64,000 bases of DNA from Candidatus Vogelbacteria bacterium RIFOXYD1_FULL_46_19 (GCA_001824825.1 MHTK01000006.1:57051-121050); one strand, 5' to 3'; positions 1-64,000 are shown, numbered from the stretch's first letter. Notes: generated by a model not told the origin, from the letters alone. Made by a program: numbers and translations.

Positions 1-3
1 AAA

Positions 4-384
4 ATGCGCGGTATTCGAGATTATGCTTATTTGGTCTTGCGTCAGCATGGTTCGCCGATGCACTTTGAAGAGGTGGCGAAGGGAATTGAAAAACTGTTTG
101 GCAAAAAAGCTCATCCGGCCACTTGTCACAATGAACTCATTAAAGACGAGCGCTTTGTCTTAGTGGGCCGTGGACTCTACGCTTTGTCGGAATGGGGTTA
201 TACTCGCGGCGTTGTGCTGGATGTTATTAAAGAAATATTACGTAAAGAAGGACCCTTGAAACGCGATGACATTATCGCTAAAGTTTTGAAAGAACGACAC
301 GTTAAAGAAAATACTATTTTAGTGAACTTGCAAAGCCCGGCTCACTTTAAAAAAGACCAGAGCGGACGTTATACCTTGGTTTAA
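4..384 (+). CDS. HARE-HTH domain protein (resembles the N-terminal domain of RNA polymerase delta subunit RpoE); the true start may lie upstream of the window
   Basis: The pattern hFeEvaK.I....G...h....hnEL..D.RFvlvGrGLYaL.eWgY matches the HARE-HTH/RpoE-delta N-terminal domain by eye. Confidence 0.45.
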   Translation: MRGIRDYAYLVLRQHGSPMHFEEVAKGIEKLFGKKAHPATCHNELIKDERFVLVGRGLYALSEWGYTRGVVLDVIKEILRKEGPLKRDDIIAKVLKERHVKENTILVNLQSPAHFKKDQSGRYTLV

Positions 385-425
385 ATTTGGCTAAACACAT
401 CTGTTTCGGGTATTATTAAAGGACC

Positions 426-1661
426 ATGAATAATGGACCGGCCCTTCTTTTAGAATTTTGGCAACTGTGGTACGAATCTCTAGTTCGTATTCCTTTTACT
501 TTGTGGTACATCTTGCCGCCTTTTTTGATAGTAGTCGCCTGGCGGGTCTGGCTCAATTTTAGTCAAGCTCGTTATCTTAAAAATTTAGAGTGGGATTTGT
601 TGGAAATAAAAATTCCGCGCGAGCTACTTAAGTCGCCGCAGGCGATGGAAGTGGTGACCAATATTTTTGCTCAAGGCAATGACGGCACCTTTGTTGACCG
701 CTGGTTTAAAGGTTATGTCCGCTTTTGGTTTTCTTTAGAGATAGCTTCTTTTGGGGGTGAAGTTCATTTTTATGTCCGCACACCGAAAAAATTTAGAAAC
801 GCAGTTGAGTCGCAACTTTACTCTCAGTATCCAGACTCGGAAATTTTTGAAGTACCTGATTACACTTTAGCCGTACCGTACGGCACCAAAGATAGCGACT
901 GGACGCTCTGGGCTGGGACTTTTAAACTAGGTAAGGAGGATTTCTATCCGATTAAAACGTATATTGATTACGGTTTAGATAAAGATCCAAAAGAAGAATT
1001 GAAAGTAGATCCGATTACTCCGGTCATTGAACTATTTGGATCCATCGGAGCAGGGGAACAGCTCTGGATGCAAATTTTAGTCATGGACACTAAAAAACGC
1101 GGGATCCAAGGGTCTCTTTTTAGAAGAGAGGAGTGGAAAGATGCCGCTAAAAAAGAATTAGATAAACTACAAAAACGAGATCAGAAATTAAAAGAGGGAG
1201 ATGTGCCTAATCCGGGGCAATTTACACTGACCCCACAGGAAAAATTTGTAGCGGATGCTATTGCCAGGAGCCTAACTAAACAAGGCTTTGACTGTGGTTA
1301 TAGGGTAGTTTACCTTGCCAAAGAAGATCTTTTCAATCCAGGGATGATTATGGGCCTGTTAGGCACCATTAAGCAGTATAATTCGCCACACTTAAACAGT
1401 TTCAAATTGGATCAGAAAGTCGGCTTTGATTACCCTTGGCAGGACCTGACTGGCCGTCGGGTCAAGCGCCAGCGTTTTGAAATGTTGGATGCTTTTAGAA
1501 AGCGAAGTTACTTTTATGCTCCTTACCAGGCGAAACCGTTTGTTTTAACCTCAGAGGAGCTAGCCACGATCTATCACTACCCAGGTCAAGTGGCCACCAC
1601 TCCCAACCTGGTCCGTATTGAATCCAAGCGAGGCGAACCACCAGCCAATTTACCAATTTAG
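426..1661 (+). CDS. hypothetical membrane-anchored protein (N-terminal TM helix, 411 aa)
   Basis: Long ORF with a hydrophobic N-terminus; I recognise no motif. Confidence 0.5.
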   Translation: MNNGPALLLEFWQLWYESLVRIPFTLWYILPPFLIVVAWRVWLNFSQARYLKNLEWDLLEIKIPRELLKSPQAMEVVTNIFAQGNDGTFVDRWFKGYVRFWFSLEIASFGGEVHFYVRTPKKFRNAVESQLYSQYPDSEIFEVPDYTLAVPYGTKDSDWTLWAGTFKLGKEDFYPIKTYIDYGLDKDPKEELKVDPITPVIELFGSIGAGEQLWMQILVMDTKKRGIQGSLFRREEWKDAAKKELDKLQKRDQKLKEGDVPNPGQFTLTPQEKFVADAIARSLTKQGFDCGYRVVYLAKEDLFNPGMIMGLLGTIKQYNSPHLNSFKLDQKVGFDYPWQDLTGRRVKRQRFEMLDAFRKRSYFYAPYQAKPFVLTSEELATIYHYPGQVATTPNLVRIESKRGEPPANLPI

Positions 1662-1677
1662 TGTTAAAATTTAGTTT

Positions 1678-2742
1678 ATGGATAAAGAAGGTTCGGATTT
1701 ACCCCCGTCTAAAATTGATAGTGACCATTTTTTTTGGCACGGCTTGAAAGAACGAGGTCGGCACTTTGCTAAAAGTCACCACCTGAACCGGTGGCGTAAC
1801 CTCGTCATATCGCTGGGAGTTATTATTTTAGTTGTCCTATTTCTACTCTACTTACTATTTTTACAACCACCACCTGATTTTCCGATAAAAGAATTTGTTA
1901 AAGTCGAAAAGGGTTTAACAATAGAACAAGCCGCTGAGACCTTGGCCGGTACTGGGGTTATAAAATCACCACTCGCCATGAAACTCTGGTATAAGCTTGG
2001 CCTAGCTGGGGAAAGTAACCCGTTGGTGGCGGGGGATTATTTCTTTGAGCATCGCTTACCACTTTGGAGTGTCATAGATCGCTTGGCCACCGGCCACCTC
2101 GGTCTAGAACATGTTCGCATCACCATCCCGGAGGGTCTGACCTTGGTCCAAATAGGAAAACTTTTGGAAGGAAAGTTGTCGGAGTTTAATCGTGCTCGCT
2201 TTACTCTAATTACTAAAGGCTTAGAAGGCTATCTATTCCCAGACACTTATTTCTTCGCCCCTAATGCCACCGAAGATGAAGTGGTAGAAGAAATGCGCGA
2301 GAACTTTGAGCTAAAGATTAAAGACCTTAAACCCGACATAGCTATCTCTGGCCGCACTTTGGAAGAAATAATTACTATGGCATCTATTATAGAAAAAGAA
2401 GCCATCACCCCGGAATCACGTCGGATCATCTCTGGTATCTTATGGAAACGGATCGACACTGGGATGAAACTGCAGGTAGACGCTGTTTTCCCTTACTTTT
2501 TAGGTAAGAATACTTTTGAACTAACCAGGGAAGACTTATGGTTTGATTCCCCTTATAATACTTACCGTTATGAAGGCTTGCCGCCGGCCCCGATTGCGAA
2601 TCCCAGCTTCGATTCAATCGAGTCTTCTCTTTATCCGGAGGAAACGTCTTACTGGTTTTATTTGTCGGATATGAGGAGTCAAATGCATTACGCCCGAACC
2701 CATGATGAACATGTAAAATTTAAGAATCAATATTTAAGGTAA
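1678..2742 (+). CDS. mltG: MltG/YceG-family endolytic murein transglycosylase
   Basis: N-terminal TM helix plus a YceG-like domain; motifs EGLTLVQIGKLL, EGYLFPDTYFF and ASIIEKEA. Confidence 0.8.
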   Translation: MDKEGSDLPPSKIDSDHFFWHGLKERGRHFAKSHHLNRWRNLVISLGVIILVVLFLLYLLFLQPPPDFPIKEFVKVEKGLTIEQAAETLAGTGVIKSPLAMKLWYKLGLAGESNPLVAGDYFFEHRLPLWSVIDRLATGHLGLEHVRITIPEGLTLVQIGKLLEGKLSEFNRARFTLITKGLEGYLFPDTYFFAPNATEDEVVEEMRENFELKIKDLKPDIAISGRTLEEIITMASIIEKEAITPESRRIISGILWKRIDTGMKLQVDAVFPYFLGKNTFELTREDLWFDSPYNTYRYEGLPPAPIANPSFDSIESSLYPEETSYWFYLSDMRSQMHYARTHDEHVKFKNQYLR

Positions 2743-2784
2743 GTGGATAAGGGTAAGAAAAAATTTTTAAAAAACTAAACGAGA

Positions 2785-3339
2785 ATGAAAAAACATAACC
2801 TAGCTTTTATTGATGTGGAAACTACCGGTTTTGATCCCGAGCGACACGAAATTATTGAATTAGGCTGTGTGGTAGCCAAGCAAAGTGAGAGTACTGATAA
2901 CCAAGGTGCCAAACTGCAAGTTCTTCATGAATTGGAGTATAAAATTCAACCACAAAATTTAGCCGCCGCCGATCCGCAGGCTCTACGCATCAACGGCTAC
3001 AATGAGGCTGATTGGCTTTTTGGTGTTTCTTTAGAACAAGCTTTGACAGACCTCTCGGCCAAGGTGGAAGGGGCAACTTTTGTGGCCCACAATGTGATCT
3101 TTGACTGGAATTTTGTCAGCCGGGCTTTTAGTAAAACCGGAGTCAAAAATACGATGCATTATGGGAAGCTAGATACCTTATCGATAGCTTTCGCCCTGCT
3201 TTACCGCGAAGATCGAGTGCAAAGTTTCAAGCTGGAAAGCTTAGCTGAATTTTTCGGAGTGAAAAATGAGAAGGCTCATACAGCCCTCGCGGACGCTCGA
3301 GCCACTATGGAGATTTACAAAAAAATGTTATCTATATAA
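2785..3339 (+). CDS. DnaQ-like 3'-5' exonuclease (DEDD family, DNA pol III epsilon-like)
   Basis: Exo I motif FIDVETTGFDP, a later FVAHNVIFDW motif and a C-terminal H..ALADA motif. Confidence 0.7.
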   Translation: MKKHNLAFIDVETTGFDPERHEIIELGCVVAKQSESTDNQGAKLQVLHELEYKIQPQNLAAADPQALRINGYNEADWLFGVSLEQALTDLSAKVEGATFVAHNVIFDWNFVSRAFSKTGVKNTMHYGKLDTLSIAFALLYREDRVQSFKLESLAEFFGVKNEKAHTALADARATMEIYKKMLSI

Positions 3340-3444
3340 ATTAAGTCACGAAAGTTAGATGTGGATAAGCTTAGGTTTTTAGTTTGCTCGAGCTGGCTTT
3401 TACCTTTATGCTTAAGATAATAATAGTTTCAAAATCTTTATTTC

Positions 3445-3744
3445 ATGGATAATTCATCAGCTGGTATACCTATTGAATCAAAAGGAAGGAGAAGCAAATT
3501 TATATTTGGCTTGGTATTTTTACTACTTCTCATTCTAATTGTCATAGTGATTGGAATAGTTAATAGTTACCGAAAAAACTCTGCGACCACAGAAAGTGTT
3601 TCCCAACCCTGGACCTATGAAGAAACTAATGAAGTTTTACAATCAATGCAACAAAAGCCCGAGGGAGATCCGGCTGGATTAAGTGAGAATGAGGTGCAAG
3701 ATATTTTGGAGGCTATGTCTAAAAAGCCAGCTGAGGCTAATTAA
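3445..3744 (+). CDS. small hypothetical membrane protein
   Basis: 99-aa ORF with one TM helix. Confidence 0.35.
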   Translation: MDNSSAGIPIESKGRRSKFIFGLVFLLLLILIVIVIGIVNSYRKNSATTESVSQPWTYEETNEVLQSMQQKPEGDPAGLSENEVQDILEAMSKKPAEAN

Positions 3745-3866
3745 GTGGTTATACACCTATACCGCTGGGCTTTAAACTTGACGATAGTATAATGAAGTAG
3801 CGGAAAATAATATTATCGGATCACGGTCTATATTAAATATAATTAATTACCAAATTTAAATATTTT

Positions 3867-5654
3867 ATGAATTCATTTTCTTATAAACTTTTACTACCGG
3901 TAGCGTTTATTGTGTCAATGTTGGGTGTCACCGCTGCCTTCGCCAACTGGACAGCCCCGCCCACCACTCCACCAGCTTGTCCAGCGAGCGAACCGGCTTG
4001 TAACGTACCTTTAAATGTTAGCGCGATAGCTCAGTCAAAATTGAATGGTTTGGTATTAAATACCGGCAATTACATTACTGGTCTGTTGGTTCCATTTGGT
4101 AATAACTCTTTTGGTAGTAATTCTTCTCCTGATCGTCTATTACATTTAGGTAATACTTTAGCCACCACCCGCTTTCCCGCCGTAGAGTTGGTAATAAGAA
4201 AACATTCAGGACGCACTACTGGTGGAGATGCGACGGGTATTGAATTTCAAACAGCTACCCAAAGTGGCGCTATTGGCTATAGTGATATTGGAGGCTTGGT
4301 CTTAGGTGTGGGCAATACTGGAGGCACTTCATCTAAGAGAGGTTTAGTAGTCAGTAATGCCGGTAATGTTGGGGTTGGATTCTGGCCTTGGGATAATAGC
4401 GTTCCTTCATATCTGTTTGAAGTAAAAGGGAACTCCCAACTAACCGGTAATTTGTATATCAAATCGAGCACCGCTCCAACTCCGATGCGCCTATGGCACA
4501 ATGCCAGCGCTACCGCCAATTACGGCCTACAAATCGCCAACGGAGCGACGGCGGTGGCTCAATTTGGACCCACCGGTGCGATTCAATTCCCTCTACTTAC
4601 CCAAGATACCGGGGTCAACCCCAGAGTCATTACTTCTACAGCTGGCGGCTCTTTAGCTTGGCGCAATATTGCGGACCTAGTTAGCGGGGGCACTACTTAC
4701 ACCCAAGGTACTGGAATTTTTGTTAATAACACTACAAAAGTGATTAGTGCGGATAATACCAAAAACTTATGGAATGCCAACCAACTTCAAACCAGAACAG
4801 TTAGTGCCACCGCCCCAGCCAGTGGCCAGGTTCTTAAATGGAATGGTACCGCCTGGGCTCCGGGAACAGATTTACAGGGTACGACGGGTACGACTTATTC
4901 AGCTAGTACTGGTTTAAGCTTGGCGGGAACTATTTTCTCGGCCAGAGTTGCTGAAGCCTTATGGAATGCTAACAAACTCCAAGGAAATACGGTTAGTTCT
5001 GGACTTCCGGCTACCGGTCAAGTTTTAAAGTGGACCGGTAGTACATGGGCTCCGGGGACGGATAACACTGGCGCCGGAGGAGGAGTGAGTCAAATTGTAG
5101 CCGGGACAGGAGTAACAATTTCACCCACTGCTGGTACAGGGGTGGTAACAATTAGTTCAACCGCAACTGGTGGTGGTGAAATCAACACCGCTAGCAACCT
5201 AGGAGCATTGGGAACAGGAATATTTAAAGAAAAAATAGGGGTTGATCTTAAATTCAAAAAACTACGAGCGGATACAGGAATAAACCTAATTGTTGGTTAT
5301 GACGATATTGGGATTAAAAATACCGGCATAACCTCAGTGACGGCTGGAACAGGAATTACCGTGGCAACTAATAACGGGGTTGCCACAATTTCATCAAGTG
5401 GTTCAAGTGTTACACCTGGGCCAGCTGTTTATGAATGCCCCAAAATAGATGTTACCGCTCCTGTAAATGATACTGGTAATGGACCTCCTACCCCTACTGG
5501 CTCAGCTGGTGAAGTTTGTATTTCTCAGTGTGTAGGTCAATTACAAACTGGATCTACTTGTAAAATTTGGAAATATTACTCCAACCCAGATAACACATGT
5601 CCTTATATCTCCTCTAACCAAAACTGTACTCTTAAGGGTAATCTAGTGCTTTAA
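3867..5654 (+). CDS. secreted/cell-surface tandem-repeat protein with a Cys-rich C-terminal domain
   Basis: Signal peptide, Pro/Thr linker, internal repeats WNAN.LQ..TVS...PA.GQVLKW.G..WAPGTD present twice, and eight Cys in the last 90 aa. Confidence 0.6.
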   Translation: MNSFSYKLLLPVAFIVSMLGVTAAFANWTAPPTTPPACPASEPACNVPLNVSAIAQSKLNGLVLNTGNYITGLLVPFGNNSFGSNSSPDRLLHLGNTLATTRFPAVELVIRKHSGRTTGGDATGIEFQTATQSGAIGYSDIGGLVLGVGNTGGTSSKRGLVVSNAGNVGVGFWPWDNSVPSYLFEVKGNSQLTGNLYIKSSTAPTPMRLWHNASATANYGLQIANGATAVAQFGPTGAIQFPLLTQDTGVNPRVITSTAGGSLAWRNIADLVSGGTTYTQGTGIFVNNTTKVISADNTKNLWNANQLQTRTVSATAPASGQVLKWNGTAWAPGTDLQGTTGTTYSASTGLSLAGTIFSARVAEALWNANKLQGNTVSSGLPATGQVLKWTGSTWAPGTDNTGAGGGVSQIVAGTGVTISPTAGTGVVTISSTATGGGEINTASNLGALGTGIFKEKIGVDLKFKKLRADTGINLIVGYDDIGIKNTGITSVTAGTGITVATNNGVATISSSGSSVTPGPAVYECPKIDVTAPVNDTGNGPPTPTGSAGEVCISQCVGQLQTGSTCKIWKYYSNPDNTCPYISSNQNCTLKGNLVL

Positions 5655-5671
5655 ATAAATTGGACTTATTT

Positions 5672-5710
5672 CCATCTAAAAACCACCCAGATTGGGTGGT
5701 TTTTAGATGG
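5672..5710 (+). terminator. intrinsic terminator hairpin after the repeat-protein gene
   Basis: ccatctaaaaaccaccc-agat-tgggtggtttttagatgg perfect hairpin with an internal U-run. Confidence 0.6.
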
Positions 5711-5833
5711 AAAATTTTTAAATTACCTACCTCTTATTGTACTAAAATTTTATTAGATTCTAAATAACTTTTACCTTGACTCTCAGTTTTATTTGTTGAA
5801 GTAATAAGTGTACAATTAATTTTAAATACATAT

Positions 5834-6898
5834 TTGAAAGATAGAAAACAAAAAGTCTATGTTGGGATGTCGGGCGGAGTAGACTCATCAGTCGCCGCCG
5901 CTTTACTAGTGGAGCAAAACTACGAGGTGACGGGAGTCTTTATCAAAGTCTGGGAGCCGCCCAACTTTTCTTGCACTTGGCGCGACGACCGGCGCGATGC
6001 TATGCGCGTGGCGGCCCAACTAAGTATCCCTTTCATCACTCTGGATTTATCAGCTGAGTATAAACAAGGGGTGGTGGACTATATGATCGCCGAATACCAA
6101 GCCGGGCGTACCCCCAACCCGGATGTCATGTGTAATAAAACCGTTAAATTCGGGGCTTTTTTCAACTGGGCTAGAAATGAAGGGGTCGACTACGTCGCAA
6201 CCGGCCACTACGCCCAAATTATATCAAAGGGCAATCAGTTCGAACTGCACGCCGGCCTCGACCCCACCAAAGATCAAAGCTATTTTTTATGGAGCTTAGC
6301 TCAAACTCATTTGGCTCACACTTTATTTCCCGTCGGCCATTACCCTAAAAAGGAAGTGCGGGCTTTAGCCGAAAAGTTCCAGTTGCCAACCGCGACCAAA
6401 AAAGACAGCCAGGGTTTGTGTTTTATCGGCAAGCTAAATGTGAAAGATTTTTTAAAGAATTTTATTGAAGCCAAGCCGGGTGAAGTGATAACTGAAAGTG
6501 GTGAAGTTGTCGGCCGGCACGATGGGGTTTTCTTTTACACTTTAGGTGAGCGCCATGGCTTTACCGTCACCCAAAAAACGACAGCCGAAAAGCCTTATTA
6601 TATCGTGGCTAAAGATTTGGATCGTAACCGCCTGATTGTGGCCACCGACCCGAAAAGTGAGGAGATGGTCACCAAAACCGCTCGCTTAACCAATACCAAC
6701 TGGAACACTAGCCCTCCGGCGAGCAACAAAACCTATCAAGTTCAATTGCGTTATCACGGCGAGTGCCTACCAGTCACTTTAGCGTCCACGGCCGATGGTT
6801 ATGTAGTCTCGTTTGTAGAACCAGTTCTTGCCACCCCCGGTCAGTCGCTGGTGGTTTACGAGGGTAGCCAGTGCTTAGGTGGGGGAATTATTATTTAA
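5834..6898 (+). CDS. mnmA: tRNA-specific 2-thiouridylase MnmA
   Basis: PP-loop SGGVDSSV, catalytic Cys motifs and the full MnmA architecture. Confidence 0.85.
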   Translation: MKDRKQKVYVGMSGGVDSSVAAALLVEQNYEVTGVFIKVWEPPNFSCTWRDDRRDAMRVAAQLSIPFITLDLSAEYKQGVVDYMIAEYQAGRTPNPDVMCNKTVKFGAFFNWARNEGVDYVATGHYAQIISKGNQFELHAGLDPTKDQSYFLWSLAQTHLAHTLFPVGHYPKKEVRALAEKFQLPTATKKDSQGLCFIGKLNVKDFLKNFIEAKPGEVITESGEVVGRHDGVFFYTLGERHGFTVTQKTTAEKPYYIVAKDLDRNRLIVATDPKSEEMVTKTARLTNTNWNTSPPASNKTYQVQLRYHGECLPVTLASTADGYVVSFVEPVLATPGQSLVVYEGSQCLGGGIII

Positions 6899-6952
6899 GG
6901 GCTACCTTAAGATTTTGCTTAAATCGGCTATTTTGTTTACTATTGGTGGTGT

Positions 6953-8831
6953 ATGGCTAGTACCAAAGACATTAGAAATAAATTTTTAGACTTCTACCGA
7001 GAGCGGGGACACGTAATAATACCTTCCGCCTCCCTAGTACCAGAAAACGATCCGACCACTCTGTTTACCGGTTCCGGGATGCAACCGATGGTCCCATACC
7101 TACTTGGTGAAAGGCACCCGGGGGGGTACCCGCCTGGCTGACTCCCAAAAAGCTTTCCGTTCGGGCGACATTACCGATGTGGGGGACAATCGTCACACTA
7201 CCTTTTTTGAAATGCTCGGCAACTGGTCCTTGGGCGACTATGGCAAAAAAGAGCAGTTACTGTGGATTTTTGATTTTTTAACAGAAGTGGTGGGACTCCC
7301 TCCTGAACGACTGTTTGTGACTGTTTTTGCGGGCGATAAGGTTCATAATTTACCCCAAGATGACGAATCGGCGGCTATTTGGCAAACCTTGTTTAAAACC
7401 AAGAATATCGACGCTGCCACCGCTATTATCGGGAGTGAAGCCGATGGGGCGAAGCGGGGAATCACAAACGAGGAAAGAATTTTCTACTACGACTCCGCCA
7501 AAAACTGGTGGAGTCGGGCCGGTCGGCCGCAAAATATGCCAGTCGGCGAACCCGGTGGACCGGATTCGGAAATTTTCTACCAGTTTCCGGACATTGAACA
7601 CGATTCTAAATTTGGGGAACACTGTCACCCTAATTGTGACTGCGGCCGTTTCTTAGAAATTGGTAACTCCGTTTTTATGGAATATCAAAAAAACGCTGAC
7701 GGTACTTTTCAACCACTGCCCCAAAAGAATGTGGACTTTGGCGGCGGTTTAGAGCGAATTGCCGCCGTGGCTAATTGGCAAGCTGATATTTTCCAGATTG
7801 ATATTTTTGCCGGCTTAATCACTAAACTTGAATCCTTATCGGGTCACCAATATCAAGATCGTAAGCACACGGCCGCTTTTAGAGTGGTAGCTGACCATCT
7901 GCGGGCCGCTACTTTTCTCATTGGAGACGGGGTAGTACCCTCCAATGCCGAGCGGGGCTATTTTGTTCGACGCCTCATCCGCCGAGCGGTTCGCTTTTAT
8001 GACCAGCTAGGTATTACAGCCGGGTCGTTGGCAGACTTGGTGTCCGAACTTCTAGTTTTTTACCACGAAGCTTATCCTGAGATCACAAATCAGACGGAGG
8101 AAATCAAAAAAGTTATAATGGAAGAAGAGCAAAAGTTTCGTCTCACTTTACACCTAGGCTTAAAAGAATTAAAAAAGTCTTTTATCGACGGGCAAATATC
8201 AGGTCTCACCGCTTTTAAATTATTTACCACTTACGGTTTTCCCATTGAGCTCACCACCGAACTGGCAGCGGAAGAGGGTATCACTGTTGATTTGGAACAA
8301 TTTAAAGCGGCCATGACCAAACATCAAGACTTGTCTCGAGCCGGATCCGAACAAAAATTTAAAGGTGGGCTACAAGACACCGGCGCGATGTCGGTCAAGT
8401 ATCATACAGCTACTCACTTGTTGCACCAGGCTTTAGTCAAAGTTCTGGGTAGTGGCGTCAGCCAAAAAGGCTCTAATATCACACCCGAACGGCTACGTTT
8501 TGACTTTACCCATCCCACTAAGCTCACTGACGAGGAGAAGCAAGCAGTGGAAAACTTGGTCAATGAGCAAATAGGGGCGGCCCGACCAGTACAGATGGTC
8601 ACCCTCAGTAAAACCGAGGCGGAAAAAACAGGAGCCCGACACTTTTTTGGCGACAAGTACGGCGAGCAAGTTAACATTTATTATATCGGGAATAGTTTAG
8701 ATAAAGCCTGGTCTAAGGAATTTTGTGGGGGGCCGCACGTTGCTAATACCAGTAATCTAGGCCACTTTAAAATTGTGAAAGAAGAAGCGGTGGCGGCTGG
8801 AGTCAGGCGAATTAAAGCAGTTTTAACTTAA
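6953..8831 (+). CDS. alaS: alanyl-tRNA synthetase, short form ending after the editing domain with no C-Ala domain; interrupted by a +1 frameshift in a G7 run at 7120-7126 (ORF parts 6953..7141 and 7104..8831)
   Basis: The N-terminal part ends ...LFTGSGMQPMVPYLLGERHPGG and the second part resumes ...TRLADSQKAFRSGD..RHTTFFEMLGNWSLGDY; both align to AlaRS catalytic core motifs. The editing-domain H..H and C...H motifs are present. Confidence 0.8.
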
Positions 8832-8920
8832 AGTTGATCATAGAAGAAACATTCTGACTCGTTAATACCCACTTATAGTTGGGTTTTTAGGCTGTCTGTT
8901 GTTATACTTATATGTAAAGT

Positions 8921-10066
8921 ATGTCACCACTCTTTCAGTCAAAAATAAAAAATGGGCCCCTGATTGTTTTAGAAATTGGCGGTGGCAGTGTGTCGGCCTT
9001 AGTCTTGGCCGACGAGGGATTACCCGAGCGCTCTTTAGTTTGGTCACGTCGCGAACCGCTAGCGTTTGGCAGTCACGAAGATTTTTCCCAGTACTTTCGC
9101 GACACGCTAAAAGTGTTAGACTCCTTACTCAACCAAATCAATCATTTCCACCTAGGCGAGATGGCGGCCGTTCATTGCCTCCTGGCGTCGCCTTGGCATG
9201 TGGCCGAGAGCCGTATCTTAACAGCTAATTGGCCACAACCCCTGTCTGTTACCCCTAAAATTATTGCCAATATGACGGCTCAAAACTTGGCCCGTCACCA
9301 AGCTCGCTTTAAATCAGATGACTTCGAGTTGGCTTTAATTGACGACGTGATCGTCAAAACAGAACTAGATGGTCGGGTATCTAGCAATGTCGACGGTCAA
9401 AAGGCTAGCCAACTAGCGATTACTCATTTCACCAGCAGTACTGACCGCCGCATCCTACAGAAACTGCGAGAAAAAATTAGCCCCCGACTCCACTATCAAG
9501 ATCCCCGTTTTCACTCCAACTTGTTATCTAATTTTGCAGTTACCAAAGCTGCTCTACCCAACCGCGAGAGTTTTATTTTACTGGATGTGAGTGGGGAGTT
9601 GACTGATGTCACTGTGGTATATAATGACAGCATCAGGGGGTTAGCCTCATTCCCGATGGGTAAATATACTATAGCAAGGATGCTAGCCGAAAAATTAGGC
9701 AGTAACCCGAGTGAGATTTATTCTTCTTTAAAGCTAAAGGCTGAGAAAATGCTGGATTTAAAGCATGAACGAGTGTTAGACCGAGCCCTGGAGCCCTTGC
9801 GCCTAGAGTGGCAATATTTACTGGCAGAAACTTTAAAACCCCTAGAGCGGCCTGGTGAACATTTGCCGGTAGTGGTAATCGGCGATGATACTATTTCTCT
9901 AACCATTGGAGAGTGGGCTAAGTCAAGTGCTACGGACAGGCTAGTTACTCACCCAACGGTAACCGACCATGACTATTATGCCGATCTCTGTCATAACTGC
10001 CGTCCCCAGACCAAAGATGTACCTATTTTAATCTCTTCTTTGTTTGCTAACAAATTTTTGATATAA
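8921..10066 (+). CDS. hypothetical protein with a possible actin-like ATPase fold (FtsA/PilM-like), divergent
   Basis: Two glycine-rich phosphate-like segments, IVLEIGGGSVSALV and ILLDVSGELTDVTVV, spaced as in actin/Hsp70-superfamily proteins. Confidence 0.4.
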   Translation: MSPLFQSKIKNGPLIVLEIGGGSVSALVLADEGLPERSLVWSRREPLAFGSHEDFSQYFRDTLKVLDSLLNQINHFHLGEMAAVHCLLASPWHVAESRILTANWPQPLSVTPKIIANMTAQNLARHQARFKSDDFELALIDDVIVKTELDGRVSSNVDGQKASQLAITHFTSSTDRRILQKLREKISPRLHYQDPRFHSNLLSNFAVTKAALPNRESFILLDVSGELTDVTVVYNDSIRGLASFPMGKYTIARMLAEKLGSNPSEIYSSLKLKAEKMLDLKHERVLDRALEPLRLEWQYLLAETLKPLERPGEHLPVVVIGDDTISLTIGEWAKSSATDRLVTHPTVTDHDYYADLCHNCRPQTKDVPILISSLFANKFLI

Positions 10067-10122
10067 TCAAATAGACTAAATTTTAACCAAATTGGCGTTT
10101 TACTAATTAATACTTAAATATT

Positions 10123-11451
10123 GTGAACGACGACCCTTCATTTCATAAAAAAAGTTTGAGAGAAATTTTACCAAAAGCCGGCGGTCGAGTAGCCCGACGG
10201 CAACCAACTTCTATGATGACCAGTAATACTAACGAAGAGATAGCTCCAGAAAATTCGTTTCCAGCGGATCGAGATCCGATTTTAGCCAAAAGGCGACGCC
10301 CGCGGATGCCCAAGTTTTTAGTCTGGGGAATTGGGCTAATTATTCTCATTATTGCCATTTTCGGTCTAAGTTCTTTCTTTTCGCAAGTAACTATTTTTGC
10401 TGTACCTAAACAAGCTCAAGTAAATATTAATGAGACCATTACCGCTTCTCTCTCCGCGGCAGAAAATGAGCTAGAATTTGGAACTTTCACCAAAACCCAG
10501 ACTGCCAGTGTAGCTGTGCCGGCTACCGGTAGTGAGCAAGTATCTCGTAAAGCCAGCGGCCAAATAACCATTTTCAATGATTTCAGCGATGAGCCTCAAC
10601 TCTTGATTGCTACCACCCGTTTTGAAACAGCCGACGCTAAAATTTACCGAATTAAGGACGCTGTCACCGTACCGGGACAAAAAATTGAAAATGGGCAAAC
10701 TGTGCCTGGTTCTATTACTACCACCGTGGTGGCCGACCAACCCGGTGAAAGCTATAATATTCCAGCGGCCACCTTTACGATTCCCGGTTTTGAAGGTTCT
10801 GCTCGCTACGACAAGTTTTCAGCCAAGTCCCAATCGGCCATGGCTGGCGGCTTTGTCGGTACTGTCCGCAGTGTGGCCGCCGCTGATCAAACTCGAGCCG
10901 AAACAGAATTGCGAACCAAACTTAATGTGGATAACCCGAATCCCGGCAACCTAGAAATTCCCAGCGGCCACATCTTATTTAACGATGCTTTATTTGCCAG
11001 CTTCGATTCAGTTGTGAAGCCTGAAACGACCGGCGAAGAAGTAGAAGTGGTTGGTACCTTAACATTTACCGGTATCTTGTTTGATAAGAATGAGCTGGCA
11101 GGCTATTTAGCCACCAAACACGTACCAGACTATAGTGGCGAGGCGGTAGAAATCACGAATGTAAAAAACCTAACCTTTACCCTGAAGGATAAAGCCGACA
11201 TCAATCCGGCAACGATTCAATCAATTGATTTTGACCTAGAGGGCTCCGCCCTCATGAGATGGCAAGTTGATGAAGAGGCTCTGAAGAGATCACTAGCCGG
11301 CTTTACTAAAAGCAACTTCCAACTGGCTATTGGAGATTTTCCTTCGATAGAAAGCGTTAAATTGAAGTTTATGCCCCCCTGGAATCGAACCATTCCGGAA
11401 GATACTGATAAGATAAAAGTGACCCTAATTGACAATCAAGTACAAGATTAG
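10123..11451 (+). CDS. hypothetical bitopic membrane protein (basic cytoplasmic N-terminus, one TM helix, about 360-aa extracytoplasmic domain)
   Basis: GTG start; TM segment FLVWGIGLIILIIAIFGL; the N-terminal SLREILPK faintly resembles the PilN INLLP motif. Confidence 0.45.
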   Translation: MNDDPSFHKKSLREILPKAGGRVARRQPTSMMTSNTNEEIAPENSFPADRDPILAKRRRPRMPKFLVWGIGLIILIIAIFGLSSFFSQVTIFAVPKQAQVNINETITASLSAAENELEFGTFTKTQTASVAVPATGSEQVSRKASGQITIFNDFSDEPQLLIATTRFETADAKIYRIKDAVTVPGQKIENGQTVPGSITTTVVADQPGESYNIPAATFTIPGFEGSARYDKFSAKSQSAMAGGFVGTVRSVAAADQTRAETELRTKLNVDNPNPGNLEIPSGHILFNDALFASFDSVVKPETTGEEVEVVGTLTFTGILFDKNELAGYLATKHVPDYSGEAVEITNVKNLTFTLKDKADINPATIQSIDFDLEGSALMRWQVDEEALKRSLAGFTKSNFQLAIGDFPSIESVKLKFMPPWNRTIPEDTDKIKVTLIDNQVQD

Positions 11452-11518
11452 CTTTTTCCCCTGGAAGAACTTGACTTAAAGTCTTATTATCTGCTAATAT
11501 ACATCGGGTACAATTATA

Positions 11519-11755
11519 ATGCATAGAAATAAAGAAAGTACCCCCCAAAACCGAGGGGATGACCAGGTGGTCCCCGGCATTGTCCTTGAAGCTTTACCTA
11601 ATACCCACTTTAAAGTACAGGTGGGGAATGAGGTGTTACTGGCTTATTTATCAGGGAAAATGCGTCTCCACCGTATTAGAGTGTTAGTAGGAGACAAGGT
11701 AGAAGTACTACTAGATTCTTATGGTGGTAAGGGACGAATCATCAAAAGAACCTAA
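11519..11755 (+). CDS. infA: translation initiation factor IF-1
   Basis: The S1-like motif GIVLEALPNTHFKV...GKMR..RIRVLVGDKV is typical of IF-1. Confidence 0.85.
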   Translation: MHRNKESTPQNRGDDQVVPGIVLEALPNTHFKVQVGNEVLLAYLSGKMRLHRIRVLVGDKVEVLLDSYGGKGRIIKRT

Positions 11756-11863
11756 GTCACCTACGATAGCAGTGGCCAGACTTAAGCTAAAATTTAAGTC
11801 GTAGAGTCCCGTTAATTTTTATTAAAGAATTTTTTCTAAGTCCTTAATCCAGCCGACAAAGCT

Positions 11864-11980
11864 ATGAAAGTGCGGTCCACAATCAAACCCCGCTGTCCTC
11901 AGTGTAAAATGGTTAAGCGCCGCGGTCACTTGTACATTATTTGCAAGAACAAGCCGAGACATAAACAAAAGCAGGCTTAA
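11864..11980 (+). CDS. rpmJ: 50S ribosomal protein L36
   Basis: 38-aa ORF not in the supplied track: MKVRSTIKPRCPQCKMVKRRGHLYIICKNKPRHKQKQA with the C..C....H zinc ribbon. Confidence 0.8.
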   Translation: MKVRSTIKPRCPQCKMVKRRGHLYIICKNKPRHKQKQA

Positions 11981-11996
11981 CGACTATATATTTATT

Positions 11997-12377
11997 ATGT
12001 TACGAATCGCGGGTATTAATATTCCAGAAGACAAACGCTTAGAAATCGGCTTAACGGCCATATTTGGAGTGGGACGACCCCAAGCTCACCAAATTTTAAC
12101 CGAATCAAAAGTTGATTTTGGAAAAAAACCCAAGGATTTATCGGCCACCGAGGAAAACGCCATTCGCAAAGCGGTGGAAGAACGAAAAATTGAAGGGGAC
12201 TTAAAGCGCGAGATCAGCCAAAACATCAAACGATTGAAGGACATTAAAAGTTACAGTGGTAGTCGTCATAGTCTAGGTCTACCGGTTAGAGGCCAGCGTA
12301 CCAAGACCAATGCTCGCACCAGAAAAGGCCCAAAGAAAACCATGGGCTCGGGTAAGAAGAAGGTAGACAAGAAGTAA
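11997..12377 (+). CDS. rpsM: 30S ribosomal protein S13
   Basis: MLRIAGINIP...LPVRGQRTKTNARTRKG. Confidence 0.9.
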   Translation: MLRIAGINIPEDKRLEIGLTAIFGVGRPQAHQILTESKVDFGKKPKDLSATEENAIRKAVEERKIEGDLKREISQNIKRLKDIKSYSGSRHSLGLPVRGQRTKTNARTRKGPKKTMGSGKKKVDKK

Positions 12378-12412
12378 TAAATTTTTAAGGAACTATGTGA
12401 TTATAAAAATCT

Positions 12413-12519
12413 CTACCCCGCTCTGCTCCGTTTCTGCCAGTAGGTAGACCCTTTAAAAGGTAAAAGCCAATACTAGTCAGGAGAGCGATAGGCGTCGGCA
12501 ACGGAGCAGAGCGGGGTAG
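12413..12519. repeat. perfect 20-bp inverted repeat (arms 12413-12432 and 12500-12519) around a 67-nt spacer, in the rpsM-rpsK intergenic region
   Basis: ctaccccgctctgctccgtt is the exact reverse complement of aacggagcagagcggggtag. Confidence 0.75.
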
Positions 12520-12554
12520 GGTAAACATTTTCATCGCATACATTATTTTCAATC

Positions 12555-12989
12555 ATGGGAAAAAAACGCATAATTAAGAAATCAGGACACGAAGTGGGAG
12601 CTGGGGCTAAAGCTCGAGCCCTTGGACGTGCTCCGAAGAAAAAAATTGACCGTGGCATTCTTCATGTCCGAGCTACTTACAATAATACCGCCTTACTCCT
12701 AACTGATAGTGCCGGTAATGCTGTTTTGTCATCTTCCAGTGGAGCCTTAGGGTTTAAAGGGTCAAAAAAGGGTACGCCCTATGCCGCTGGTAAAGTGGCC
12801 GAACTTTTAGCAGAAAAAGCTCAGAGTTTTGGCTTAAAAGAAGTGGATGTGATCGTTAAAGGGGTGGGTTCCGGTCGCGAATCATCGGTTCGATCCTTTA
12901 TTACCAAAGGTATTAATATTTCATCAATCAGAGACAAAACCCCGGTTCCCTTTGGTGGTCCAAAACCGAAGAAACCTCGTCGCGTTTAA
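12555..12989 (+). CDS. rpsK: 30S ribosomal protein S11
   Basis: HVRATYNNT.L.LTD..GN......G..GFKGS.K.TPYAA and a C-terminal PKKPRRV. Confidence 0.9.
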   Translation: MGKKRIIKKSGHEVGAGAKARALGRAPKKKIDRGILHVRATYNNTALLLTDSAGNAVLSSSSGALGFKGSKKGTPYAAGKVAELLAEKAQSFGLKEVDVIVKGVGSGRESSVRSFITKGINISSIRDKTPVPFGGPKPKKPRRV

Positions 12990-13011
12990 GCACTTAATTA
13001 ATTTTTTTATT

Positions 13012-13632
13012 ATGGGTATTCGTATTGGTCCAAAATACAAGATCGCTAGACGTCTACAGGAAAAAATCTTTCCGAAGACTCAGACTACCAAATTTGCCAT
13101 TGCCGGCAGCGAAACCAGAAAACCTGGCGGTAATAGACGACGCAATATTAGTGAATACGGTCGACAATTGATGGAGAAGCAAAAGGCAAAATATACCTAC
13201 GGGGTGGCTGAACGACAGTTTCTTGGCTATATCAAAAAAGTACGAGCTATGAAAAACGTCAACGTCTCGGAAGAAATATTTAAGCTTCTAGAAACACGTT
13301 TAGATAATGTAGTTTTTCGATTAGGCTTAGTACACTCGCGAATGTTTGCCAGGCAGGTGGTATCACATGGACACATTTTAGTCAATGGTAAACGAGTGAC
13401 TGTTCCATCCTACACCGTTAGACCGGGGGATAAGATTACTGTCCGACCACAGAGTCAAACCAAAGGAATGTTTACGTCTTTAGCAGAAAGGTTGAAAGGT
13501 TATAGCACCCCGACTTGGTTAGTTTTTGACGAAGACAAAATGACCGGTGAAGTGAAAACCGCTCCGACTTATGGCGAAACCGAATCTAATCTCAATTTTG
13601 CCTTGATTTTAGAATATTATAGTCGAGTCTAA
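13012..13632 (+). CDS. rpsD: 30S ribosomal protein S4 (start taken at the internal ATG, MGIRIGPKYK)
   Basis: The N-terminal GPK.K..RR motif and the S4 domain LE.RLDNVVFRLG. Confidence 0.9.
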   Translation: MGIRIGPKYKIARRLQEKIFPKTQTTKFAIAGSETRKPGGNRRRNISEYGRQLMEKQKAKYTYGVAERQFLGYIKKVRAMKNVNVSEEIFKLLETRLDNVVFRLGLVHSRMFARQVVSHGHILVNGKRVTVPSYTVRPGDKITVRPQSQTKGMFTSLAERLKGYSTPTWLVFDEDKMTGEVKTAPTYGETESNLNFALILEYYSRV

Positions 13633-13661
13633 TAATTAATTATTAACCCTAGCCGCTTCAT

Positions 13662-14654
13662 ATGCCTGATTTTAATATAATTTTACCTTCGAAACCGATG
13701 GTGGTCCGTGAGGAGGACAATACCGGAGTTTACGAGATCGAGGGGCTGTACCCTGGGTATGGTCACACTCTAGGCAATTCGCTACGACGAATAATTTTGT
13801 CGTCTCTTCCCGGTTACGCCATTACCGCCGTTAAAATTGACGGAGTCAACCATGAGTTCTCCACTATTAGTGGAGTTAAAGAAGATGTCATTAACATTAT
13901 CTTAAACCTAAAAAAGATTCGTTTTAAGGTGGTAAGCGATGAAGCGAAAACTGTGAACTTAAATATCACCGGCGTTAAAGACATCACCGCCGGCGATATT
14001 GATACCGGTGGCGATATTGAAGTAGTAACCCCAAATCAACCTATTGCCTCCATTACTAACAAGGGTACGACCCTTAAAATGGAGATCACCCTGGAAAAAG
14101 GCCTGGGTTACGTACCAAAAGAAGTTCTTCAAAAAGATAAGGTAGACGTAGGCGTAATTGCCCTCGATGCTATATTTACCCCGATTCGGCGCGTAAGCTA
14201 TGAGGTGGATCAAATGCGCGTAGGTAATCGCACTGACTACAACCGACTACGTATCACCATCGAAACTAATGGTGATATCACGCCTCGAGAAGCGATCGAG
14301 CAATCCATAGCTATTATGATCAATCAGCTAAAAGCCATTGTGGGCTTTAAGGAAGAAGCTGAAAATTTTACGTCTTCAGCCACCACCGACCAAGAAGATA
14401 GAGCCCAAGCGGAAAAGGAAATGGCTGGAGTTGGTACTGAAGAACCGGAGGAGGAAGATATTTTAAAAACTCGGGTAGAGGACCTAAACCTATCCGCTCG
14501 GACCCAAAAGTCCCTGGCCGGAGCCGGTATCCGAACTGTCGGAGGCTTGATCCGCAAGAAAGAAAATGATTTACTTAGCGTCGATGGTCTGGGTGAGAAG
14601 GGGTTACAAGAGATCAAGCGAGCCTTAAGTAATTTTGGTATTATTCTTAAATAA
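13662..14654 (+). CDS. rpoA: DNA-directed RNA polymerase subunit alpha
   Basis: The N-terminal dimerisation domain GHTLGNSLRRILLSSL and a C-terminal helix-hairpin-helix domain. Confidence 0.9.
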   Translation: MPDFNIILPSKPMVVREEDNTGVYEIEGLYPGYGHTLGNSLRRIILSSLPGYAITAVKIDGVNHEFSTISGVKEDVINIILNLKKIRFKVVSDEAKTVNLNITGVKDITAGDIDTGGDIEVVTPNQPIASITNKGTTLKMEITLEKGLGYVPKEVLQKDKVDVGVIALDAIFTPIRRVSYEVDQMRVGNRTDYNRLRITIETNGDITPREAIEQSIAIMINQLKAIVGFKEEAENFTSSATTDQEDRAQAEKEMAGVGTEEPEEEDILKTRVEDLNLSARTQKSLAGAGIRTVGGLIRKKENDLLSVDGLGEKGLQEIKRALSNFGIILK

Positions 14655-14657
14655 ATA

Positions 14658-15008
14658 ATGAAACATCACGGTCAAACAAGTAAACTGGGACGAGAGACAG
14701 GCGTACGCCTAGCTCTTTTGCGGTCCCTGGCTAACAATTTGATCACTTACGGCCGGATTGAAACTACCGAAGCTAAGGCTAAGGCTTTGCGACCGTTTAT
14801 CGAGCGAGTAGTTACTATAGCTAAAACCGATAGCCTAGCTGCCAAGCGACTGGTCTTTAAGCGGCTGGGTAGTGGAGCCAAAGCTAATAAGTTGTTTAAA
14901 GAAATCGCTCCCCGCTATACCGATCGACCAGGTGGCTACACTAGAATTATTAAAAAAGCCCCTCGTTTGGGCGACGGTAGTCGCCAGGCCTTTATTGAAT
15001 TTGTTTAA
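14658..15008 (+). CDS. rplQ: 50S ribosomal protein L17
   Basis: MKHHGQTSKLGRETGVRLALLRSLA..L...RIETT.AKAK.LRP. Confidence 0.9.
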   Translation: MKHHGQTSKLGRETGVRLALLRSLANNLITYGRIETTEAKAKALRPFIERVVTIAKTDSLAAKRLVFKRLGSGAKANKLFKEIAPRYTDRPGGYTRIIKKAPRLGDGSRQAFIEFV

Positions 15009-15027
15009 TCAGCCAGACTACTTTTTT

Positions 15028-15372
15028 ATGGAACACATTATTGACGCCAGTGGACAATCTTTAGGACGATTAGCTAGCCAAGTGGCTGTTTTGTTGCGTG
15101 GCAAGGATCAAGCTGTTTTCTTGAACCACACCCGCCCAACAGCTAAAGTTAAGGTCACTAATGTGAGCCAAATTTTAATCACCGGCAACAAACGAGATGG
15201 CAAAGTCTACACCAGACACAGTGGTCAGCCGGGCGGTTTAAAAACAGAAACTTTAAGCGAAGTTATCAACAAAAAGGGGATGGCCGAAGCTTTAAAACGA
15301 GCTATTTATGGAATGTTGCCAGCCAACAAGCTTCGATCCGTAATGATGAATAATTTGACTATTTCCGAATAA
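15028..15372 (+). CDS. rplM: 50S ribosomal protein L13 (start taken at the internal ATG, MEHIIDASGQ)
   Basis: IDA.GQ.LGRLAS.VA..LRGK... Confidence 0.85.
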   Translation: MEHIIDASGQSLGRLASQVAVLLRGKDQAVFLNHTRPTAKVKVTNVSQILITGNKRDGKVYTRHSGQPGGLKTETLSEVINKKGMAEALKRAIYGMLPANKLRSVMMNNLTISE

Positions 15373-15376
15373 ACAT

Positions 15377-15787
15377 ATGACAGCTGAAACTAAAAACAAA
15401 AATCCATACACCGAAGCGGTCGGACGTCGTAAAACCTCCGTCGCTCGAGTGAGAGTAACTCCAGCTACTAAAACTTCTTTCACTATTAACAAACGATCTC
15501 TGGAAGATTATTTCCCAGTTAAAGAACTACGTGATATTGTAAAAAAGCCATTAGAAAACGCGGCCGCGGATCATTTTGAAATTAGCGTAGTAGCGAAAGG
15601 TGGCGGTATCCACTCCCAGGCAGAAAGCGTAGCTTTAGGTCTGGCACGGGTGCTGATTGCTATCAATCCGGAGCACCGTTTACCACTTAAGCGAGCCGGT
15701 AGCCTGACGCGTGACCCTCGAGCTAAGGAACGTCGTAAATTTGGTTTGAAAAAAGCCCGCAAAGCTCCTCAGTGGTCTAAGCGCTAG
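15377..15787 (+). CDS. rpsI: 30S ribosomal protein S9
   Basis: GRRKTSVARV and a C-terminal ...RDPRAKERRKFGLKKARKAPQWSKR. Confidence 0.9.
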   Translation: MTAETKNKNPYTEAVGRRKTSVARVRVTPATKTSFTINKRSLEDYFPVKELRDIVKKPLENAAADHFEISVVAKGGGIHSQAESVALGLARVLIAINPEHRLPLKRAGSLTRDPRAKERRKFGLKKARKAPQWSKR

Positions 15788-15927
15788 GGCCACCAAATCT
15801 CTTCTTTCTGTCTGATACCTCAAAGATCCTTGATTCTTGATATGGATTTTGGTGGACTAAACGGTTTAAATTTACAACCAAAAGGACTTCTTGACGCTCA
15901 TTACAAATAAACGTAAGATAGTAAAAT

Positions 15928-16590
15928 ATGAATAATCACAACAACTATCCCTCTCGCCCCTCGGAGGTAAATCAGGGCCAAAACCGAAGTATTAATAATA
16001 ACGAAAGTAACAATAAAGACTGGACAACTATAGTCACCACGGCTGTCATTGGTATTATTATCGGCTTTGCCCTTGGCTATTTTGTGTTTGCCAACCAAAC
16101 TCTGGCCCCGATTAGTGAACTGGTAAATACTGAAGTCACTGACAGTGAAGAAACAAGCCCTGAGGAGACGGTAGACCTCGAGGCAGGTAGCTCGGCCACC
16201 CTGCCTAAAATTCCAACTCCAACTGGAACCATGTCTGTGAAGGTAGAAAATCAACTACCCGGCCAACGAGTAGTCCTAGAGACACTGAGCCTGTCCGAAC
16301 CAGCTTGGGTGGTAACCTTTACTAGTACGGAAGATAACAGTCGTCCTTTGCGTATTATTGGAGCTCAATATTTTGAGGCTGGAACCTACACCGGCGTGAG
16401 TGCTTATATTGGCGAAGGTATTACAGCTGGCGACACCTATTTCGTCGCTTTGTATAAAGACGACGGAGTCACTTCCGGCAGTACCCCTGGTGGCCATGTC
16501 TTTAACCATGTGACCGATCGACCTTATGTTGTCGATGGCAACTGGATTATGGATTCCTTTACCGCTCTATCCGCTGGCGCTCGCGGTTAG
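15928..16590 (+). CDS. hypothetical membrane-anchored protein (Asn-rich N-terminus, one TM helix, extracytoplasmic domain)
   Basis: ORF with a TM helix; a sigma70-like promoter lies upstream (TTGACG-17-TAAGAT). Confidence 0.5.
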   Translation: MNNHNNYPSRPSEVNQGQNRSINNNESNNKDWTTIVTTAVIGIIIGFALGYFVFANQTLAPISELVNTEVTDSEETSPEETVDLEAGSSATLPKIPTPTGTMSVKVENQLPGQRVVLETLSLSEPAWVVTFTSTEDNSRPLRIIGAQYFEAGTYTGVSAYIGEGITAGDTYFVALYKDDGVTSGSTPGGHVFNHVTDRPYVVDGNWIMDSFTALSAGARG

Positions 16591-16665
16591 AAAACTCTAA
16601 ATTATCGCTTGGAATTGTAGCTATAGTTTAAAACTATAATTGTAAGCTTTACAATTTTTTTGCCT

Positions 16666-17259
16666 ATGAAAAAACCAGACCACCAGCCTAAAAACGAAGA
16701 CATCGAAGTGGATGAAGATTTTGTCTTTGAAGCTGATCTGGATGTCGGCTCTAACAAGGGAACCGATAGCGAAACAAAAGTCCAAGAGCTTAAACAGAAA
16801 TTGAAAGATTGCCAAGCTGTCAAACAAGAATACTTGGATGGCTGGCAAAGATCCCAGGCTGATTACATCAACTTAAAACAAGAAGGCGACCGACAAAGGG
16901 TTAAACAAAGAGAGTTAGGTAAGGCTAGTTTACTAGAAGATCTAATACCGCTCGCCGATAGTTTTGAGCTCGCGATGGGCAACGAAGCTGCCTGGCAAGC
17001 CGTATCAACCAACTGGCGCCTCGGCGTTGAATACATTTACCGGGAATTACAGTCAATCTTGAGTAAAAACGGAGTGAGTGAGATATTCCCCTTAAATCAG
17101 CGTTTCAACCCCGAGGAGCACGAATCAATAGCTACTGTGGAAGTCGACGAGTGCACGGCCGATGGTTTAGTCATAGCCGTAGTCAAGAAAGGCTATAAGT
17201 TAGGCTCTACCATCCTCCGACCGGCCCAGGTGAAAGTTGGAGTCTATCGACAAAAATAA
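16666..17259 (+). CDS. grpE: nucleotide exchange factor GrpE (ATG at 16666; the track's TTG at 16660 is less likely)
   Basis: Coiled-coil N-terminus, the GrpE core LLEDLIPLADSFELA and a C-terminal beta domain. Confidence 0.85.
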   Translation: MKKPDHQPKNEDIEVDEDFVFEADLDVGSNKGTDSETKVQELKQKLKDCQAVKQEYLDGWQRSQADYINLKQEGDRQRVKQRELGKASLLEDLIPLADSFELAMGNEAAWQAVSTNWRLGVEYIYRELQSILSKNGVSEIFPLNQRFNPEEHESIATVEVDECTADGLVIAVVKKGYKLGSTILRPAQVKVGVYRQK

Positions 17260-17317
17260 GTGTCTAGGTGTATCATCAACACATCATTAAACATTTTAAA
17301 ATTTTATAATAAACGCT

Positions 17318-19234
17318 ATGGCAAAAATACTTGGAATTGACTTGGGTACCACCAACTCCGCAATGGCGTATGTGGAAGGTGGGCAACCAAAAATTATTGA
17401 AAACAGTGAAGGAGGCCGCACCACCGCCTCTATTATTGCCGTTTCTAAAGCTGGCGAACGCCTAGTGGGCCTCCTGGCCAAACGCCAAGCTATTACCAAC
17501 CCTCAAAACACTATTTATGGGGTTAAGCGCTTGATGGGACATAAGTTTGAGGACCCCCATGTTCAAAAAGACAAGGACTTAGTGTCTTACAAAATCGAAA
17601 AATCTGATGCTGACGGGGTGTTGGTCACCATGGGTGATAAAAAGTATCGCCCGGAAGAGATTTCGGCGATGATTTTGTCAAAGTTAAAACGTGATGCCGA
17701 AGCTCAACTAGGTGAAAAAATTGAAGAAGCCGTCATTACCGTCCCGGCTTACTTCGACGACTCCCAACGCAAGGCCACTAAAGACGCCGGTGAAATTGCC
17801 GGCTTTAAAGTTCGTCGCATTATTAATGAACCAACCGCAGCCGCCCTGGCTTACGGCTTGAACAAAAAGAAAAATGAACAAGTGGTCGTTTACGACTTCG
17901 GTGGTGGTACCTTTGACGTTTCCGTTTTAGATATTTCCGGTGAAGACGGTGAACAAAGTATTGAAGTAAAATCAACCGATGGGGACTCACATATGGGCGG
18001 GGAGGATATTGACCAGGAAATTATCCAGTGGCTCTTAGCTGAATTTAAAAAAGAGACCGGCTTAGATATTTCCAAAGACCAACTAGCCCTGCAGCGCCTT
18101 AAAGAAGCCGCTGAAAAGGCGAAGCATGAATTATCAGTAGCAGTAGAATCGGAAATTAATATTCCATTTATTACTTCAGACTCCAGTGGCCCTCAGCATA
18201 TGGTCAAGAAAATGACCAGAGCTAAACTGGAAGAATTGGCCGACTCTTATGTGTCTCGCTCGATTGATATTACGAGGCGCGCCGTCGAAGCTTCCGGCCA
18301 CCAGCTCGCTGACATTGATGAAATTATTTTGGTTGGCGGTCAAACCAGGATGCCCGGCATTCAAGAAGCAGTTAAGAAACTATTTGGCAAAGAACCCAAC
18401 CGGTCTATTAACCCAGATGAAGTAGTGGCTATTGGAGCGGCCGTTCAGGCGGGAATTTTCCAAGGCGATGTTAAAGATATTCTACTCTTAGACGTTACCC
18501 CTTTGTCTTTAGGAATCGAAACCTTGGGTGGGGTGGCGACCAAACTGATTGAAAGAAATACCACTATCCCGACATCTAAAAGCCAAGTCTTTTCCACCGC
18601 GGCTGATAATCAAACCTCGGTGGAAGTCCATGTGGTGCAAGGCGAGCGAGAAATGGCAACTGACAATAAAAGCTTGGGACGCTTTATCTTAGACGGCATT
18701 CCACCGTCACCGCGCGGACTACCGCAAGTGGAAGTGTCTTTCGACATCGACGCTAACGGCATTTTGTCAGTTAAGGCTAAAGATAAAACTTCCGGCAAAG
18801 AACAGTCTATTCGCATTGAAGCCCAGTCCTCGTTATCCAAAGAAGACATTGAAAAAATGAAAGCTGAAGCGGAAGCTCACGCGGAAGAGGATAAGAAAAA
18901 ACGAGAACTAGTAGATGTCCGTAACACGGCCGACCAGCTGGTTTACACCACCGGTAAAGCTTTAACTGATGCTGGTGACAAAGTTCCGGCTGAGGTTAAG
19001 ACCACCGTGGAAGAAAAAATCAAGGCTTTACAAGGGGTAAAAGACCAGGACGATCTAGAGGCCATCAAAACCGCCACCAGCGCCTTATCCACCGAAATGA
19101 CTAAAATCGGCGAAGCTATGAGTAAAGCCACACCTGAATCACAAGCTGAAGTTAAACCGGAAAACGGCACCCCAGAGGGAAACGTGCGTGAGGCGGAGGA
19201 GGAAAAAGGGGAAGGTAGTAAGGAAGACAAGTAA
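17318..19234 (+). CDS. dnaK: molecular chaperone DnaK (Hsp70)
   Basis: [18 protein letters not shown] and the full Hsp70 architecture. Confidence 0.95.
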
Positions 19235-19322
19235 TTGTATGACCCCACCCTTTGTTTCAATTAGAAACCAAGGACGGGGTGTAATAAATTATAGTCGCCC
19301 GCTGTCTCCTTAATTTAAAAAT

Positions 19323-20396
19323 ATGTCCAAAGACTACTACAACATTCTAGGGGTTGATAAAAAAGCTTCGACAGAAGATATCAAGCGGCAGTTTCGTAAA
19401 CTAGCCCACAAATATCACCCCGACAAATCCGGGGGGGACGAAGCCAAATTCAAAGAAATTAACGAAGCCTACCAAGTGTTATCCGACGACAAAAAACGCT
19501 CGGAATACGATATGTACGGCAATGTCTTTTCCGGCGGCCAACGTCCCGGGGGTGGCTTTGGTGGTTTCGGCAACGAGGGTTTTGACTTTTCCGGCGCCGG
19601 TGGGGGGCAGGGCTTTGAGTTTGACCTAGGTGATATTTTTGGTGACATTTTCGGTAGTGGCGGACGCACTAAACGGGGTCGCGATATTTCAGTGGATATT
19701 GAAATCAGTTTTGAAGAATCTATTTTTGGCACCGATCGCAAACTCCTGATCAATAAAGTTGGGGCTTGCGATACTTGCCAGGGCAAAGGCGCCGAGCCGG
19801 GTTCTAAACTTAAAACTTGTACCGTTTGTAACGGCAAGGGGAAAATTAGAGAAACCCGTCGCTCTTTCATCGGCTCAGTGGTGGTAAATTCCGTCTGCCA
19901 TACCTGCCACGGCAAGGGTGAGATCCCCGAAAAAGCCTGTACCACTTGTAGTGGCTTGGGTGTACTGAAGAAAAACGAAGAAATCAAAATTAAAGTTCCA
20001 CCCGGTATTGAGTCGGGCGAAATGATTCGTTTTTCTGGTAAGGGTGAAGCTATTCCAGATGGCCAGGCCGGTGACCTTTATGTGAAAATCCGCGTGGAGC
20101 CTCATAAGTTTTGGAAACGAGACGGTAGCGACCTGAAGATGGATCTAAATATTAAATTAACTGATGCTCTACTTGGTTCCAGCTACACGATTAAGACTTT
20201 AGAGGGGGATGATCTCAAGCTAAAAATCCCGGCGGGAATTTCTTTTGGGGAGGTCTTGCGGGTTAAAGACAAAGGGGTACCGATTGATAGTAAACGCCGG
20301 GGCCATCTCCTGATTCGCATCATCATCAACACCCCGCAAAAACTCAATAAAAAAGCCCAAAAACTGGTGGAAGAACTACGCGAAGAGGGGGTTTAG
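19323..20396 (+). CDS. dnaJ: molecular chaperone DnaJ
   Basis: J-domain with HPD, a Gly/Phe-rich region and four CxxCxGxG zinc-finger repeats. Confidence 0.95.
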
Positions 20397-20477
20397 AGGT
20401 ACCCTTTACAATTCTTCTACTTTATGCTATTATATTAGATAGTTGCCCCAGTTTTAGGAAAACGAAAGGAGGTCTTT

Positions 20478-21002
20478 GTGTTGAATAAAAATATACGTTT
20501 TATGTTGATGGCGCTTGGCTTGGTGGTAGTATTTTTCGTGATAGTTATAGCAAGCATTGCCATCTTAAAAGGCAGTGCTTCGCTCATCTTCCGCGATGAA
20601 AAGGGGACGGCTCTACCTTCTCAACCTTCCTCCCCAGGTACCGTTGAGGTCGTCGCGATCGACGAATGCTTCCCAAAGTATCAGGTAGGGGATGTTATCA
20701 ATTTCCACCTACAAGTGCCCGAGGAAGCGTCCCCTGTGACCATTGTCGTCCAGTCACCAGATGCATCGAGGATTGAGTTTACCCTCGAGCAAAATGGCAA
20801 CGTCAATGTCCAGAAAGAACTTTCCGGCGCATCAGGCGAAAGTTGGCGCGTGTTTCCTCGGACACCCGACCGGCAAACCACCCTCCTGCAAAAGGAGATG
20901 CCCAGCCGGATCGGAAAGGACGATAACCCGGTACGTTTTCTCATCACCGATGCTAACGGCGCCTCCTATGAGCCGCCACCCATCGCGGTAACAGTAGATT
21001 AG
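20478..21002 (+). CDS. hypothetical secreted/membrane-anchored protein with GC-rich coding sequence
   Basis: GTG start 5 nt after an AAGGAGG Shine-Dalgarno, an N-terminal TM/signal segment, and visibly higher GC than its neighbours. Confidence 0.5.
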   Translation: MLNKNIRFMLMALGLVVVFFVIVIASIAILKGSASLIFRDEKGTALPSQPSSPGTVEVVAIDECFPKYQVGDVINFHLQVPEEASPVTIVVQSPDASRIEFTLEQNGNVNVQKELSGASGESWRVFPRTPDRQTTLLQKEMPSRIGKDDNPVRFLITDANGASYEPPPIAVTVD

Positions 21003-21015
21003 TATCGTTTGAGTT

Positions 21016-21056
21016 CCCGGCCCGGAAGCACTTTGCTTCCGGGCCGCTTTTTTTCT
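21016..21056 (+). terminator. intrinsic terminator
   Basis: ggcccggaagc-acttt-gcttccgggcc hairpin followed by a 7-nt T-run. Confidence 0.75.
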
Positions 21057-21310
21057 CTATCAATTATAATTAGTTGACACTTTCAGCTCATGTGCTATGA
21101 ATTAAATATGATTCAGTGTTACCACAAATCAATTAAAGCCTCTATGACCGTCCTTACTGACGGCCGTTTTAGACTTTTTTCTGACTGTGGTAGTTCTAAT
21201 AACTAAATAGTTATAGCAACAACCTAGAAACACCTCAGTCGGACGAAAGTACCACTGTGGTGTTTTTGTTTAGACGATAACCTAGGTCTTTGATAATGAA
21301 AGGAAAATTT

Positions 21311-21868
21311 ATGAGTACAGTAAAGAGGGTATTGTACATGGTGGGTGATAAAGTATCGCTCGGAATATTGGTTCCCGAGGACGCCGAGCGCCTCGCCCAC
21401 TGGGTCAACCAAGCGGAGCTGCGGCAATTCCTTAGTATCTACTTGCCGATGTCCCCGGGTCAGGAACGAGAGTGGATCGAGAACTTGCCCAAACGTCAGC
21501 CGAATGACTTTGTGTTTGCCATTGTGAAAAACGACGATCATCATACTCACATTGGAAACATTGGTTTACATCGCATCAACTATAAAGACCGTCGCTGTAG
21601 CGCGGGGATCTTTATCGGTGATCAAGCTGAGCGGGAAAACGGCCAAGGACGTGAAGTCGCCAAACTCCTAAAAATCTTTGCCTTCGATACGTTGAATCTC
21701 CGCAAGATCCAGCACGAAGCTATCGCCGCTAACCAGCGCAGTATTGCGCTCGCGAAATCGTTGGGAGGGATTGAAGAAGGTGTCTTCAAGGATCACTTTT
21801 ACATTGACGGCAAGTATCACGATGTCGTTTCTTATGCGATCTTCAAGTCCGGGTTAAAACCTCGGTAA
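21311..21868 (+). CDS. GNAT-family N-acetyltransferase (RimJ/RimL-like)
   Basis: AAAGGA RBS; motifs IGNIGLHRI and the acetyl-CoA loop Q.ERENGQGRE. Confidence 0.7.
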   Translation: MSTVKRVLYMVGDKVSLGILVPEDAERLAHWVNQAELRQFLSIYLPMSPGQEREWIENLPKRQPNDFVFAIVKNDDHHTHIGNIGLHRINYKDRRCSAGIFIGDQAERENGQGREVAKLLKIFAFDTLNLRKIQHEAIAANQRSIALAKSLGGIEEGVFKDHFYIDGKYHDVVSYAIFKSGLKPR

Positions 21869-21881
21869 CACCCTCGAAGCT

Positions 21882-21922
21882 AGCCCCTCTCACAGACATA
21901 TGCCTGTGAGAGGGGCTTTTAT
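21882..21922 (+). terminator. intrinsic terminator
   Basis: agcccctctcacag...ctgtgagaggggct followed by tttt. Confidence 0.7.
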
Positions 21923-21945
21923 AATCTTTAAGGCTAAGGTATAAT

Positions 21946-22920
21946 TTGAAAATCATGCCTAAAAAAATCCTTCTCTCGGGCATCAAGCCTACGGGCCGAC
22001 CTCATATTGGCAACTTCTTTGGAGCGATGAAGCAATTTGTCGACTTTCAAGACGAGTATGAATCTTATATTTTCATCCCAGACTACCACGCCCTAACCTC
22101 GGTCCAAGACCGGGAGAAAATGGCTAGCTATACCTTAGACCTAGCTATTGGCCTCCTAGCTATTGGCCTAGACCCCGCTAAAATCACTTTATTTAAACAA
22201 TCAGATGTTCCAGAAGTGACCGAACTCACTTGGATTTTCAATTGTCTCACTACTATGCCTTACCTTATGCGCGCCCACGCTTTCAAGGATGCCGAGGCCA
22301 AAAACAAAGAAATTAATGTCGGAGTGTTTGATTACCCAATGCTAATGGCCGCCGACATTTTAATTCAAGATGCCGACATCGTACCCGTGGGCCAAGACCA
22401 AAAACAACACGTGGAAATTGCCCGCGATACGGCTGAAAAGTTTAATCGCACTTTTGGCGAAACTTTTAAACTACCCTCAAGTTTCATTCAACCAGAGGTA
22501 TCAGTGGTACCCGGTATCGACGGTCGCAAGATGAGCAAAAGCTACAATAACCATATTCCGCTCTTTGCGGGTGACGACGAGGTTAAATCCCTAGTAGCCA
22601 AAATAGTCACCGACTCCAAAACTCCAGACGAACCGAAAGACCCGGCTACCGACAATGTCTTTGCCCTACACCGCTTGTTTAGTGAGGACCAAATTGAAGA
22701 CCTAACCAGTCGTTATCAAGCTGGCACGATCGGCTACAAAGAATCTAAAGATATTTTAGCCGCTAATATTATTAAATTTATTACCCCTCTACGTACCAAG
22801 CGTGAGGCCATTGCCGGCGACACTGCTCACGTTCAAGCCATCCTCACCGAAGGTGGTAAGCGCGCCCGCGAGCACGCCAGCTGCAAGATGGCCGACGTCC
22901 GCCAAAAACTCGGCCTCTAA
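21946..22920 (+). CDS. trpS: tryptophanyl-tRNA synthetase
   Basis: Class I HIGH-like motif TGRPHIGN and KMSKS. Confidence 0.9.
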   Translation: MKIMPKKILLSGIKPTGRPHIGNFFGAMKQFVDFQDEYESYIFIPDYHALTSVQDREKMASYTLDLAIGLLAIGLDPAKITLFKQSDVPEVTELTWIFNCLTTMPYLMRAHAFKDAEAKNKEINVGVFDYPMLMAADILIQDADIVPVGQDQKQHVEIARDTAEKFNRTFGETFKLPSSFIQPEVSVVPGIDGRKMSKSYNNHIPLFAGDDEVKSLVAKIVTDSKTPDEPKDPATDNVFALHRLFSEDQIEDLTSRYQAGTIGYKESKDILAANIIKFITPLRTKREAIAGDTAHVQAILTEGGKRAREHASCKMADVRQKLGL

Positions 22921-22928
22921 TCTTTTTC

Positions 22929-24716
22929 ATGGCTTCCAAATTAAAAAGTCACCATTTTAAAATTGGACTGGTTGTTATTCTAAATTTTCTCAAAGACAAG
23001 CGAAAAGAATCGTTGTTTATTTTAGGGTTGGGTCTCTTGTCGGCCATAGGTAATGGTGTAGTACCTTATATTACCGGTCGGCTGTTTGATAAAATCTTAG
23101 CCCCGGACGAAACACTACTCCTGGCTGGTTATCAATTTCCGCTCTACCTGGTCTTACTGGTCACCCTAGCTCTCATCCAACTAGTCTTGATTGTGGTGGA
23201 ACATCGTAAATACCTTCTGCAATCAGCTTTTGGCTTCGACGGCCGATTTAGCTACCAAAGCGCCGCCTATGCCAAATTGCTAGAGCTCCCGGTTTCCTTT
23301 CACAAGAAGCGCAAAATAGGGGATATTACGACCAAAATTAATAGTGCCGGTATGGGAGTAGAGGTAATCACCGAACGCCTCTTAGGGGGCTTGGGACCTG
23401 AATTTTTGTCGGTCATCGTTGCTATTTTCTTTCTCCTTACCATTAACCCCGTCGTCGCTTTAGTGTCTTTTCTCGCTGTGGGGTTATACGTCATCATTGC
23501 TTACTTTTTTATTAAAGATAGTGCTAGTTTTCAAACCAAACTAATTAGAGGGTGGGGCCGAGCTTACGGCGATGTCCACGATGTGGTCAATAACATCCAT
23601 ACAGTAAAACAATCTGTGACCGAAACCTATGAACAGAAACGCCTCGGTCAGATTTTCAAGAAATTTATTTTACCTCACTGGCTAGGTATGGATATAATTT
23701 GGCAGACCTTAAACACTATTAAGGGTTTACTGGTTATTACTTTACAAATTATTGTCTTTATCTGGTCCATTAGGTTAGTGCTCGCCGGCACGATTACGAT
23801 TGGGGAGCTGATCGCCTTCAATAGCTACTTGGCCATGTTATTTGCTCCTTTCACCACCCTGATGAATATGTGGCGTATAATTCAAAATGGTTTGCTGGAT
23901 ATTGCCGCTGTTGAAAAGATCCTGGCTCTACTACCGGAAAACTACCACCCAGCCAACCAGGTGCCCTTAGAGGCTATTCGCGGACAAATTGCCTTTCAAG
24001 ATGTCAGCTACTACTATGAGAAAGACAAACCGGTGTTAAAGAAAATTAGTTTTGAAGTGCCGGCCGGGCAAGTGGTGGCGCTGGTAGGGGAATCAGGGGT
24101 GGGTAAAAGTACGCTGATCGATTTATTATCTGCTTACGACTTTCCACGCCAAGGTAAAATCCTAATCGACGGCCATAATATTAAATCATTAGATATAAAA
24201 TTTCTGCGTTCAAAAATTGCCGTGGTGCCTCAAGAAGTGGTACTGTTTAATGATACAGTAAAAAAGAACATTGCTTACGGGAATTTTAAAGCCACGGAAG
24301 AGGAAATTGCCACCGCCGCTAAAAATGCTCATGCTTATGACTTCATTCAAAAATTCCCAAAGAAGTGGAAACAAATTGTCGGAGAGCGGGGTGTCAAACT
24401 ATCAGTGGGCCAAAAACAGCGTATTGCTATAGCTAGAGCGATTTTACGCAATCCCTCTATTTTAATCCTAGACGAACCCACTTCCGCCCTCGATGCCAAG
24501 TCGGAACGAATCATTCAGGAGTCATTAAATAAGCTAATGTCTGGTCGCACTACCTTTATTGTAGCTCATCGTTTATCGACTGTCCGCCAAGCTAATTTAA
24601 TTCTGGTCTTCGATGAAGGCCAGATTGTTGAACGCGGTACCCATGATGAACTAATCAACCTAACTGGTGGCCGCTACCGCGAGCTGTACGAACTCCAAAT
24701 CGGCTTGCATCAGTAA
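22929..24716 (+). CDS. ABC transporter, fused permease/ATP-binding subunit (MsbA-like exporter)
   Basis: Six TM helices, Walker A GESGVGKST, the LSVGQKQR signature and Walker B ILILDE. Confidence 0.9.
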   Translation: MASKLKSHHFKIGLVVILNFLKDKRKESLFILGLGLLSAIGNGVVPYITGRLFDKILAPDETLLLAGYQFPLYLVLLVTLALIQLVLIVVEHRKYLLQSAFGFDGRFSYQSAAYAKLLELPVSFHKKRKIGDITTKINSAGMGVEVITERLLGGLGPEFLSVIVAIFFLLTINPVVALVSFLAVGLYVIIAYFFIKDSASFQTKLIRGWGRAYGDVHDVVNNIHTVKQSVTETYEQKRLGQIFKKFILPHWLGMDIIWQTLNTIKGLLVITLQIIVFIWSIRLVLAGTITIGELIAFNSYLAMLFAPFTTLMNMWRIIQNGLLDIAAVEKILALLPENYHPANQVPLEAIRGQIAFQDVSYYYEKDKPVLKKISFEVPAGQVVALVGESGVGKSTLIDLLSAYDFPRQGKILIDGHNIKSLDIKFLRSKIAVVPQEVVLFNDTVKKNIAYGNFKATEEEIATAAKNAHAYDFIQKFPKKWKQIVGERGVKLSVGQKQRIAIARAILRNPSILILDEPTSALDAKSERIIQESLNKLMSGRTTFIVAHRLSTVRQANLILVFDEGQIVERGTHDELINLTGGRYRELYELQIGLHQ

Positions 24717-24785
24717 GTATCAAGAGAAATTGCTTCTACATAAACTAAGCTTATGTGAGGTAGTAGTTGTGGTATAATATAGTGG

Positions 24786-25034
24786 GCTTGTGGCTTTAAA
24801 GAAAAGTGTTATAGTGAGTAAGTAAGCCTGTGATCCGGCCGACACCGGGGAGGCGAGGGAAGAACCGGTTAGGGAAGCTTTAAGGCGGACTGCGGGTCGC
24901 CTACGAAATAAGCTTCGGCGGACCACAGTAGAACCCTCAAGGAGTAATCAAGATATAAACCAGGGTGGCACCGCGGCCTCGAAACCGCCCCTGCGAATTT
25001 ATTATTTACTAAATAAATTCGGAGGGGCGTTTTT
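24786..25034 (+). promoter_or_regulatory. T-box riboswitch leader, Asp specifier GAC, controlling aspS
   Basis: Extended -10 TGgTATAAT at 24770-24778; AGUGA box at 24813-24817; GAC-A at 24841-24844 in a loop; T-box sequence aaaccagggtggcaccgcgg at 24957-24976; 15-bp terminator stem at 24987-25028 followed by a T-run. Confidence 0.7.
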
Positions 25035-25055
25035 GTATCCCTTCGACAAAATATT

Positions 25056-26384
25056 ATGGAACGAACTTATATTAAAGATCTTAAAAAAAAAGTCGGGGCA
25101 GAGGTTTTACTAAAAGGCTGGGTCGACATCAGACGTGACCACGGTAAACTAATTTTTATTGATCTGCGGGACGTCTCCGGACAAGTGCAGATGGTAGTCT
25201 TGCCCAACCACACCGAGGCTCACACGGCAGCGGAAGCCATCCGGCCCGAGTGGGTGGTAGAGGTGACTGGCACTGTTAACCAAAGGCCAGAAAAAATGGT
25301 GAAAGCCGGTGTCTTAAATGGAGATTTGGAATTGGAAGTCACCGGAATTACGGTTGTAGGTACAGCTAAAGAATTACCATTTGAAAAAGAAGCCGATCTA
25401 AACTTTGACACTTATTTAGATCACTTACCCTTAACTCTAAGAACTGAAAGGTCTAAAAGTATTTTTCGCATTCAAGCTTCAATTATTCAGGCTTTTAGGG
25501 AATATTTAGTGGCTCAAAATTTTACAGAGATTCAAGCTCCTAAACTCATTGGTGATGACGCGGAAGGGGGAGCCAACTCCTTCAATATTGAATATTTTGG
25601 CCACACTGCTCACTTAGCTCAAAGTCCTCAGTTTTATAAACAAATTATGGTTGGTATCTTTGAAAAAGTTTTTACCACCGGAAACGTTTATCGAGCAGAA
25701 AAACACAGCACAACCCGCCACTTAAATGAATACACCAGCTTGGACCTGGAAATGGGGTTCATAGACTCCTTCAGGGATATTTGCTCTACAGAGAATAAAC
25801 TACTAGCTCATATTATGAAGAAACTCTCGGAGACCCGAAGTGAAGACTTTAAAGCCCTCGGCTCAACAATCCCCACAGTTCCAGACTCCATTCCAACTCT
25901 TAAACTCAGGGAGGCCCAAGCCATAATAAAGAAGGAATTCGGTGAAGATTGTTCTAATGAACCCGACCTTGAACCACAACACGAAAGGTGGATTTGTGAG
26001 TATGCTAAAAAAACTTGGGACTCCGATTTCATTTTTATCACTCACTTTCCACTATCCAAACGTCCGATGTATACCTACGAAGACCCAGCTGACCCAGGTT
26101 ATGCAGCCGGATTTGACCTTCTGTTTAGAGGAATTGAAATTACGACCGGCGGCCAACGTATTCACGACTATGATAATCTGGTGACCGCTATTAAAGGAAA
26201 GGGCTTGGAACCAGAAAAGTTCTCTTATTACCTCCAAGCCTTTAAATTTGGAATGCCTCCTCATGGTGGACTAGGTTTAGGGCTAGAGCGTCTAACAGCC
26301 AAGCTGATTGGATTAGACAATGTTAAAGAAGCAACCTTATTTCCCCGAGATCTAAATCGAATAGATAATCTATTATCTAAATAG
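25056..26384 (+). CDS. aspS: aspartyl-tRNA synthetase, archaeal/eukaryotic type (442 aa)
   Basis: Class II motifs FRAE-like, LAQSPQFYKQ, and motif 3 GGLGLGLERL; no bacterial GAD insertion. Confidence 0.85.
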   Translation: MERTYIKDLKKKVGAEVLLKGWVDIRRDHGKLIFIDLRDVSGQVQMVVLPNHTEAHTAAEAIRPEWVVEVTGTVNQRPEKMVKAGVLNGDLELEVTGITVVGTAKELPFEKEADLNFDTYLDHLPLTLRTERSKSIFRIQASIIQAFREYLVAQNFTEIQAPKLIGDDAEGGANSFNIEYFGHTAHLAQSPQFYKQIMVGIFEKVFTTGNVYRAEKHSTTRHLNEYTSLDLEMGFIDSFRDICSTENKLLAHIMKKLSETRSEDFKALGSTIPTVPDSIPTLKLREAQAIIKKEFGEDCSNEPDLEPQHERWICEYAKKTWDSDFIFITHFPLSKRPMYTYEDPADPGYAAGFDLLFRGIEITTGGQRIHDYDNLVTAIKGKGLEPEKFSYYLQAFKFGMPPHGGLGLGLERLTAKLIGLDNVKEATLFPRDLNRIDNLLSK

Positions 26385-26564
26385 GTTTAATTAATTGGCA
26401 ACAATTCGTCGGTTTAGTAATAATAGCTTTCCCGAAAACCGGGGGGGGGCTTAATGATGGACTCGCCGGCCCCCGTCAAAGTTGAACAGTTAACGGAACT
26501 TGGGCTAAAAATTGATCGAAAATAAGTCTACTCGGCTCCTGGATTGGATCCTCTAGTTCATCTA

Positions 26565-26592
26565 TTGACAAATTCTACCTGTTTGTTATAAT
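26565..26592 (+). promoter_or_regulatory. sigma70-like promoter (TTGACA-16-TATAAT)
   Basis: TTGACA at 26565-26570 and TATAAT at 26587-26592. Confidence 0.5.
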
Positions 26593-26598
26593 CTAAAT

Positions 26599-26836
26599 AG
26601 ATAGTTATTATTACTGACAAGCGGTCGGACGGGCTCATCCATTCCCATTCATCCTTTTTCGTCTGTTTTTTCCGTCCGACCGCCGTCAGTTTATGGCATT
26701 TAAGCCCTCCTCAGCGACTCAACCAGTCCGTACCCAAGCCAAAGGGTCGAGTCGCTTCACTAAAGGCCCTAGTAGTTGTGGAATGACTCCCTTACCCCGA
26801 GTCAACCCACGCCGTACTCTAGGGCCTTTTCTTTTT
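26599..26836 (+). ncRNA. candidate small RNA or long structured leader, unclassified
   Basis: Bounded by a consensus promoter and a hairpin (ggccctag...ctagggcc) plus ttttcttttt; contains a 17-bp stem at 26614-26689 and a second stem at 26710-26752; no ORF. Confidence 0.4.
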
Positions 26837-26874
26837 GTCTAAAGGCTATAAAAAAGCTATATTACTAAGTAACT

Positions 26875-27603
26875 ATGAGCGAAAAATTTTCTACTAGAAT
26901 TGGAGACTTCGAGGGGCCACTGGATCTCTTACTTCAACTGATTGAAAAAAACCAACTACACATCAGCCAAGTCAGTATTGCCCAAGTGGCGGACGACTAT
27001 ATCGCCTATATCACGAACCTGTCTAATTTGCCCAAACGCGAAGCGGCAGATTTCTTAGTGATTGCTTCCACTTTAATGCTGATAAAATCAGCTTCACTTT
27101 TACCTAGTCTAAACTTGCTACCAGAAGAAGAGAGGGGCGCAGAAGAATTAGAACTCAGGCTCAAACTATACCAACAAATGCAAACAGCCAGTTTGGATAT
27201 TAAACAGTTGTTTGACCATCAACCCGTTTTCTGGCCGCTACCGCGACGGAACTATGAGCCAGTTTTTGCTCCCAGTGCGGAACTCGTAGTTGATAATCTG
27301 ACAAATGTAATTTTAAAATTACTAGCCGCTTTACCTAAGATAAGCAATCTACCCCAAATTGCGGTCAAAAGGGTCATCAGTCTACAGGAAGCGATGGAAA
27401 AATTAATTCAAAGAATTGAAAGAGCTTTATCACTTAAGTTCAACGATTTTGCTCCCCGTAATCGAGCCGAAAAAGTAAACATTATTGTCAGCTTTTTGGG
27501 TATGCTAGAACTGGTAAAACAGGGAATGATCGAGGTTAACCAAAACGCTCATTTTGAAGACATTGATATGCAGAGTCTAAACCCCACTTTGCCTCGATAC
27601 TAA
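26875..27603 (+). CDS. scpA: segregation and condensation protein A
   Basis: N-terminal F.GPLDLLL.LI....L motif and position directly upstream of scpB. Confidence 0.8.
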   Translation: MSEKFSTRIGDFEGPLDLLLQLIEKNQLHISQVSIAQVADDYIAYITNLSNLPKREAADFLVIASTLMLIKSASLLPSLNLLPEEERGAEELELRLKLYQQMQTASLDIKQLFDHQPVFWPLPRRNYEPVFAPSAELVVDNLTNVILKLLAALPKISNLPQIAVKRVISLQEAMEKLIQRIERALSLKFNDFAPRNRAEKVNIIVSFLGMLELVKQGMIEVNQNAHFEDIDMQSLNPTLPRY

Positions 27604-27660
27604 ACTTTTAGTCCAATTTGTCAAAAGAGTCTTAAAAACGTATAATTTACCCACCTCGAC

Positions 27661-28203
27661 ATGGAGCTCGCCCCCAAAATTGAAGCTATTCTTTTTTACA
27701 AAGCCGAGCCGGTTAGCTTGTCTTGGTTAACCAAGATCCTGGAGGTTAAGCTCGAGGAAATAGAGGTGGCTTTGATTAGTTTAGAATCAGATCTTACTGC
27801 CCGTGGTCTACAACTAGTTCGACATAATGAGAACGTGGCTTTAGGAACAGCTTCCGCCACTAGCGACCTGATAAGTAAAATTACGCAAGAGGAGCTATCG
27901 AAAGATTTGGGTCGAGCCGGTTTGGAAACTCTGACCATTGTGCTTTATCGTGCTCCAATAGCCCGCAGTGAAATCGATTATATTCGAGGAGTCAACTCCA
28001 GTTTCATTTTACGGAATCTAATGATTCGCGGTTTGGTGGAAAGAAAACCCAATCCAAACGACAGTCGCAGTTTCGTCTACCAGCCCACTTTAGACTTACT
28101 CGCTCACCTAGGACTTACTCGGATCGAGGAGTTACCTAATTTTGATAAAGTCCAAGCCGAAATTAAACAATTTTTTACTGACAAAGAAAAAAATGATGAC
28201 TAA
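27661..28203 (+). CDS. scpB: segregation and condensation protein B
   Basis: Two winged-helix repeats (EAILF...P...L / TIVLYRAP..R.EI..IRGV). Confidence 0.85.
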   Translation: MELAPKIEAILFYKAEPVSLSWLTKILEVKLEEIEVALISLESDLTARGLQLVRHNENVALGTASATSDLISKITQEELSKDLGRAGLETLTIVLYRAPIARSEIDYIRGVNSSFILRNLMIRGLVERKPNPNDSRSFVYQPTLDLLAHLGLTRIEELPNFDKVQAEIKQFFTDKEKNDD

Positions 28204-29113
28204 CCCAAAAATCTACCTCCGACTAATTGCCCTCGGAACCAGCACGCTGATTGTAGTTTTTACCTTCTTGTGGTTACCTTCCTGGCCAGCCGTTTCCCCA
28301 CCAGTAGTGGCCGCTGAAACTGCTCCGGTAAAAACTGATCCGGCCGCCTTTTTTGCTAATCTTAATTTAGAAGCGAAAGCGGTCATGGTTTGGGATGTCG
28401 AAAATCGGCAAGTTTTATATGAGAGTAACGCTGACCAGCAGTTACCCCTAGCTTCAATTACTAAAATTATGACGGCCTTAGTAGCGGCCGATATTTTTGC
28501 TGACAGTGATTTAATTACCATTAGTCCGAGTGCTTTGGCTGGGGGTAGTAACGCTGGCTTACTAGAAGGGGATACTTGGACTTTCAAAGATCTAATAGAC
28601 TATAAATTAACTACGTCCTCCAACGGAGCCTCCAGTGCCATCGCCGAAGCAGCTAATCAAAAAACAAATAACGACTTTATAACCCGCATGAATAGTACTG
28701 CCTCCACCTTAGGTTTAGACAAAACCTATTTTATTAACGCCACCGGCCTAGACGTGGGCGAGCTTTACGGTGGATCTTATGGTAGTGCCCGAGACATAGC
28801 CATCCTCTTGTCTCACATCATTACCAGAAAACCGGACTTGATGACGGCCACTACCAAAAGCTCAATCAACCGAACTTCCCAAAGTGGACGAACTTATACC
28901 GGGAAAAACACCAATGATATCCTCAACCAAATACCAGGCTTACTGGCCTCTAAAACCGGTTATACTCTAGCGGCTGGCGGCAATTTGGCTATCGCCTTCG
29001 ATGCCGGCTTACGCCAACCGGTCGTCATTGTAGTTTTAGGCTCCAGCTTAGATGGGCGCTTTAGAGATGTGTTGAAACTAACTGGAGCCACTTTTAATTA
29101 TTTTTCTAATTAG
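28193..29113 (+). CDS. D-alanyl-D-alanine carboxypeptidase, serine type (PBP5/DacA-like, S11)
   Basis: Signal/TM segment, SxxK (ASITK), SxN (SSN) and KTG (KTGYT). Confidence 0.8.
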   Translation: MMTNPKIYLRLIALGTSTLIVVFTFLWLPSWPAVSPPVVAAETAPVKTDPAAFFANLNLEAKAVMVWDVENRQVLYESNADQQLPLASITKIMTALVAADIFADSDLITISPSALAGGSNAGLLEGDTWTFKDLIDYKLTTSSNGASSAIAEAANQKTNNDFITRMNSTASTLGLDKTYFINATGLDVGELYGGSYGSARDIAILLSHIITRKPDLMTATTKSSINRTSQSGRTYTGKNTNDILNQIPGLLASKTGYTLAAGGNLAIAFDAGLRQPVVIVVLGSSLDGRFRDVLKLTGATFNYFSN

Positions 29114-29124
29114 AAATTAAAACC

Positions 29125-30183
29125 ATGATGTTAAGTATAGTCAAAGTGTTTGCCCCAACAGCTATCGCCTTCTTTTTAGGTATTGCTATGACACCGGTTT
29201 TGACTCATTACTTATACAAACATCGCTTGTGGAAAAAGAAGTCGGGGAAAGTTGCTCCCGACGGCCGCGACACGCCCATCTTCAACAAACTCCACGCTCA
29301 TAAAGAAACAGGCACCCCACGAATGGGCGGCATTATTATTTGGGCCAGTGCTCTTTTAACCATTGCTGTCATCTGGATTATCTCTCAAATTTTTCCAACC
29401 GACATTACCACTAAACTGGACTTCTTAAGTCGTAATCAAACGTGGCTACCACTGTTTACCTTACTGGTTGCCTCCGGTCTCGGCTTGGTGGATGATTGGC
29501 TGCAAATCCGAGAACCCAAAGACGGTCAGAACGGGGGGCTGTCTTTCAGTCGCCGTTTGGTAGTAGTAACCGCCCTAGGTTTGGGTGCCGGTTGGTGGTT
29601 TTACTATAAATTAGGCGTCAGCACTATTCACATCCCTTTTGGCGCTGATTTAGAGGTTGGTGTCTGGCTCATTCCCATTTTTATCGGAATTATGCTAGCC
29701 CTTTTTTCTAGCGGAGTCATAGACGGAATCGATGGCTTGTCGGGGGGTATTATGTCGATTATTTTTGGGGCTTACGCCGGAATTGCTTTTTTTCAAAATC
29801 AAATCGACTTGGCCGCTTTTTGCGCGGTAATTATGGGGGGCACACTGGCTTTTTTGTGGTTTAATATCCCGCCGGCCCGATTTTATATGTCAGAAACAGG
29901 CATTCTCGGACTAACTACCACTTTAACAGTAGTAGCTTTTTTAACCGACTCCGCCTTGTGGCTACCGATTATTGCTTTTCCTTTATTTATTACTTCACTA
30001 TCGGTGGTAATTCAATTGGTTTCCAAAAAACTTCGCCACGGTCGCAAGATTTTCTTGGTCGCTCCTGTTCATCATCACTTTGAAGCCATTGGCTGGCCAG
30101 CAGCCAAAGTGGTGATGCGCTACTGGGTAGTAGGAATCATTACCGCTATTATTGGTATGATTTTGATTCTCCTAGATAAATAA
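29125..30183 (+). CDS. mraY: phospho-N-acetylmuramoyl-pentapeptide transferase
   Basis: Ten TM helices, GTPRMGG, LGLVDDW and position in the dcw order. Confidence 0.9.
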   Translation: MMLSIVKVFAPTAIAFFLGIAMTPVLTHYLYKHRLWKKKSGKVAPDGRDTPIFNKLHAHKETGTPRMGGIIIWASALLTIAVIWIISQIFPTDITTKLDFLSRNQTWLPLFTLLVASGLGLVDDWLQIREPKDGQNGGLSFSRRLVVVTALGLGAGWWFYYKLGVSTIHIPFGADLEVGVWLIPIFIGIMLALFSSGVIDGIDGLSGGIMSIIFGAYAGIAFFQNQIDLAAFCAVIMGGTLAFLWFNIPPARFYMSETGILGLTTTLTVVAFLTDSALWLPIIAFPLFITSLSVVIQLVSKKLRHGRKIFLVAPVHHHFEAIGWPAAKVVMRYWVVGIITAIIGMILILLDK

Positions 30184-30184
30184 A

Positions 30185-31300
30185 ATGACCACTCGCCTCA
30201 CTGCTAAAAATCAAAGTCGAACTTTTTTAATTTTGATTCTGACAATCTCAGTGGTTGGTTTTTTTATTTTTCTGTCAGCTTCACTGGGAATGGTAGGCAG
30301 TGAAATTAGTGGCTTCATTAAGGTTGGTCTAAAACAGTTAATGGTGCTTCTAGGGGGCTTGGTCCTGATGGTTTTACTCTCAAACTTAAATTATAAACAT
30401 TGGCGGCAATGGTCTTTACCACTGTTGGTGGTCGCTCTGGGGGCCACTGCTTTGGTTTTTATTCCCGGTTTAGGAGTAGATTCCGGCGGGGCTACTCGCT
30501 GGATCGGCCTCGCCGGTTTTACGGTTCAACCAGGGGAGTTACTTAAGCTAGGCGTTATAATTTACTATGCCGCTTGGCTTTCCTCCGCCAAAGCTAGGGC
30601 TGGCACTTTTACTAAAGGCGTAATGCCTTTACTTATCCTGCTTGCCCTAGCCGGGTTACTACTACTTAGCCAGCCCGACACTGGTACTTTTCTCGTAATT
30701 GCTTTAGCAATGGTCTGCCAGTTTATAGTGGCCGGCGGTAAGTGGCGACACTTAGTACTCCTGGCTCTAATCGGTGCTATAGCCCTAGGGTCACTGGTGG
30801 CCACTAGGCCTTACCTACGCAGTCGGTTGGCTACCTTCTTAGATCCAGCCGCCGATCAGCTTGGTTCTTCATACCAAATAAATCAATCCCTAATTGCCAT
30901 TGGTTCTGGGGGAGTTTTTGGTCGAGGGTTTGGTCAAAGTTTACAAAAGTTTAGCTTCTTGCCTCAACCGATCGGGGACTCCATTTTTGCGGTCGCGGCT
31001 GAGGAATTTGGTTTTGTTGGCTCCCTGGTCATCATACTTTTATTTTTACTTTTTATGATTACCGGACTTAAAATTGCGGCTCGAGCGCCCGATACTTTTG
31101 GTAGACTTATCGTACTAGGGCTTGTTATACTCATAGTGTCACAATCCTTTATAAACATTGGAGCAATGTTGGGACTTTTGCCCTTAACTGGTGAGCCTTT
31201 AATTTTTGTGTCGCAAGGAGGTAGTGCTCTCTTGTTTGGCCTGGTGGCCGCCGGAATTATATTAAACGTCTCACGCCACGAAACCAAAGCCATTAAATAA
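30185..31300 (+). CDS. ftsW: SEDS-family peptidoglycan glycosyltransferase (FtsW/RodA)
   Basis: Polytopic protein; PGELLKLG and position between mraY and murG. Confidence 0.85.
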   Translation: MTTRLTAKNQSRTFLILILTISVVGFFIFLSASLGMVGSEISGFIKVGLKQLMVLLGGLVLMVLLSNLNYKHWRQWSLPLLVVALGATALVFIPGLGVDSGGATRWIGLAGFTVQPGELLKLGVIIYYAAWLSSAKARAGTFTKGVMPLLILLALAGLLLLSQPDTGTFLVIALAMVCQFIVAGGKWRHLVLLALIGAIALGSLVATRPYLRSRLATFLDPAADQLGSSYQINQSLIAIGSGGVFGRGFGQSLQKFSFLPQPIGDSIFAVAAEEFGFVGSLVIILLFLLFMITGLKIAARAPDTFGRLIVLGLVILIVSQSFINIGAMLGLLPLTGEPLIFVSQGGSALLFGLVAAGIILNVSRHETKAIK

Positions 31301-31390
31301 TACTCTCGAGATGAGAACGAATTCCATTATTAACCAACTGCCACCGCTAAATTTAAAATTATTAATAGTGGTGACTAATTTTTCATAAAG

Positions 31391-32518
31391 ATGCGAATTT
31401 TATTTACCGGTGGGGGCACGGGGGGACATTTTTACCCCATCATTGCGGTGGCCGAGGAACTACGAGCCGTCGTTTATGAAGAAAAGCTGGTCGGATCCAA
31501 GCTCTACTTCATGTCGGACAAGCCCTATAATGAAAAGTTGTTATTAGAAAACGATATTCGCTTCGTAGTGGCCGCCGCCGGCAAGTGGCGTCGCTACTTT
31601 TCCATTTTAAATTTTACCGATTTATTTAAAATTGGTTTTGGTATTGGGCAAGCCATTTGGAAAATGTTTTGGATTTACCCCGATGTAATTTTTAGCAAAG
31701 GCGGTTATGCGAGTGTACCGGCCGTCTGCGCTGGCCGAATCTTAGGGATTCCTATTTTTATTCACGAGTCTGACTCCCAACCTGGTCGAGCTAATTTATG
31801 GGCCGGAAAATTTGCCCAGCGTATCGCTTTGTCATACGAGGAAGCAGCCAGCTATTTCGAGACCAAGAAAACGGCGGTCGTCGGCAATCCACTGCGCCGA
31901 GAAATTTTAAATCCCATTCCTCAAGGAGCCAAAAAATTTCTTAAACTGGAAGAGGATTTACCCATTATCTTGGTTTTAGGTGGTTCACTTGGATCGCAGT
32001 GCATTAATAATGTTCTGCTAGAATCTCTACCGGAACTACTGGAGTCTTACCAAATAATTCACCAAACCGGTAAACAAAATTTTGCTGATGTAAAAGCCCG
32101 CACTCAAGTTATATTGAAAGATAACCCCAACTCCAAGCGTTACCAAACGTTTGAATATTTAAATGACCTAGCGATGCGAATGGCCGCCGGAGTGGCCGAC
32201 TTGGTTGTTTCCCGGGCCGGATCCGCCATCTTTGAAATTGCACATTGGGAAATTCCGGCTATTATTATTCCCATTCCAGAGACCATTAGTCACGACCAAC
32301 GGAGCAACGCTTTTACTTATGCCCGCTCCGGTGGAGCGGTAGTAATCGAAGAAAATAATTTGTCACCTTCGGTCTTAACCTTAGAGATAAAACGTATTTT
32401 GACAGATCCACGACTGGCGGCCGAAATGCAGATCGGGGCCAAGAATTTTGCCCGGCCGGAAGCCGCTCGCCTGATTGCTAAAGAAATTTTAGACATTGCC
32501 ATCCAACATGAAATCTAA
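31391..32518 (+). CDS. murG: UDP-GlcNAc:undecaprenyl-PP-MurNAc-pentapeptide GlcNAc transferase
   Basis: TGGGTGGH N-terminus and GT-B fold motifs. Confidence 0.9.
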   Translation: MRILFTGGGTGGHFYPIIAVAEELRAVVYEEKLVGSKLYFMSDKPYNEKLLLENDIRFVVAAAGKWRRYFSILNFTDLFKIGFGIGQAIWKMFWIYPDVIFSKGGYASVPAVCAGRILGIPIFIHESDSQPGRANLWAGKFAQRIALSYEEAASYFETKKTAVVGNPLRREILNPIPQGAKKFLKLEEDLPIILVLGGSLGSQCINNVLLESLPELLESYQIIHQTGKQNFADVKARTQVILKDNPNSKRYQTFEYLNDLAMRMAAGVADLVVSRAGSAIFEIAHWEIPAIIIPIPETISHDQRSNAFTYARSGGAVVIEENNLSPSVLTLEIKRILTDPRLAAEMQIGAKNFARPEAARLIAKEILDIAIQHEI

Positions 32519-33827
32519 CCAGTCTATAGTTACACGCTTTGCCCCCAGTCCCACCGGACTTTTACACGCCGGTAATTATCGAACGGCCGTTTTTGCCTAC
32601 CTATTTGCCCGCCAACATAAAGGTAAATTCATTTTACGCCTTGAAGACACTGACCGTGAGCGCAGCCGGCCGGAATACGAGGCTAATATTTTAGACAGTC
32701 TAAGTTGGCTAGGGCTAGAGTATGATGAGTTACACCACCAATCTAAGCGAAGTGAACATCACCGGGCTTATTTAGAAAAAATGATCGCCGGTGGCCAAGC
32801 TTATATCTCCAAGGAAACTCCGGTTAAAGAAGGGGGACGCAGTGAAGTCATTCGTTTCAAAAATCCCAATCGGACAGTGACTTTTACTGACCTCATCCGC
32901 GGTGAAATAATTTTTGACACCACCGAGCTGGGAGATTTTGTGATTGCCAAATCTTTAGATGAACCCCTCTTTCACTTGGCCGTGGTAGCCGATGATGCCG
33001 ACTTAGGTATCACTCACATCATCCGAGGTGAAGATCACATTTCCAACACTCCACGTCAGATATTAATCCAAGAAGCTATCAACGCTCCCACCCCTTTGTA
33101 TGCTCACTTGCCACTAGTCTTGGCTCCAGACCGCTCTAAACTCTCCAAGCGCAAAGGGGCCCTAGCCTTAACCGAGTACCGCAAGCAAGGCTATTTACCG
33201 GAAGCCCTCCTTAACTTTATGACCATGCTCGGCTGGAACCCTGGTACCGACGAAGAAGTTTTGTCTAAGGCCGAGCTAATGGAAAAATTCAACTTGTCTA
33301 AAGTCCAAAAGGCTGGTGCCATTTTCAATGAAGAAAAACTGCGGTGGTTCAACCGAGAGCATTTGCGCCGCCGCCCGGCCGGTGAGCTAAAACAGCTGGT
33401 TTTAGCTAAAATTCCCAACTTAAGCTCTTTGCCTGAAATAAGTCTAGAACGCCTGTTACCGGTTATTTTAGAGCGAGTAGAGACTATAGCAGACCTTGAC
33501 CGGATGAAAGAAGAGGGGGAGTGGGATTACTTCATTGAAACCCCCACGATCTTACCTGAACTTTTAAAAACCCCAAAACACCTACCAGCTTTAGTCAATA
33601 TTTTAGAGCAAGTCCCAGTTGAAAAATTTACTGCCGAAGTCATCAAGGAGACGGTGTGGGATTTTGCTACTAAAGAGGGGAGGAGTGAGGTGCTGTGGCC
33701 GATGCGAGTGGCCTTAACCGGCCGAGCCAAATCACCAGATCCCTTTATCGTAGCGTCTATTTTAGGTAAAGAAAAAACGATCAATCGGTTAAACCAAGGA
33801 ATAGTACTTATCGGAGACGTTAATTAG
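32496..33827 (+). CDS. gltX: glutamyl-tRNA synthetase (start may be the ATG at 32508)
   Basis: RFAPSPTG..H.G and KLSKRKG. Confidence 0.9.
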   Translation: MPSNMKSNQSIVTRFAPSPTGLLHAGNYRTAVFAYLFARQHKGKFILRLEDTDRERSRPEYEANILDSLSWLGLEYDELHHQSKRSEHHRAYLEKMIAGGQAYISKETPVKEGGRSEVIRFKNPNRTVTFTDLIRGEIIFDTTELGDFVIAKSLDEPLFHLAVVADDADLGITHIIRGEDHISNTPRQILIQEAINAPTPLYAHLPLVLAPDRSKLSKRKGALALTEYRKQGYLPEALLNFMTMLGWNPGTDEEVLSKAELMEKFNLSKVQKAGAIFNEEKLRWFNREHLRRRPAGELKQLVLAKIPNLSSLPEISLERLLPVILERVETIADLDRMKEEGEWDYFIETPTILPELLKTPKHLPALVNILEQVPVEKFTAEVIKETVWDFATKEGRSEVLWPMRVALTGRAKSPDPFIVASILGKEKTINRLNQGIVLIGDVN

Positions 33828-33884
33828 ACGAACGAATAGATCTAAGACTTTGCCCTTGGGTTTAATACCCTTTATAATAGGGCT

Positions 33885-35168
33885 ATGAATGCTCGATATT
33901 TTAAATATACTGCTTGGTGTCTGTTTTTTTTGATAATTCTCGTCCTTACACCGCAAACCAACGCTCAATCAGTGGATGAGCTGAAAAACCAAATCACTTC
34001 CAAAAATAGTGAAATCGCTCAACTGGAAAAAGAAATTGCCGAGTATCAGAAAAAAATTGCCGCCACCAAAGGCCAGTCTAGTACTCTAAACGCCGAGTTG
34101 GCGCGCCTAGAGAGCTCGAAGAAAAAATTGGAAACCGACGTGGCTTTAACTCGTAAAAAAATCAGTGCTACCGAACTAACCATTAAAAAGCTAGGTAGTG
34201 AAATAGCCACTAGCGCTAGTAAAATTGAAACCAACCACCTAGCCGTGGCAGCGGCTTTACGAGAAATGAAAGACGCTGATACTTTCAACTTCACGGTCGC
34301 CTTTTTAAGTAATGACACTTTGTCCGATTTTTTAAACGACTACGCCACCCTGGAATCTTTTCGCGGTAAACTCGAGGCCCAGATTTTAGAGCTTAAAAAG
34401 ACTAAAACTACCTACGAAAAACAAAAGAGTGAATCGGAAGAAGAAAAACTAGCTTTGACTTCACTCCAATCAAAATTAGCCGACCAACGACAGATTGTCA
34501 CTCAGAACCAGTCAGAGAAAAGCGTTTTACTGTCCCAAACTAAAGCCCAAGAGGCTAGCTACCAGCAACTCCTGGCCGACCGCATCGCCAAGAAAAATGC
34601 AGTGGAGGCGGAAATTAGGAAAGCTGAAGATGCTTTAAACCTCATTGTTAACCCGGGATCCCTGCCGGCCACCGGGCGGGGAGTAATTAAGTGGCCTTTT
34701 GATAAAGTAGTAGTGACTCAATACTTTGGCAACACTCCTTTTGCCACCGCTAACGCCCAGATTTATAAGGGAGCTGGTCATAATGGTATAGACCTGGCGG
34801 CGGCCGTGGGAACCCCGGTCAAAGCGGTTCTAGACGGAACAGTGATTGGGGTAGGAGATACCGACTTAACCTGTCCGCGAGCCTCTTATGGTCGCTGGGT
34901 GATGGTGAGGCATAATAATGGCCTCTCGAGCGTTTACGGTCATCTTTCCCTACCGAAAGTAGTTGAGGGTCAGACAGTAAAAACCGGTGACATCGTAGCT
35001 TATAGTGGCAACACCGGCTACACTACCGGGCCACACTTGCACTTCACTCTCCTCGCGACCCAAGGCTCCCAAATCGGTTCCTTGCAGTCTAAGGTGCCCG
35101 GTTGCGGGGTTTACCGAATTCCCTTGGCCACTAAAGAAGCAGTTCTTAACCCTTTATCTTATCTATAA
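33885..35168 (+). CDS. M23-family peptidase with an N-terminal coiled coil (EnvC-like)
   Basis: Signal peptide, long coiled coil, HNGID and HLHF zinc motifs. Confidence 0.8.
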   Translation: MNARYFKYTAWCLFFLIILVLTPQTNAQSVDELKNQITSKNSEIAQLEKEIAEYQKKIAATKGQSSTLNAELARLESSKKKLETDVALTRKKISATELTIKKLGSEIATSASKIETNHLAVAAALREMKDADTFNFTVAFLSNDTLSDFLNDYATLESFRGKLEAQILELKKTKTTYEKQKSESEEEKLALTSLQSKLADQRQIVTQNQSEKSVLLSQTKAQEASYQQLLADRIAKKNAVEAEIRKAEDALNLIVNPGSLPATGRGVIKWPFDKVVVTQYFGNTPFATANAQIYKGAGHNGIDLAAAVGTPVKAVLDGTVIGVGDTDLTCPRASYGRWVMVRHNNGLSSVYGHLSLPKVVEGQTVKTGDIVAYSGNTGYTTGPHLHFTLLATQGSQIGSLQSKVPGCGVYRIPLATKEAVLNPLSYL

Positions 35169-35211
35169 AATAGAGTAAATAATTATTAATCACTTTTTGA
35201 AACATTAATCT

Positions 35212-35493
35212 ATGGCTTCCAAGCAAAACTCAGGCGGTTTTATCAAAATTATCCTAATCATTATTGTTCTGGTGATTGTGCTGGGAATTTTTAAAATTGA
35301 CCTAAGAGCCATAACGGATTCAGAAGTTACCCAGCGAAATATGGACGTCATAAAAGAAGCGGGGGATAAAGTCTGGGTTTTTGGCCTCCATGTGTGGGAA
35401 AATTACATTAAAGAGCCGGCTTTATGGGTCTGGAATCAGGTCGTTTTGGAACAAATTTGGCCGATCATATCAGATTGGTGGACCAGTCATTAG
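35212..35493 (+). CDS. small hypothetical membrane protein
   Basis: 93 aa with one TM helix. Confidence 0.35.
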   Translation: MASKQNSGGFIKIILIIIVLVIVLGIFKIDLRAITDSEVTQRNMDVIKEAGDKVWVFGLHVWENYIKEPALWVWNQVVLEQIWPIISDWWTSH

Positions 35494-35539
35494 CTAAAAA
35501 ACCCTTTAAATATAACGTTTTTTTGCCATCTAAAAACGC

Positions 35540-35568
35540 TTGACAATGGTCGAGCCCCTTGCTATAAT
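35540..35568 (+). promoter_or_regulatory. sigma70-like promoter (TTGACA-17-TATAAT)
   Basis: TTGACA at 35540-35545 and TATAAT at 35563-35568. Confidence 0.5.
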
Positions 35569-35627
35569 ATTGACAGTTACTTACATTGTGTGTGATAGTA
35601 TGTAACTCTTAAATTCACCATCACGCA

Positions 35628-35649
35628 AAACACTGCAAAGTGTTTTTTT
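35628..35649 (+). terminator. terminator/attenuator hairpin within the leader
   Basis: aaacactgc-aaa-gtgttt followed by ttttt, about 60 nt after the promoter. Confidence 0.45.
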
Positions 35650-35737
35650 CTTTGGAATCCGCTTCCCACTACAAGTGGCGGACTCTGAAGTTTAAAATTT
35701 AGCCCTACGGCTTATTTTACGAACTTTACAAATAGGC

Positions 35738-36205
35738 TTGGCAAGCCTTATAGCTGTCACAAATATTACTCCTACCACTGCCGGTGTTCCGGTTTCGACC
35801 GCGACCGCCGACCAGGTAGAAGTTGCGCAACTTGTCACTGAGTCCGAAGTAGCCCCAACCCAAAGTAATTCAGATTTATCGATTCCTGAGCTAATTGCAA
35901 TACATAGTAAGGAACAAGGGGTTGATGTGAAACTGGCTCAAGCAATTGCATTTTGTGAAAGCACCAATCGTCAATTTATTGACGATAATATGACTCCGTT
36001 ACGCGGTCTTCATAATCCACTAGACGTCGGTATCTTTCAAATTAATGAGAAGTACCACCTCGAGAAAAGTCAGGAGCTTGGCTTTGATATTTACACCATC
36101 ACGGGTAATATCGACTATGCTCTCTGGCTCTTAAAAAACGGGGGTTCCCGTCACTGGAATTGGAGCCGACCGTGCTGGTCTCAGAAAATAAACCCTGTCG
36201 CTTAA
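35738..36205 (+). CDS. secreted transglycosylase-like (Rpf/IsaA/SLT-like) domain protein; start uncertain
   Basis: AIAFCES.N.Q....DVGIFQIN..H resembles the lysozyme-like transglycosylase domain; the annotated ATG sits inside a perfect palindrome. Confidence 0.5.
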   Translation: MASLIAVTNITPTTAGVPVSTATADQVEVAQLVTESEVAPTQSNSDLSIPELIAIHSKEQGVDVKLAQAIAFCESTNRQFIDDNMTPLRGLHNPLDVGIFQINEKYHLEKSQELGFDIYTITGNIDYALWLLKNGGSRHWNWSRPCWSQKINPVA

Positions 36206-36225
36206 ACCCGACAGGGTTTATTGGT
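36190..36225 (+). terminator. terminator hairpin overlapping the stop codon
   Basis: aaaccctgtcg-cttaaacc-cgacagggttt followed by att. Confidence 0.5.
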
Positions 36226-37007
36226 TGCCGAGAATACCCGGTCGGCTGCTTGTCTGCCTTTGGCTGAGGTGGCAGGCTTGGTTAAATATTAAGTACCAAA
36301 TTGCCAATTTAATAAAATTATCGTTATAATAGACAGCTGATGGAACGAGCTAGTTAACTCAACTTCCATCCTAGGAGCGGCCAATTACCTTCATCATCTG
36401 TTGTGCGGCCGCTTTTTACATTTAGACTAATTCCGGTCATTCTTTATGTTTTATTTAGACGTCGAACAGTGGAAAGAGGATTTACTAAACCTATTTAAAC
36501 ATCTGCCCAGCATCATCGCCTGGGTCTTTTACTTGATTTACAAAAAAATTGAGAACAAATTCCACCCAAAAACTTAATTTCATCCGTCTCAATTTTATTA
36601 TTTAAATGTCTTACGTCGCAAAATCTATATTGTGCGACGTTATATTAAAAACTCAGGAGCTGAACCTCTCCCTCTAATTATCTGATACCCAACCCCCTAC
36701 CCCGATCTACCTATCCAGTACGATCGTCTAAGATAAGGGGGTTCCCCGATTTAATATTATTTATATTAACCCTTGTTTGGTACCAGTTGTCTCCCCCGCC
36801 GACCGGTAGGGAAGTGAGTGGTAATTTTTTACAGATTAAGATTTCGGCTTTATCACCAACCACTCCCCTTGCATTTTGGAGAAAAAAATGGACAATTAAA
36901 TTTGGTGCACTTGGGTCTCTCAATAAAAAAGGATGGGATCTATATGGTAGCTAAGTCGCGCGGGAAGAATACTGGTCCTAAAACCAATTGCTTTCATCGT
37001 CGTCGGA

Positions 37008-37033
37008 CCCACCAAGGTCCACTTCCCAACCCC
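37008..37033. repeat. copy 1 of an exact 26-bp repeat, cccaccaaggtccacttcccaacccc (copy 2 at 57311-57336)
   Basis: Identical 26-mer at two loci 20 kb apart; the flanks are unrelated. Confidence 0.9.
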
Positions 37034-37132
37034 AGCGCGGAGGTCGCGGACTTCCGCTACAAGGTGACGGAGGTTTACCCTCCGCCTGGAACGAACCGGG
37101 GTCCGAATAAGAAGTAGGCCCCCTTTCGTCTG

Positions 37133-37168
37133 AAGCCTCGCCCAACGTGCACCGGCGAGGCTTTTTTC
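37133..37168 (+). terminator. intrinsic terminator ending a short plus-strand transcript of unknown content
   Basis: aagcctcgcc...ggcgaggctt followed by tttttt. Confidence 0.6.
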
Positions 37169-37213
37169 TTACCCTTAATTAAACCTAATAAAATAAGTAG
37201 CACCCTTAGAAAA

Positions 37214-37672
37214 CTATAACCCCGGGCAATTTTTGGCCGGGCTATAACCGGCTAATTCAGCTTCTTCTTTAGTAGCAAACCAGACCTTATTCCCCTCCTT
37301 GATAGTGACGGCCGACGGGCACCACGGGAAATGGTATTTAGTCCCACCTTTAGAACCCACATATTTTCCGGTAGCCAGCCCTGGGGCTTCACTGGTATTA
37401 GTCGTATTGTTAGACTCGGTTATCGGCAAGGTAGCCGGTTCAATGACTCTAACTGGCACTCGATTTTCCTCTAATTTTGTTAAGCGCCCCAAACCAAAAG
37501 CCAGGGCGGCGGTCAAAATAATCAGTAAAATAATAAAAATATCTTTTTCCCATTCCCCCAGCCAAGCCCTAAGGGAGGCTACCTGGTTAGGGCTCGGGCC
37601 CTTGATTTTTTCGACTATATCTCTTATACTCATTTGGTACTTATTATAGATTATAGAACTACCAACCAGCAA
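37214..37672 (-). CDS. membrane-anchored protein with a C-terminal Ada-like zinc-binding domain
   Basis: One TM helix; the C-terminus KYHFPWCPSAVTIKEGNKVWFATKEEAELAGYSPAKNCP matches the Ada metal-binding-domain pattern YH...C.....I...N...F.S..EA...G..PC..C. Confidence 0.5.
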   Translation of the reverse strand: MLVGSSIIYNKYQMSIRDIVEKIKGPSPNQVASLRAWLGEWEKDIFIILLIILTAALAFGLGRLTKLEENRVPVRVIEPATLPITESNNTTNTSEAPGLATGKYVGSKGGTKYHFPWCPSAVTIKEGNKVWFATKEEAELAGYSPAKNCPGL

Positions 37673-37691
37673 ATCCTAACCATTAATCCTC

Positions 37692-37970
37692 ATGGCCCAT
37701 AGAAAAGCCGGCGGTTCGGCTAAAAACCTTAGAGATTCCAATCCAAAATATTTAGGCACCAAGCTCTACGATGGTGAGGATGCCAAACCGGGAGCCATCT
37801 TGGTGCGTCAGCGCGGTACCAAGGTCCTACCTGGCACCAATGTTAAAGTGGGCAAAGACCACACTATTTTTGCCGTAGCCCAAGGTAAAGTCAAATTCAC
37901 CGAGAAAAGAAAGCTGTCTTTCAATGGCCGAACCAAAGTCCACAAGGTAGCCAACGTGGTAACTAAATAA
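37692..37970 (+). CDS. rpmA: 50S ribosomal protein L27
   Basis: [17 protein letters not shown]...G. Confidence 0.9.
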
Positions 37971-37988
37971 TTTAAATTTTTTCCCATC

Positions 37989-38018
37989 AAAAAAACTGCT
38001 CTTTCGAGCAGTTTTTTT
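37989..38018. terminator. bidirectional terminator between rpmA (+) and rplI (-)
   Basis: aaaaaactgctc-tttc-gagcagttttttt. Confidence 0.7.
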
Positions 38019-38042
38019 GATGGGGTTATTAATTTAAATATT

Positions 38043-38480
38043 CTAACTCTCTGCTTCAATAATCACTTCCACTTTACTACCCTCCCCTATTTCAACTTCG
38101 TGGATACCAGTAGTTTTCAAAGCTTTACCTAAGTGAATCAATTCGAGATCAACGTCCAAATTATACTGAGCTTTCAGAGCCTCCGCTATATCCCCCTTGC
38201 CCACTCCGGCAAATAAGTGCCCCTCTTCATTAGCTTTGGCCATAAGGCTAATACTCTTAGTGGGCAGGGCTTCTATCGCGAGCTTGAGGGCTTCTTTTTG
38301 CTTCGAGAAACCAGCTAAATGTTTTTCCCTTAAATTGGTTAATTTGGCCTCAGGCATAATCCCCGGCATAACTGCCTTGCCGCGAGGTAATAAAAAGTTC
38401 CGAGCGTAACCGGCGGCTACCTCTTTCTCTTCATATTTTTTGCCCAATTTTGCTACATCCTGCATCAGTACTACCTTCAT
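38043..38480 (-). CDS. rplI: 50S ribosomal protein L9
   Basis: MKVVLMQDV..LGK.GE.KEVA.GYARNFL.P.G.A. Confidence 0.85.
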   Translation of the reverse strand: MKVVLMQDVAKLGKKYEEKEVAAGYARNFLLPRGKAVMPGIMPEAKLTNLREKHLAGFSKQKEALKLAIEALPTKSISLMAKANEEGHLFAGVGKGDIAEALKAQYNLDVDLELIHLGKALKTTGIHEVEIGEGSKVEVIIEAES

Positions 38481-38548
38481 ATATGTGCTTGATTTAAAAG
38501 TAAAAAGTAGCTAGATCATAGCTTATTTAAACCCCCTTGTCCATAGGT

Positions 38549-39784
38549 CTATTGTCCCAACAGCAACTGCACCGCCTTGTCTAATTGGTGGTCACGGCCA
38601 GCCTCGTAATCCTCGGCTGAGAGCTCTACTACCACCGCCGGAGTTAGACCTTCTTTAGAGATTGATACGCCTTTGGGGGTCAGCCAACGGGCAATGGTTA
38701 CCTTTAAGGCCGTTTCCCTAGTGACCGGCACCAGCTCTTGAACCGAACCTTTACCAAAAGTTTGTTCCCCCACCAAAGTGGCTATGTCATATTCCGAGAG
38801 GGCCCCAGCCAAAATTTCTGACGCCGAGGCACTACCCCGATCTACCAGCACTATCATTTTAAGATCATCGGTGAAAGCATTATAACCCTTACTGCGATAA
38901 GCCACGTCCTTGGCTCCCTCGCCTCGATGTTCCCAGACCACTACCTTGCCCTCCGGCAAAAACCAACTCGCCATATCGACTGCCGCATCTAAGTAACCCC
39001 CAGGGTTGCCCCGTAAGTCTAAAACCAAGCGGTCGGTCCCGGTCGCTTGGAATTTAAGCAAGGCTTGGCGGAATAAATCAGGCGAGTTAGCGCTGAAATT
39101 ATAGAGTCGGATCACAAATACTTGCTCCGGCAAAAGCTCGGTCTCGATCGTGGGGATTTCAATAATATCGCGCTTGACTTGAATGTCTTGCGGTTCCGAT
39201 CCGGCCGCTACCCGCAAAATAGTTAACTTAACCACCGTCCCCCGCTCCCCTCTAATATTACTAACCGCTTCATCTACCGACATTTCCGACGTCAACTCGC
39301 CATCAATACTTAAAATTTTATCCCCAGCTTGAATCCCGGCTCGCTTGGCCGGAGTGTTAGGTAGAGGGGCCACCACTGTCAAGATACCATCCTTAACCCC
39401 AATCTCCATCCCCACCCCACTAAAGTTACCCGAAATATCTTCTTCAAATTGCCGTTTTTCGGTCGGAGGTAAGAAAACAGTGTACGGATCCCCAAGGGCC
39501 GCGGTCATCCCGGAAATAGCCCCCCACAAGCGATCCTCGGTCTTGGTTTCGATAGTGCTAGTGCCGTTGCTATTAACATATTTTTCATCCAAGAGGGTCC
39601 AAGCTTCCCAAAATGGTGAGAAATCAACCGTATCCGGTTTCAGGGTTTCTAAGTCACTTAAACCACTCACCCGTTCAATAGCGGGCCCCCGCCGCTCCCC
39701 CAACTGCCAGCCACTCCAAAAGGTGGCCCCTAAAATAACCAGCACGAGTAGTAAGGTAAAAGTTGTACCAAGATAACGCTTCAT
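38549..39784 (-). CDS. ctpA: carboxy-terminal processing protease (S41, CtpA-like); start taken at the ATG of MKRYLG
   Basis: TM helix, PDZ domain, LRGNPGGYL and the S/K dyad region ...DRGSASASEILAGAL. Confidence 0.8.
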   Translation of the reverse strand: MKRYLGTTFTLLLVLVILGATFWSGWQLGERRGPAIERVSGLSDLETLKPDTVDFSPFWEAWTLLDEKYVNSNGTSTIETKTEDRLWGAISGMTAALGDPYTVFLPPTEKRQFEEDISGNFSGVGMEIGVKDGILTVVAPLPNTPAKRAGIQAGDKILSIDGELTSEMSVDEAVSNIRGERGTVVKLTILRVAAGSEPQDIQVKRDIIEIPTIETELLPEQVFVIRLYNFSANSPDLFRQALLKFQATGTDRLVLDLRGNPGGYLDAAVDMASWFLPEGKVVVWEHRGEGAKDVAYRSKGYNAFTDDLKMIVLVDRGSASASEILAGALSEYDIATLVGEQTFGKGSVQELVPVTRETALKVTIARWLTPKGVSISKEGLTPAVVVELSAEDYEAGRDHQLDKAVQLLLGQ

Positions 39785-39873
39785 AAATTTAAGTCTATCT
39801 AGTTTAACACATTCCTGCCCCAAGCCCCAAAACTGCTTGTCGAGAACTTTGGTTAAGACTATAATTACTTCAT

Positions 39874-40806
39874 ATGATACGACAATTTAAACACCAGGAC
39901 ATTACCTGGATCGATGTTTCAGTCCCAACGGCTGAAGAGCTTAATCAGCTGTCTCGCGATTATGAGCTTCATTCTCTAGTCGAAAACGAGCTATCCTCCC
40001 CTAGTCCACGGTCGCGTTTAGACAGTTATGAAAAGTATCTTTATCTGATTCTCCATTTCCCCGCCACCAATGCTTTGGATCAAACTTTGCCGGCTCCGCA
40101 CAAAGTTGATACTAATGAGATTGATTTCATTATCGGTCAAAAATTTCTCATCACTATTCATTATCAACCAATTCAATCTCTCGATGAGTTTAGTGAGATT
40201 TTTGAAACGACATTAACACCGGATTACGCGGCCAAAAAAGCCCACGCCGGCTATCTTTTTTTTCACATTCTGATCAAACTTTACCAATCGCTGGATAAAA
40301 ATTTGGAAATTTTAAATTCAGAATTAAAAAAAATTGAGAAGAATATTTTTGCCGGTCAAGAAAAAGCCATGGTCCGCGTCCTGGCCGACCTACATCACGA
40401 GCTCCTAGACTTCCGCTGGGCCCTAAAATCGCACACTGACATCTTGTCGCAACTTGAAGATGATACCACCGAATTTTTCGGGGCTGACTTTAGGTTTCAT
40501 CCAAAACTAATTCGCTTGGCCTACAATCGCGTCAACACTGCTTTGAGTAATTTACAGGAAATGTACAATGACCTACGAACCACCAATGATTCCCTCCTCA
40601 CAATTAAAACCAACGAAATAATGAAAGTTTTAACCATCATGGCTTTCATTACCTTCCCCTTGTCAGTTTTAACTTCTACTTTCGGCATGAACACTGTTAG
40701 CACCCCAATCCTGGGGGCTCGCCACGATTTCTGGATCATTGTTGTCATTATGCTAACAGCCGTAGCCACTATGTTTGGCTTTTTCCGCTATAAAAGATGG
40801 ATTTAG
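39874..40806 (+). CDS. corA: CorA-family magnesium/cobalt transporter
   Basis: Cytoplasmic domain, two C-terminal TM helices and the GMN motif (FGMNT). Confidence 0.75.
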   Translation: MIRQFKHQDITWIDVSVPTAEELNQLSRDYELHSLVENELSSPSPRSRLDSYEKYLYLILHFPATNALDQTLPAPHKVDTNEIDFIIGQKFLITIHYQPIQSLDEFSEIFETTLTPDYAAKKAHAGYLFFHILIKLYQSLDKNLEILNSELKKIEKNIFAGQEKAMVRVLADLHHELLDFRWALKSHTDILSQLEDDTTEFFGADFRFHPKLIRLAYNRVNTALSNLQEMYNDLRTTNDSLLTIKTNEIMKVLTIMAFITFPLSVLTSTFGMNTVSTPILGARHDFWIIVVIMLTAVATMFGFFRYKRWI

Positions 40807-42206
40807 CTATGCCCCGCTCCCCTCTTTTTTTCTACAATACTTTAAGTCGAAGTAAAGAAGAGTTTACCCCGCTTAACCAGGGCGAAGTTGGTTTGTATTC
40901 TTGCGGCCCCACAGTGTATGACTATGCTCATATTGGTAACTTACGGTCTTATATCTTATCCGATATTCTCCGCCGCACCTTAGAGTGGTCTGGTTACTCG
41001 ATTCGCCAAGTGATCAACATTACTGACGTGGGTCACCTAGCTGGCGATACCACCGACACTGGCGAAGATAAAATTGAGCAAGCGGCGAGAGCCGCCTCTA
41101 AACAAGTGACGGAAATTACGACTCTGTACACCGCCGCTTTTTTTGACGACTTAGTTAAGTTAAACATTAAAACTACCGACACCATTTTTCCTCGCGCCAC
41201 GGCCCATATCCCCGAACAAATTGAGCTGATTAAAACTCTGGAAACCAAGGGTTTAGTTTATGAGGCTGCTGATGGCTTATACTTTGACACCAGTTTATAC
41301 CCGGCCTATACCGAACTAGGCCGGCTAAATTTAAGTGGGCAAGTGGCCGGGGCTCGGGTGGAGGTCACCAAGGGCAAGCGCCAACCGGCCGACTTTGCTT
41401 TGTGGAAATTTTCCCCGCCGGGGGCCGATCGGCTACAGGAGTGGGACTCTCCGTGGGGCCGAGGTTGGCCGGGCTGGCACTTGGAATGCTCCGCGATGAG
41501 CATGAAATATTTAGGCAAACATTTCGACTTACACACCGGGGGCGAAGACCATATCCCTGTTCACCATACGAACGAACGCGCCCAATCAGAGTGTGCGACC
41601 GGCGAACCCTTCGTTAACTATTGGCTACATAATGCCTTCATTACGGTAGACGGCCGAAAAATGTCCAAGTCACTAGGAAATTTTTATACTTTAAGTGACT
41701 TGGCTGGACAAGGATTCCCCGCTTTAGCTTATCGTTACTTTTTACTGGGGGCCCACTATCGTAGCCCCATCAACTTTACCTTCGAAGCCCTCGGGGCAGC
41801 CACCAAGGCTTGGCGAAAAGTAAACACTGAAGTGGCTAGCTTACCCACCGCCAGCAAAACTGATGATCACTTCATGGCTGAGTTTGAAGCTGCGATAGCC
41901 GACGACTTAAACACCGCCAAAGGCCTAGCTCTCTTGCACGAAGTTTTACACTCAAGCCTAGACCCAAGTGTAAAGCGCGCCACTATCCAAAAATTTGATG
42001 AGATTTTGGGTATCTTGGATCTAAATGGGAAACCGCTTGCCAACACTGTCATCCCCGAAACGATCAAGTCCTTAGTTCAAGACCGAGAAATTGCTCGTGG
42101 TCGTGGTGACTGGGCTCAGGCCGACTTACTCCGAGCTGAAATAGATAAACAAGGCTACACTCTAAAAGACACCTCGGCCGGGCCCGAACTGACACCCAAG
42201 ACTTAG
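40797..42206 (+). CDS. cysS: cysteinyl-tRNA synthetase
   Basis: CGPTVYDYAHIGN HIGH-like motif and KMSKSLGN. Confidence 0.9.
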   Translation: MDLAMPRSPLFFYNTLSRSKEEFTPLNQGEVGLYSCGPTVYDYAHIGNLRSYILSDILRRTLEWSGYSIRQVINITDVGHLAGDTTDTGEDKIEQAARAASKQVTEITTLYTAAFFDDLVKLNIKTTDTIFPRATAHIPEQIELIKTLETKGLVYEAADGLYFDTSLYPAYTELGRLNLSGQVAGARVEVTKGKRQPADFALWKFSPPGADRLQEWDSPWGRGWPGWHLECSAMSMKYLGKHFDLHTGGEDHIPVHHTNERAQSECATGEPFVNYWLHNAFITVDGRKMSKSLGNFYTLSDLAGQGFPALAYRYFLLGAHYRSPINFTFEALGAATKAWRKVNTEVASLPTASKTDDHFMAEFEAAIADDLNTAKGLALLHEVLHSSLDPSVKRATIQKFDEILGILDLNGKPLANTVIPETIKSLVQDREIARGRGDWAQADLLRAEIDKQGYTLKDTSAGPELTPKT

Positions 42207-42320
42207 GTGTCTCCTGACTGAGGTATCCACAGCTTCTCCACCAAAAGCCGATAAAAAGGCCTATTTGGGGACCGTGGCCCACTCGGGCTCTAAGTGGCTT
42301 GTGCTACAATAGATTTACTT

Positions 42321-43682
42321 ATGGCCGAAGCCACTAAAAATTTCGTTAAATCACCACTAAAGATCCCGCCACAGGATATTTCGTCCGAGCAGGCTCTCTT
42401 GGGCTCAGTGATGATCAAACCTGACTCGCTACACGAAATTCTTGATACTATTTATGCGGACACTTTTTATGCCAACAAACATCGGATCATTTTCAAAGGC
42501 ATGGTGGAGTTACATGATAAGAATGAGCCGATTGATGTCGTCACCCTAACCTCTCACTTAAAAAACAAAAAACTGTTGGAGCAAATTGGTGGTAGTAGCT
42601 ACTTAGCCGAACTAATCAGTCTTGTCCCGTCGGCCGCCAATATTGCTCATTACGCTGAAACAGTGGCTAAAAAATTTGCTCTGCGCAATCTAATCGATTC
42701 AGCCGATCGGATTTTAGAACTAGGTTACAACGAAAGCGAAGATATTGACACCGTATTCGACAAAGCCGAACAGTTAATTTTTAATCTTGGTACTTTTTCC
42801 AAAAAAACTTACATTGCCCTTAAAGATACCTTAACCGATGCTTGGGAACGTTTTGACAAATTACATAAATCTAAAGACGGCCACCGTGGGGTTCCGTCCG
42901 GCTTTCGCGATTTAGACAATCTGTTGTCTGGCTTTCAAAAATCTGACCTGATTATTTTAGCGGCTCGGCCCTCGGTCGGTAAAACTTCTCTCGCCTTAGA
43001 CATTGTGCGTAATGTGGCTTGCCGGCAAAATTTGCCAGTGGCTATTTTTTCCCTGGAAATGAGCACCCAACAACTAGTCGACCGTATCATTGCGGCTGAA
43101 AGCCGCGTCGATTCCTGGAAATTGCGCACCGGTCGCGTATCGGCTCAAGAAGATTTTGACCGCATTCGCGATGCCCTAGACCAGCTATCTAAAGCGCCTA
43201 TTTTCATCGACGATGAACCGTCCAACAATATTACCAAAATGAAAACGGTGGCCCGACGTCTCAAGTCGGAACATGGTTTAGCATTAATCGTGGTCGACTA
43301 CCTCCAGTTGATGGTCCCCCGCCGGGAGTCGGACTCGATGGTGCAAATGGTGACGGAAATTTCTCGCTCCCTTAAAGGCTTGGCCCGCGAACTGGAAGTT
43401 CCGGTGATTGCTCTATCCCAGCTCTCACGAGCGGTTGAGCAGCGCGGGGGTAAACCACGGTTGTCGGACTTACGCGACTCCGGTTCGATCGAACAAGACG
43501 CCGATGTCGTAATGTTTATCCACCGAGAAGACCGTTTTGACGAAAGTTCCGAGCGAAAAAACATTGCGGAAATCCTAGTAGAGAAGCATCGTAATGGTCC
43601 GGTTGGTAAGATTGATTTGTACTTTGATGAACATCGCGTCAGCTTCAATACGGTGGAAAAAGGCGACTTTGGCTCGTTTTAA
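42321..43682 (+). CDS. dnaB: replicative DNA helicase DnaB (start at MAEATKNF)
   Basis: N-terminal domain, Walker A ARPSVGKTS, and the Walker B/arginine-finger region. Confidence 0.9.
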   Translation: MAEATKNFVKSPLKIPPQDISSEQALLGSVMIKPDSLHEILDTIYADTFYANKHRIIFKGMVELHDKNEPIDVVTLTSHLKNKKLLEQIGGSSYLAELISLVPSAANIAHYAETVAKKFALRNLIDSADRILELGYNESEDIDTVFDKAEQLIFNLGTFSKKTYIALKDTLTDAWERFDKLHKSKDGHRGVPSGFRDLDNLLSGFQKSDLIILAARPSVGKTSLALDIVRNVACRQNLPVAIFSLEMSTQQLVDRIIAAESRVDSWKLRTGRVSAQEDFDRIRDALDQLSKAPIFIDDEPSNNITKMKTVARRLKSEHGLALIVVDYLQLMVPRRESDSMVQMVTEISRSLKGLARELEVPVIALSQLSRAVEQRGGKPRLSDLRDSGSIEQDADVVMFIHREDRFDESSERKNIAEILVEKHRNGPVGKIDLYFDEHRVSFNTVEKGDFGSF

Positions 43683-43790
43683 GTCGACCAATTTTATTCG
43701 TATTATTCGCCCGCCCAACATTACCCGAGGCTTCAGGCGACGGCGGACAGGTATGTAATTTGTAAATTCGTATCGCATTATACTTCGTTA

Positions 43791-44435
43791 TTGGTATCGC
43801 CTTATATGAGCTCAAGCATCTTCGATCAACTAGTAGCTATGTTTATCAAGTTCCCCGGGATTGGGCCACGCCAAGCCCGGCGCTTTGTGTACTTTCTCCT
43901 CGCTTTAGATGAACAAAGTTTAAATCGTTTTACAGAAAGCATTTCGCTGTTAAAACAAAAAGCTAGACAGTGTGATCGCTGTGGCTATCATTTCTTTAAA
44001 GATGACCAAGGGGGCCAACTATGCCGCTTGTGTAGCGACCCTAACCGAGACCACTCTTTACTAATGGTGGTGGAAAAAGATTTAGATGTCGATACTATCA
44101 AGCGGTCAGACTCTTACCCAGGCCTATTTTTTATTTTAGGTGGCCTAGTACCAATTTTAGACAAAGAACCAGCTAAAAGGATTCGTTTGGCTAAACTCTT
44201 AAATTTAATTAAAACCGAACTTAAAAGTGGAGTATTAACGGAAATAATTTTAGCGCTCAGTGTTAACTCCGAGGGCGACTATACCATCGATTATTTAAAG
44301 CAACATCTCCAGCTGATTTTAGTAGATTATCCCAACACTAAAATTTCCGTCCTCGGCCGAGGTTTATCCACTGGTACCGAGCTAGAGTATTCTGATAGCG
44401 AGACCTTGAGAAATGCTTTAAAAAATCGAGGCTAA
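43791..44435 (+). CDS. recR: recombination protein RecR
   Basis: HhH FPGIGPRQARR, C4 zinc finger CDRCGYHF...CRLCSD, and a Toprim domain. Confidence 0.85.
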   Translation: MVSPYMSSSIFDQLVAMFIKFPGIGPRQARRFVYFLLALDEQSLNRFTESISLLKQKARQCDRCGYHFFKDDQGGQLCRLCSDPNRDHSLLMVVEKDLDVDTIKRSDSYPGLFFILGGLVPILDKEPAKRIRLAKLLNLIKTELKSGVLTEIILALSVNSEGDYTIDYLKQHLQLILVDYPNTKISVLGRGLSTGTELEYSDSETLRNALKNRG

Positions 44436-44451
44436 GGGTATCAACAAATAT

Positions 44452-44488
44452 AAAAAACCGCTGGCTAAAATTAGGCCAGCGGCTACCA
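44452..44488 (-). terminator. terminator hairpin mainly for the minus-strand gene
   Basis: ccgctggc-taaaatta-ggccagcgg flanked by an A-run. Confidence 0.55.
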
Positions 44489-44531
44489 TAGGCTCCGCCA
44501 GTTATAAACGCAGAACCACTGACAAACTAGG

Positions 44532-45350
44532 CTAGAGAATCCGCACCATCACCCCGTTACGTTGAGGACTATCCCCGTAAGTGTGGGAAAAGAAGGTTCT
44601 CGACCCACTCGCGTCTTGCTTGCAAGCACTGCAACCTGAATCCAGCTGGAGTTGGTCAAACCCACCCAACTTGACGTTGATATCTAATATCAAAGCCCCG
44701 AGATCTACCGCGACGAAAGCTGGTTGGACTGCGGCCCGAGGCCCTTTAGAAACCCGCCGGTCAAGCAGTAAGGCGCCCGGATATTGACGCCGTACTAACT
44801 CAAGCATTTCGCTGCCTGGCGGATAGCCATAGCAACAGGCTCCGATTCCCAGCCCAGCCCAAAAAGCTAAACGACTAGCTCGCTCGCCCATCAGCTCGAT
44901 CGCCCGCTCAATGATGTTAGGTGAGCCATTAAGCTCAAGTAGACAACGTAAGCCCAAGTGAAGCAAGCATCCTCGCCCGGTCTGGGGACTAAATAGTATC
45001 CCCACTGGGCAATCGGCATTACAAATACCAGCACCCAAACCGCCGGCTACCAGTAGGCAGCCATCGGCGGGCCGAATCGGCTGAAGCAATAAATAATGGT
45101 TCTCCAATTCGCGAGGGCCAATTGAAGCGTGATTAAAGTGATCACTATTGGGGTTAACGATCTGGTGCGTAAACAGGGGTTCGGGCACCACACAGTTGAC
45201 CTTCAGGCGGTTAATGAGGGCCAAGACCCGCCCTAAGTTATGAGCCGGGCGCCGTTGAGGAGTCAGATGGCCTTTAAGGGCGTGATCTCCTTCCGTCTGG
45301 CCCCCAATCACCATTTGCACTCGGCCATCAAAAATTTCTCTTAGCACCAT
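44532..45350 (-). CDS. pgeF: YfiH/PgeF-family (DUF152) purine-nucleoside phosphorylase/laccase-domain protein
   Basis: NADCPVGILF..QTGRGCLLH resembles the ADC.PV....AHAGWRG core. Confidence 0.65.
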   Translation of the reverse strand: MVLREIFDGRVQMVIGGQTEGDHALKGHLTPQRRPAHNLGRVLALINRLKVNCVVPEPLFTHQIVNPNSDHFNHASIGPRELENHYLLLQPIRPADGCLLVAGGLGAGICNADCPVGILFSPQTGRGCLLHLGLRCLLELNGSPNIIERAIELMGERASRLAFWAGLGIGACCYGYPPGSEMLELVRRQYPGALLLDRRVSKGPRAAVQPAFVAVDLGALILDINVKLGGFDQLQLDSGCSACKQDASGSRTFFSHTYGDSPQRNGVMVRIL

Positions 45351-45421
45351 AGATCTATCCTCCAGGGTTTATCAAGTTCAGTTAGTCCGCTTTTAGTTTT
45401 ACCTCAATCCTTAAACTTTTG

Positions 45422-45450
45422 CAAACAAAAAAGCCCCACTTGGGGCTCTT
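45422..45450 (-). terminator. terminator for rplU
   Basis: aagccccacttggggct with a T-run on the minus strand. Confidence 0.6.
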
Positions 45451-45454
45451 TCGT

Positions 45455-45772
45455 TTAAACGTTAATTTTAGAAATTTTTACTTTTGAGTAAGGCTGGCGA
45501 TGGCCTTTTAGTTTACGGTAGTTAATTTTGTTCTTATAGCGCAGAACAATCAATTTTTTATGGCGTCCTTCTTCTACAAATTCACCATCTACTGTTACCC
45601 CTTTCAAATTTGGCTCCCCGATTTTGGCCACGCCCTCACGGGAAACTAAGAGGACTTCATCAAAAACCACCTTACCGCCGGTTTCATAGTCAGGCAACTT
45701 TTCAATCGTCAAAATATCGCCTTCGGCGACTTTATACTGCTTTCCCCCCGTTTTTATGACCGCAAAATTCAT
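45455..45772 (-). CDS. rplU: 50S ribosomal protein L21
   Basis: M.FAVIKTGGKQYKV.EGD...EKL. Confidence 0.9.
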   Translation of the reverse strand: MNFAVIKTGGKQYKVAEGDILTIEKLPDYETGGKVVFDEVLLVSREGVAKIGEPNLKGVTVDGEFVEEGRHKKLIVLRYKNKINYRKLKGHRQPYSKVKISKINV

Positions 45773-45883
45773 ACCTCAGTATTGTACTAAAATAGCTTAA
45801 AAATGCAAGGTCCAGGCTATTAGAGGTGATGTTTTTCAGCTCAGTTGAGCTATAATTGGAGTAGTTGGTCTAGGGAGGGTCAA

Positions 45884-46090
45884 ATGATGAGAAAAGCCCT
45901 GATTTATAGTGCGCTCACCTTGGTTCTAGTTACCTTTGGGACGGCGGTCATAAATTGGTACTATTTTGCCATCCGTACCCTAGAGTGGGAGGAAGACCTG
46001 GTCATAATTTTTGTGCCCGTGTTGGCCATTGTCCTCTTGTGGTGCCTCGTCATTCTGCCCCTGGTCGCCCGGCTCACCCCGAAGTCATAG
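45884..46090 (+). CDS. small hypothetical membrane protein (two TM helices)
   Basis: ORF with an internal ATG start, MMRKALIYSALTLVLV. Confidence 0.35.
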   Translation: MMRKALIYSALTLVLVTFGTAVINWYYFAIRTLEWEEDLVIIFVPVLAIVLLWCLVILPLVARLTPKS

Positions 46091-46132
46091 TCCCCTCTTG
46101 CCACGGGCCAGAGGGGACATTTTTCCACTCAC

Positions 46133-47215
46133 CTACTCTTCTAAATCCGGTTTATCCAAGCGGAGCACTTCTATCCCACCGCCTTCGCCGGTAATACGCA
46201 CCACGTCTTTATCGATTTTCTTAAACTCCTTATAGGCATTATTGTAGTGGCTAACCGTCGTCCCCAAAGACCCGCCAATTTTTTGCATAAACGAGTCATA
46301 GACACTGAGGTGTTTACCCAACTCCCCTACCCGCTGCCGTATTTCCTTGGCCGATTCTTCTATTTGTAAGGCCTTCAAACCTTGCAGGACGGTTTGTAAA
46401 TAAGCTAAAAAGGAGGTCGGTGACACAATAATGACGTGATACTTCGCCGCCGCTCGCTGAATCAAATTTTCGGTTTCGCCGTGAATCGCCCCCACTTTAT
46501 TGACCAGCAAATCGTAATAAATCGCCTCGTGAGGAATAAACATAAAAGCAAAGTCCAGTGTACCTTCGTTCGGCCGAATATACTTACCCGTCTCCTGGAT
46601 GCGCATTTTCAAATCACTTAAGAATATCTTTTCCAGTTTTTCCCGCTCGGCCGGATTTTTTTCTTCATTGATACGGTTGTAATTTTCCAAACTGAATTTT
46701 GAATCAACCGGAATAACTTTATCTTTAATGAAAACGGCCGCATCCACAATCTCTCCGTCGGCAAACTTATACTGCATTTCGAAACTACCCGGGGGCAACA
46801 CATTTTTCAACAAGGTTTCCAAGTAATACTCCCCCAGAATTCCTCGCTGTTTGGGATTTTTTAAAATGTCTTGTAAATCCCGTAATTGGTCGGTAAAGTT
46901 CATCACCTGCTTATTGGTCTCATCGAGCTTGGTTAGGCGCTCTGTCACATCCTGGATAATTTTAACCGACTCGGCAAACTGCCCTCGCATCGATTCTTGC
47001 ATAAACTTTGACGACTCTTTAAGCTCAGTACGCACGTGACCCATCCGATCGTCAAGAAGACGTGTCAGTTCATTCATTTGGTTTTGTAGCATCATAAACG
47101 ACTGGCCACTGGCCTCGGTCGTAGCACCCAATTTTGACTTCGCTAAGAAGCGCCAGCCAATAAAGACGACTAGTAAGCCGCCAACTACCCCTATCATCAG
47201 ATAAGTTATTTCCAT
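46133..47215 (-). CDS. rmuC: DNA recombination protein RmuC
   Basis: N-terminal TM helix, coiled coil and the RmuC C-terminal domain pattern. Confidence 0.8.
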   Translation of the reverse strand: MEITYLMIGVVGGLLVVFIGWRFLAKSKLGATTEASGQSFMMLQNQMNELTRLLDDRMGHVRTELKESSKFMQESMRGQFAESVKIIQDVTERLTKLDETNKQVMNFTDQLRDLQDILKNPKQRGILGEYYLETLLKNVLPPGSFEMQYKFADGEIVDAAVFIKDKVIPVDSKFSLENYNRINEEKNPAEREKLEKIFLSDLKMRIQETGKYIRPNEGTLDFAFMFIPHEAIYYDLLVNKVGAIHGETENLIQRAAAKYHVIIVSPTSFLAYLQTVLQGLKALQIEESAKEIRQRVGELGKHLSVYDSFMQKIGGSLGTTVSHYNNAYKEFKKIDKDVVRITGEGGGIEVLRLDKPDLEE

Positions 47216-47447
47216 ACCGCTTTATTATATCAATGAGTCAGCAAAAAAAATAGAGCTCGACCGAGACTTGTTTTCGCTAAATTCTTATCAAATGAAACAA
47301 TTGACACCATAAACTTCATCCGTTAAAGTAAAATAATGTTAAAGCTTGGAACTAATCAGGGTAACTATTTTGGTTTTTGGTTTACCCCTACCCCAACGAG
47401 GGGGGCCCTTTTTAGTTACTGAGAGTGAGAATCAGTTTCAGAAATTA

Positions 47448-47475
47448 AAAAGAGCTCCCCTCCCGGGGAGTTTTT
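47448..47475. terminator. bidirectional hairpin
   Basis: A-run, then ctcccc-tccc-ggggag, then a T-run. Confidence 0.5.
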
Positions 47476-47516
47476 ATTTGATTAGGTCTTTGGATAACCA
47501 ATAGGAGAACTAGATT

Positions 47517-47804
47517 ATGGTGCAAAGCACGGGTGAATTACTGAAAAGCCATACGACCGCCTTGGAGGAAGCTTTTCGGCAAGTCGGTACCGATACCAGT
47601 CAGGACATCACTTACAAAGTCCTCGCTTGGCTCGCTGCCGAGCTACCGCCCGGATCGGATTTACAAGCAGAAAAGGTCGAGCAACTGGTCCAGCGGGTGA
47701 CTCGTCATATGGGTAGTGGAGAAGGCAAGGCCGCCACTTTGATTTACCAAATCAATCACCTGTTTAGTCGCACCCCCGAAGCCACCACTCGTCGAGCGGT
47801 TTAG
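47517..47804 (+). CDS. hypothetical protein (95 aa)
   Basis: ORF closed by a strong terminator at 47819-47848. Confidence 0.4.
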   Translation: MVQSTGELLKSHTTALEEAFRQVGTDTSQDITYKVLAWLAAELPPGSDLQAEKVEQLVQRVTRHMGSGEGKAATLIYQINHLFSRTPEATTRRAV

Positions 47805-47818
47805 GCTGTCTCCCCCAC

Positions 47819-47848
47819 CCCCCGGTCGCAAGGCGATCGGGGGTTTTA
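47819..47848. terminator. bidirectional terminator between convergent genes
   Basis: 11-bp G/C stem (cccccggtcgc-aag-gcgatcggggg) followed by tttt. Confidence 0.7.
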
Positions 47849-47850
47849 TT

Positions 47851-48201
47851 TTACATTTCATGAGATTCTGACCGCTCTAAATTATCCAACAGGTCCATAA
47901 TTTTCTGGTACAAATCAGAGCAACCTTCTTGATCAGCCTGACAGCGGGCATCCTCTAAACACTCTAGAGCCCCCTCTCGATCACCAGCCGCTAGATATAG
48001 CTCGACTCTAGCCATCGTAAATCTAATTTCCGGCTCTGGGCGGGGTAAACTTAAAACCACTTGTTCTTGAATTACTGTCCACCCATTGATAGCTGTCAGC
48101 ACTTCAGCATCTCCTAAGCCTTTTTCTTGGATCAGCTTTATTAAAGTGGCTGGAACTTCGATTGGTGAACTTTTTGACTCCCGGTTGGGAAAATTTTCCA
48201 T
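47851..48201 (-). CDS. hypothetical protein (116 aa, GC-rich)
   Basis: ORF with its own TATAAT upstream on the minus strand. Confidence 0.4.
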   Translation of the reverse strand: MENFPNRESKSSPIEVPATLIKLIQEKGLGDAEVLTAINGWTVIQEQVVLSLPRPEPEIRFTMARVELYLAAGDREGALECLEDARCQADQEGCSDLYQKIMDLLDNLERSESHEM

Positions 48202-48333
48202 AAATTAATTATAAATTAAAATATCTCATAATTATTCAAGCGACTTTTGACCCCTTTCACTGCTTCCCTTTGTACATGTTTTAGTATAACAGAAGTTGCC
48301 AGAATAAGTTGAGGGTAAGAAATTAAGAAAAAG

Positions 48334-48362
48334 AGGCCCCGGCGCGATAAGCGTCGGGGCCT
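48334..48362 (-). terminator. terminator for the 425-aa gene
   Basis: aggccccg...cggggcct with a T-run on the minus strand. Confidence 0.6.
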
Positions 48363-48380
48363 GAATCAGCAAACATTGCA

Positions 48381-49658
48381 TCAAAGAGCAAACGGTCGGC
48401 AGACCTTCTTCTTTAGCTCTTGGAAGCGCAGACGGAAGGTACGTCGACTGACCGGGAGCTCTGAAACAATGACGGGTAGTTGCCGGTCCCCAGGACAAAC
48501 GAGTTCCTGGAGGGAGACCGTAAAATACTCGTCCTCTCGACGTTTCCGCGCCGCTTCCCGCTCTTCCTTCAATTTTTCCGCTCTCTGGAGCTGTCTGTGG
48601 TGATAGTCGGGATCGTAGAGATATTTTGCCAGCTTGTAGGCCGCGATGATCCCCACGACTACCAGGACCAGCAAGTAAAGCCAGGCTTCTACAACAAGCC
48701 AAGAGACTGCCATACCCAGCCAGGCACCGATAGCCGACACGAAGCCCCAATAAGCCCAAACACTAGCTGCGACTCCCGCGACCGCGAGCCAAAGACAAGG
48801 ATGCAGGAACAGAAACAAGGAGTTTCTTTTATTTCCCTCCTTGTCTCTAAGTACAAGATTGTTCCTTGGATGCCAATACATCGTGGTGGGCGGGTCCCAT
48901 ACATCTTCAAACCGGTATGTCCAGATTCGAAAGACCGGCGCAAACTTCCAGTAGCGCCGTGCCGTCAGAATGGTGAACAGAAGAGCGGTCAAACGTATTG
49001 GACATTTGACGGCAAAGATGAGCGGAACCAGGACGAACTGCAAGGTGTAGGCGAAGATCCGCCGACGTCGATAGGCACACTGGTCAACCGGCTTACGGGA
49101 GAAGAGCAGATTGACCCACTTCTTTTCCCACTCGGGCGGTTCAGGCGCGAAGAATTCGGCCCCGACTTCGACGTTGACACTTGCGACATCTAACAGATAT
49201 TTAAGACGACAATCTATCTGAGGGATGTTCAAGAGGGACAACTCGTCGTTCCCGTCGTAAAGATTGTACGTTGGTACACCATTTGCTTCCTTAGAAGCGA
49301 AGGCCTGCCGTAGACGTTGTTTACCCGATTTTGAGCGGTCCTCTCGAGGATGACCCCAATCATCCTCACACCAAACGACGAATGCGTTCAACGTGTGGGT
49401 GCCGGCTCGACGCAGGCGGATATACTCCATGGCCCGATCAATCGGGAACATGTGTCTGTCCACCTCTCTGTCTCCATAGACCACCGAGATGACGACGTGG
49501 ATGTTTTGCGCGTTTCTCTTCCTCAACTCCTCCCAGTCTCCTGGGCACAGGCACCACCGGACCGGAAAAACCGGATCAACCAATGACTTCGTATTGTCGA
49601 CGAACAAGCGTAACATACTGCCTCCTTCTGCAATTTTCTGCCATGTCAAACAACACAC
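48381..49658 (-). CDS. hypothetical membrane protein (about 190-aa N-terminal soluble domain, then at least three TM helices, then a charged coiled-coil C-terminus); GC-rich
   Basis: Long ORF with an own terminator and own upstream region; I recognise no family. Confidence 0.5.
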   Translation of the reverse strand: MCCLTWQKIAEGGSMLRLFVDNTKSLVDPVFPVRWCLCPGDWEELRKRNAQNIHVVISVVYGDREVDRHMFPIDRAMEYIRLRRAGTHTLNAFVVWCEDDWGHPREDRSKSGKQRLRQAFASKEANGVPTYNLYDGNDELSLLNIPQIDCRLKYLLDVASVNVEVGAEFFAPEPPEWEKKWVNLLFSRKPVDQCAYRRRRIFAYTLQFVLVPLIFAVKCPIRLTALLFTILTARRYWKFAPVFRIWTYRFEDVWDPPTTMYWHPRNNLVLRDKEGNKRNSLFLFLHPCLWLAVAGVAASVWAYWGFVSAIGAWLGMAVSWLVVEAWLYLLVLVVVGIIAAYKLAKYLYDPDYHHRQLQRAEKLKEEREAARKRREDEYFTVSLQELVCPGDRQLPVIVSELPVSRRTFRLRFQELKKKVCRPFAL

Positions 49659-49806
49659 TACTAGCAGTATATCACAGTCGTAGTAAAAGTCAAGCTGTGC
49701 AATTGATAGAGAAAAAGAGCTCAGTTGGGCAGTTTTTTAAGAACGTTGAGTGTGGATACTTAGTTGCACAACGACGCCTTACGATCGAAGGTGGACAACA
49801 CCGTCC

Positions 49807-50343
49807 TTATACGAATGACGTATGATGGACCTGTGAGAAATCTTGTGAACCAGATTCAGGTGAATCACTAATTTTAATATATTTTTTGCTCGCAAAGTAA
49901 AATACAACGACTGTTAATATTAAACCGGCCAATTCTGCACCGTAAACTGCGAGTTCTAAATTTACTATTTCTCCTTCCATATCTCCTACAGCTGTTAAGA
50001 TTGATTCAACATACACTAAGATACTTAACGCAGTTAGAGTAGTGGCTATATTTATAACTTTTCGTATATCTTTAAGTATAAAATATTTATTTACACGACG
50101 AGATGATAATTTTACTCCAAGCCATATGGCCAAAACCGGAACAATAATATATCCAATCATTGTTAAGCTTGGGGTTAGCCAGGTACAAATTGATTGGCTT
50201 ATTAAACCGCCAAATCCACAATCTAAATATAAATACCCTGTTAAAGCTGTATAAATAAGCTGAAAAATAACAGCAATAATTCCCGCTACAAACCAATGAG
50301 ATGCTGCGATTCGCCAAGCTGAATATTCTTTCTTTGTTTTCAT
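49807..50343 (-). CDS. hypothetical polytopic membrane protein; AT-rich coding sequence
   Basis: Five or six hydrophobic helices; composition differs sharply from the flanking genes. Confidence 0.45.
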   Translation of the reverse strand: MKTKKEYSAWRIAASHWFVAGIIAVIFQLIYTALTGYLYLDCGFGGLISQSICTWLTPSLTMIGYIIVPVLAIWLGVKLSSRRVNKYFILKDIRKVINIATTLTALSILVYVESILTAVGDMEGEIVNLELAVYGAELAGLILTVVVFYFASKKYIKISDSPESGSQDFSQVHHTSFV

Positions 50344-50523
50344 CTACTTTATTTAATGAATAAATAATATCTTTACTAGCCACTTCGTCTAAGGCTAGTA
50401 TATACCTTATATTTAAAAAAATATAGTAGGGCTAAACACCTCAAGGAAGTGCTTCGCACTCAAAATTTATGTGGTCGACAATAATTTGTTTTTCGTCAAA
50501 ACTAGAAATCTAATATAAATAAC

Positions 50524-50871
50524 CTACTTATAGATTATGGACTTATGGTATTTTTCTTGAAAATGCGTTAATTCTTTAATCTCATCGATAGTGTAGTCCT
50601 CCCCTGCCGACACAATTAATTTTATTTCCCCATCACCTTCCCTCTTAATTCCAGCAATCACTACTCCTTCAAACTCAGCAAGGGCTATCTTGGGTCCAAA
50701 AACATAAGCATCGATTTCCTCTTGATCAGCCTCAGATATAGTTCCTGGAATATAGCCATAGTTGATCGGATAAATAGTGGTAAAGCGCGGGTCCGGATGC
50801 TTTGAGCCTAATGGCCTGTCCATTACTACTTTCACTTTTTTACCAAGCCAAATTTTAATTTCAGGTAGCAT
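50524..50871 (-). CDS. short, divergent inorganic-pyrophosphatase-like protein (115 aa)
   Basis: YPINYGYIPGT..EADQEEIDAYV aligns to the family I PPase core YPxNYGfIp.T...DGDPlDvlV; the N-terminal active-site region is absent. Confidence 0.45.
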   Translation of the reverse strand: MLPEIKIWLGKKVKVVMDRPLGSKHPDPRFTTIYPINYGYIPGTISEADQEEIDAYVFGPKIALAEFEGVVIAGIKREGDGEIKLIVSAGEDYTIDEIKELTHFQEKYHKSIIYK

Positions 50872-50955
50872 ATGATTGAAAGTTTATTGGTGCGCTTCGC
50901 GCGCAATTTGTTGTGGTCCACAATAATTTACTCGTCGCCACTCGTAAAATTTTGC

Positions 50956-50972
50956 CGACCCCTACCGGGAAT
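50956..50972 (-). repeat. 17-nt copy (one indel) of the 3' end of tRNA-Glu, about 170 bp downstream of the tRNA
   Basis: gacccctaccgggaatc here versus gaccctaccgggaatc at 51141-51156. Confidence 0.6.
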
Positions 50973-51139
50973 CTCCCCCTACGGGGGCGGGTACTTTTCG
51001 GCCAAGACACCTTTACCAGGTGCTTGGCAGCGAAAAGTCTTTCCATTTCCGGACGCAAGACAAGTAGTTGTCTTGCTTAGGGTCACAGCTAGATTTGTAA
51101 AACAAAACCACTCCTTCGGAGTTGTTTTGTTACCAAAAT

Positions 51140-51211
51140 CTACGCTGTGACCCTACCGGGAATCGAACCCGGATTGCCGCCTTGAGAAGGCGATGTCCTA
51201 ACCGTTAGACG
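51140..51211 (-). tRNA. tRNA-Glu (anticodon CUC), 72 nt, CCA not encoded
   Basis: Manual fold: 7-bp acceptor stem with one G-U, D-arm, anticodon loop ttCTCaa, T-arm ccggg-ttcgatt-cccgg, discriminator A. Confidence 0.85.
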
Positions 51212-51376
51212 ATAGGGCCAGAAGGAAGCAATATAGTGTATGAAGTATACTGTATTTAGTATATGAGACTTCCTATACAAAATACCATATACGACATACT
51301 CCATACTATCTCAGTCATCAATTATACGGAAAAATGGCCTAAAATCAAGACAAAAAAACAGTTAAATTTCCTTAAC

Positions 51377-51406
51377 TTGACAAATTGAGCTTATATAGTG
51401 TATAAT
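51377..51406 (+). promoter_or_regulatory. sigma70-like promoter (TTGACA-18-TATAAT)
   Basis: TTGACA at 51377-51382 and TATAAT at 51401-51406. Confidence 0.5.
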
Positions 51407-51515
51407 AAAAAAGGTTTGAACTTCGACAAGATCTGCTGGGGTCCGCCCCTGTATTGCCTGGTCCGCCCAGGGTCAAGCAGATCACCAAGGCGTCTCCGGA
51501 CGCAAGGAGAGAAAG

Positions 51516-52148
51516 ATGAGCCAGGAACCCACCATCGAGACCATGTTTTTTGTCTTTGTATGCGCAGCCCTTGGGCTACTACTGGTGACTATACTCACTG
51601 TTAGGATTCTTTACAGTATTAAAAGATTCCGCCAGCAACGGAAAAACGGCAAATGGTTGATGATTCTATACAACCACAACCAAGAAAGTTTCCTTGCAGC
51701 CCTGGAAAGCCGAGAGATTGCGGTATATAGTCAATTCAATCTCCCTTTATGCCTTGACGAGTTCGGACTTGAGCCATCGGCCAAAGCTTACGGCTCTTGG
51801 CTAAGGTGTCAAGCCAACGACCAGGAGAAATATCACCTGGAATACGGTCCGGAAAATGAGTTTGGTAGTAAAGATTGGGACTTGGACAAAAGATGGGAGT
51901 GGCTACTGAACCACCTGCGTAGGGTTGTCTATGCTTTCAACGGCAACCAGGGCAAGGTCATCAATTTTTGCAACCAAACCTTTAAACGGCACGAGAAGTA
52001 CTGGAATAAACTCTTTGACCTTACTCCTTGGCATAACGAAAATTGGTTGGACAAGGCATTAGACCTTGTGATGTCTAAATATCGAGAGGAAGAAGAGAAA
52101 CGAAGAGTGGCCAGGTTGGTCAACAGAGCCAACCAAGCTCTCAAGTAA
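51516..52148 (+). CDS. hypothetical membrane-anchored protein (210 aa)
   Basis: N-terminal TM helix, a Trp-rich soluble domain and its own terminator. Confidence 0.5.
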   Translation: MSQEPTIETMFFVFVCAALGLLLVTILTVRILYSIKRFRQQRKNGKWLMILYNHNQESFLAALESREIAVYSQFNLPLCLDEFGLEPSAKAYGSWLRCQANDQEKYHLEYGPENEFGSKDWDLDKRWEWLLNHLRRVVYAFNGNQGKVINFCNQTFKRHEKYWNKLFDLTPWHNENWLDKALDLVMSKYREEEEKRRVARLVNRANQALK

Positions 52149-52155
52149 AATAATA

Positions 52156-52193
52156 AGCCCCGGCTTGCACCAAGCAAGCCGGGGCTAAATTTT
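52156..52193 (+). terminator. intrinsic terminator
   Basis: 13-bp stem agccccggcttgc-accaa-gcaagccggggct followed by aaatttt. Confidence 0.7.
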
Positions 52194-52264
52194 CCTCAAG
52201 TTTACAGACGATTGGTTTTATGCTAAAATATAAACAGTAAGATAACCCAAGGAGGGATTCCCTG

Positions 52265-52417
52265 ATGGATATCTCCGGAGCGACAGTCGGGGTGATTGTA
52301 GCTGTCCTAGTGGTAATAGCGCTCTACCTGATCTGGCACATTTGGCAGTGGTGGCGCGACGCACCCAACCCCGAAGCGGAACGAAAGAAGGAAGAGTTTT
52401 GGAAAAGTATTCGCTAG
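52265..52417 (+). CDS. small hypothetical TM protein (50 aa), not in the supplied track
   Basis: AGGAGG RBS 7 nt upstream of the ATG; MDISGATVGVIVAVLVVIALYLIW...; followed by a terminator. Confidence 0.45.
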   Translation: MDISGATVGVIVAVLVVIALYLIWHIWQWWRDAPNPEAERKKEEFWKSIR

Positions 52418-52428
52418 TATTAAACAAC

Positions 52429-52467
52429 CGACCGTCTTTGCCTCAAGCAAAGACGGTCGTATTTTTT
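52429..52467 (+). terminator. intrinsic terminator
   Basis: cgaccgtctttg-cctcaag-caaagacggtcg followed by a 6-nt T-run. Confidence 0.7.
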
Positions 52468-52486
52468 AAAAAGTTTTGTGATAATG

Positions 52487-53803
52487 TTACCGGGCTTTCC
52501 ACTCTGGTTCCTGCCGACACAAAAGTTCCCCCGCCCGTAAGGGTTCAGCCATAACTTCCTCCACCACCCGCTCCAGACGCATCCCCTGAGAACCCTTAAT
52601 TAAAACCAAGTCACCGGATTCAATAAAAGAATCTAAAAATTTCCCAGCCTCCAGTGCTGTGTGGAAACTTTTAATTTGCTCTACCTTCATCCCCCCCTCC
52701 AGAGCCCCCTCCACGATAAACTTGGCTCGCAAGCCCACTGCCACCAAATAGTCTAAAGTCTCCGCGGCCAAGCGACCGGCTTGCCGATGCGCCTCGATGG
52801 TATACTCGCCCAACTCCAACATATCTCCGAGAACGGCCACTTTCCGACCAGCCCCCTCTAACTTGTTTAAAGTCATCAGAGCCGCTTCCAAAGCCGCTGG
52901 CGAAGAATTATAAGTATCATCTAAAAGCATAGCACCTTTAATGCCAAGGATAAGCTTCAAGCGACCAGGCGGCGTCACGAGAGCGGTCTGGATTTCCTCA
53001 GCTACACTTACAATATTCAGCTCGGTGGCTACCCCCACCGCAATCGCCGCCAGGACACAATAAACCTGATGATCTCCCACCACCTCTTTGATCCGAATGG
53101 GAATAATCTGACCATTAGTATTTAACTTAAAAGAAATACCGGCGGGTCGAGTGCGTCCACCGGCTTCTTCATACAAGGTTTGAATATTTGAAGCGTAAAT
53201 ATCAGCCTCTGGACTAAAGCCATAGCTTAAAGTGCGAACTGTTAGTTTCTGGGCCCGCTCCCGCAAAGTTTCATCATCAAAATTATAGATTACAATCCCG
53301 TCTTTTTTTACTCCGTGAACTAGGGCCATTTTTTCCTTCACTACCCCTTCACGATCGGGGAAAAATTCAATATGCACCGGTACTTCCGGGAGACGTGTTA
53401 AAACCCCTATATCCGGCTTAAGCCATTTCATCATTTTACTGATGTCCCCCGGTCGGTCCGCCCCCACCTCAAGCACCAACCACTCCGGATACTTAGTGGG
53501 AAAAAGTAAATCAGAAGCACCAGCTAAAATCACCTTAGTCCAGCCCCAAGGCGACAACCAAGCCGACTTACGGCCCAAGATAGTAAGAGGTAACCCAGTT
53601 TCGCTGTTATAGCTTTTTTCACTTTTACGGACCCGATAAGCTGACGCTAAAATGGTGTAAATTGCATCTTTGGTCGAGGTTTTGCCGACACTGCCCGTCA
53701 CCGCCACAATTTTGGGCCGGTGCTTCCGTAGAAGCCACCTGGCTTCATAGGCTAAAATATTGGAAATAACCTGCTTACACCAACTCTTTAAATTTTGAGT
53801 CAT
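52487..53803 (-). CDS. murF: Mur ligase, MurF-like (UDP-MurNAc-tripeptide:D-Ala-D-Ala ligase)
   Basis: TGSVGKTSTKD P-loop, SYNSETGLPLTIL and the dcw context. Confidence 0.8.
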   Translation of the reverse strand: MTQNLKSWCKQVISNILAYEARWLLRKHRPKIVAVTGSVGKTSTKDAIYTILASAYRVRKSEKSYNSETGLPLTILGRKSAWLSPWGWTKVILAGASDLLFPTKYPEWLVLEVGADRPGDISKMMKWLKPDIGVLTRLPEVPVHIEFFPDREGVVKEKMALVHGVKKDGIVIYNFDDETLRERAQKLTVRTLSYGFSPEADIYASNIQTLYEEAGGRTRPAGISFKLNTNGQIIPIRIKEVVGDHQVYCVLAAIAVGVATELNIVSVAEEIQTALVTPPGRLKLILGIKGAMLLDDTYNSSPAALEAALMTLNKLEGAGRKVAVLGDMLELGEYTIEAHRQAGRLAAETLDYLVAVGLRAKFIVEGALEGGMKVEQIKSFHTALEAGKFLDSFIESGDLVLIKGSQGMRLERVVEEVMAEPLRAGELLCRQEPEWKAR

Positions 53804-53823
53804 AATCAGATGAAATTTATTCT

Positions 53824-55533
53824 CTAACGGTCTGGCGGAACTTCATAATAGTTTAGCAAAAATTTGGCCGTCTCCATAAAGGGCCCAGTGAGGGTCTCTG
53901 AAGAGTAACGTATATTACGCGGGTTGACCAGATACATAAAAACTACAAACCGAGGCTGGTAAGCTGGATAGTAGCCGAAAAACGAGTGCAAATAACGATC
54001 TTCATCATACCCACCACCGGCGGCCGCAATTTCGGCGGTACCGGTTTTAGCGGCAATACTGTAGTTTGGCAAACTGGCGGTACCACCCACCAAAGCCTCA
54101 TCCACCGCCTTGATAAGCATTTGAGTGATATCTTCCAAGGCGCCCCGATTTAAGAGTCCCTCCTTCAGTATCACCGGTTCTAAATTTTTAGTGGGCCCCA
54201 AATCATACTTGATAGATTTCACCACCCGCGGCTGAACCAACTTGCCACCATTCGCGAGCACGGCAAAGGCCCGCGTAATCCCAATCGGAGTTAGAGCAAT
54301 ACCCTGCCCAAAAGAGGCGGTGGCGTACTCCACCTCGCGCGGGCTATTTAAGTTTTTAACCAAGCCGGCCACTTCACCCGGTAAATCTATCCCTGTCTTG
54401 TCCCCCAAGCCGTAGGCCAGCATATAATCGCGAAAGCTCTCTTTACCCATTTTCTGCATCACAAAGACCGCGCCGGTATTTAAAGAGTTGTCAATAACCT
54501 CCTGCATATCCACCAAACCACGCGCCTTTTTGTCGTGATTCATAATCCGACGATTGTTTAAAATCACCTCGCCAGTATCAAAGTAAGTGCTCCCTGGTTT
54601 AATGACCCCTTGGTCTAGCCCGGCCGCTAGGGTTAAAGGCTTGACCACCGAACCCATTTCAAAAACCCGCTCCACTAAAGGGTTTGGTAAATTATCTAAG
54701 CTCGCTTGCCGGCCACCCGGGTCAAAGTCGGGAAAGGCCGACATGGCTAAAATGTCGCCCGTATGAGGGTCCATAATAATCGCCCCGCCCGCTTCGGCCC
54801 CCCAGCGCTCGACAGCTTCACCTAATATCTTTTCCAGCCGAGCTTGGACCACCGGCTCGATAGTGAGAACGATATCGCCCTCAGACTCAACCGCTTCGGC
54901 CGTCACCACCCCTTTAACCCCTAAAAATATCTCCGCAAAAAAACTCGCAAAGGAACCAGTCTCACGACTGGTTAAAATATTATTATAATAATGCTCTAAG
55001 CCGTAGATTCCCGTGTACTTTTCATTTTGATTAGCCATAAAACCTAGAACGTGAGCCGCGGTTCGACCGGCTGGGTAAAAGCGCCGTTTTTCCTTGTGCA
55101 CATACAGACCGCGAACGTCTAAAGCTTTAATTTTCTCGGCTACATCAGTCGTCACCCCGCCAGCTATCTCCTCGTACAAACTTTTAGTTTTTTTTGTTTG
55201 AGCCAAAAAATCCGACCGTTTCAAATCCGGTAGAATGGGGGCCAATAAATCATAAACCTGGTCAGCTTCCGTCACCAGCTGAGGATTCATAGTAATTAAA
55301 AACTCCTGCCGCAAGGTAGCCGCCGGTACTAAAGTTTGATTTTTATCCGAAAAATAAATCGAACCGCGATCAAAAAAAGTTCGGGCCGAACGCAAATATT
55401 GTTTATCGGCTTGTTCGCCGTAACTATCACCATGTACCACCTGCAGAAAAAAAAGTCGAGTCGCAAAAATTACCGCCACCAAGGCTAGACCCAGACCGAT
55501 AAGTTTTAGACGAAAAATGGCATTAACTTTCAT
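53824..55533 (-). CDS. ftsI: penicillin-binding protein, transpeptidase (FtsI-like, dcw cluster)
   Basis: TM anchor, SxxK (SVVKP), SxN (SLN) and KTG (KTGTAE). Confidence 0.85.
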   Translation of the reverse strand: MKVNAIFRLKLIGLGLALVAVIFATRLFFLQVVHGDSYGEQADKQYLRSARTFFDRGSIYFSDKNQTLVPAATLRQEFLITMNPQLVTEADQVYDLLAPILPDLKRSDFLAQTKKTKSLYEEIAGGVTTDVAEKIKALDVRGLYVHKEKRRFYPAGRTAAHVLGFMANQNEKYTGIYGLEHYYNNILTSRETGSFASFFAEIFLGVKGVVTAEAVESEGDIVLTIEPVVQARLEKILGEAVERWGAEAGGAIIMDPHTGDILAMSAFPDFDPGGRQASLDNLPNPLVERVFEMGSVVKPLTLAAGLDQGVIKPGSTYFDTGEVILNNRRIMNHDKKARGLVDMQEVIDNSLNTGAVFVMQKMGKESFRDYMLAYGLGDKTGIDLPGEVAGLVKNLNSPREVEYATASFGQGIALTPIGITRAFAVLANGGKLVQPRVVKSIKYDLGPTKNLEPVILKEGLLNRGALEDITQMLIKAVDEALVGGTASLPNYSIAAKTGTAEIAAAGGGYDEDRYLHSFFGYYPAYQPRFVVFMYLVNPRNIRYSSETLTGPFMETAKFLLNYYEVPPDR

Positions 55534-55849
55534 TATCTAAGAGCGAGAGAGTGAGAGTATTGGGTACAACTTTGGCAAAGACCCCTTTGGCTGGAGCATC
55601 GACAAAGCCGCGCTCATAAGCTAACTCTAAAGTAATTTTTTCCGATAAAGCCATATACTCGGACACCAAGCCGGTAATTTCGGTTTCGGTTAAAGAAATC
55701 ATTTCCTCCTGCTCCTTTCTGGCCACCACATTGAAAATTGAGCTATTCACTAAATAGACATACAACAGGGCCTGACTGACCAAGATTAAAATAAGCAGTC
55801 CAATTATTTTCTGCTCGATATTTGGAATCAGTAAGGCTTTAGTGGTCAT
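55523..55849 (-). CDS. ftsL: FtsL-like cell division protein
   Basis: Small single-TM coiled-coil protein lying between rsmH and ftsI. Confidence 0.55.
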   Translation of the reverse strand: MTTKALLIPNIEQKIIGLLILILVSQALLYVYLVNSSIFNVVARKEQEEMISLTETEITGLVSEYMALSEKITLELAYERGFVDAPAKGVFAKVVPNTLTLSLLDNES

Positions 55850-55889
55850 TTTGAGTCTAAGTGAATTAATAATTAAAAGTAAATTGAAG

Positions 55890-56783
55890 TTATATTTTTT
55901 GCCAAACTCTAAGCTGGGCGCTCCGACTACGAGGATTAGCTAAAACTTCAGCTCGGGTCGGCTTGATGGCCCGCTTAGTAATAGCTTGTCCAACCCCGGA
56001 GGCCCGAAGCTCGGCCCCAAACACTTTAGCAATCCTAGCCTCTAGACTATGAAAAGAAATGACTCCCAGTCGCCCTCCAGGGACTAGTACCTGCCAAGCG
56101 CCCGCGAGACCTTCTTTAATAGCCTCAAGCTCATCACCCACGGCGATCCGTAAAGCCTGAAAGGTCTTGGTCGCCGGATGGATCTTGCGCCGTCGATACC
56201 ATAGTGGTACCGCCCTTTCAATGGCGCCCACCAGATCAAAAGTAGATGCTAGTGGTCGGGCCCGTCTAGTTTCAATGATCTCCCGGGCAATCCGGCGGGC
56301 AAATTTTTCTTCACCATAGGCATAAATAATGTCCGCGAGGGCTGTTTCATCTAGAGTGTTAAGTAAATCAGCGGCCGTTAGACGATCGCCGGGACTGGCA
56401 CTTAAGGTCATCTTAAGCGACTCATCTCGCTTGAAAGACAAGCCTCGTCCAGGCTCATCCAACTGCGCTGAGTTGAGGCCGAGGTCAAACAGGGCAATAT
56501 CAACCTTAGCTATCCCCTCTGCCTCTAATCTTTTCTTTAACTCGCGAAAGTTAGCGTTAAGAAAGATAAGCTCACACGAGGCTTGAGCTAAACGCTCTTT
56601 AGCTATGGCGAGGGCGGCTGGGTCCTCATCAAAAGCAATCAGCGTCCCCATAGGACCAATCGCCGAGGCCAATTGTAGCGAGTGACCACCAAAGCCAACC
56701 GTCGCGTCGACCACCGTCTCACCGGAAACCGGAGCCAGATTGGTTATAACTTCATTTAAAAGAACTGGGGTATGAGAACTCAT
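55890..56783 (-). CDS. rsmH: 16S rRNA m4C1402 methyltransferase RsmH (MraW)
   Basis: HTPVLL.E, VDATVGFGGHS and the SAM-binding motifs. Confidence 0.9.
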   Translation of the reverse strand: MSSHTPVLLNEVITNLAPVSGETVVDATVGFGGHSLQLASAIGPMGTLIAFDEDPAALAIAKERLAQASCELIFLNANFRELKKRLEAEGIAKVDIALFDLGLNSAQLDEPGRGLSFKRDESLKMTLSASPGDRLTAADLLNTLDETALADIIYAYGEEKFARRIAREIIETRRARPLASTFDLVGAIERAVPLWYRRRKIHPATKTFQALRIAVGDELEAIKEGLAGAWQVLVPGGRLGVISFHSLEARIAKVFGAELRASGVGQAITKRAIKPTRAEVLANPRSRSAQLRVWQKI

Positions 56784-56785
56784 AC

Positions 56786-57220
56786 TTAAAGGGCGCCGAT
56801 TTCGCCTAATTTTTCCGCCAACATATCAGCCTGTTTTTTGACCCGACCGGTATAATCTTTCCAACGGTTTTCGTCCCATATTTCTAGCCGGCTATGCAAA
56901 CCCGCGATTACCACCTTGGTCGAGAGTCCGGCAAACTCTCGTTGGAAGTCTGGTAAGAGAATACGCCCCATGGCATCAACATCAGTCTCCACCGCTCCTC
57001 CGAGCATAAAACGGTTAAAATCGCGGGTGCTCGCCTGGCCGAGGGAAAGGTTAGCCAACCCTTGGGCTGCTTTTTCCCACTCCTTCAAGGGATAAACAAA
57101 AAGACAGTTATCTAAGCCGTAAGTGACCACTACCTTTTTGCCAATCTCCTTTCTAAACTTGGCGGGTAAAGCCAAACGCTTTTTGACGTCAATTGTGTGC
57201 CGGTATTCTCCTATCAACAT
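56786..57220 (-). CDS. mraZ: transcriptional regulator MraZ
   Basis: Two DXXXR-containing repeats (IDVKKRLALP / DAMGRILLP) and the first position in the dcw cluster. Confidence 0.9.
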   Translation of the reverse strand: MLIGEYRHTIDVKKRLALPAKFRKEIGKKVVVTYGLDNCLFVYPLKEWEKAAQGLANLSLGQASTRDFNRFMLGGAVETDVDAMGRILLPDFQREFAGLSTKVVIAGLHSRLEIWDENRWKDYTGRVKKQADMLAEKLGEIGAL

Positions 57221-57250
57221 AAGCGTTTTTGGTTAATTACCCTTTCTTTG

Positions 57251-57336
57251 GAAATAGTATTTTTGGCAAAATACTATTTCCCACTTCTTCCCACTACACT
57301 GATAGTATAACCCACCAAGGTCCACTTCCCAACCCC
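57251..57336 (-). promoter_or_regulatory. mraZ promoter/operator region
   Basis: On the minus strand: TTGGGA-17-TATACT, then GTGGGAA-gaa-GTGGGAA direct repeats 10 bp apart, then a perfect 13-4-13 palindrome (plus-strand 57251-57280); the 26-bp repeat copy 2 at 57311-57336 spans the -35 box. Confidence 0.5.
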
Positions 57337-57348
57337 GGTTATCCACAT

Positions 57349-57386
57349 AAAACTCAACCGCCGGCGGTCGCCGGCGGTTGAGTTTT
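57349..57386 (-). terminator. strong hairpin ending the lysS-side transcript just upstream of the mraZ promoter
   Basis: aaaactcaaccgccggcg-gtc-gccggcggttgagtttt. Confidence 0.6.
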
Positions 57387-57675
57387 ACCCCCTCCCTAAT
57401 CACCAATTACAGCACATCTGTCCCTATCCAAGGTTTAACCTTGGACTCCATTATTACACCACACCAACCACCATCCTGAAGTTTAACTTCGGGATGGGAG
57501 GGAGGGTGGTGTAATATTGCTTATTGGCGTGCCAGAATACCCCGAGGCTTTGCCTCGGGGATAGGAGGCACTAACGACAGGAACGGCGGAGCCGTTTCTT
57601 CTACCAAAAAACCAGCCCTGGTGCCTTCGCCTAATATCCCGCCCCTTTGCCTCGGGGATAGGACGAAGAACTGGT

Positions 57676-59139
57676 TTATTGGTTATCTTTAGGACGAACC
57701 AGTGGAAAAATTTGAGTTTCGCGAATGGACTTACCGGCCAAATAAGAAAATAGACGCTCACCGAAACCAAAACCGAAGGCCGGGGGCATCCCATGTTCAA
57801 GCATTTCGACGAAATCCGAATCCGGCATCATCGCTTCCTTATCCCCGCCCGCCAAGAGTTCCTGCTGGACTCTAAATCGTTCCGCTTGATCCGCGGGGTC
57901 ATTAAGTTCAGCGTGAGCTCGGCCAAGTTCACTACCAGCCAGTATCACCTGACAGGTTAAAGTCAACCGCGAATCCTCTGGATGTTCTTTTGACAAAGGT
58001 GCCACCAGCTTCGGATGATTCACTAAGAAAGCCGGCCCACTTATTTGCTTGCGGCAAAATTTCCACAAGCTATCCGCGAGCCGTTCCCGATTCTCACCCT
58101 CGTAAGTTACCCCCAGTTCGGTTAACTTGGCTTTTAAAGCACTTTCACTAGCTTCTAAAACATTTATCCCGAGCATTTTTTCAATCGTCTTAACATAGTC
58201 GAGTTCTTCCCAGTCGGCCGCTAGATCGAAGTTATGACCCTTTACTTCAAAACTAGTTCGTCCAAAAACGTTCTGAGCCAAAGTTCGATACAGCTCTTGA
58301 ATTAATTTTTTACCATTAGCAAAAGACAAATACGCGGCGTAGAATTCAATGTTAGTAAATTCTTGCAAGTGTTCAGGGCTACTACCTTCGTTCCGATACA
58401 CCCGCCCGATTTCAAAAGTTTTTGGAAAGCCGGCGGCGAGTAATCGTTTCTGCCACAATTCACCCACCGAGATCCGCAAAAAAACATCCAGATCAAAATC
58501 GTCATGATGAGTTTTAAACGGATTAGCTTCTGCCCCACCAGTGGAAAGTTCTAAGGTTGGAGTTTCCACTTCCAAGAATCCACGCTGTTTTAAGAAAGAA
58601 CGCACTTCGTCCCAAAAGCGGGCTTTCAATACAAAAAGGTCACGCGTCTCCTCATTCATTAAAATGTCTAGATAGCGCTTCCGAAACCGAGCATCATCAT
58701 CAGTCAAGCCGTGCCACTTATCTGGTAGCGGCAGTAGAGTTTTGACGAGCATCCGCCAGTCAGCCACCGCCAAAGTTTTTTCTCCACGCTCAGTAATAAA
58801 CAAGCTCCCACCCAGTTCAATAAAGTCGCCCAAATCCACCGTATCTTTAAACAAATTAAAGGCCTCCCCATCTAAGGCATCACTTTTTAATAAGCCCTGC
58901 AGACGAGCCGACCCATCATCTAAATCAATAAACACCACCGCTCCCTGACCACGAATAGCCCGTACTCGCCCCGCCAGTCGCACCTCCGCCCCTATTTCTA
59001 CCAAGTGATCCCAGTCAGCCACAATGGAGGCTAAATCCCCTGTTCGCTCGACAGTAGCCGGATAAACTTCCTGACCAGCGGCTTTCAACAAACCGAGTTT
59101 TCTCTCGCGTTCGACTCTTATTTCGTCTAAGGAAGCCAT
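57676..59139 (-). CDS. lysS: lysyl-tRNA synthetase, class II
   Basis: N-terminal OB anticodon-binding domain and class II motifs 1-3. Confidence 0.9.
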   Translation of the reverse strand: MASLDEIRVERERKLGLLKAAGQEVYPATVERTGDLASIVADWDHLVEIGAEVRLAGRVRAIRGQGAVVFIDLDDGSARLQGLLKSDALDGEAFNLFKDTVDLGDFIELGGSLFITERGEKTLAVADWRMLVKTLLPLPDKWHGLTDDDARFRKRYLDILMNEETRDLFVLKARFWDEVRSFLKQRGFLEVETPTLELSTGGAEANPFKTHHDDFDLDVFLRISVGELWQKRLLAAGFPKTFEIGRVYRNEGSSPEHLQEFTNIEFYAAYLSFANGKKLIQELYRTLAQNVFGRTSFEVKGHNFDLAADWEELDYVKTIEKMLGINVLEASESALKAKLTELGVTYEGENRERLADSLWKFCRKQISGPAFLVNHPKLVAPLSKEHPEDSRLTLTCQVILAGSELGRAHAELNDPADQAERFRVQQELLAGGDKEAMMPDSDFVEMLEHGMPPAFGFGFGERLFSYLAGKSIRETQIFPLVRPKDNQ

Positions 59140-59156
59140 AGGACTAAAATTTAAAA

Positions 59157-59624
59157 CTATTTGATATCGATAATAGAGTACTTAACCTTGCCCCGAGGAG
59201 TTGTCACTTCTACCTCCTCCCCTTTTTTCTTATCTAAAAGAGCCAAGCCGAGAGGTGAATGATGAGACACCTTACCCTCTAGGGTATTAGCTTCTTCCGA
59301 ACCGACAATTATGTATTTTGACTCCGCCCCGCCATCTTTTTTAACCACCACTGTCGAACCAATCGACACCTTACCTTTGGGAGTGACGCCGGAAATGATA
59401 ATGGCCGACTTAAGAATTTGTTCAATTTCGCTAATCCGACTTTCAATATCCGCCTGTTTATCACGAGCTTCGTGATACTCGGCATTTTCGGATAGGTCAC
59501 CCAAGGACTTGGCATACTCCAACTGCTCAGCAATGTGCTTACGCTCGACCATTTTTAAGTGATTTAACTCATCATTTAACTCATCATGTTTTTCTTGACT
59601 TAAATAGGCAGCGGTATTGTTCAT
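59157..59624 (-). CDS. greA: transcription elongation factor GreA
   Basis: Coiled-coil N-terminus with the acidic tip and an FKBP-like C-terminal domain. Confidence 0.9.
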   Translation of the reverse strand: MNNTAAYLSQEKHDELNDELNHLKMVERKHIAEQLEYAKSLGDLSENAEYHEARDKQADIESRISEIEQILKSAIIISGVTPKGKVSIGSTVVVKKDGGAESKYIIVGSEEANTLEGKVSHHSPLGLALLDKKKGEEVEVTTPRGKVKYSIIDIK

Positions 59625-59698
59625 AAACGAATATTAGCTCGATTAAAAGTACGGCTAGTATAACTTAAGCGGCAGCTAAAAGGCAAGATAACTTATCT

Positions 59699-61378
59699 TC
59701 AGTTCAAATACTCCGGGGTGTAAATAGCCATCCAGTCTATAAGCCGCCGCATCACTACCCCGCCCCCAGCGGAAACACCCCGGGGGCCCTGCTCCATCAC
59801 AACCACAAAAGCGTAACGGGGGCGCCCGTAGGGAAAGTAGCCACTGATCCAGGCATTCACATAGCGTTTACTGGCATCCACTTCGGCCGTACCCGACTTG
59901 GCCGCCACTTCCACGGCCGGAGAATTTAAAACCAAAGCGGTACCGTTTGTCACCGTTTGTCTCATCGCTTCTTGAATGACTTTAAAATGAGTAGCTGAAA
60001 AATTGGATTGATTAATCACTTTAGGTTCTGCTCGCGCTACCAAAGTCGGTTGTAATAAACGACCGTTATTGGCTAGATAAGAGACCGCTCGCGCTACTTG
60101 AAGCGGGGTAACTAAATACCCGTACTGACCAATCGAGGTATGGTAAGTATCACCCAGGCGCCACGGCTCACCATTAAAAGTTTTAGCCTTCCACTCGGGA
60201 TTAGGAATCACCCCCGCTGCCTCCACATTCAGTTCGATACCGGTCGGGGCTCCAAAACCGGCCAACCGGGAATACTTTTCAATTCTACTAATACCCAAAC
60301 CAGGCTGGCCACCGGCGCCACCACCAATGGTATAAAAATAAACGTTAGATGACACCGCGAGAGCCCGGCGCAAGTCAACTGCGCCATGAGCCTTATTATC
60401 ATTAAAAATACTCGGTTGATCAGGGAAATATGGATTGGGTACCACCAAGCGGCCACTGCTATAAATAGTTTTAGTCGGGCTAATGATATTTTCCACCAAA
60501 GCCGCTAAACCTAAATAAGGCTTAATGGTCGAACCTGGACTATATAACCCCGACACCACCCGGTTTAGGAATGGGTTGTCTGGATTGGTGACATACTCGT
60601 TAATTAAAACTCGGTTTTTACCAGCGGCCATCACATTCATATCAAACTCCGGAAAACTAACTAAACTTAAAACCTCACCGGTTTCAACATCCATCAACAC
60701 GGCTGCCCCACCCTTAAAGCCATTATTAGTCGCCACTTCACTAATAATCTCATAAAGTTTAGCTTGAACGCGGGCGTCGATAGATAAAGTGATACTTTCC
60801 CCCGGTGTGGGTACCTTCGATACATGATCCGATTCCACTCGGCCGCTAGCATCCACCTCTTCAATTCGCACCCCTCGCTCACCCATCAATATAGAATTAA
60901 AAGTATTTTCCACGCCATTCTTGCCAATATACTCTTTGGGATTAAAATCCCCGTCTTTAAGTTCCAACTCATTCGGATAGCCGATATAACCTAAAACATG
61001 AGCAAAGCCACCGCTCTCTATATACTCGCGTTTGGGATTATTCCAAGCCAAGGCTTCCCCGGTGCGATCATAAATAATGCCACGGTCAGCAAAAACTAAA
61101 GTGTGTCGCAAACGATTCTGATTACTTCTAGTGGCATAGTCTTTACCTTCTACCACTTGAATAAAGCCAATCCGGCCGGCAAAAACTAAGCAAATAATCA
61201 AAAAAGTACCAATAGTGCCCCAAATAGCCTGTTTGGAAATGGGCTTTTCTATTCGGCCCTCAAATTGCTGGTTATCAAAGGAAGGTAGGTTGCGCGAGTC
61301 TAAAAAAATCTCATCAAGATCCAAAGTGATCCGACTAGATTGTCGTCGCCAATTGAGATAGTCAAATATTTTTCCCAT
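59699..61378 (-). CDS. mrdA: penicillin-binding protein 2, elongation-type transpeptidase
   Basis: SxxK (STIKP), SxN (SSN), KSG (KSGTAE) and adjacency to mreDCB. Confidence 0.85.
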   Translation of the reverse strand: MGKIFDYLNWRRQSSRITLDLDEIFLDSRNLPSFDNQQFEGRIEKPISKQAIWGTIGTFLIICLVFAGRIGFIQVVEGKDYATRSNQNRLRHTLVFADRGIIYDRTGEALAWNNPKREYIESGGFAHVLGYIGYPNELELKDGDFNPKEYIGKNGVENTFNSILMGERGVRIEEVDASGRVESDHVSKVPTPGESITLSIDARVQAKLYEIISEVATNNGFKGGAAVLMDVETGEVLSLVSFPEFDMNVMAAGKNRVLINEYVTNPDNPFLNRVVSGLYSPGSTIKPYLGLAALVENIISPTKTIYSSGRLVVPNPYFPDQPSIFNDNKAHGAVDLRRALAVSSNVYFYTIGGGAGGQPGLGISRIEKYSRLAGFGAPTGIELNVEAAGVIPNPEWKAKTFNGEPWRLGDTYHTSIGQYGYLVTPLQVARAVSYLANNGRLLQPTLVARAEPKVINQSNFSATHFKVIQEAMRQTVTNGTALVLNSPAVEVAAKSGTAEVDASKRYVNAWISGYFPYGRPRYAFVVVMEQGPRGVSAGGGVVMRRLIDWMAIYTPEYLN

Positions 61379-61380
61379 GC

Positions 61381-61647
61381 CTAATCATTATAAATGATTA
61401 GGCGCTCTCTGACTAAATCACCGATTAAAAAGCTACCCGCCACCGCCACCGTTCCAAACAAGGCTGGCAGCTCCCAGCCCCCCACTGTCATAGTTCCTAA
61501 AAACAACTCTAGAAAAAGGACGGCCACTAAACCTTCAAAATACCAAGCAAAAAAAAGGGCTCCCACTATGGCTAAAATCACCACCCAAAGTCCCGGTAGC
61601 CAAAACCAAGCCGCCAAAAAAATGAGATTAAAAATTATTCGACTCAT
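61381..61647 (-). CDS. mreD: rod shape-determining protein MreD-like
   Basis: Small polytopic membrane protein following mreC. Confidence 0.5.
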   Translation of the reverse strand: MSRIIFNLIFLAAWFWLPGLWVVILAIVGALFFAWYFEGLVAVLFLELFLGTMTVGGWELPALFGTVAVAGSFLIGDLVRERLIIYND

Positions 61648-62482
61648 TATAAATAGACACGAAGCGTAAAGTATAAATGTTTAGCGGGGGCTTGATATAA
61701 ATTTGCTGGAACGGGGTTTGTTCATTACTCTCAACTCCACCCACCACTCCTAAAACATACTCGCGGTTACCTACCACAGTGCGGACAATATCATTATGAA
61801 CCACTTTTACTCCAGCCGGTACGGACACTAAGAAATTGCCGCCACCCCGACCAGTTGCTACCGCCGGTACATTATCCGATCCGATCATCACTCTGGTCTG
61901 ACGTCCAGCCGATGAATAGAGGCGCGCCAAGGACGATCGGCTGCCGATTTGTACAATTTCACCTAACAACACTCCACCCTCGACTAAAACCGGATCGCCC
62001 AAATCAAGCGATAAGCCTGCGCCCAAATTCTCTCGCCCCAGATCTAACATAAAAGTGTCGTAACCAAGGTAACCAGCATGAGCCAATACTTTAGCGACCA
62101 ACATCCTCTCTACCCCCTCCGATTGGCCGCGACCTAGACTTTGCTCTAAAGCCAACAGTTCCTCTTGTTTAGCTGACAGTAGAGTTAGAGCCGCTGCCGC
62201 TTGACCCAACTCCTTCCGCAAAGCTTCATTTTCCGCCAGTAGCTTGGCCCGGTTGGATAAAAAGCCAAAATTATCAGCCAAGCCAAAAAAGACCGAAGCG
62301 GAACCACTCCTTACGGGACCAACGACTGCTAGTGTCGGTCCAGAGAGAAATCTGACCAACAAACCTCCCCCCAGTAAAAGTACGATAATCACTAAAGACC
62401 ATAAAGCCTTACTAAGACCCGACAGTGGACGACGATGATTGGAATAAACAGTTTTTTTATCGAGGAGGTAATTCATCTTCAT
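61628..62482 (-). CDS. mreC: rod shape-determining protein MreC
   Basis: TM helix, coiled coil and a C-terminal beta domain; sits between mreB and mreD. Confidence 0.7.
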   Translation of the reverse strand: MKMNYLLDKKTVYSNHRRPLSGLSKALWSLVIIVLLLGGGLLVRFLSGPTLAVVGPVRSGSASVFFGLADNFGFLSNRAKLLAENEALRKELGQAAAALTLLSAKQEELLALEQSLGRGQSEGVERMLVAKVLAHAGYLGYDTFMLDLGRENLGAGLSLDLGDPVLVEGGVLLGEIVQIGSRSSLARLYSSAGRQTRVMIGSDNVPAVATGRGGGNFLVSVPAGVKVVHNDIVRTVVGNREYVLGVVGGVESNEQTPFQQIYIKPPLNIYTLRFVSIYNESNNF

Positions 62483-63515
62483 TGTCTATTAAAATATCTC
62501 GGTAACGCTCAATATCTTCTAATACGATTCCCGCCCCACGCACCACTGAAGTATGAGGCTCATCAACTAAGTGAATCGGGATGCGAATTTCTCTTTCCAA
62601 CAAGTCTTTAAGGCCTAAAATTTTAGCTCCCCCTCCGACCAAGACAATACCCCGATGCATAATATCGGACACAATCTCTGGCGGGGTTGACTCCAAAACC
62701 TCCTTAATCGCTTCCAGTAAGTAAGCTACCGAGCCACTAATAGCTTCCATCACATCCGTATCAGTAATAATTACCTCCCGCGGCAAACCAGTCACCAGGT
62801 CACGGCCACGGATGGCATACTCCATTGGTTCCGGCTGCTTAAGCACCGAACCAATAGCCAGTTTGGCTTCTTCGGCCGTCCGTTCACCTAATAATATTTT
62901 AAACTCGTCACGAACATAGCTAATAATATCCTGATTAAGTTTTTCCCCAGCTATGTGTAAATTTTTAGCATTTACTATTCCGCCTAAAGAAATTACCGCA
63001 ATATCGGTAGTACCCCCGCCCACATCGATAACCATATTACCCACCGGATCATAAACTGGTAACCTAATACCAATCGCCGCCGCCATCGGTTCTTCTATAA
63101 TATGTACCTCCCCGGCCCCGGCATTTTTCACGGCGTCACGCACAGCTCGTCTTTCCACATTAGTAATTCCAGACGGCACCCCAATCACTACCCGCGGTCG
63201 AAAAAATTTCTTGGTCACCCCCTGAGCCGCTTTTTTAATAAAATAAGAAATCATTTCTTCAGCGACTTCGAAATTGGAAATCACCCCATTCTCTAGCGGT
63301 TTGACCGCCGTAATGTGAGTCGGAGTCCGACCAATCATCTTACTAGCATCAGTACCCACTGCCACCACCCGCCCGGTTTTTTGATTTAAAGCGACAATCG
63401 ATGGCTCAATAATAACAATGCCACCCCCTCTGACGTAAATCAAAGTACTAGCCGTACCCAAATCAATACCAATGTCATTGGAGACCACATCTTTAAACCG
63501 ATCAAATAGAGCCAT
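62457..63515 (-). CDS. mreB: rod shape-determining protein MreB
   Basis: IGIDLGTA.T.I, DIGGGTTD and an actin fold throughout. Confidence 0.9.
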   Translation of the reverse strand: MALFDRFKDVVSNDIGIDLGTASTLIYVRGGGIVIIEPSIVALNQKTGRVVAVGTDASKMIGRTPTHITAVKPLENGVISNFEVAEEMISYFIKKAAQGVTKKFFRPRVVIGVPSGITNVERRAVRDAVKNAGAGEVHIIEEPMAAAIGIRLPVYDPVGNMVIDVGGGTTDIAVISLGGIVNAKNLHIAGEKLNQDIISYVRDEFKILLGERTAEEAKLAIGSVLKQPEPMEYAIRGRDLVTGLPREVIITDTDVMEAISGSVAYLLEAIKEVLESTPPEIVSDIMHRGIVLVGGGAKILGLKDLLEREIRIPIHLVDEPHTSVVRGAGIVLEDIERYRDILIDNEDELPPR

Positions 63516-63516
63516 T

Positions 63517-64000
63517 TTATTTAAATTCGGTTATCAACTCGGCAAAAGTTAAGTGTCTGATTTCCGCGGTCTGGCGATTCTTCACTTCCAATTTTCCGGC
63601 CGCCAAGGTTTTTTCACTGACAATCACTCGCAGGGGCATACCCAACAAATCAGCATCACCTAATTTTTCGCCAGCCGGTAAATCCCGATCATCAAATAGG
63701 GCTTCGACTCCAGCCTGACTTAAATCGGCGTAGATCTGGTCGGCCGCTTGTCGCACTGGCTCACTACTGCCCAAAGCAACCAGATGCACCGCAAAAGGAG
63801 CCACTGACGCCGGCCAAACTATTCCGCCATCATCAGCCAACACCTCGACAATCGTACCTAAAAGTCGACTAAGCCCAATACCATAACTGCCCATATAAAT
63901 TGGTTGATCCAAACCGCTTTCATCGCGATATTTCAAACCTAAGGCGTCGGAATACCTATGACCCAAGGGAAAAATATTACCCACCTCAATGGATTTAGCT
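63517..64000 (-). CDS. proS: prolyl-tRNA synthetase, C-terminal part only; the gene continues beyond the window
   Basis: MGSYGIGLSRLLG and a class II anticodon-binding domain resembling E. coli ProRS ...MGCYGIGVTRVV.... Confidence 0.7.
   Translation of the reverse strand, partial: AKSIEVGNIFPLGHRYSDALGLKYRDESGLDQPIYMGSYGIGLSRLLGTIVEVLADDGGIVWPASVAPFAVHLVALGSSEPVRQAADQIYADLSQAGVEALFDDRDLPAGEKLGDADLLGMPLRVIVSEKTLAAGKLEVKNRQTAEIRHLTFAELITEFK

What the first reader, a model, noticed from the sequence alone, without database searches (positions are those of the whole stretch)
47216..52470. Accessory-looking patch beside tRNA-Glu: isolated hypothetical genes with mosaic GC and a duplicated tRNA 3' end, but no integrase
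Between rmuC and murF the gene content changes from conserved housekeeping to eight single-gene units, most with their own promoter or terminator. These are a 95-aa ORF, a 116-aa ORF, a 425-aa membrane protein with a soluble N-domain, an AT-rich polytopic membrane protein, a truncated PPase-like protein, a 210-aa membrane-anchored protein and a 50-aa TM peptide. Composition jumps by eye from GC-rich (47.85-49.66 kb) to AT-rich (49.8-50.5 kb). The patch contains the window's only tRNA and a copy of that tRNA's 3' end. This is the signature of integration into a tRNA followed by decay, or of a hotspot for novel cargo. None of the proteins matches a family I can name, so a novel membrane-associated system, for example a defence or abortive-infection function, is possible.
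Basis: partly seen in the sequence, partly recalled or inferred. Interest (0 to 1): 0.65.

Follow-up and report, generated by a model that had tools for sequence, protein, structure and literature searches.

The report
Gene-swap hotspot and tRNA-trailing RNA
The patch is a stretch of a tiny groundwater bacterium's genome where single orphan genes come and go even between close strains, and its "duplicated tRNA end" belongs to a widespread, apparently undescribed folded RNA element that sits behind tRNA genes in this bacterial group.

Summary
Between rmuC and murF lie seven unrelated single-gene units, the window's only tRNA (tRNA-Glu CTC) and a 14-nt copy of its 3' end. GC3 is mosaic, from 0.21 to 0.63.

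The genome is a Patescibacteria MAG (Candidatus Vogelbacteria RIFOXYD1_FULL_46_19). In about 20 relatives the order dcw genes - tRNA-Glu - variable DNA - rmuC - L21 - recR is kept. The variable part is 0.5 to 8 kb with unrelated content, and one Vogelbacteria MAG has only murF - tRNA - rmuC.

A close strain (92-93% nt identity) lacks the C411+B116 block and the PPase-like gene and carries another ORF instead. So this is a cassette-level hotspot. I found no integrase, no distal att repeat, no defence-family match and no conserved gene partnership.

The tRNA-end copy is not an island boundary. It is the 3' strand of the closing helix of a ~140-nt structured element. That element follows at least 11 tRNA types in more than 60 metagenome loci, often in tandem. 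Three helices covary strongly, and one segment is the reverse complement of the adjoining tRNA's own T-arm. It has no match in Rfam or the searched literature. Its function is unknown, and it is the most interesting part.

The parts
46133..47215 (-). rmuC, conserved right-hand anchor of the variable interval
   Evidence: PF02646, 178 bits. Relatives at 58-74% identity keep it next to L21 and recR.
47517..47804 (+). A95, 95-aa soluble protein with no family. Kept at this position in a close strain, but only 60% aa identical there while the flanks are 92-95% identical.
   Evidence: Promoter-like TTGACA-17-TAAAGT at 47301-47329 and terminator at 47819-47843.
47851..48201 (-). B116, 116-aa acidic protein with sub-threshold TPR-like hints. 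Part of the 1.87-kb block absent from strain L235.
48381..49616 (-). C411, membrane protein: N-terminal Ig/FN3-like beta-sandwich, about 4 TM helices, long helices and a conserved C-terminal ..KVCRPF motif. GC-rich (GC3 0.60). Monocistronic.
49807..50343 (-). D178, AT-rich polytopic membrane protein (4 TM-like segments), species-restricted orphan
   Evidence: GC 0.335, GC3 0.212, z -3.6. Only hit is a 95%-identical protein of a close strain. Hydropathy.
50463..50498 (.). Direct repeat copy B, downstream of E115 (palindrome TGTCGACCACA plus GCGAAGC hairpin)
   Evidence: D1, 36 nt, 75%. Three-way alignment with the single hybrid copy of strain L235.
50524..50871 (-). E115, stand-alone mini PPase-like domain protein. 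A cassette present here and absent in strain L235.
   Evidence: PF00719 at 31 bits against a cut-off of 23.5, covering profile positions 8-115 of 153. NCBIfam equivalog cut-offs missed by far. 1196 cluster representatives at E <= 1e-3; among the ten top hits scanned, fusions to NUDIX, GNAT, APH, HAD, AAA_18, GrpB and HD. Absent from L235.
50890..50953 (-). Partial 'class 2-prime' RNA unit: hairpin with loop GAGUGGCGACGA, palindrome UUGUGGACCACAA and a GAA-loop hairpin. Includes direct repeat copy A (50905-50940).
   Evidence: Homologous complete units in L054, L033, L086 and L235.
50953..51094 (-). tRNA-trailing structured element ('class 1' unit). 5' strand: anti-acceptor GUGACCCUA (51087-51079), P2 hairpin (51078-51054), anti-T-arm (51053-51039). 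Then P3 (51039-50994) and P4 (50987-50975).
   Evidence: CM R2, built from 62 metagenome units without the window, hits at 49.9 bits, E 1e-8, full model length. CM R1. Covariation. No Rfam match at E <= 10.
51095..51146 (-). Long spacer hairpin with an internal terminator-like stem and T run. Together with the tRNA's acceptor 3' strand and the anti-acceptor it forms one near-perfect inverted repeat of about 35 bp.
   Evidence: Read from the sequence. Terminator-like site at 51110-51122.
51147..51219 (-). tRNA-Glu(CTC), conserved landmark of the interval
   Evidence: ARAGORN and Rfam at 61 bits. A tRNA-Glu lies in the same interval in all 19 relatives whose interval could be delimited, on either strand.
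51516..52148 (+). F210, membrane-anchored orphan protein between the tRNA and murF. Perfect TTGACA-18-TATAAT promoter at 51377-51406 and bidirectional terminator at 52156-52186.
   Evidence: Only self-hit among 5.8 billion proteins..
52265..52417 (+). G50, 50-aa single-TM peptide. Bidirectional terminator at 52429-52459, shared with murF.
   Evidence: Weak PHROG membrane-protein hit, E 1.5e-4.
52487..53803 (-). murF-type Mur ligase, last gene of the dcw cluster and left-hand anchor
   Evidence: Mur_ligase_M and Mur_ligase_C. Synteny RsmH-FtsL-PBP-MurF in relatives.

Best explanation
The interval between the dcw cluster (murF) and rmuC is a hypervariable spot in the genome of a Vogelbacteria-type member of the Patescibacteria. 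Only tRNA-Glu is stable there.

Shown: single transcription units are gained, lost or replaced one at a time, each with its own promoter and terminator. The seven present in this strain are unrelated accessory or orphan genes of different composition:
- C411, a member of a rare Patescibacteria membrane-protein family.
- D178 and F210, two species-restricted membrane proteins.
- E115, a stand-alone mini PPase-like domain.
- A95 and B116, two small soluble proteins.
- G50, a TM peptide.

They are not one system and not one island.

Inferred: turnover happens by recombination at short repeats and hairpins, not by a tRNA-specific integrase. These sites are terminators and the ends of the non-coding RNA units.

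The 'duplicated tRNA 3' end' is the 3' strand of the closing helix of a ~140-nt structured unit, most likely transcribed on the tRNA strand. Units of this family follow many tRNA genes in Patescibacteria. Each carries a segment antisense to the adjoining tRNA's acceptor and T-arm 3' strand, three covarying hairpins around conserved joining sequences, and a sense copy of that tRNA end. Units multiply in tandem.

Most likely function, inferred only: a tRNA-end-matched RNA that can pair either with the tRNA's own 3' end or with its own 3' copy. It would act on tRNA 3' processing or read-through, and it spreads by local duplication or conversion between tRNA loci.
For: Deep synteny:
- In 80 genome loci with RmuC at 58-74% identity, the order RsmH-FtsL-PBP-MurF ... 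RmuC-L21-RecR recurs.
- In the 13 loci holding both MurF and RmuC in that order the interval is 0.45 to 7.9 kb; six more loci have only the PBP gene upstream.
- A tRNA-Glu is in the interval in all 19 such loci.
- Of the 164 ORFs of at least 50 aa listed in the relatives' intervals (174 listed in all, 10 of them from the window's own contig L001), 14 form a YqeY family, 16 more fall into eight small families, and the rest have no relative in the set. The L001 ORFs match only a C411 homologue in L057 and overlaps of the tRNA.
- tblastn of A-G against all loci finds only C411 homologues.
- The empty state murF - tRNA - rmuC exists in Vogelbacteria MAG L085.

Strain level:
- Contig L235 is 93% identical over D178 and 92% over the rmuC start.
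- It lacks window 47853-49725 (C411+B116) and the E115 segment, has an extra ORF of about 101-113 aa before rmuC, and has different DNA to the left.
- E115 is flanked by a duplication of about 45 nt, of which L235 has one hybrid copy.

Composition: GC3 runs from 0.21 to 0.63 inside the patch.

No system: no PADLOC or NCBIfam match. Apart from E115's PPase domain no Pfam match reaches its curated cut-off. C411 homologues are in four other contexts. The units are monocistronic.

RNA element:
- 15 of 33 pairs (5 sequences) and 23 of 31 pairs (63 sequences) show compensatory changes.
- P2 is 84% paired (shuffle 54%), P3 98% (86%), P4 97% (63%).
- G-U pairs number 78 against 31 A-C oppositions outside P1a, and P3 folds better on the tRNA strand in 56 of 64 units.
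- The pattern occurs in 105 metagenome loci. 64 have a tRNA of one of 11 amino-acid types upstream on the same strand, mostly 44-100 nt away. Arrays have a period of about 152-185 nt.
- The anti-T-stem 5-mer is the exact reverse complement of the adjoining tRNA's T-stem in 34 of 49 units, and within 1 mismatch in 45 of 49. Permutation gives mean 4.2, maximum 12.
- An independent covariance model hits the window at E 1e-8.
- Two units behind different tRNAs on one contig have 99% identical cores.
Against: - The relatives used for deep synteny are distant (different genera or families), so their different content could partly reflect long divergence.
- Neighbouring intervals also vary. The gap rmuC-L21 runs from 35 nt to 6 kb, and the Cu-oxidase_4 gene between L21 and recR is likewise found in none of them. 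This locus may simply be the largest of many variable spots.
- The strain comparison rests on one 2.6-kb contig. It cannot tell gain from loss.
- No repeats were seen at the borders of the C411+B116 block, so the recombination mechanism there is unknown.
- For the RNA element, transcription is not shown.
- A terminator-like hairpin usually separates it from the tRNA.
- Both strands of the window copy fold equally well (z -4.6 and -4.5).
- The outer helix P1a is only weakly supported (56% paired against 47% shuffled).
- Helix P1b is only 7 points above its shuffle (85% paired against 78%, shuffle maximum 82%).
- A DNA-level role (folded recombination site) would also conserve hairpins.
Confidence: 0.62

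Rival explanations
1. Decayed tRNA-integrated genomic island. An element integrated into the 3' end of tRNA-Glu through a tyrosine integrase and duplicated the tRNA end. It later lost its integrase and most of its genes, and the present genes are its remnants.
For: A direct repeat of the tRNA 3' end exists. The content is absent from relatives. Composition is atypical for D178 and C411. In relative L018 a 13-nt copy of the tRNA end lies 3.4 kb downstream. Relatives L044, L064 and L018 carry TraG/VirD4-like and restriction-enzyme genes in the interval.
Against: The repeat encloses 174 nt without a gene. It is the closing strand of a conserved structured unit also found behind at least 11 tRNA types. 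There is no second copy anywhere in the 64 kb at up to 3 mismatches in 22 nt. No recombinase domain is present. Cargo lies on both sides of the tRNA. The units differ in composition from each other and vary independently between strains.
Confidence: 0.1
2. The tRNA-trailing units are a non-autonomous mobile element, or the folded attachment site of one. They would target the 3' end of tRNA genes by base pairing or by mimicking the target duplex. Tandem arrays would come from repeated insertion, and the units would then also serve as landing pads for gene cassettes such as E115.
For: Units occur in identical tandem copies, each followed by the same spacer as the tRNA (L180 three copies, L023). 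Copy number differs between near-identical contigs L133 and L153. The same core follows at least 11 different tRNA types, with ends matched to each. Cores are 99% identical behind two different tRNAs on one contig. The antisense and sense segments could fold into a copy of the target duplex, as in CTX-phage attP or integron attC (established knowledge; analogy only). E115 is inserted inside a unit with a duplication of about 45 nt.
Against: No recombinase, transposase or reverse transcriptase was seen next to the units examined. None of 33 pattern matches in viral contigs was confirmed by the covariance model. The excess of G-U over A-C and the conserved single-stranded joiners point to an RNA on one strand. 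No empty and filled sites were compared at nucleotide resolution.
Confidence: 0.3
3. Vertically inherited but fast-evolving core genes. The seven ORFs would be old residents of the locus that have diverged beyond recognition, so their apparent uniqueness reflects search sensitivity and the rapid evolution of small membrane proteins.
For: A95 is kept in place in the close strain yet is only 60% identical while its flanks are 92-95% identical, so very fast divergence does occur here. The protein search needs shared 5-residue words. All contigs with an identical rmuC carry the same genes.
Against: Whole units are present or absent between strains at 92-93% nt identity. The interval length in relatives runs from 0.45 to 8 kb. 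It includes well-annotated unrelated genes: ribonucleotide reductase, GMP synthase, aldehyde dehydrogenase, a SulP transporter. The C411 orthologue at 50% identity lies at another locus. GC3 differs three-fold between neighbours.
Confidence: 0.08
4. A novel membrane-associated defence or abortive-infection module formed by some of the membrane proteins (C411, D178, F210, G50).
For: The location is a variable hotspot. Several genes are membrane proteins of unknown function. The C411 family is sporadic and rare, and conserved Cys and Arg motifs suggest a specific activity. A relative carries a restriction enzyme in the same interval.
Confidence: 0.05

Closest known systems
tRNA-linked genomic islands / integrative elements (integrase-mediated, attL/attR from the tRNA 3' end)
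   Same: Strain-specific genes of atypical composition next to a tRNA gene, with a direct repeat of the tRNA 3' end.
   Different: No integrase. The repeat lies 174 nt away and bounds no genes. Cargo is on both sides of the tRNA. Units vary one gene at a time.
Hypervariable 'plasticity zones' or integration hotspots between conserved core genes (as described in comparative genomics of many bacteria)
   Same: Fixed core flanks (dcw cluster, rmuC-L21-recR), unrelated accessory content in each lineage, and an empty state in some genomes.
   Different: Very small scale (0.5-8 kb, single-gene units) in a reduced genome of about 1 Mb. Most cargo is orphan membrane or small proteins. The hotspot is associated with arrays of a non-coding structured unit.
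Integron gene-cassette arrays / attC sites and CTX-phage folded attP
   Same: Promoter-independent single-gene units. E115 is flanked by imperfect palindromic repeats. The RNA/DNA unit can fold so that an antisense and a sense segment rebuild a duplex copy of the target (tRNA end), with extra hairpins as a variable terminal structure.
   Different: No IntI or Xer-type gene seen. The cassettes here have their own promoters and both orientations. The excess of G-U pairs argues for an RNA. Membership not shown.
tRNA-like RNA structures (mascRNA, viral TLS, YrlA, tmRNA tRNA-like domain)
   Same: The unit's outer helix reproduces the base pairs of the acceptor stem and T stem of a tRNA, and lies next to tRNA genes.
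   Different: The T loop is fully paired to its complement rather than folded. There is no D or anticodon arm equivalent. No Rfam model matches (best YrlA hit 22 bits against a cut-off of 69, and that hit overlaps the tRNA itself). The sequence is matched to the specific neighbouring tRNA.
Family I inorganic pyrophosphatase (PF00719)
   Same: E115 keeps the central YP.NYG.IP...D..D motif region and passes the Pfam cut-off.
   Different: 115 aa instead of about 175, lacking both ends of the fold and several catalytic positions by alignment. It belongs to a separate short-domain family that among the ten top hits scanned is fused to NUDIX, GNAT, APH, HAD or kinase domains.

Membership tests
Integrase-mediated tRNA-integrated genomic island | Tyrosine or serine recombinase gene at one end, next to the tRNA | tested here: not met
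   No recombinase domain in any of the seven proteins (Pfam, NCBIfam, PHROGs). Other ORFs in the patch overlap these genes.
Integrase-mediated tRNA-integrated genomic island | Direct repeats of the tRNA 3' end (attL/attR) flanking the whole island | tested here: not met
   There is a single extra copy 174 nt downstream that encloses no gene. No other copy is in the window at up to 3 mismatches in 22 nt or up to 1 in 14 nt. The copy belongs to a conserved structured unit.
Integrase-mediated tRNA-integrated genomic island | Absent from the same site in related genomes; atypical composition | tested here: met
   (absence). (GC3 outliers D178, C411, G50).
Known anti-phage defence systems (PADLOC-DB 2.0) | At least one protein matching a defence-system HMM | tested here: not met
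   The only match is D178 to a '2 TM CARF' model at 15 bits, E 0.004, over a TM segment.
Multi-gene functional system (any) | Component genes co-occur and are co-oriented or co-transcribed in other genomes | tested here: not met
   C411 homologues sit in four other contexts without A, B or D-G. Strain L235 keeps D178 and A95 without B116, C411 or E115. Units have separate promoters and terminators.
Family I inorganic pyrophosphatase (functional enzyme) | Full-length fold of about 170 aa reaching equivalog score, with the complete set of Mg/PPi-binding residues | tested here: not met
   115 aa. Pfam match covers profile 8-115 of 153 at 31 bits. NCBIfam equivalogs score 30 against 246 and 20 against 200. 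PDB alignments cover only the central region.
Integron cassette array | IntI integrase with attI, and cassettes separated by attC sites | tested here: inconclusive
   No integrase in the patch. E115 is flanked by imperfect palindrome-containing repeats of about 45 nt. No attC model was available, and the other units lack such repeats.
Any Rfam 15 RNA family (for the tRNA-trailing unit) | Covariance-model score at or above the family's gathering threshold | tested here: not met
   Window 50850-51260 and the canonical array in L180, searched at E <= 10. Only the tRNA passes, and nothing covers the unit.
tRNA gene or pseudogene (for the tRNA-trailing unit) | Cloverleaf detected by ARAGORN or the Rfam tRNA model | tested here: not met
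   One tRNA only in the window. The unit has the complement of the T loop, not a T loop.

The most novel reading that the evidence does not exclude
The ~140-190-nt units behind tRNA genes would be a previously undescribed class of structured non-coding element specific to Patescibacteria. Each unit carries both an antisense and a sense copy of the neighbouring tRNA's T-arm and acceptor 3' strand around a conserved three-helix core. Units amplify in tandem and move or convert between different tRNA genes. The class would be either a self-propagating element that targets tRNA 3' ends or a new RNA device controlling tRNA 3' maturation or read-through. Its repeats would seed the cassette turnover seen in this hotspot.
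Probability: 0.4. Interest if true: 0.8.

Novelty: new variant of a known kind. Interest (0 to 1): 0.58.

Why it matters
Patescibacteria have tiny genomes and almost no recognised mobile-element machinery, so how they gain and lose genes is poorly understood. This locus shows turnover of single orphan genes between near-identical strains at a fixed site, with no integrase.

It also links that site to a family of highly structured, tRNA-matched non-coding units. These are common in groundwater and sediment metagenomes but absent from Rfam 15 and from the papers searched here.

If the units are RNAs that sense or pair with tRNA 3' ends, they add a new kind of tRNA-linked regulation. If they are mobile, they are a new type of target-matched non-coding element. 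Both readings can be tested directly with existing metatranscriptomes and simple in vitro assays.

The protein side is less striking. The C411 family is a clean, rare, well-folding membrane-protein family that still needs a function.

Tried and rejected
- Pfam, NCBIfam, PADLOC and PHROGs on all seven proteins. Only the PPase-like domain of E115 is significant.
- Exact-sequence look-up of the 425-aa GTG-start version of C411: not on record. The 411-aa form is the one annotated.
- Searched for a distal tRNA-end repeat to bound an island: none.
- Considered the downstream copy to be a degenerate tandem tRNA or an intron-split tRNA, following the paper on group I introns in Patescibacteria tRNAs (PMC13011429). 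Rejected: the upstream tRNA is complete, the unit contains the complement of the T loop, and no tRNA or group I intron model matches.
- Considered a REP/MITE-like high-copy repeat. Rejected for this window: one copy in 64 kb.
- Considered a leader for the downstream gene. Rejected: the downstream genes differ in every locus.
- Looked for the unit in viral contigs. All 33 pattern matches failed the covariance model.
- From memory, compared the conserved joiners with hammerhead, twister, pistol, hatchet, RNase P, SRP and tmRNA motifs. No convincing resemblance. This was not a formal test beyond Rfam.
- Literature searches for the motif sequences and for tRNA-downstream repeats in Patescibacteria found nothing.

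Full report
**What is there**

The window comes from a Patescibacteria MAG. The 411-aa protein is identical to A2589_01325 of Candidatus Vogelbacteria bacterium RIFOXYD1_FULL_46_19. Identical rmuC contigs occur in several groundwater metagenomes.

I call them A95, B116, C411, D178, E115, F210 and G50. The interval also holds the only tRNA of the window, tRNA-Glu(CTC) at 51147-51219 (-).

- Hydropathy supports the membrane assignments.
- Promoter-like and terminator-like sites are two to three times more frequent than in shuffles and bracket most units.
- The composition mosaic is real at the third codon position. D178 has GC3 0.212, the lowest of 67 ORFs (z -3.6). C411 has 0.603, G50 0.627 and A95 0.552. 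The window mean is 0.454.
- The 14-nt copy of the tRNA 3' end (50960-50973) is real and not expected by chance.

**The proteins**

Pfam, NCBIfam, PADLOC and PHROGs give one significant result: E115 matches the pyrophosphatase domain.

E115 is not a broken gene. An exhaustive HMMER search finds 1196 cluster representatives (540 at E <= 1e-10) that share this ~105-aa domain. They are stand-alone or, among the ten top hits scanned, fused to NUDIX, GNAT, APH, HAD, AAA_18-type kinase, GrpB or HD domains. The closest homologue (76%) follows a kinase gene at an unrelated locus. E115 fails the equivalog thresholds for a true pyrophosphatase and aligns only to the central part of solved enzymes.

F210 and D178 have no relatives outside this species.

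**Synteny, deep**

A scan of one genome per species with RmuC returned 80 loci at 58-74% identity.

- The order RsmH-FtsL-PBP-MurF ... RmuC-L21-RecR recurs. The distance from MurF to RmuC ranges from 0.45 to 7.9 kb.
- A tRNA-Glu lies in that interval in all 19 loci where it could be delimited, on either strand.
- A YqeY gene next to rmuC is present in 14 of them but not in the window.
- Almost everything else is unique to each genome. Examples: ribonucleotide reductase, GMP synthase, aldehyde dehydrogenase, a SulP transporter, a TraG/VirD4-like ATPase, and a restriction enzyme.
- None of A-G is found in any relative, except a C411 homologue in L057.
- L085, also labelled Vogelbacteria, has murF - tRNA-Glu - rmuC with nothing else.
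- Neighbouring gaps (rmuC-L21, L21-recR) also vary. The Cu-oxidase_4 gene of the window is likewise absent from all relatives. The patch is therefore the largest of several variable spots.

**Synteny, shallow**

The only relative of D178 (95% aa) lies on a 2.6-kb contig, L235, from another sample.

- It is 93% identical in nucleotides over D178 and 92% over the rmuC start. Over A95 it is only 74% nt and 60% aa identical.
- It jumps from 80 nt past D178 straight to the A95 terminator. The 1.87-kb block with C411 and B116 (window 47853-49725) is therefore missing.
- It also lacks E115. The window has two diverged copies of a ~45-nt sequence on either side of E115, and L235 has one hybrid copy.
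- L235 has an extra ORF with its own promoter before rmuC, and different DNA further left.

Single transcription units thus differ between strains. This is what a cassette-level hotspot predicts. It is not what a single decayed island or vertical core genes predict.

**The 'duplicated tRNA end'**

When the regions behind tRNA-Glu in the relatives were laid side by side, the copy turned out to be part of a conserved element. A unit has these parts, in order:

1. A long spacer hairpin.
2. A segment that is the reverse complement of the tRNA's acceptor 3' strand.
3. A hairpin, P2.
4. The reverse complement of the tRNA's T-stem 3' strand and T loop (..NNNNNAAUCGAA).
5. A long helix, P3 (GGUUCUCCC.../...GGGAAACC).
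6. A conserved joiner, UGUACUG.
7. A hairpin, P4, with a GUAA or GUAG loop.
8. A sense copy of the tRNA's T-arm and acceptor 3' strand.

Evidence on the element:

- Five tRNA-Glu-linked units gave 15 of 33 pairs with compensatory changes.
- A covariance model found further units behind tRNA-Gln, with ends matched to that tRNA.
- A metagenome scan with a 19-position core pattern (18 specified bases) returned 105 loci. 64 have a tRNA of one of 11 amino-acid types (Gly, Arg, Glu, His, Gln, Leu, Cys, Lys, Val, Ala, Trp) upstream on the same strand, mostly 44-100 nt away. 17 more lie at contig edges. Several loci hold tandem arrays with a period of 152-185 nt.
- On 63 units, 23 of 31 predicted pairs show compensatory changes.
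- In my own count P2, P3 and P4 are 84%, 98% and 97% paired, against 54%, 86% and 63% after shuffling partners. The T-arm helix P1b is 85% against 78%. The acceptor helix P1a is weak at 56% against 47%.
- G-U pairs outnumber A-C oppositions 78 to 31, and P3 folds better on the tRNA strand in 56 of 64 units. This favours an RNA made in the tRNA's direction.
- The 5 nt before AAUCGAA are the exact reverse complement of the adjoining tRNA's T-stem in 34 of 49 units, and within one mismatch in 45. Permuted pairs give a mean of 4.2 and a maximum of 12.
- A model built from 62 metagenome units, without the window, hits window 50953-51094 (-) over its full length at 49.9 bits, E 1e-8.
- Nothing in Rfam 15 matches the window unit or a canonical array. 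Searches of the paper library by motif sequence or by topic found nothing.
- Related shorter units (class 2 and 2-prime) occur in the same arrays. The window retains a partial one at 50890-50953, and this is where E115 is inserted.

**How it most likely works**

Shown:
- The site is variable at deep and shallow time scales.
- The genes are independent units of different origin.
- The tRNA-end copy is part of a structured, tRNA-matched unit.

Inferred:
- Gene turnover uses short repeats and hairpins such as the unit ends, as for E115. It does not use a tRNA integrase.
- The units are RNAs whose antisense segment can pair either with the tRNA's own 3' end or with the unit's 3' copy. In the window the acceptor 3' strand, the spacer and the anti-acceptor form one inverted repeat of about 35 bp. 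That would affect tRNA 3' processing or read-through.
- The alternative is a non-autonomous mobile element or folded attachment site. Identical tandem copies, copy-number differences between near-identical contigs and 99%-identical cores behind two different tRNAs on one contig favour it. No enzyme partner was seen.

I could not decide between these two readings.

**Verdict**

The hotspot reading is supported. The readings as a decayed tRNA island and as a defence system are not.

The protein content is ordinary accessory and orphan material for this phylum, with the C411 family as a tidy unknown. The unexpected part is the tRNA-trailing structured unit. It appears to be undescribed and deserves follow-up.

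Noticed in passing
L019:9030-9260 (relative; tRNA-Glu(CTC) at 9096-9170): The tRNA-Glu(CTC) appears to sit inside an insertion in the anticodon loop of a second, split tRNA-Glu(TTC). The 5' half ends ...CCCUCUUUCA. A 19-nt stem follows (TCCCGCACCTAATCTGGAT / ATCCAGATTAGGTGCGGGA) that encloses the whole CTC tRNA, and then comes the 3' half, ending GGGGCTACCA. This could be a nested tRNA or an unusual intron.
   Followed up: no
window 47301-47516 (+): Between a good promoter (TTGACA-17-TAAAGT) and the A95 start codon lie about 185 nt with two terminator-like hairpins (47398-47410, 47450-47475). This could be an attenuator or a small RNA. The region is 74% conserved in strain L235. No Rfam match in the whole-window scan at gathering thresholds.
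   Followed up: no
window 44532-45350 (-): The Cu-oxidase_4 (PF02578) gene between L21 and recR is GC-rich (0.54, z +2.3). It was found in none of the 80 related loci, so it is another lineage-specific insertion outside the reported patch. The rmuC-L21 gap (35 nt to 6 kb) also varies among relatives.
   Followed up: partly
window, all ORFs; C411 stop at 48381-48383: TGA is a rare stop codon here: 3 of 67 ORFs, one of which is probably spurious. Some public gene calls read through the C411 TGA, giving a 466-aa product on contigs L002-L004. Homologues end at the same ..CRPFA motif, so TGA is a true stop.
   Followed up: partly
L010, L014, L018, L024, L041, L045, L046, L049, L054, L057, L059, L064, L069, L084 (directly upstream of rmuC, opposite strand): A YqeY-family gene of about 150 aa (PF09424) is the usual divergent neighbour of rmuC in 14 of 20 relatives. 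It is missing from this interval in the window, where A95 occupies the position.
   Followed up: partly
L044:5791-8550, L064:5275-8013, L018:7877-9070: Relatives carry mobile-type cargo in the same murF-rmuC interval: a TraG/VirD4-like ATPase of about 915 aa (two genomes) and an NgoFVII-like restriction endonuclease.
   Followed up: no
L023:7630-8645, L180:11960-12420, L133, L146, L195: Tandem arrays of the tRNA-trailing unit reach contig ends or contain assembly gaps (runs of N in L023). Such arrays probably break short-read assemblies, and their length is underestimated.
   Followed up: partly
window 50911-50923 and 50469-50482; also L054, L086, L042, L235: A near-perfect palindrome, TTGTGG(N)CCACAA, is conserved at the 3' end of class 2-prime units in several genomes. 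It looks like a binding site for a dimeric protein, and it lies in the repeat that flanks E115.
   Followed up: partly
window 45845-46090 (+): An 81-aa ORF with two TM segments between L21 and rmuC, seen only in contigs of this species. It is another small orphan membrane gene just outside the patch.
   Followed up: no
L236:2439-3348 (GCA_943350875.1): The closest homologue of E115 is encoded 14 nt after an AAA_18/AAA_33 kinase gene. This matches the kinase-PPase-like fusions seen elsewhere, and suggests that the mini-PPase domain works with a nucleotide-using partner that the window copy lacks.
   Followed up: no
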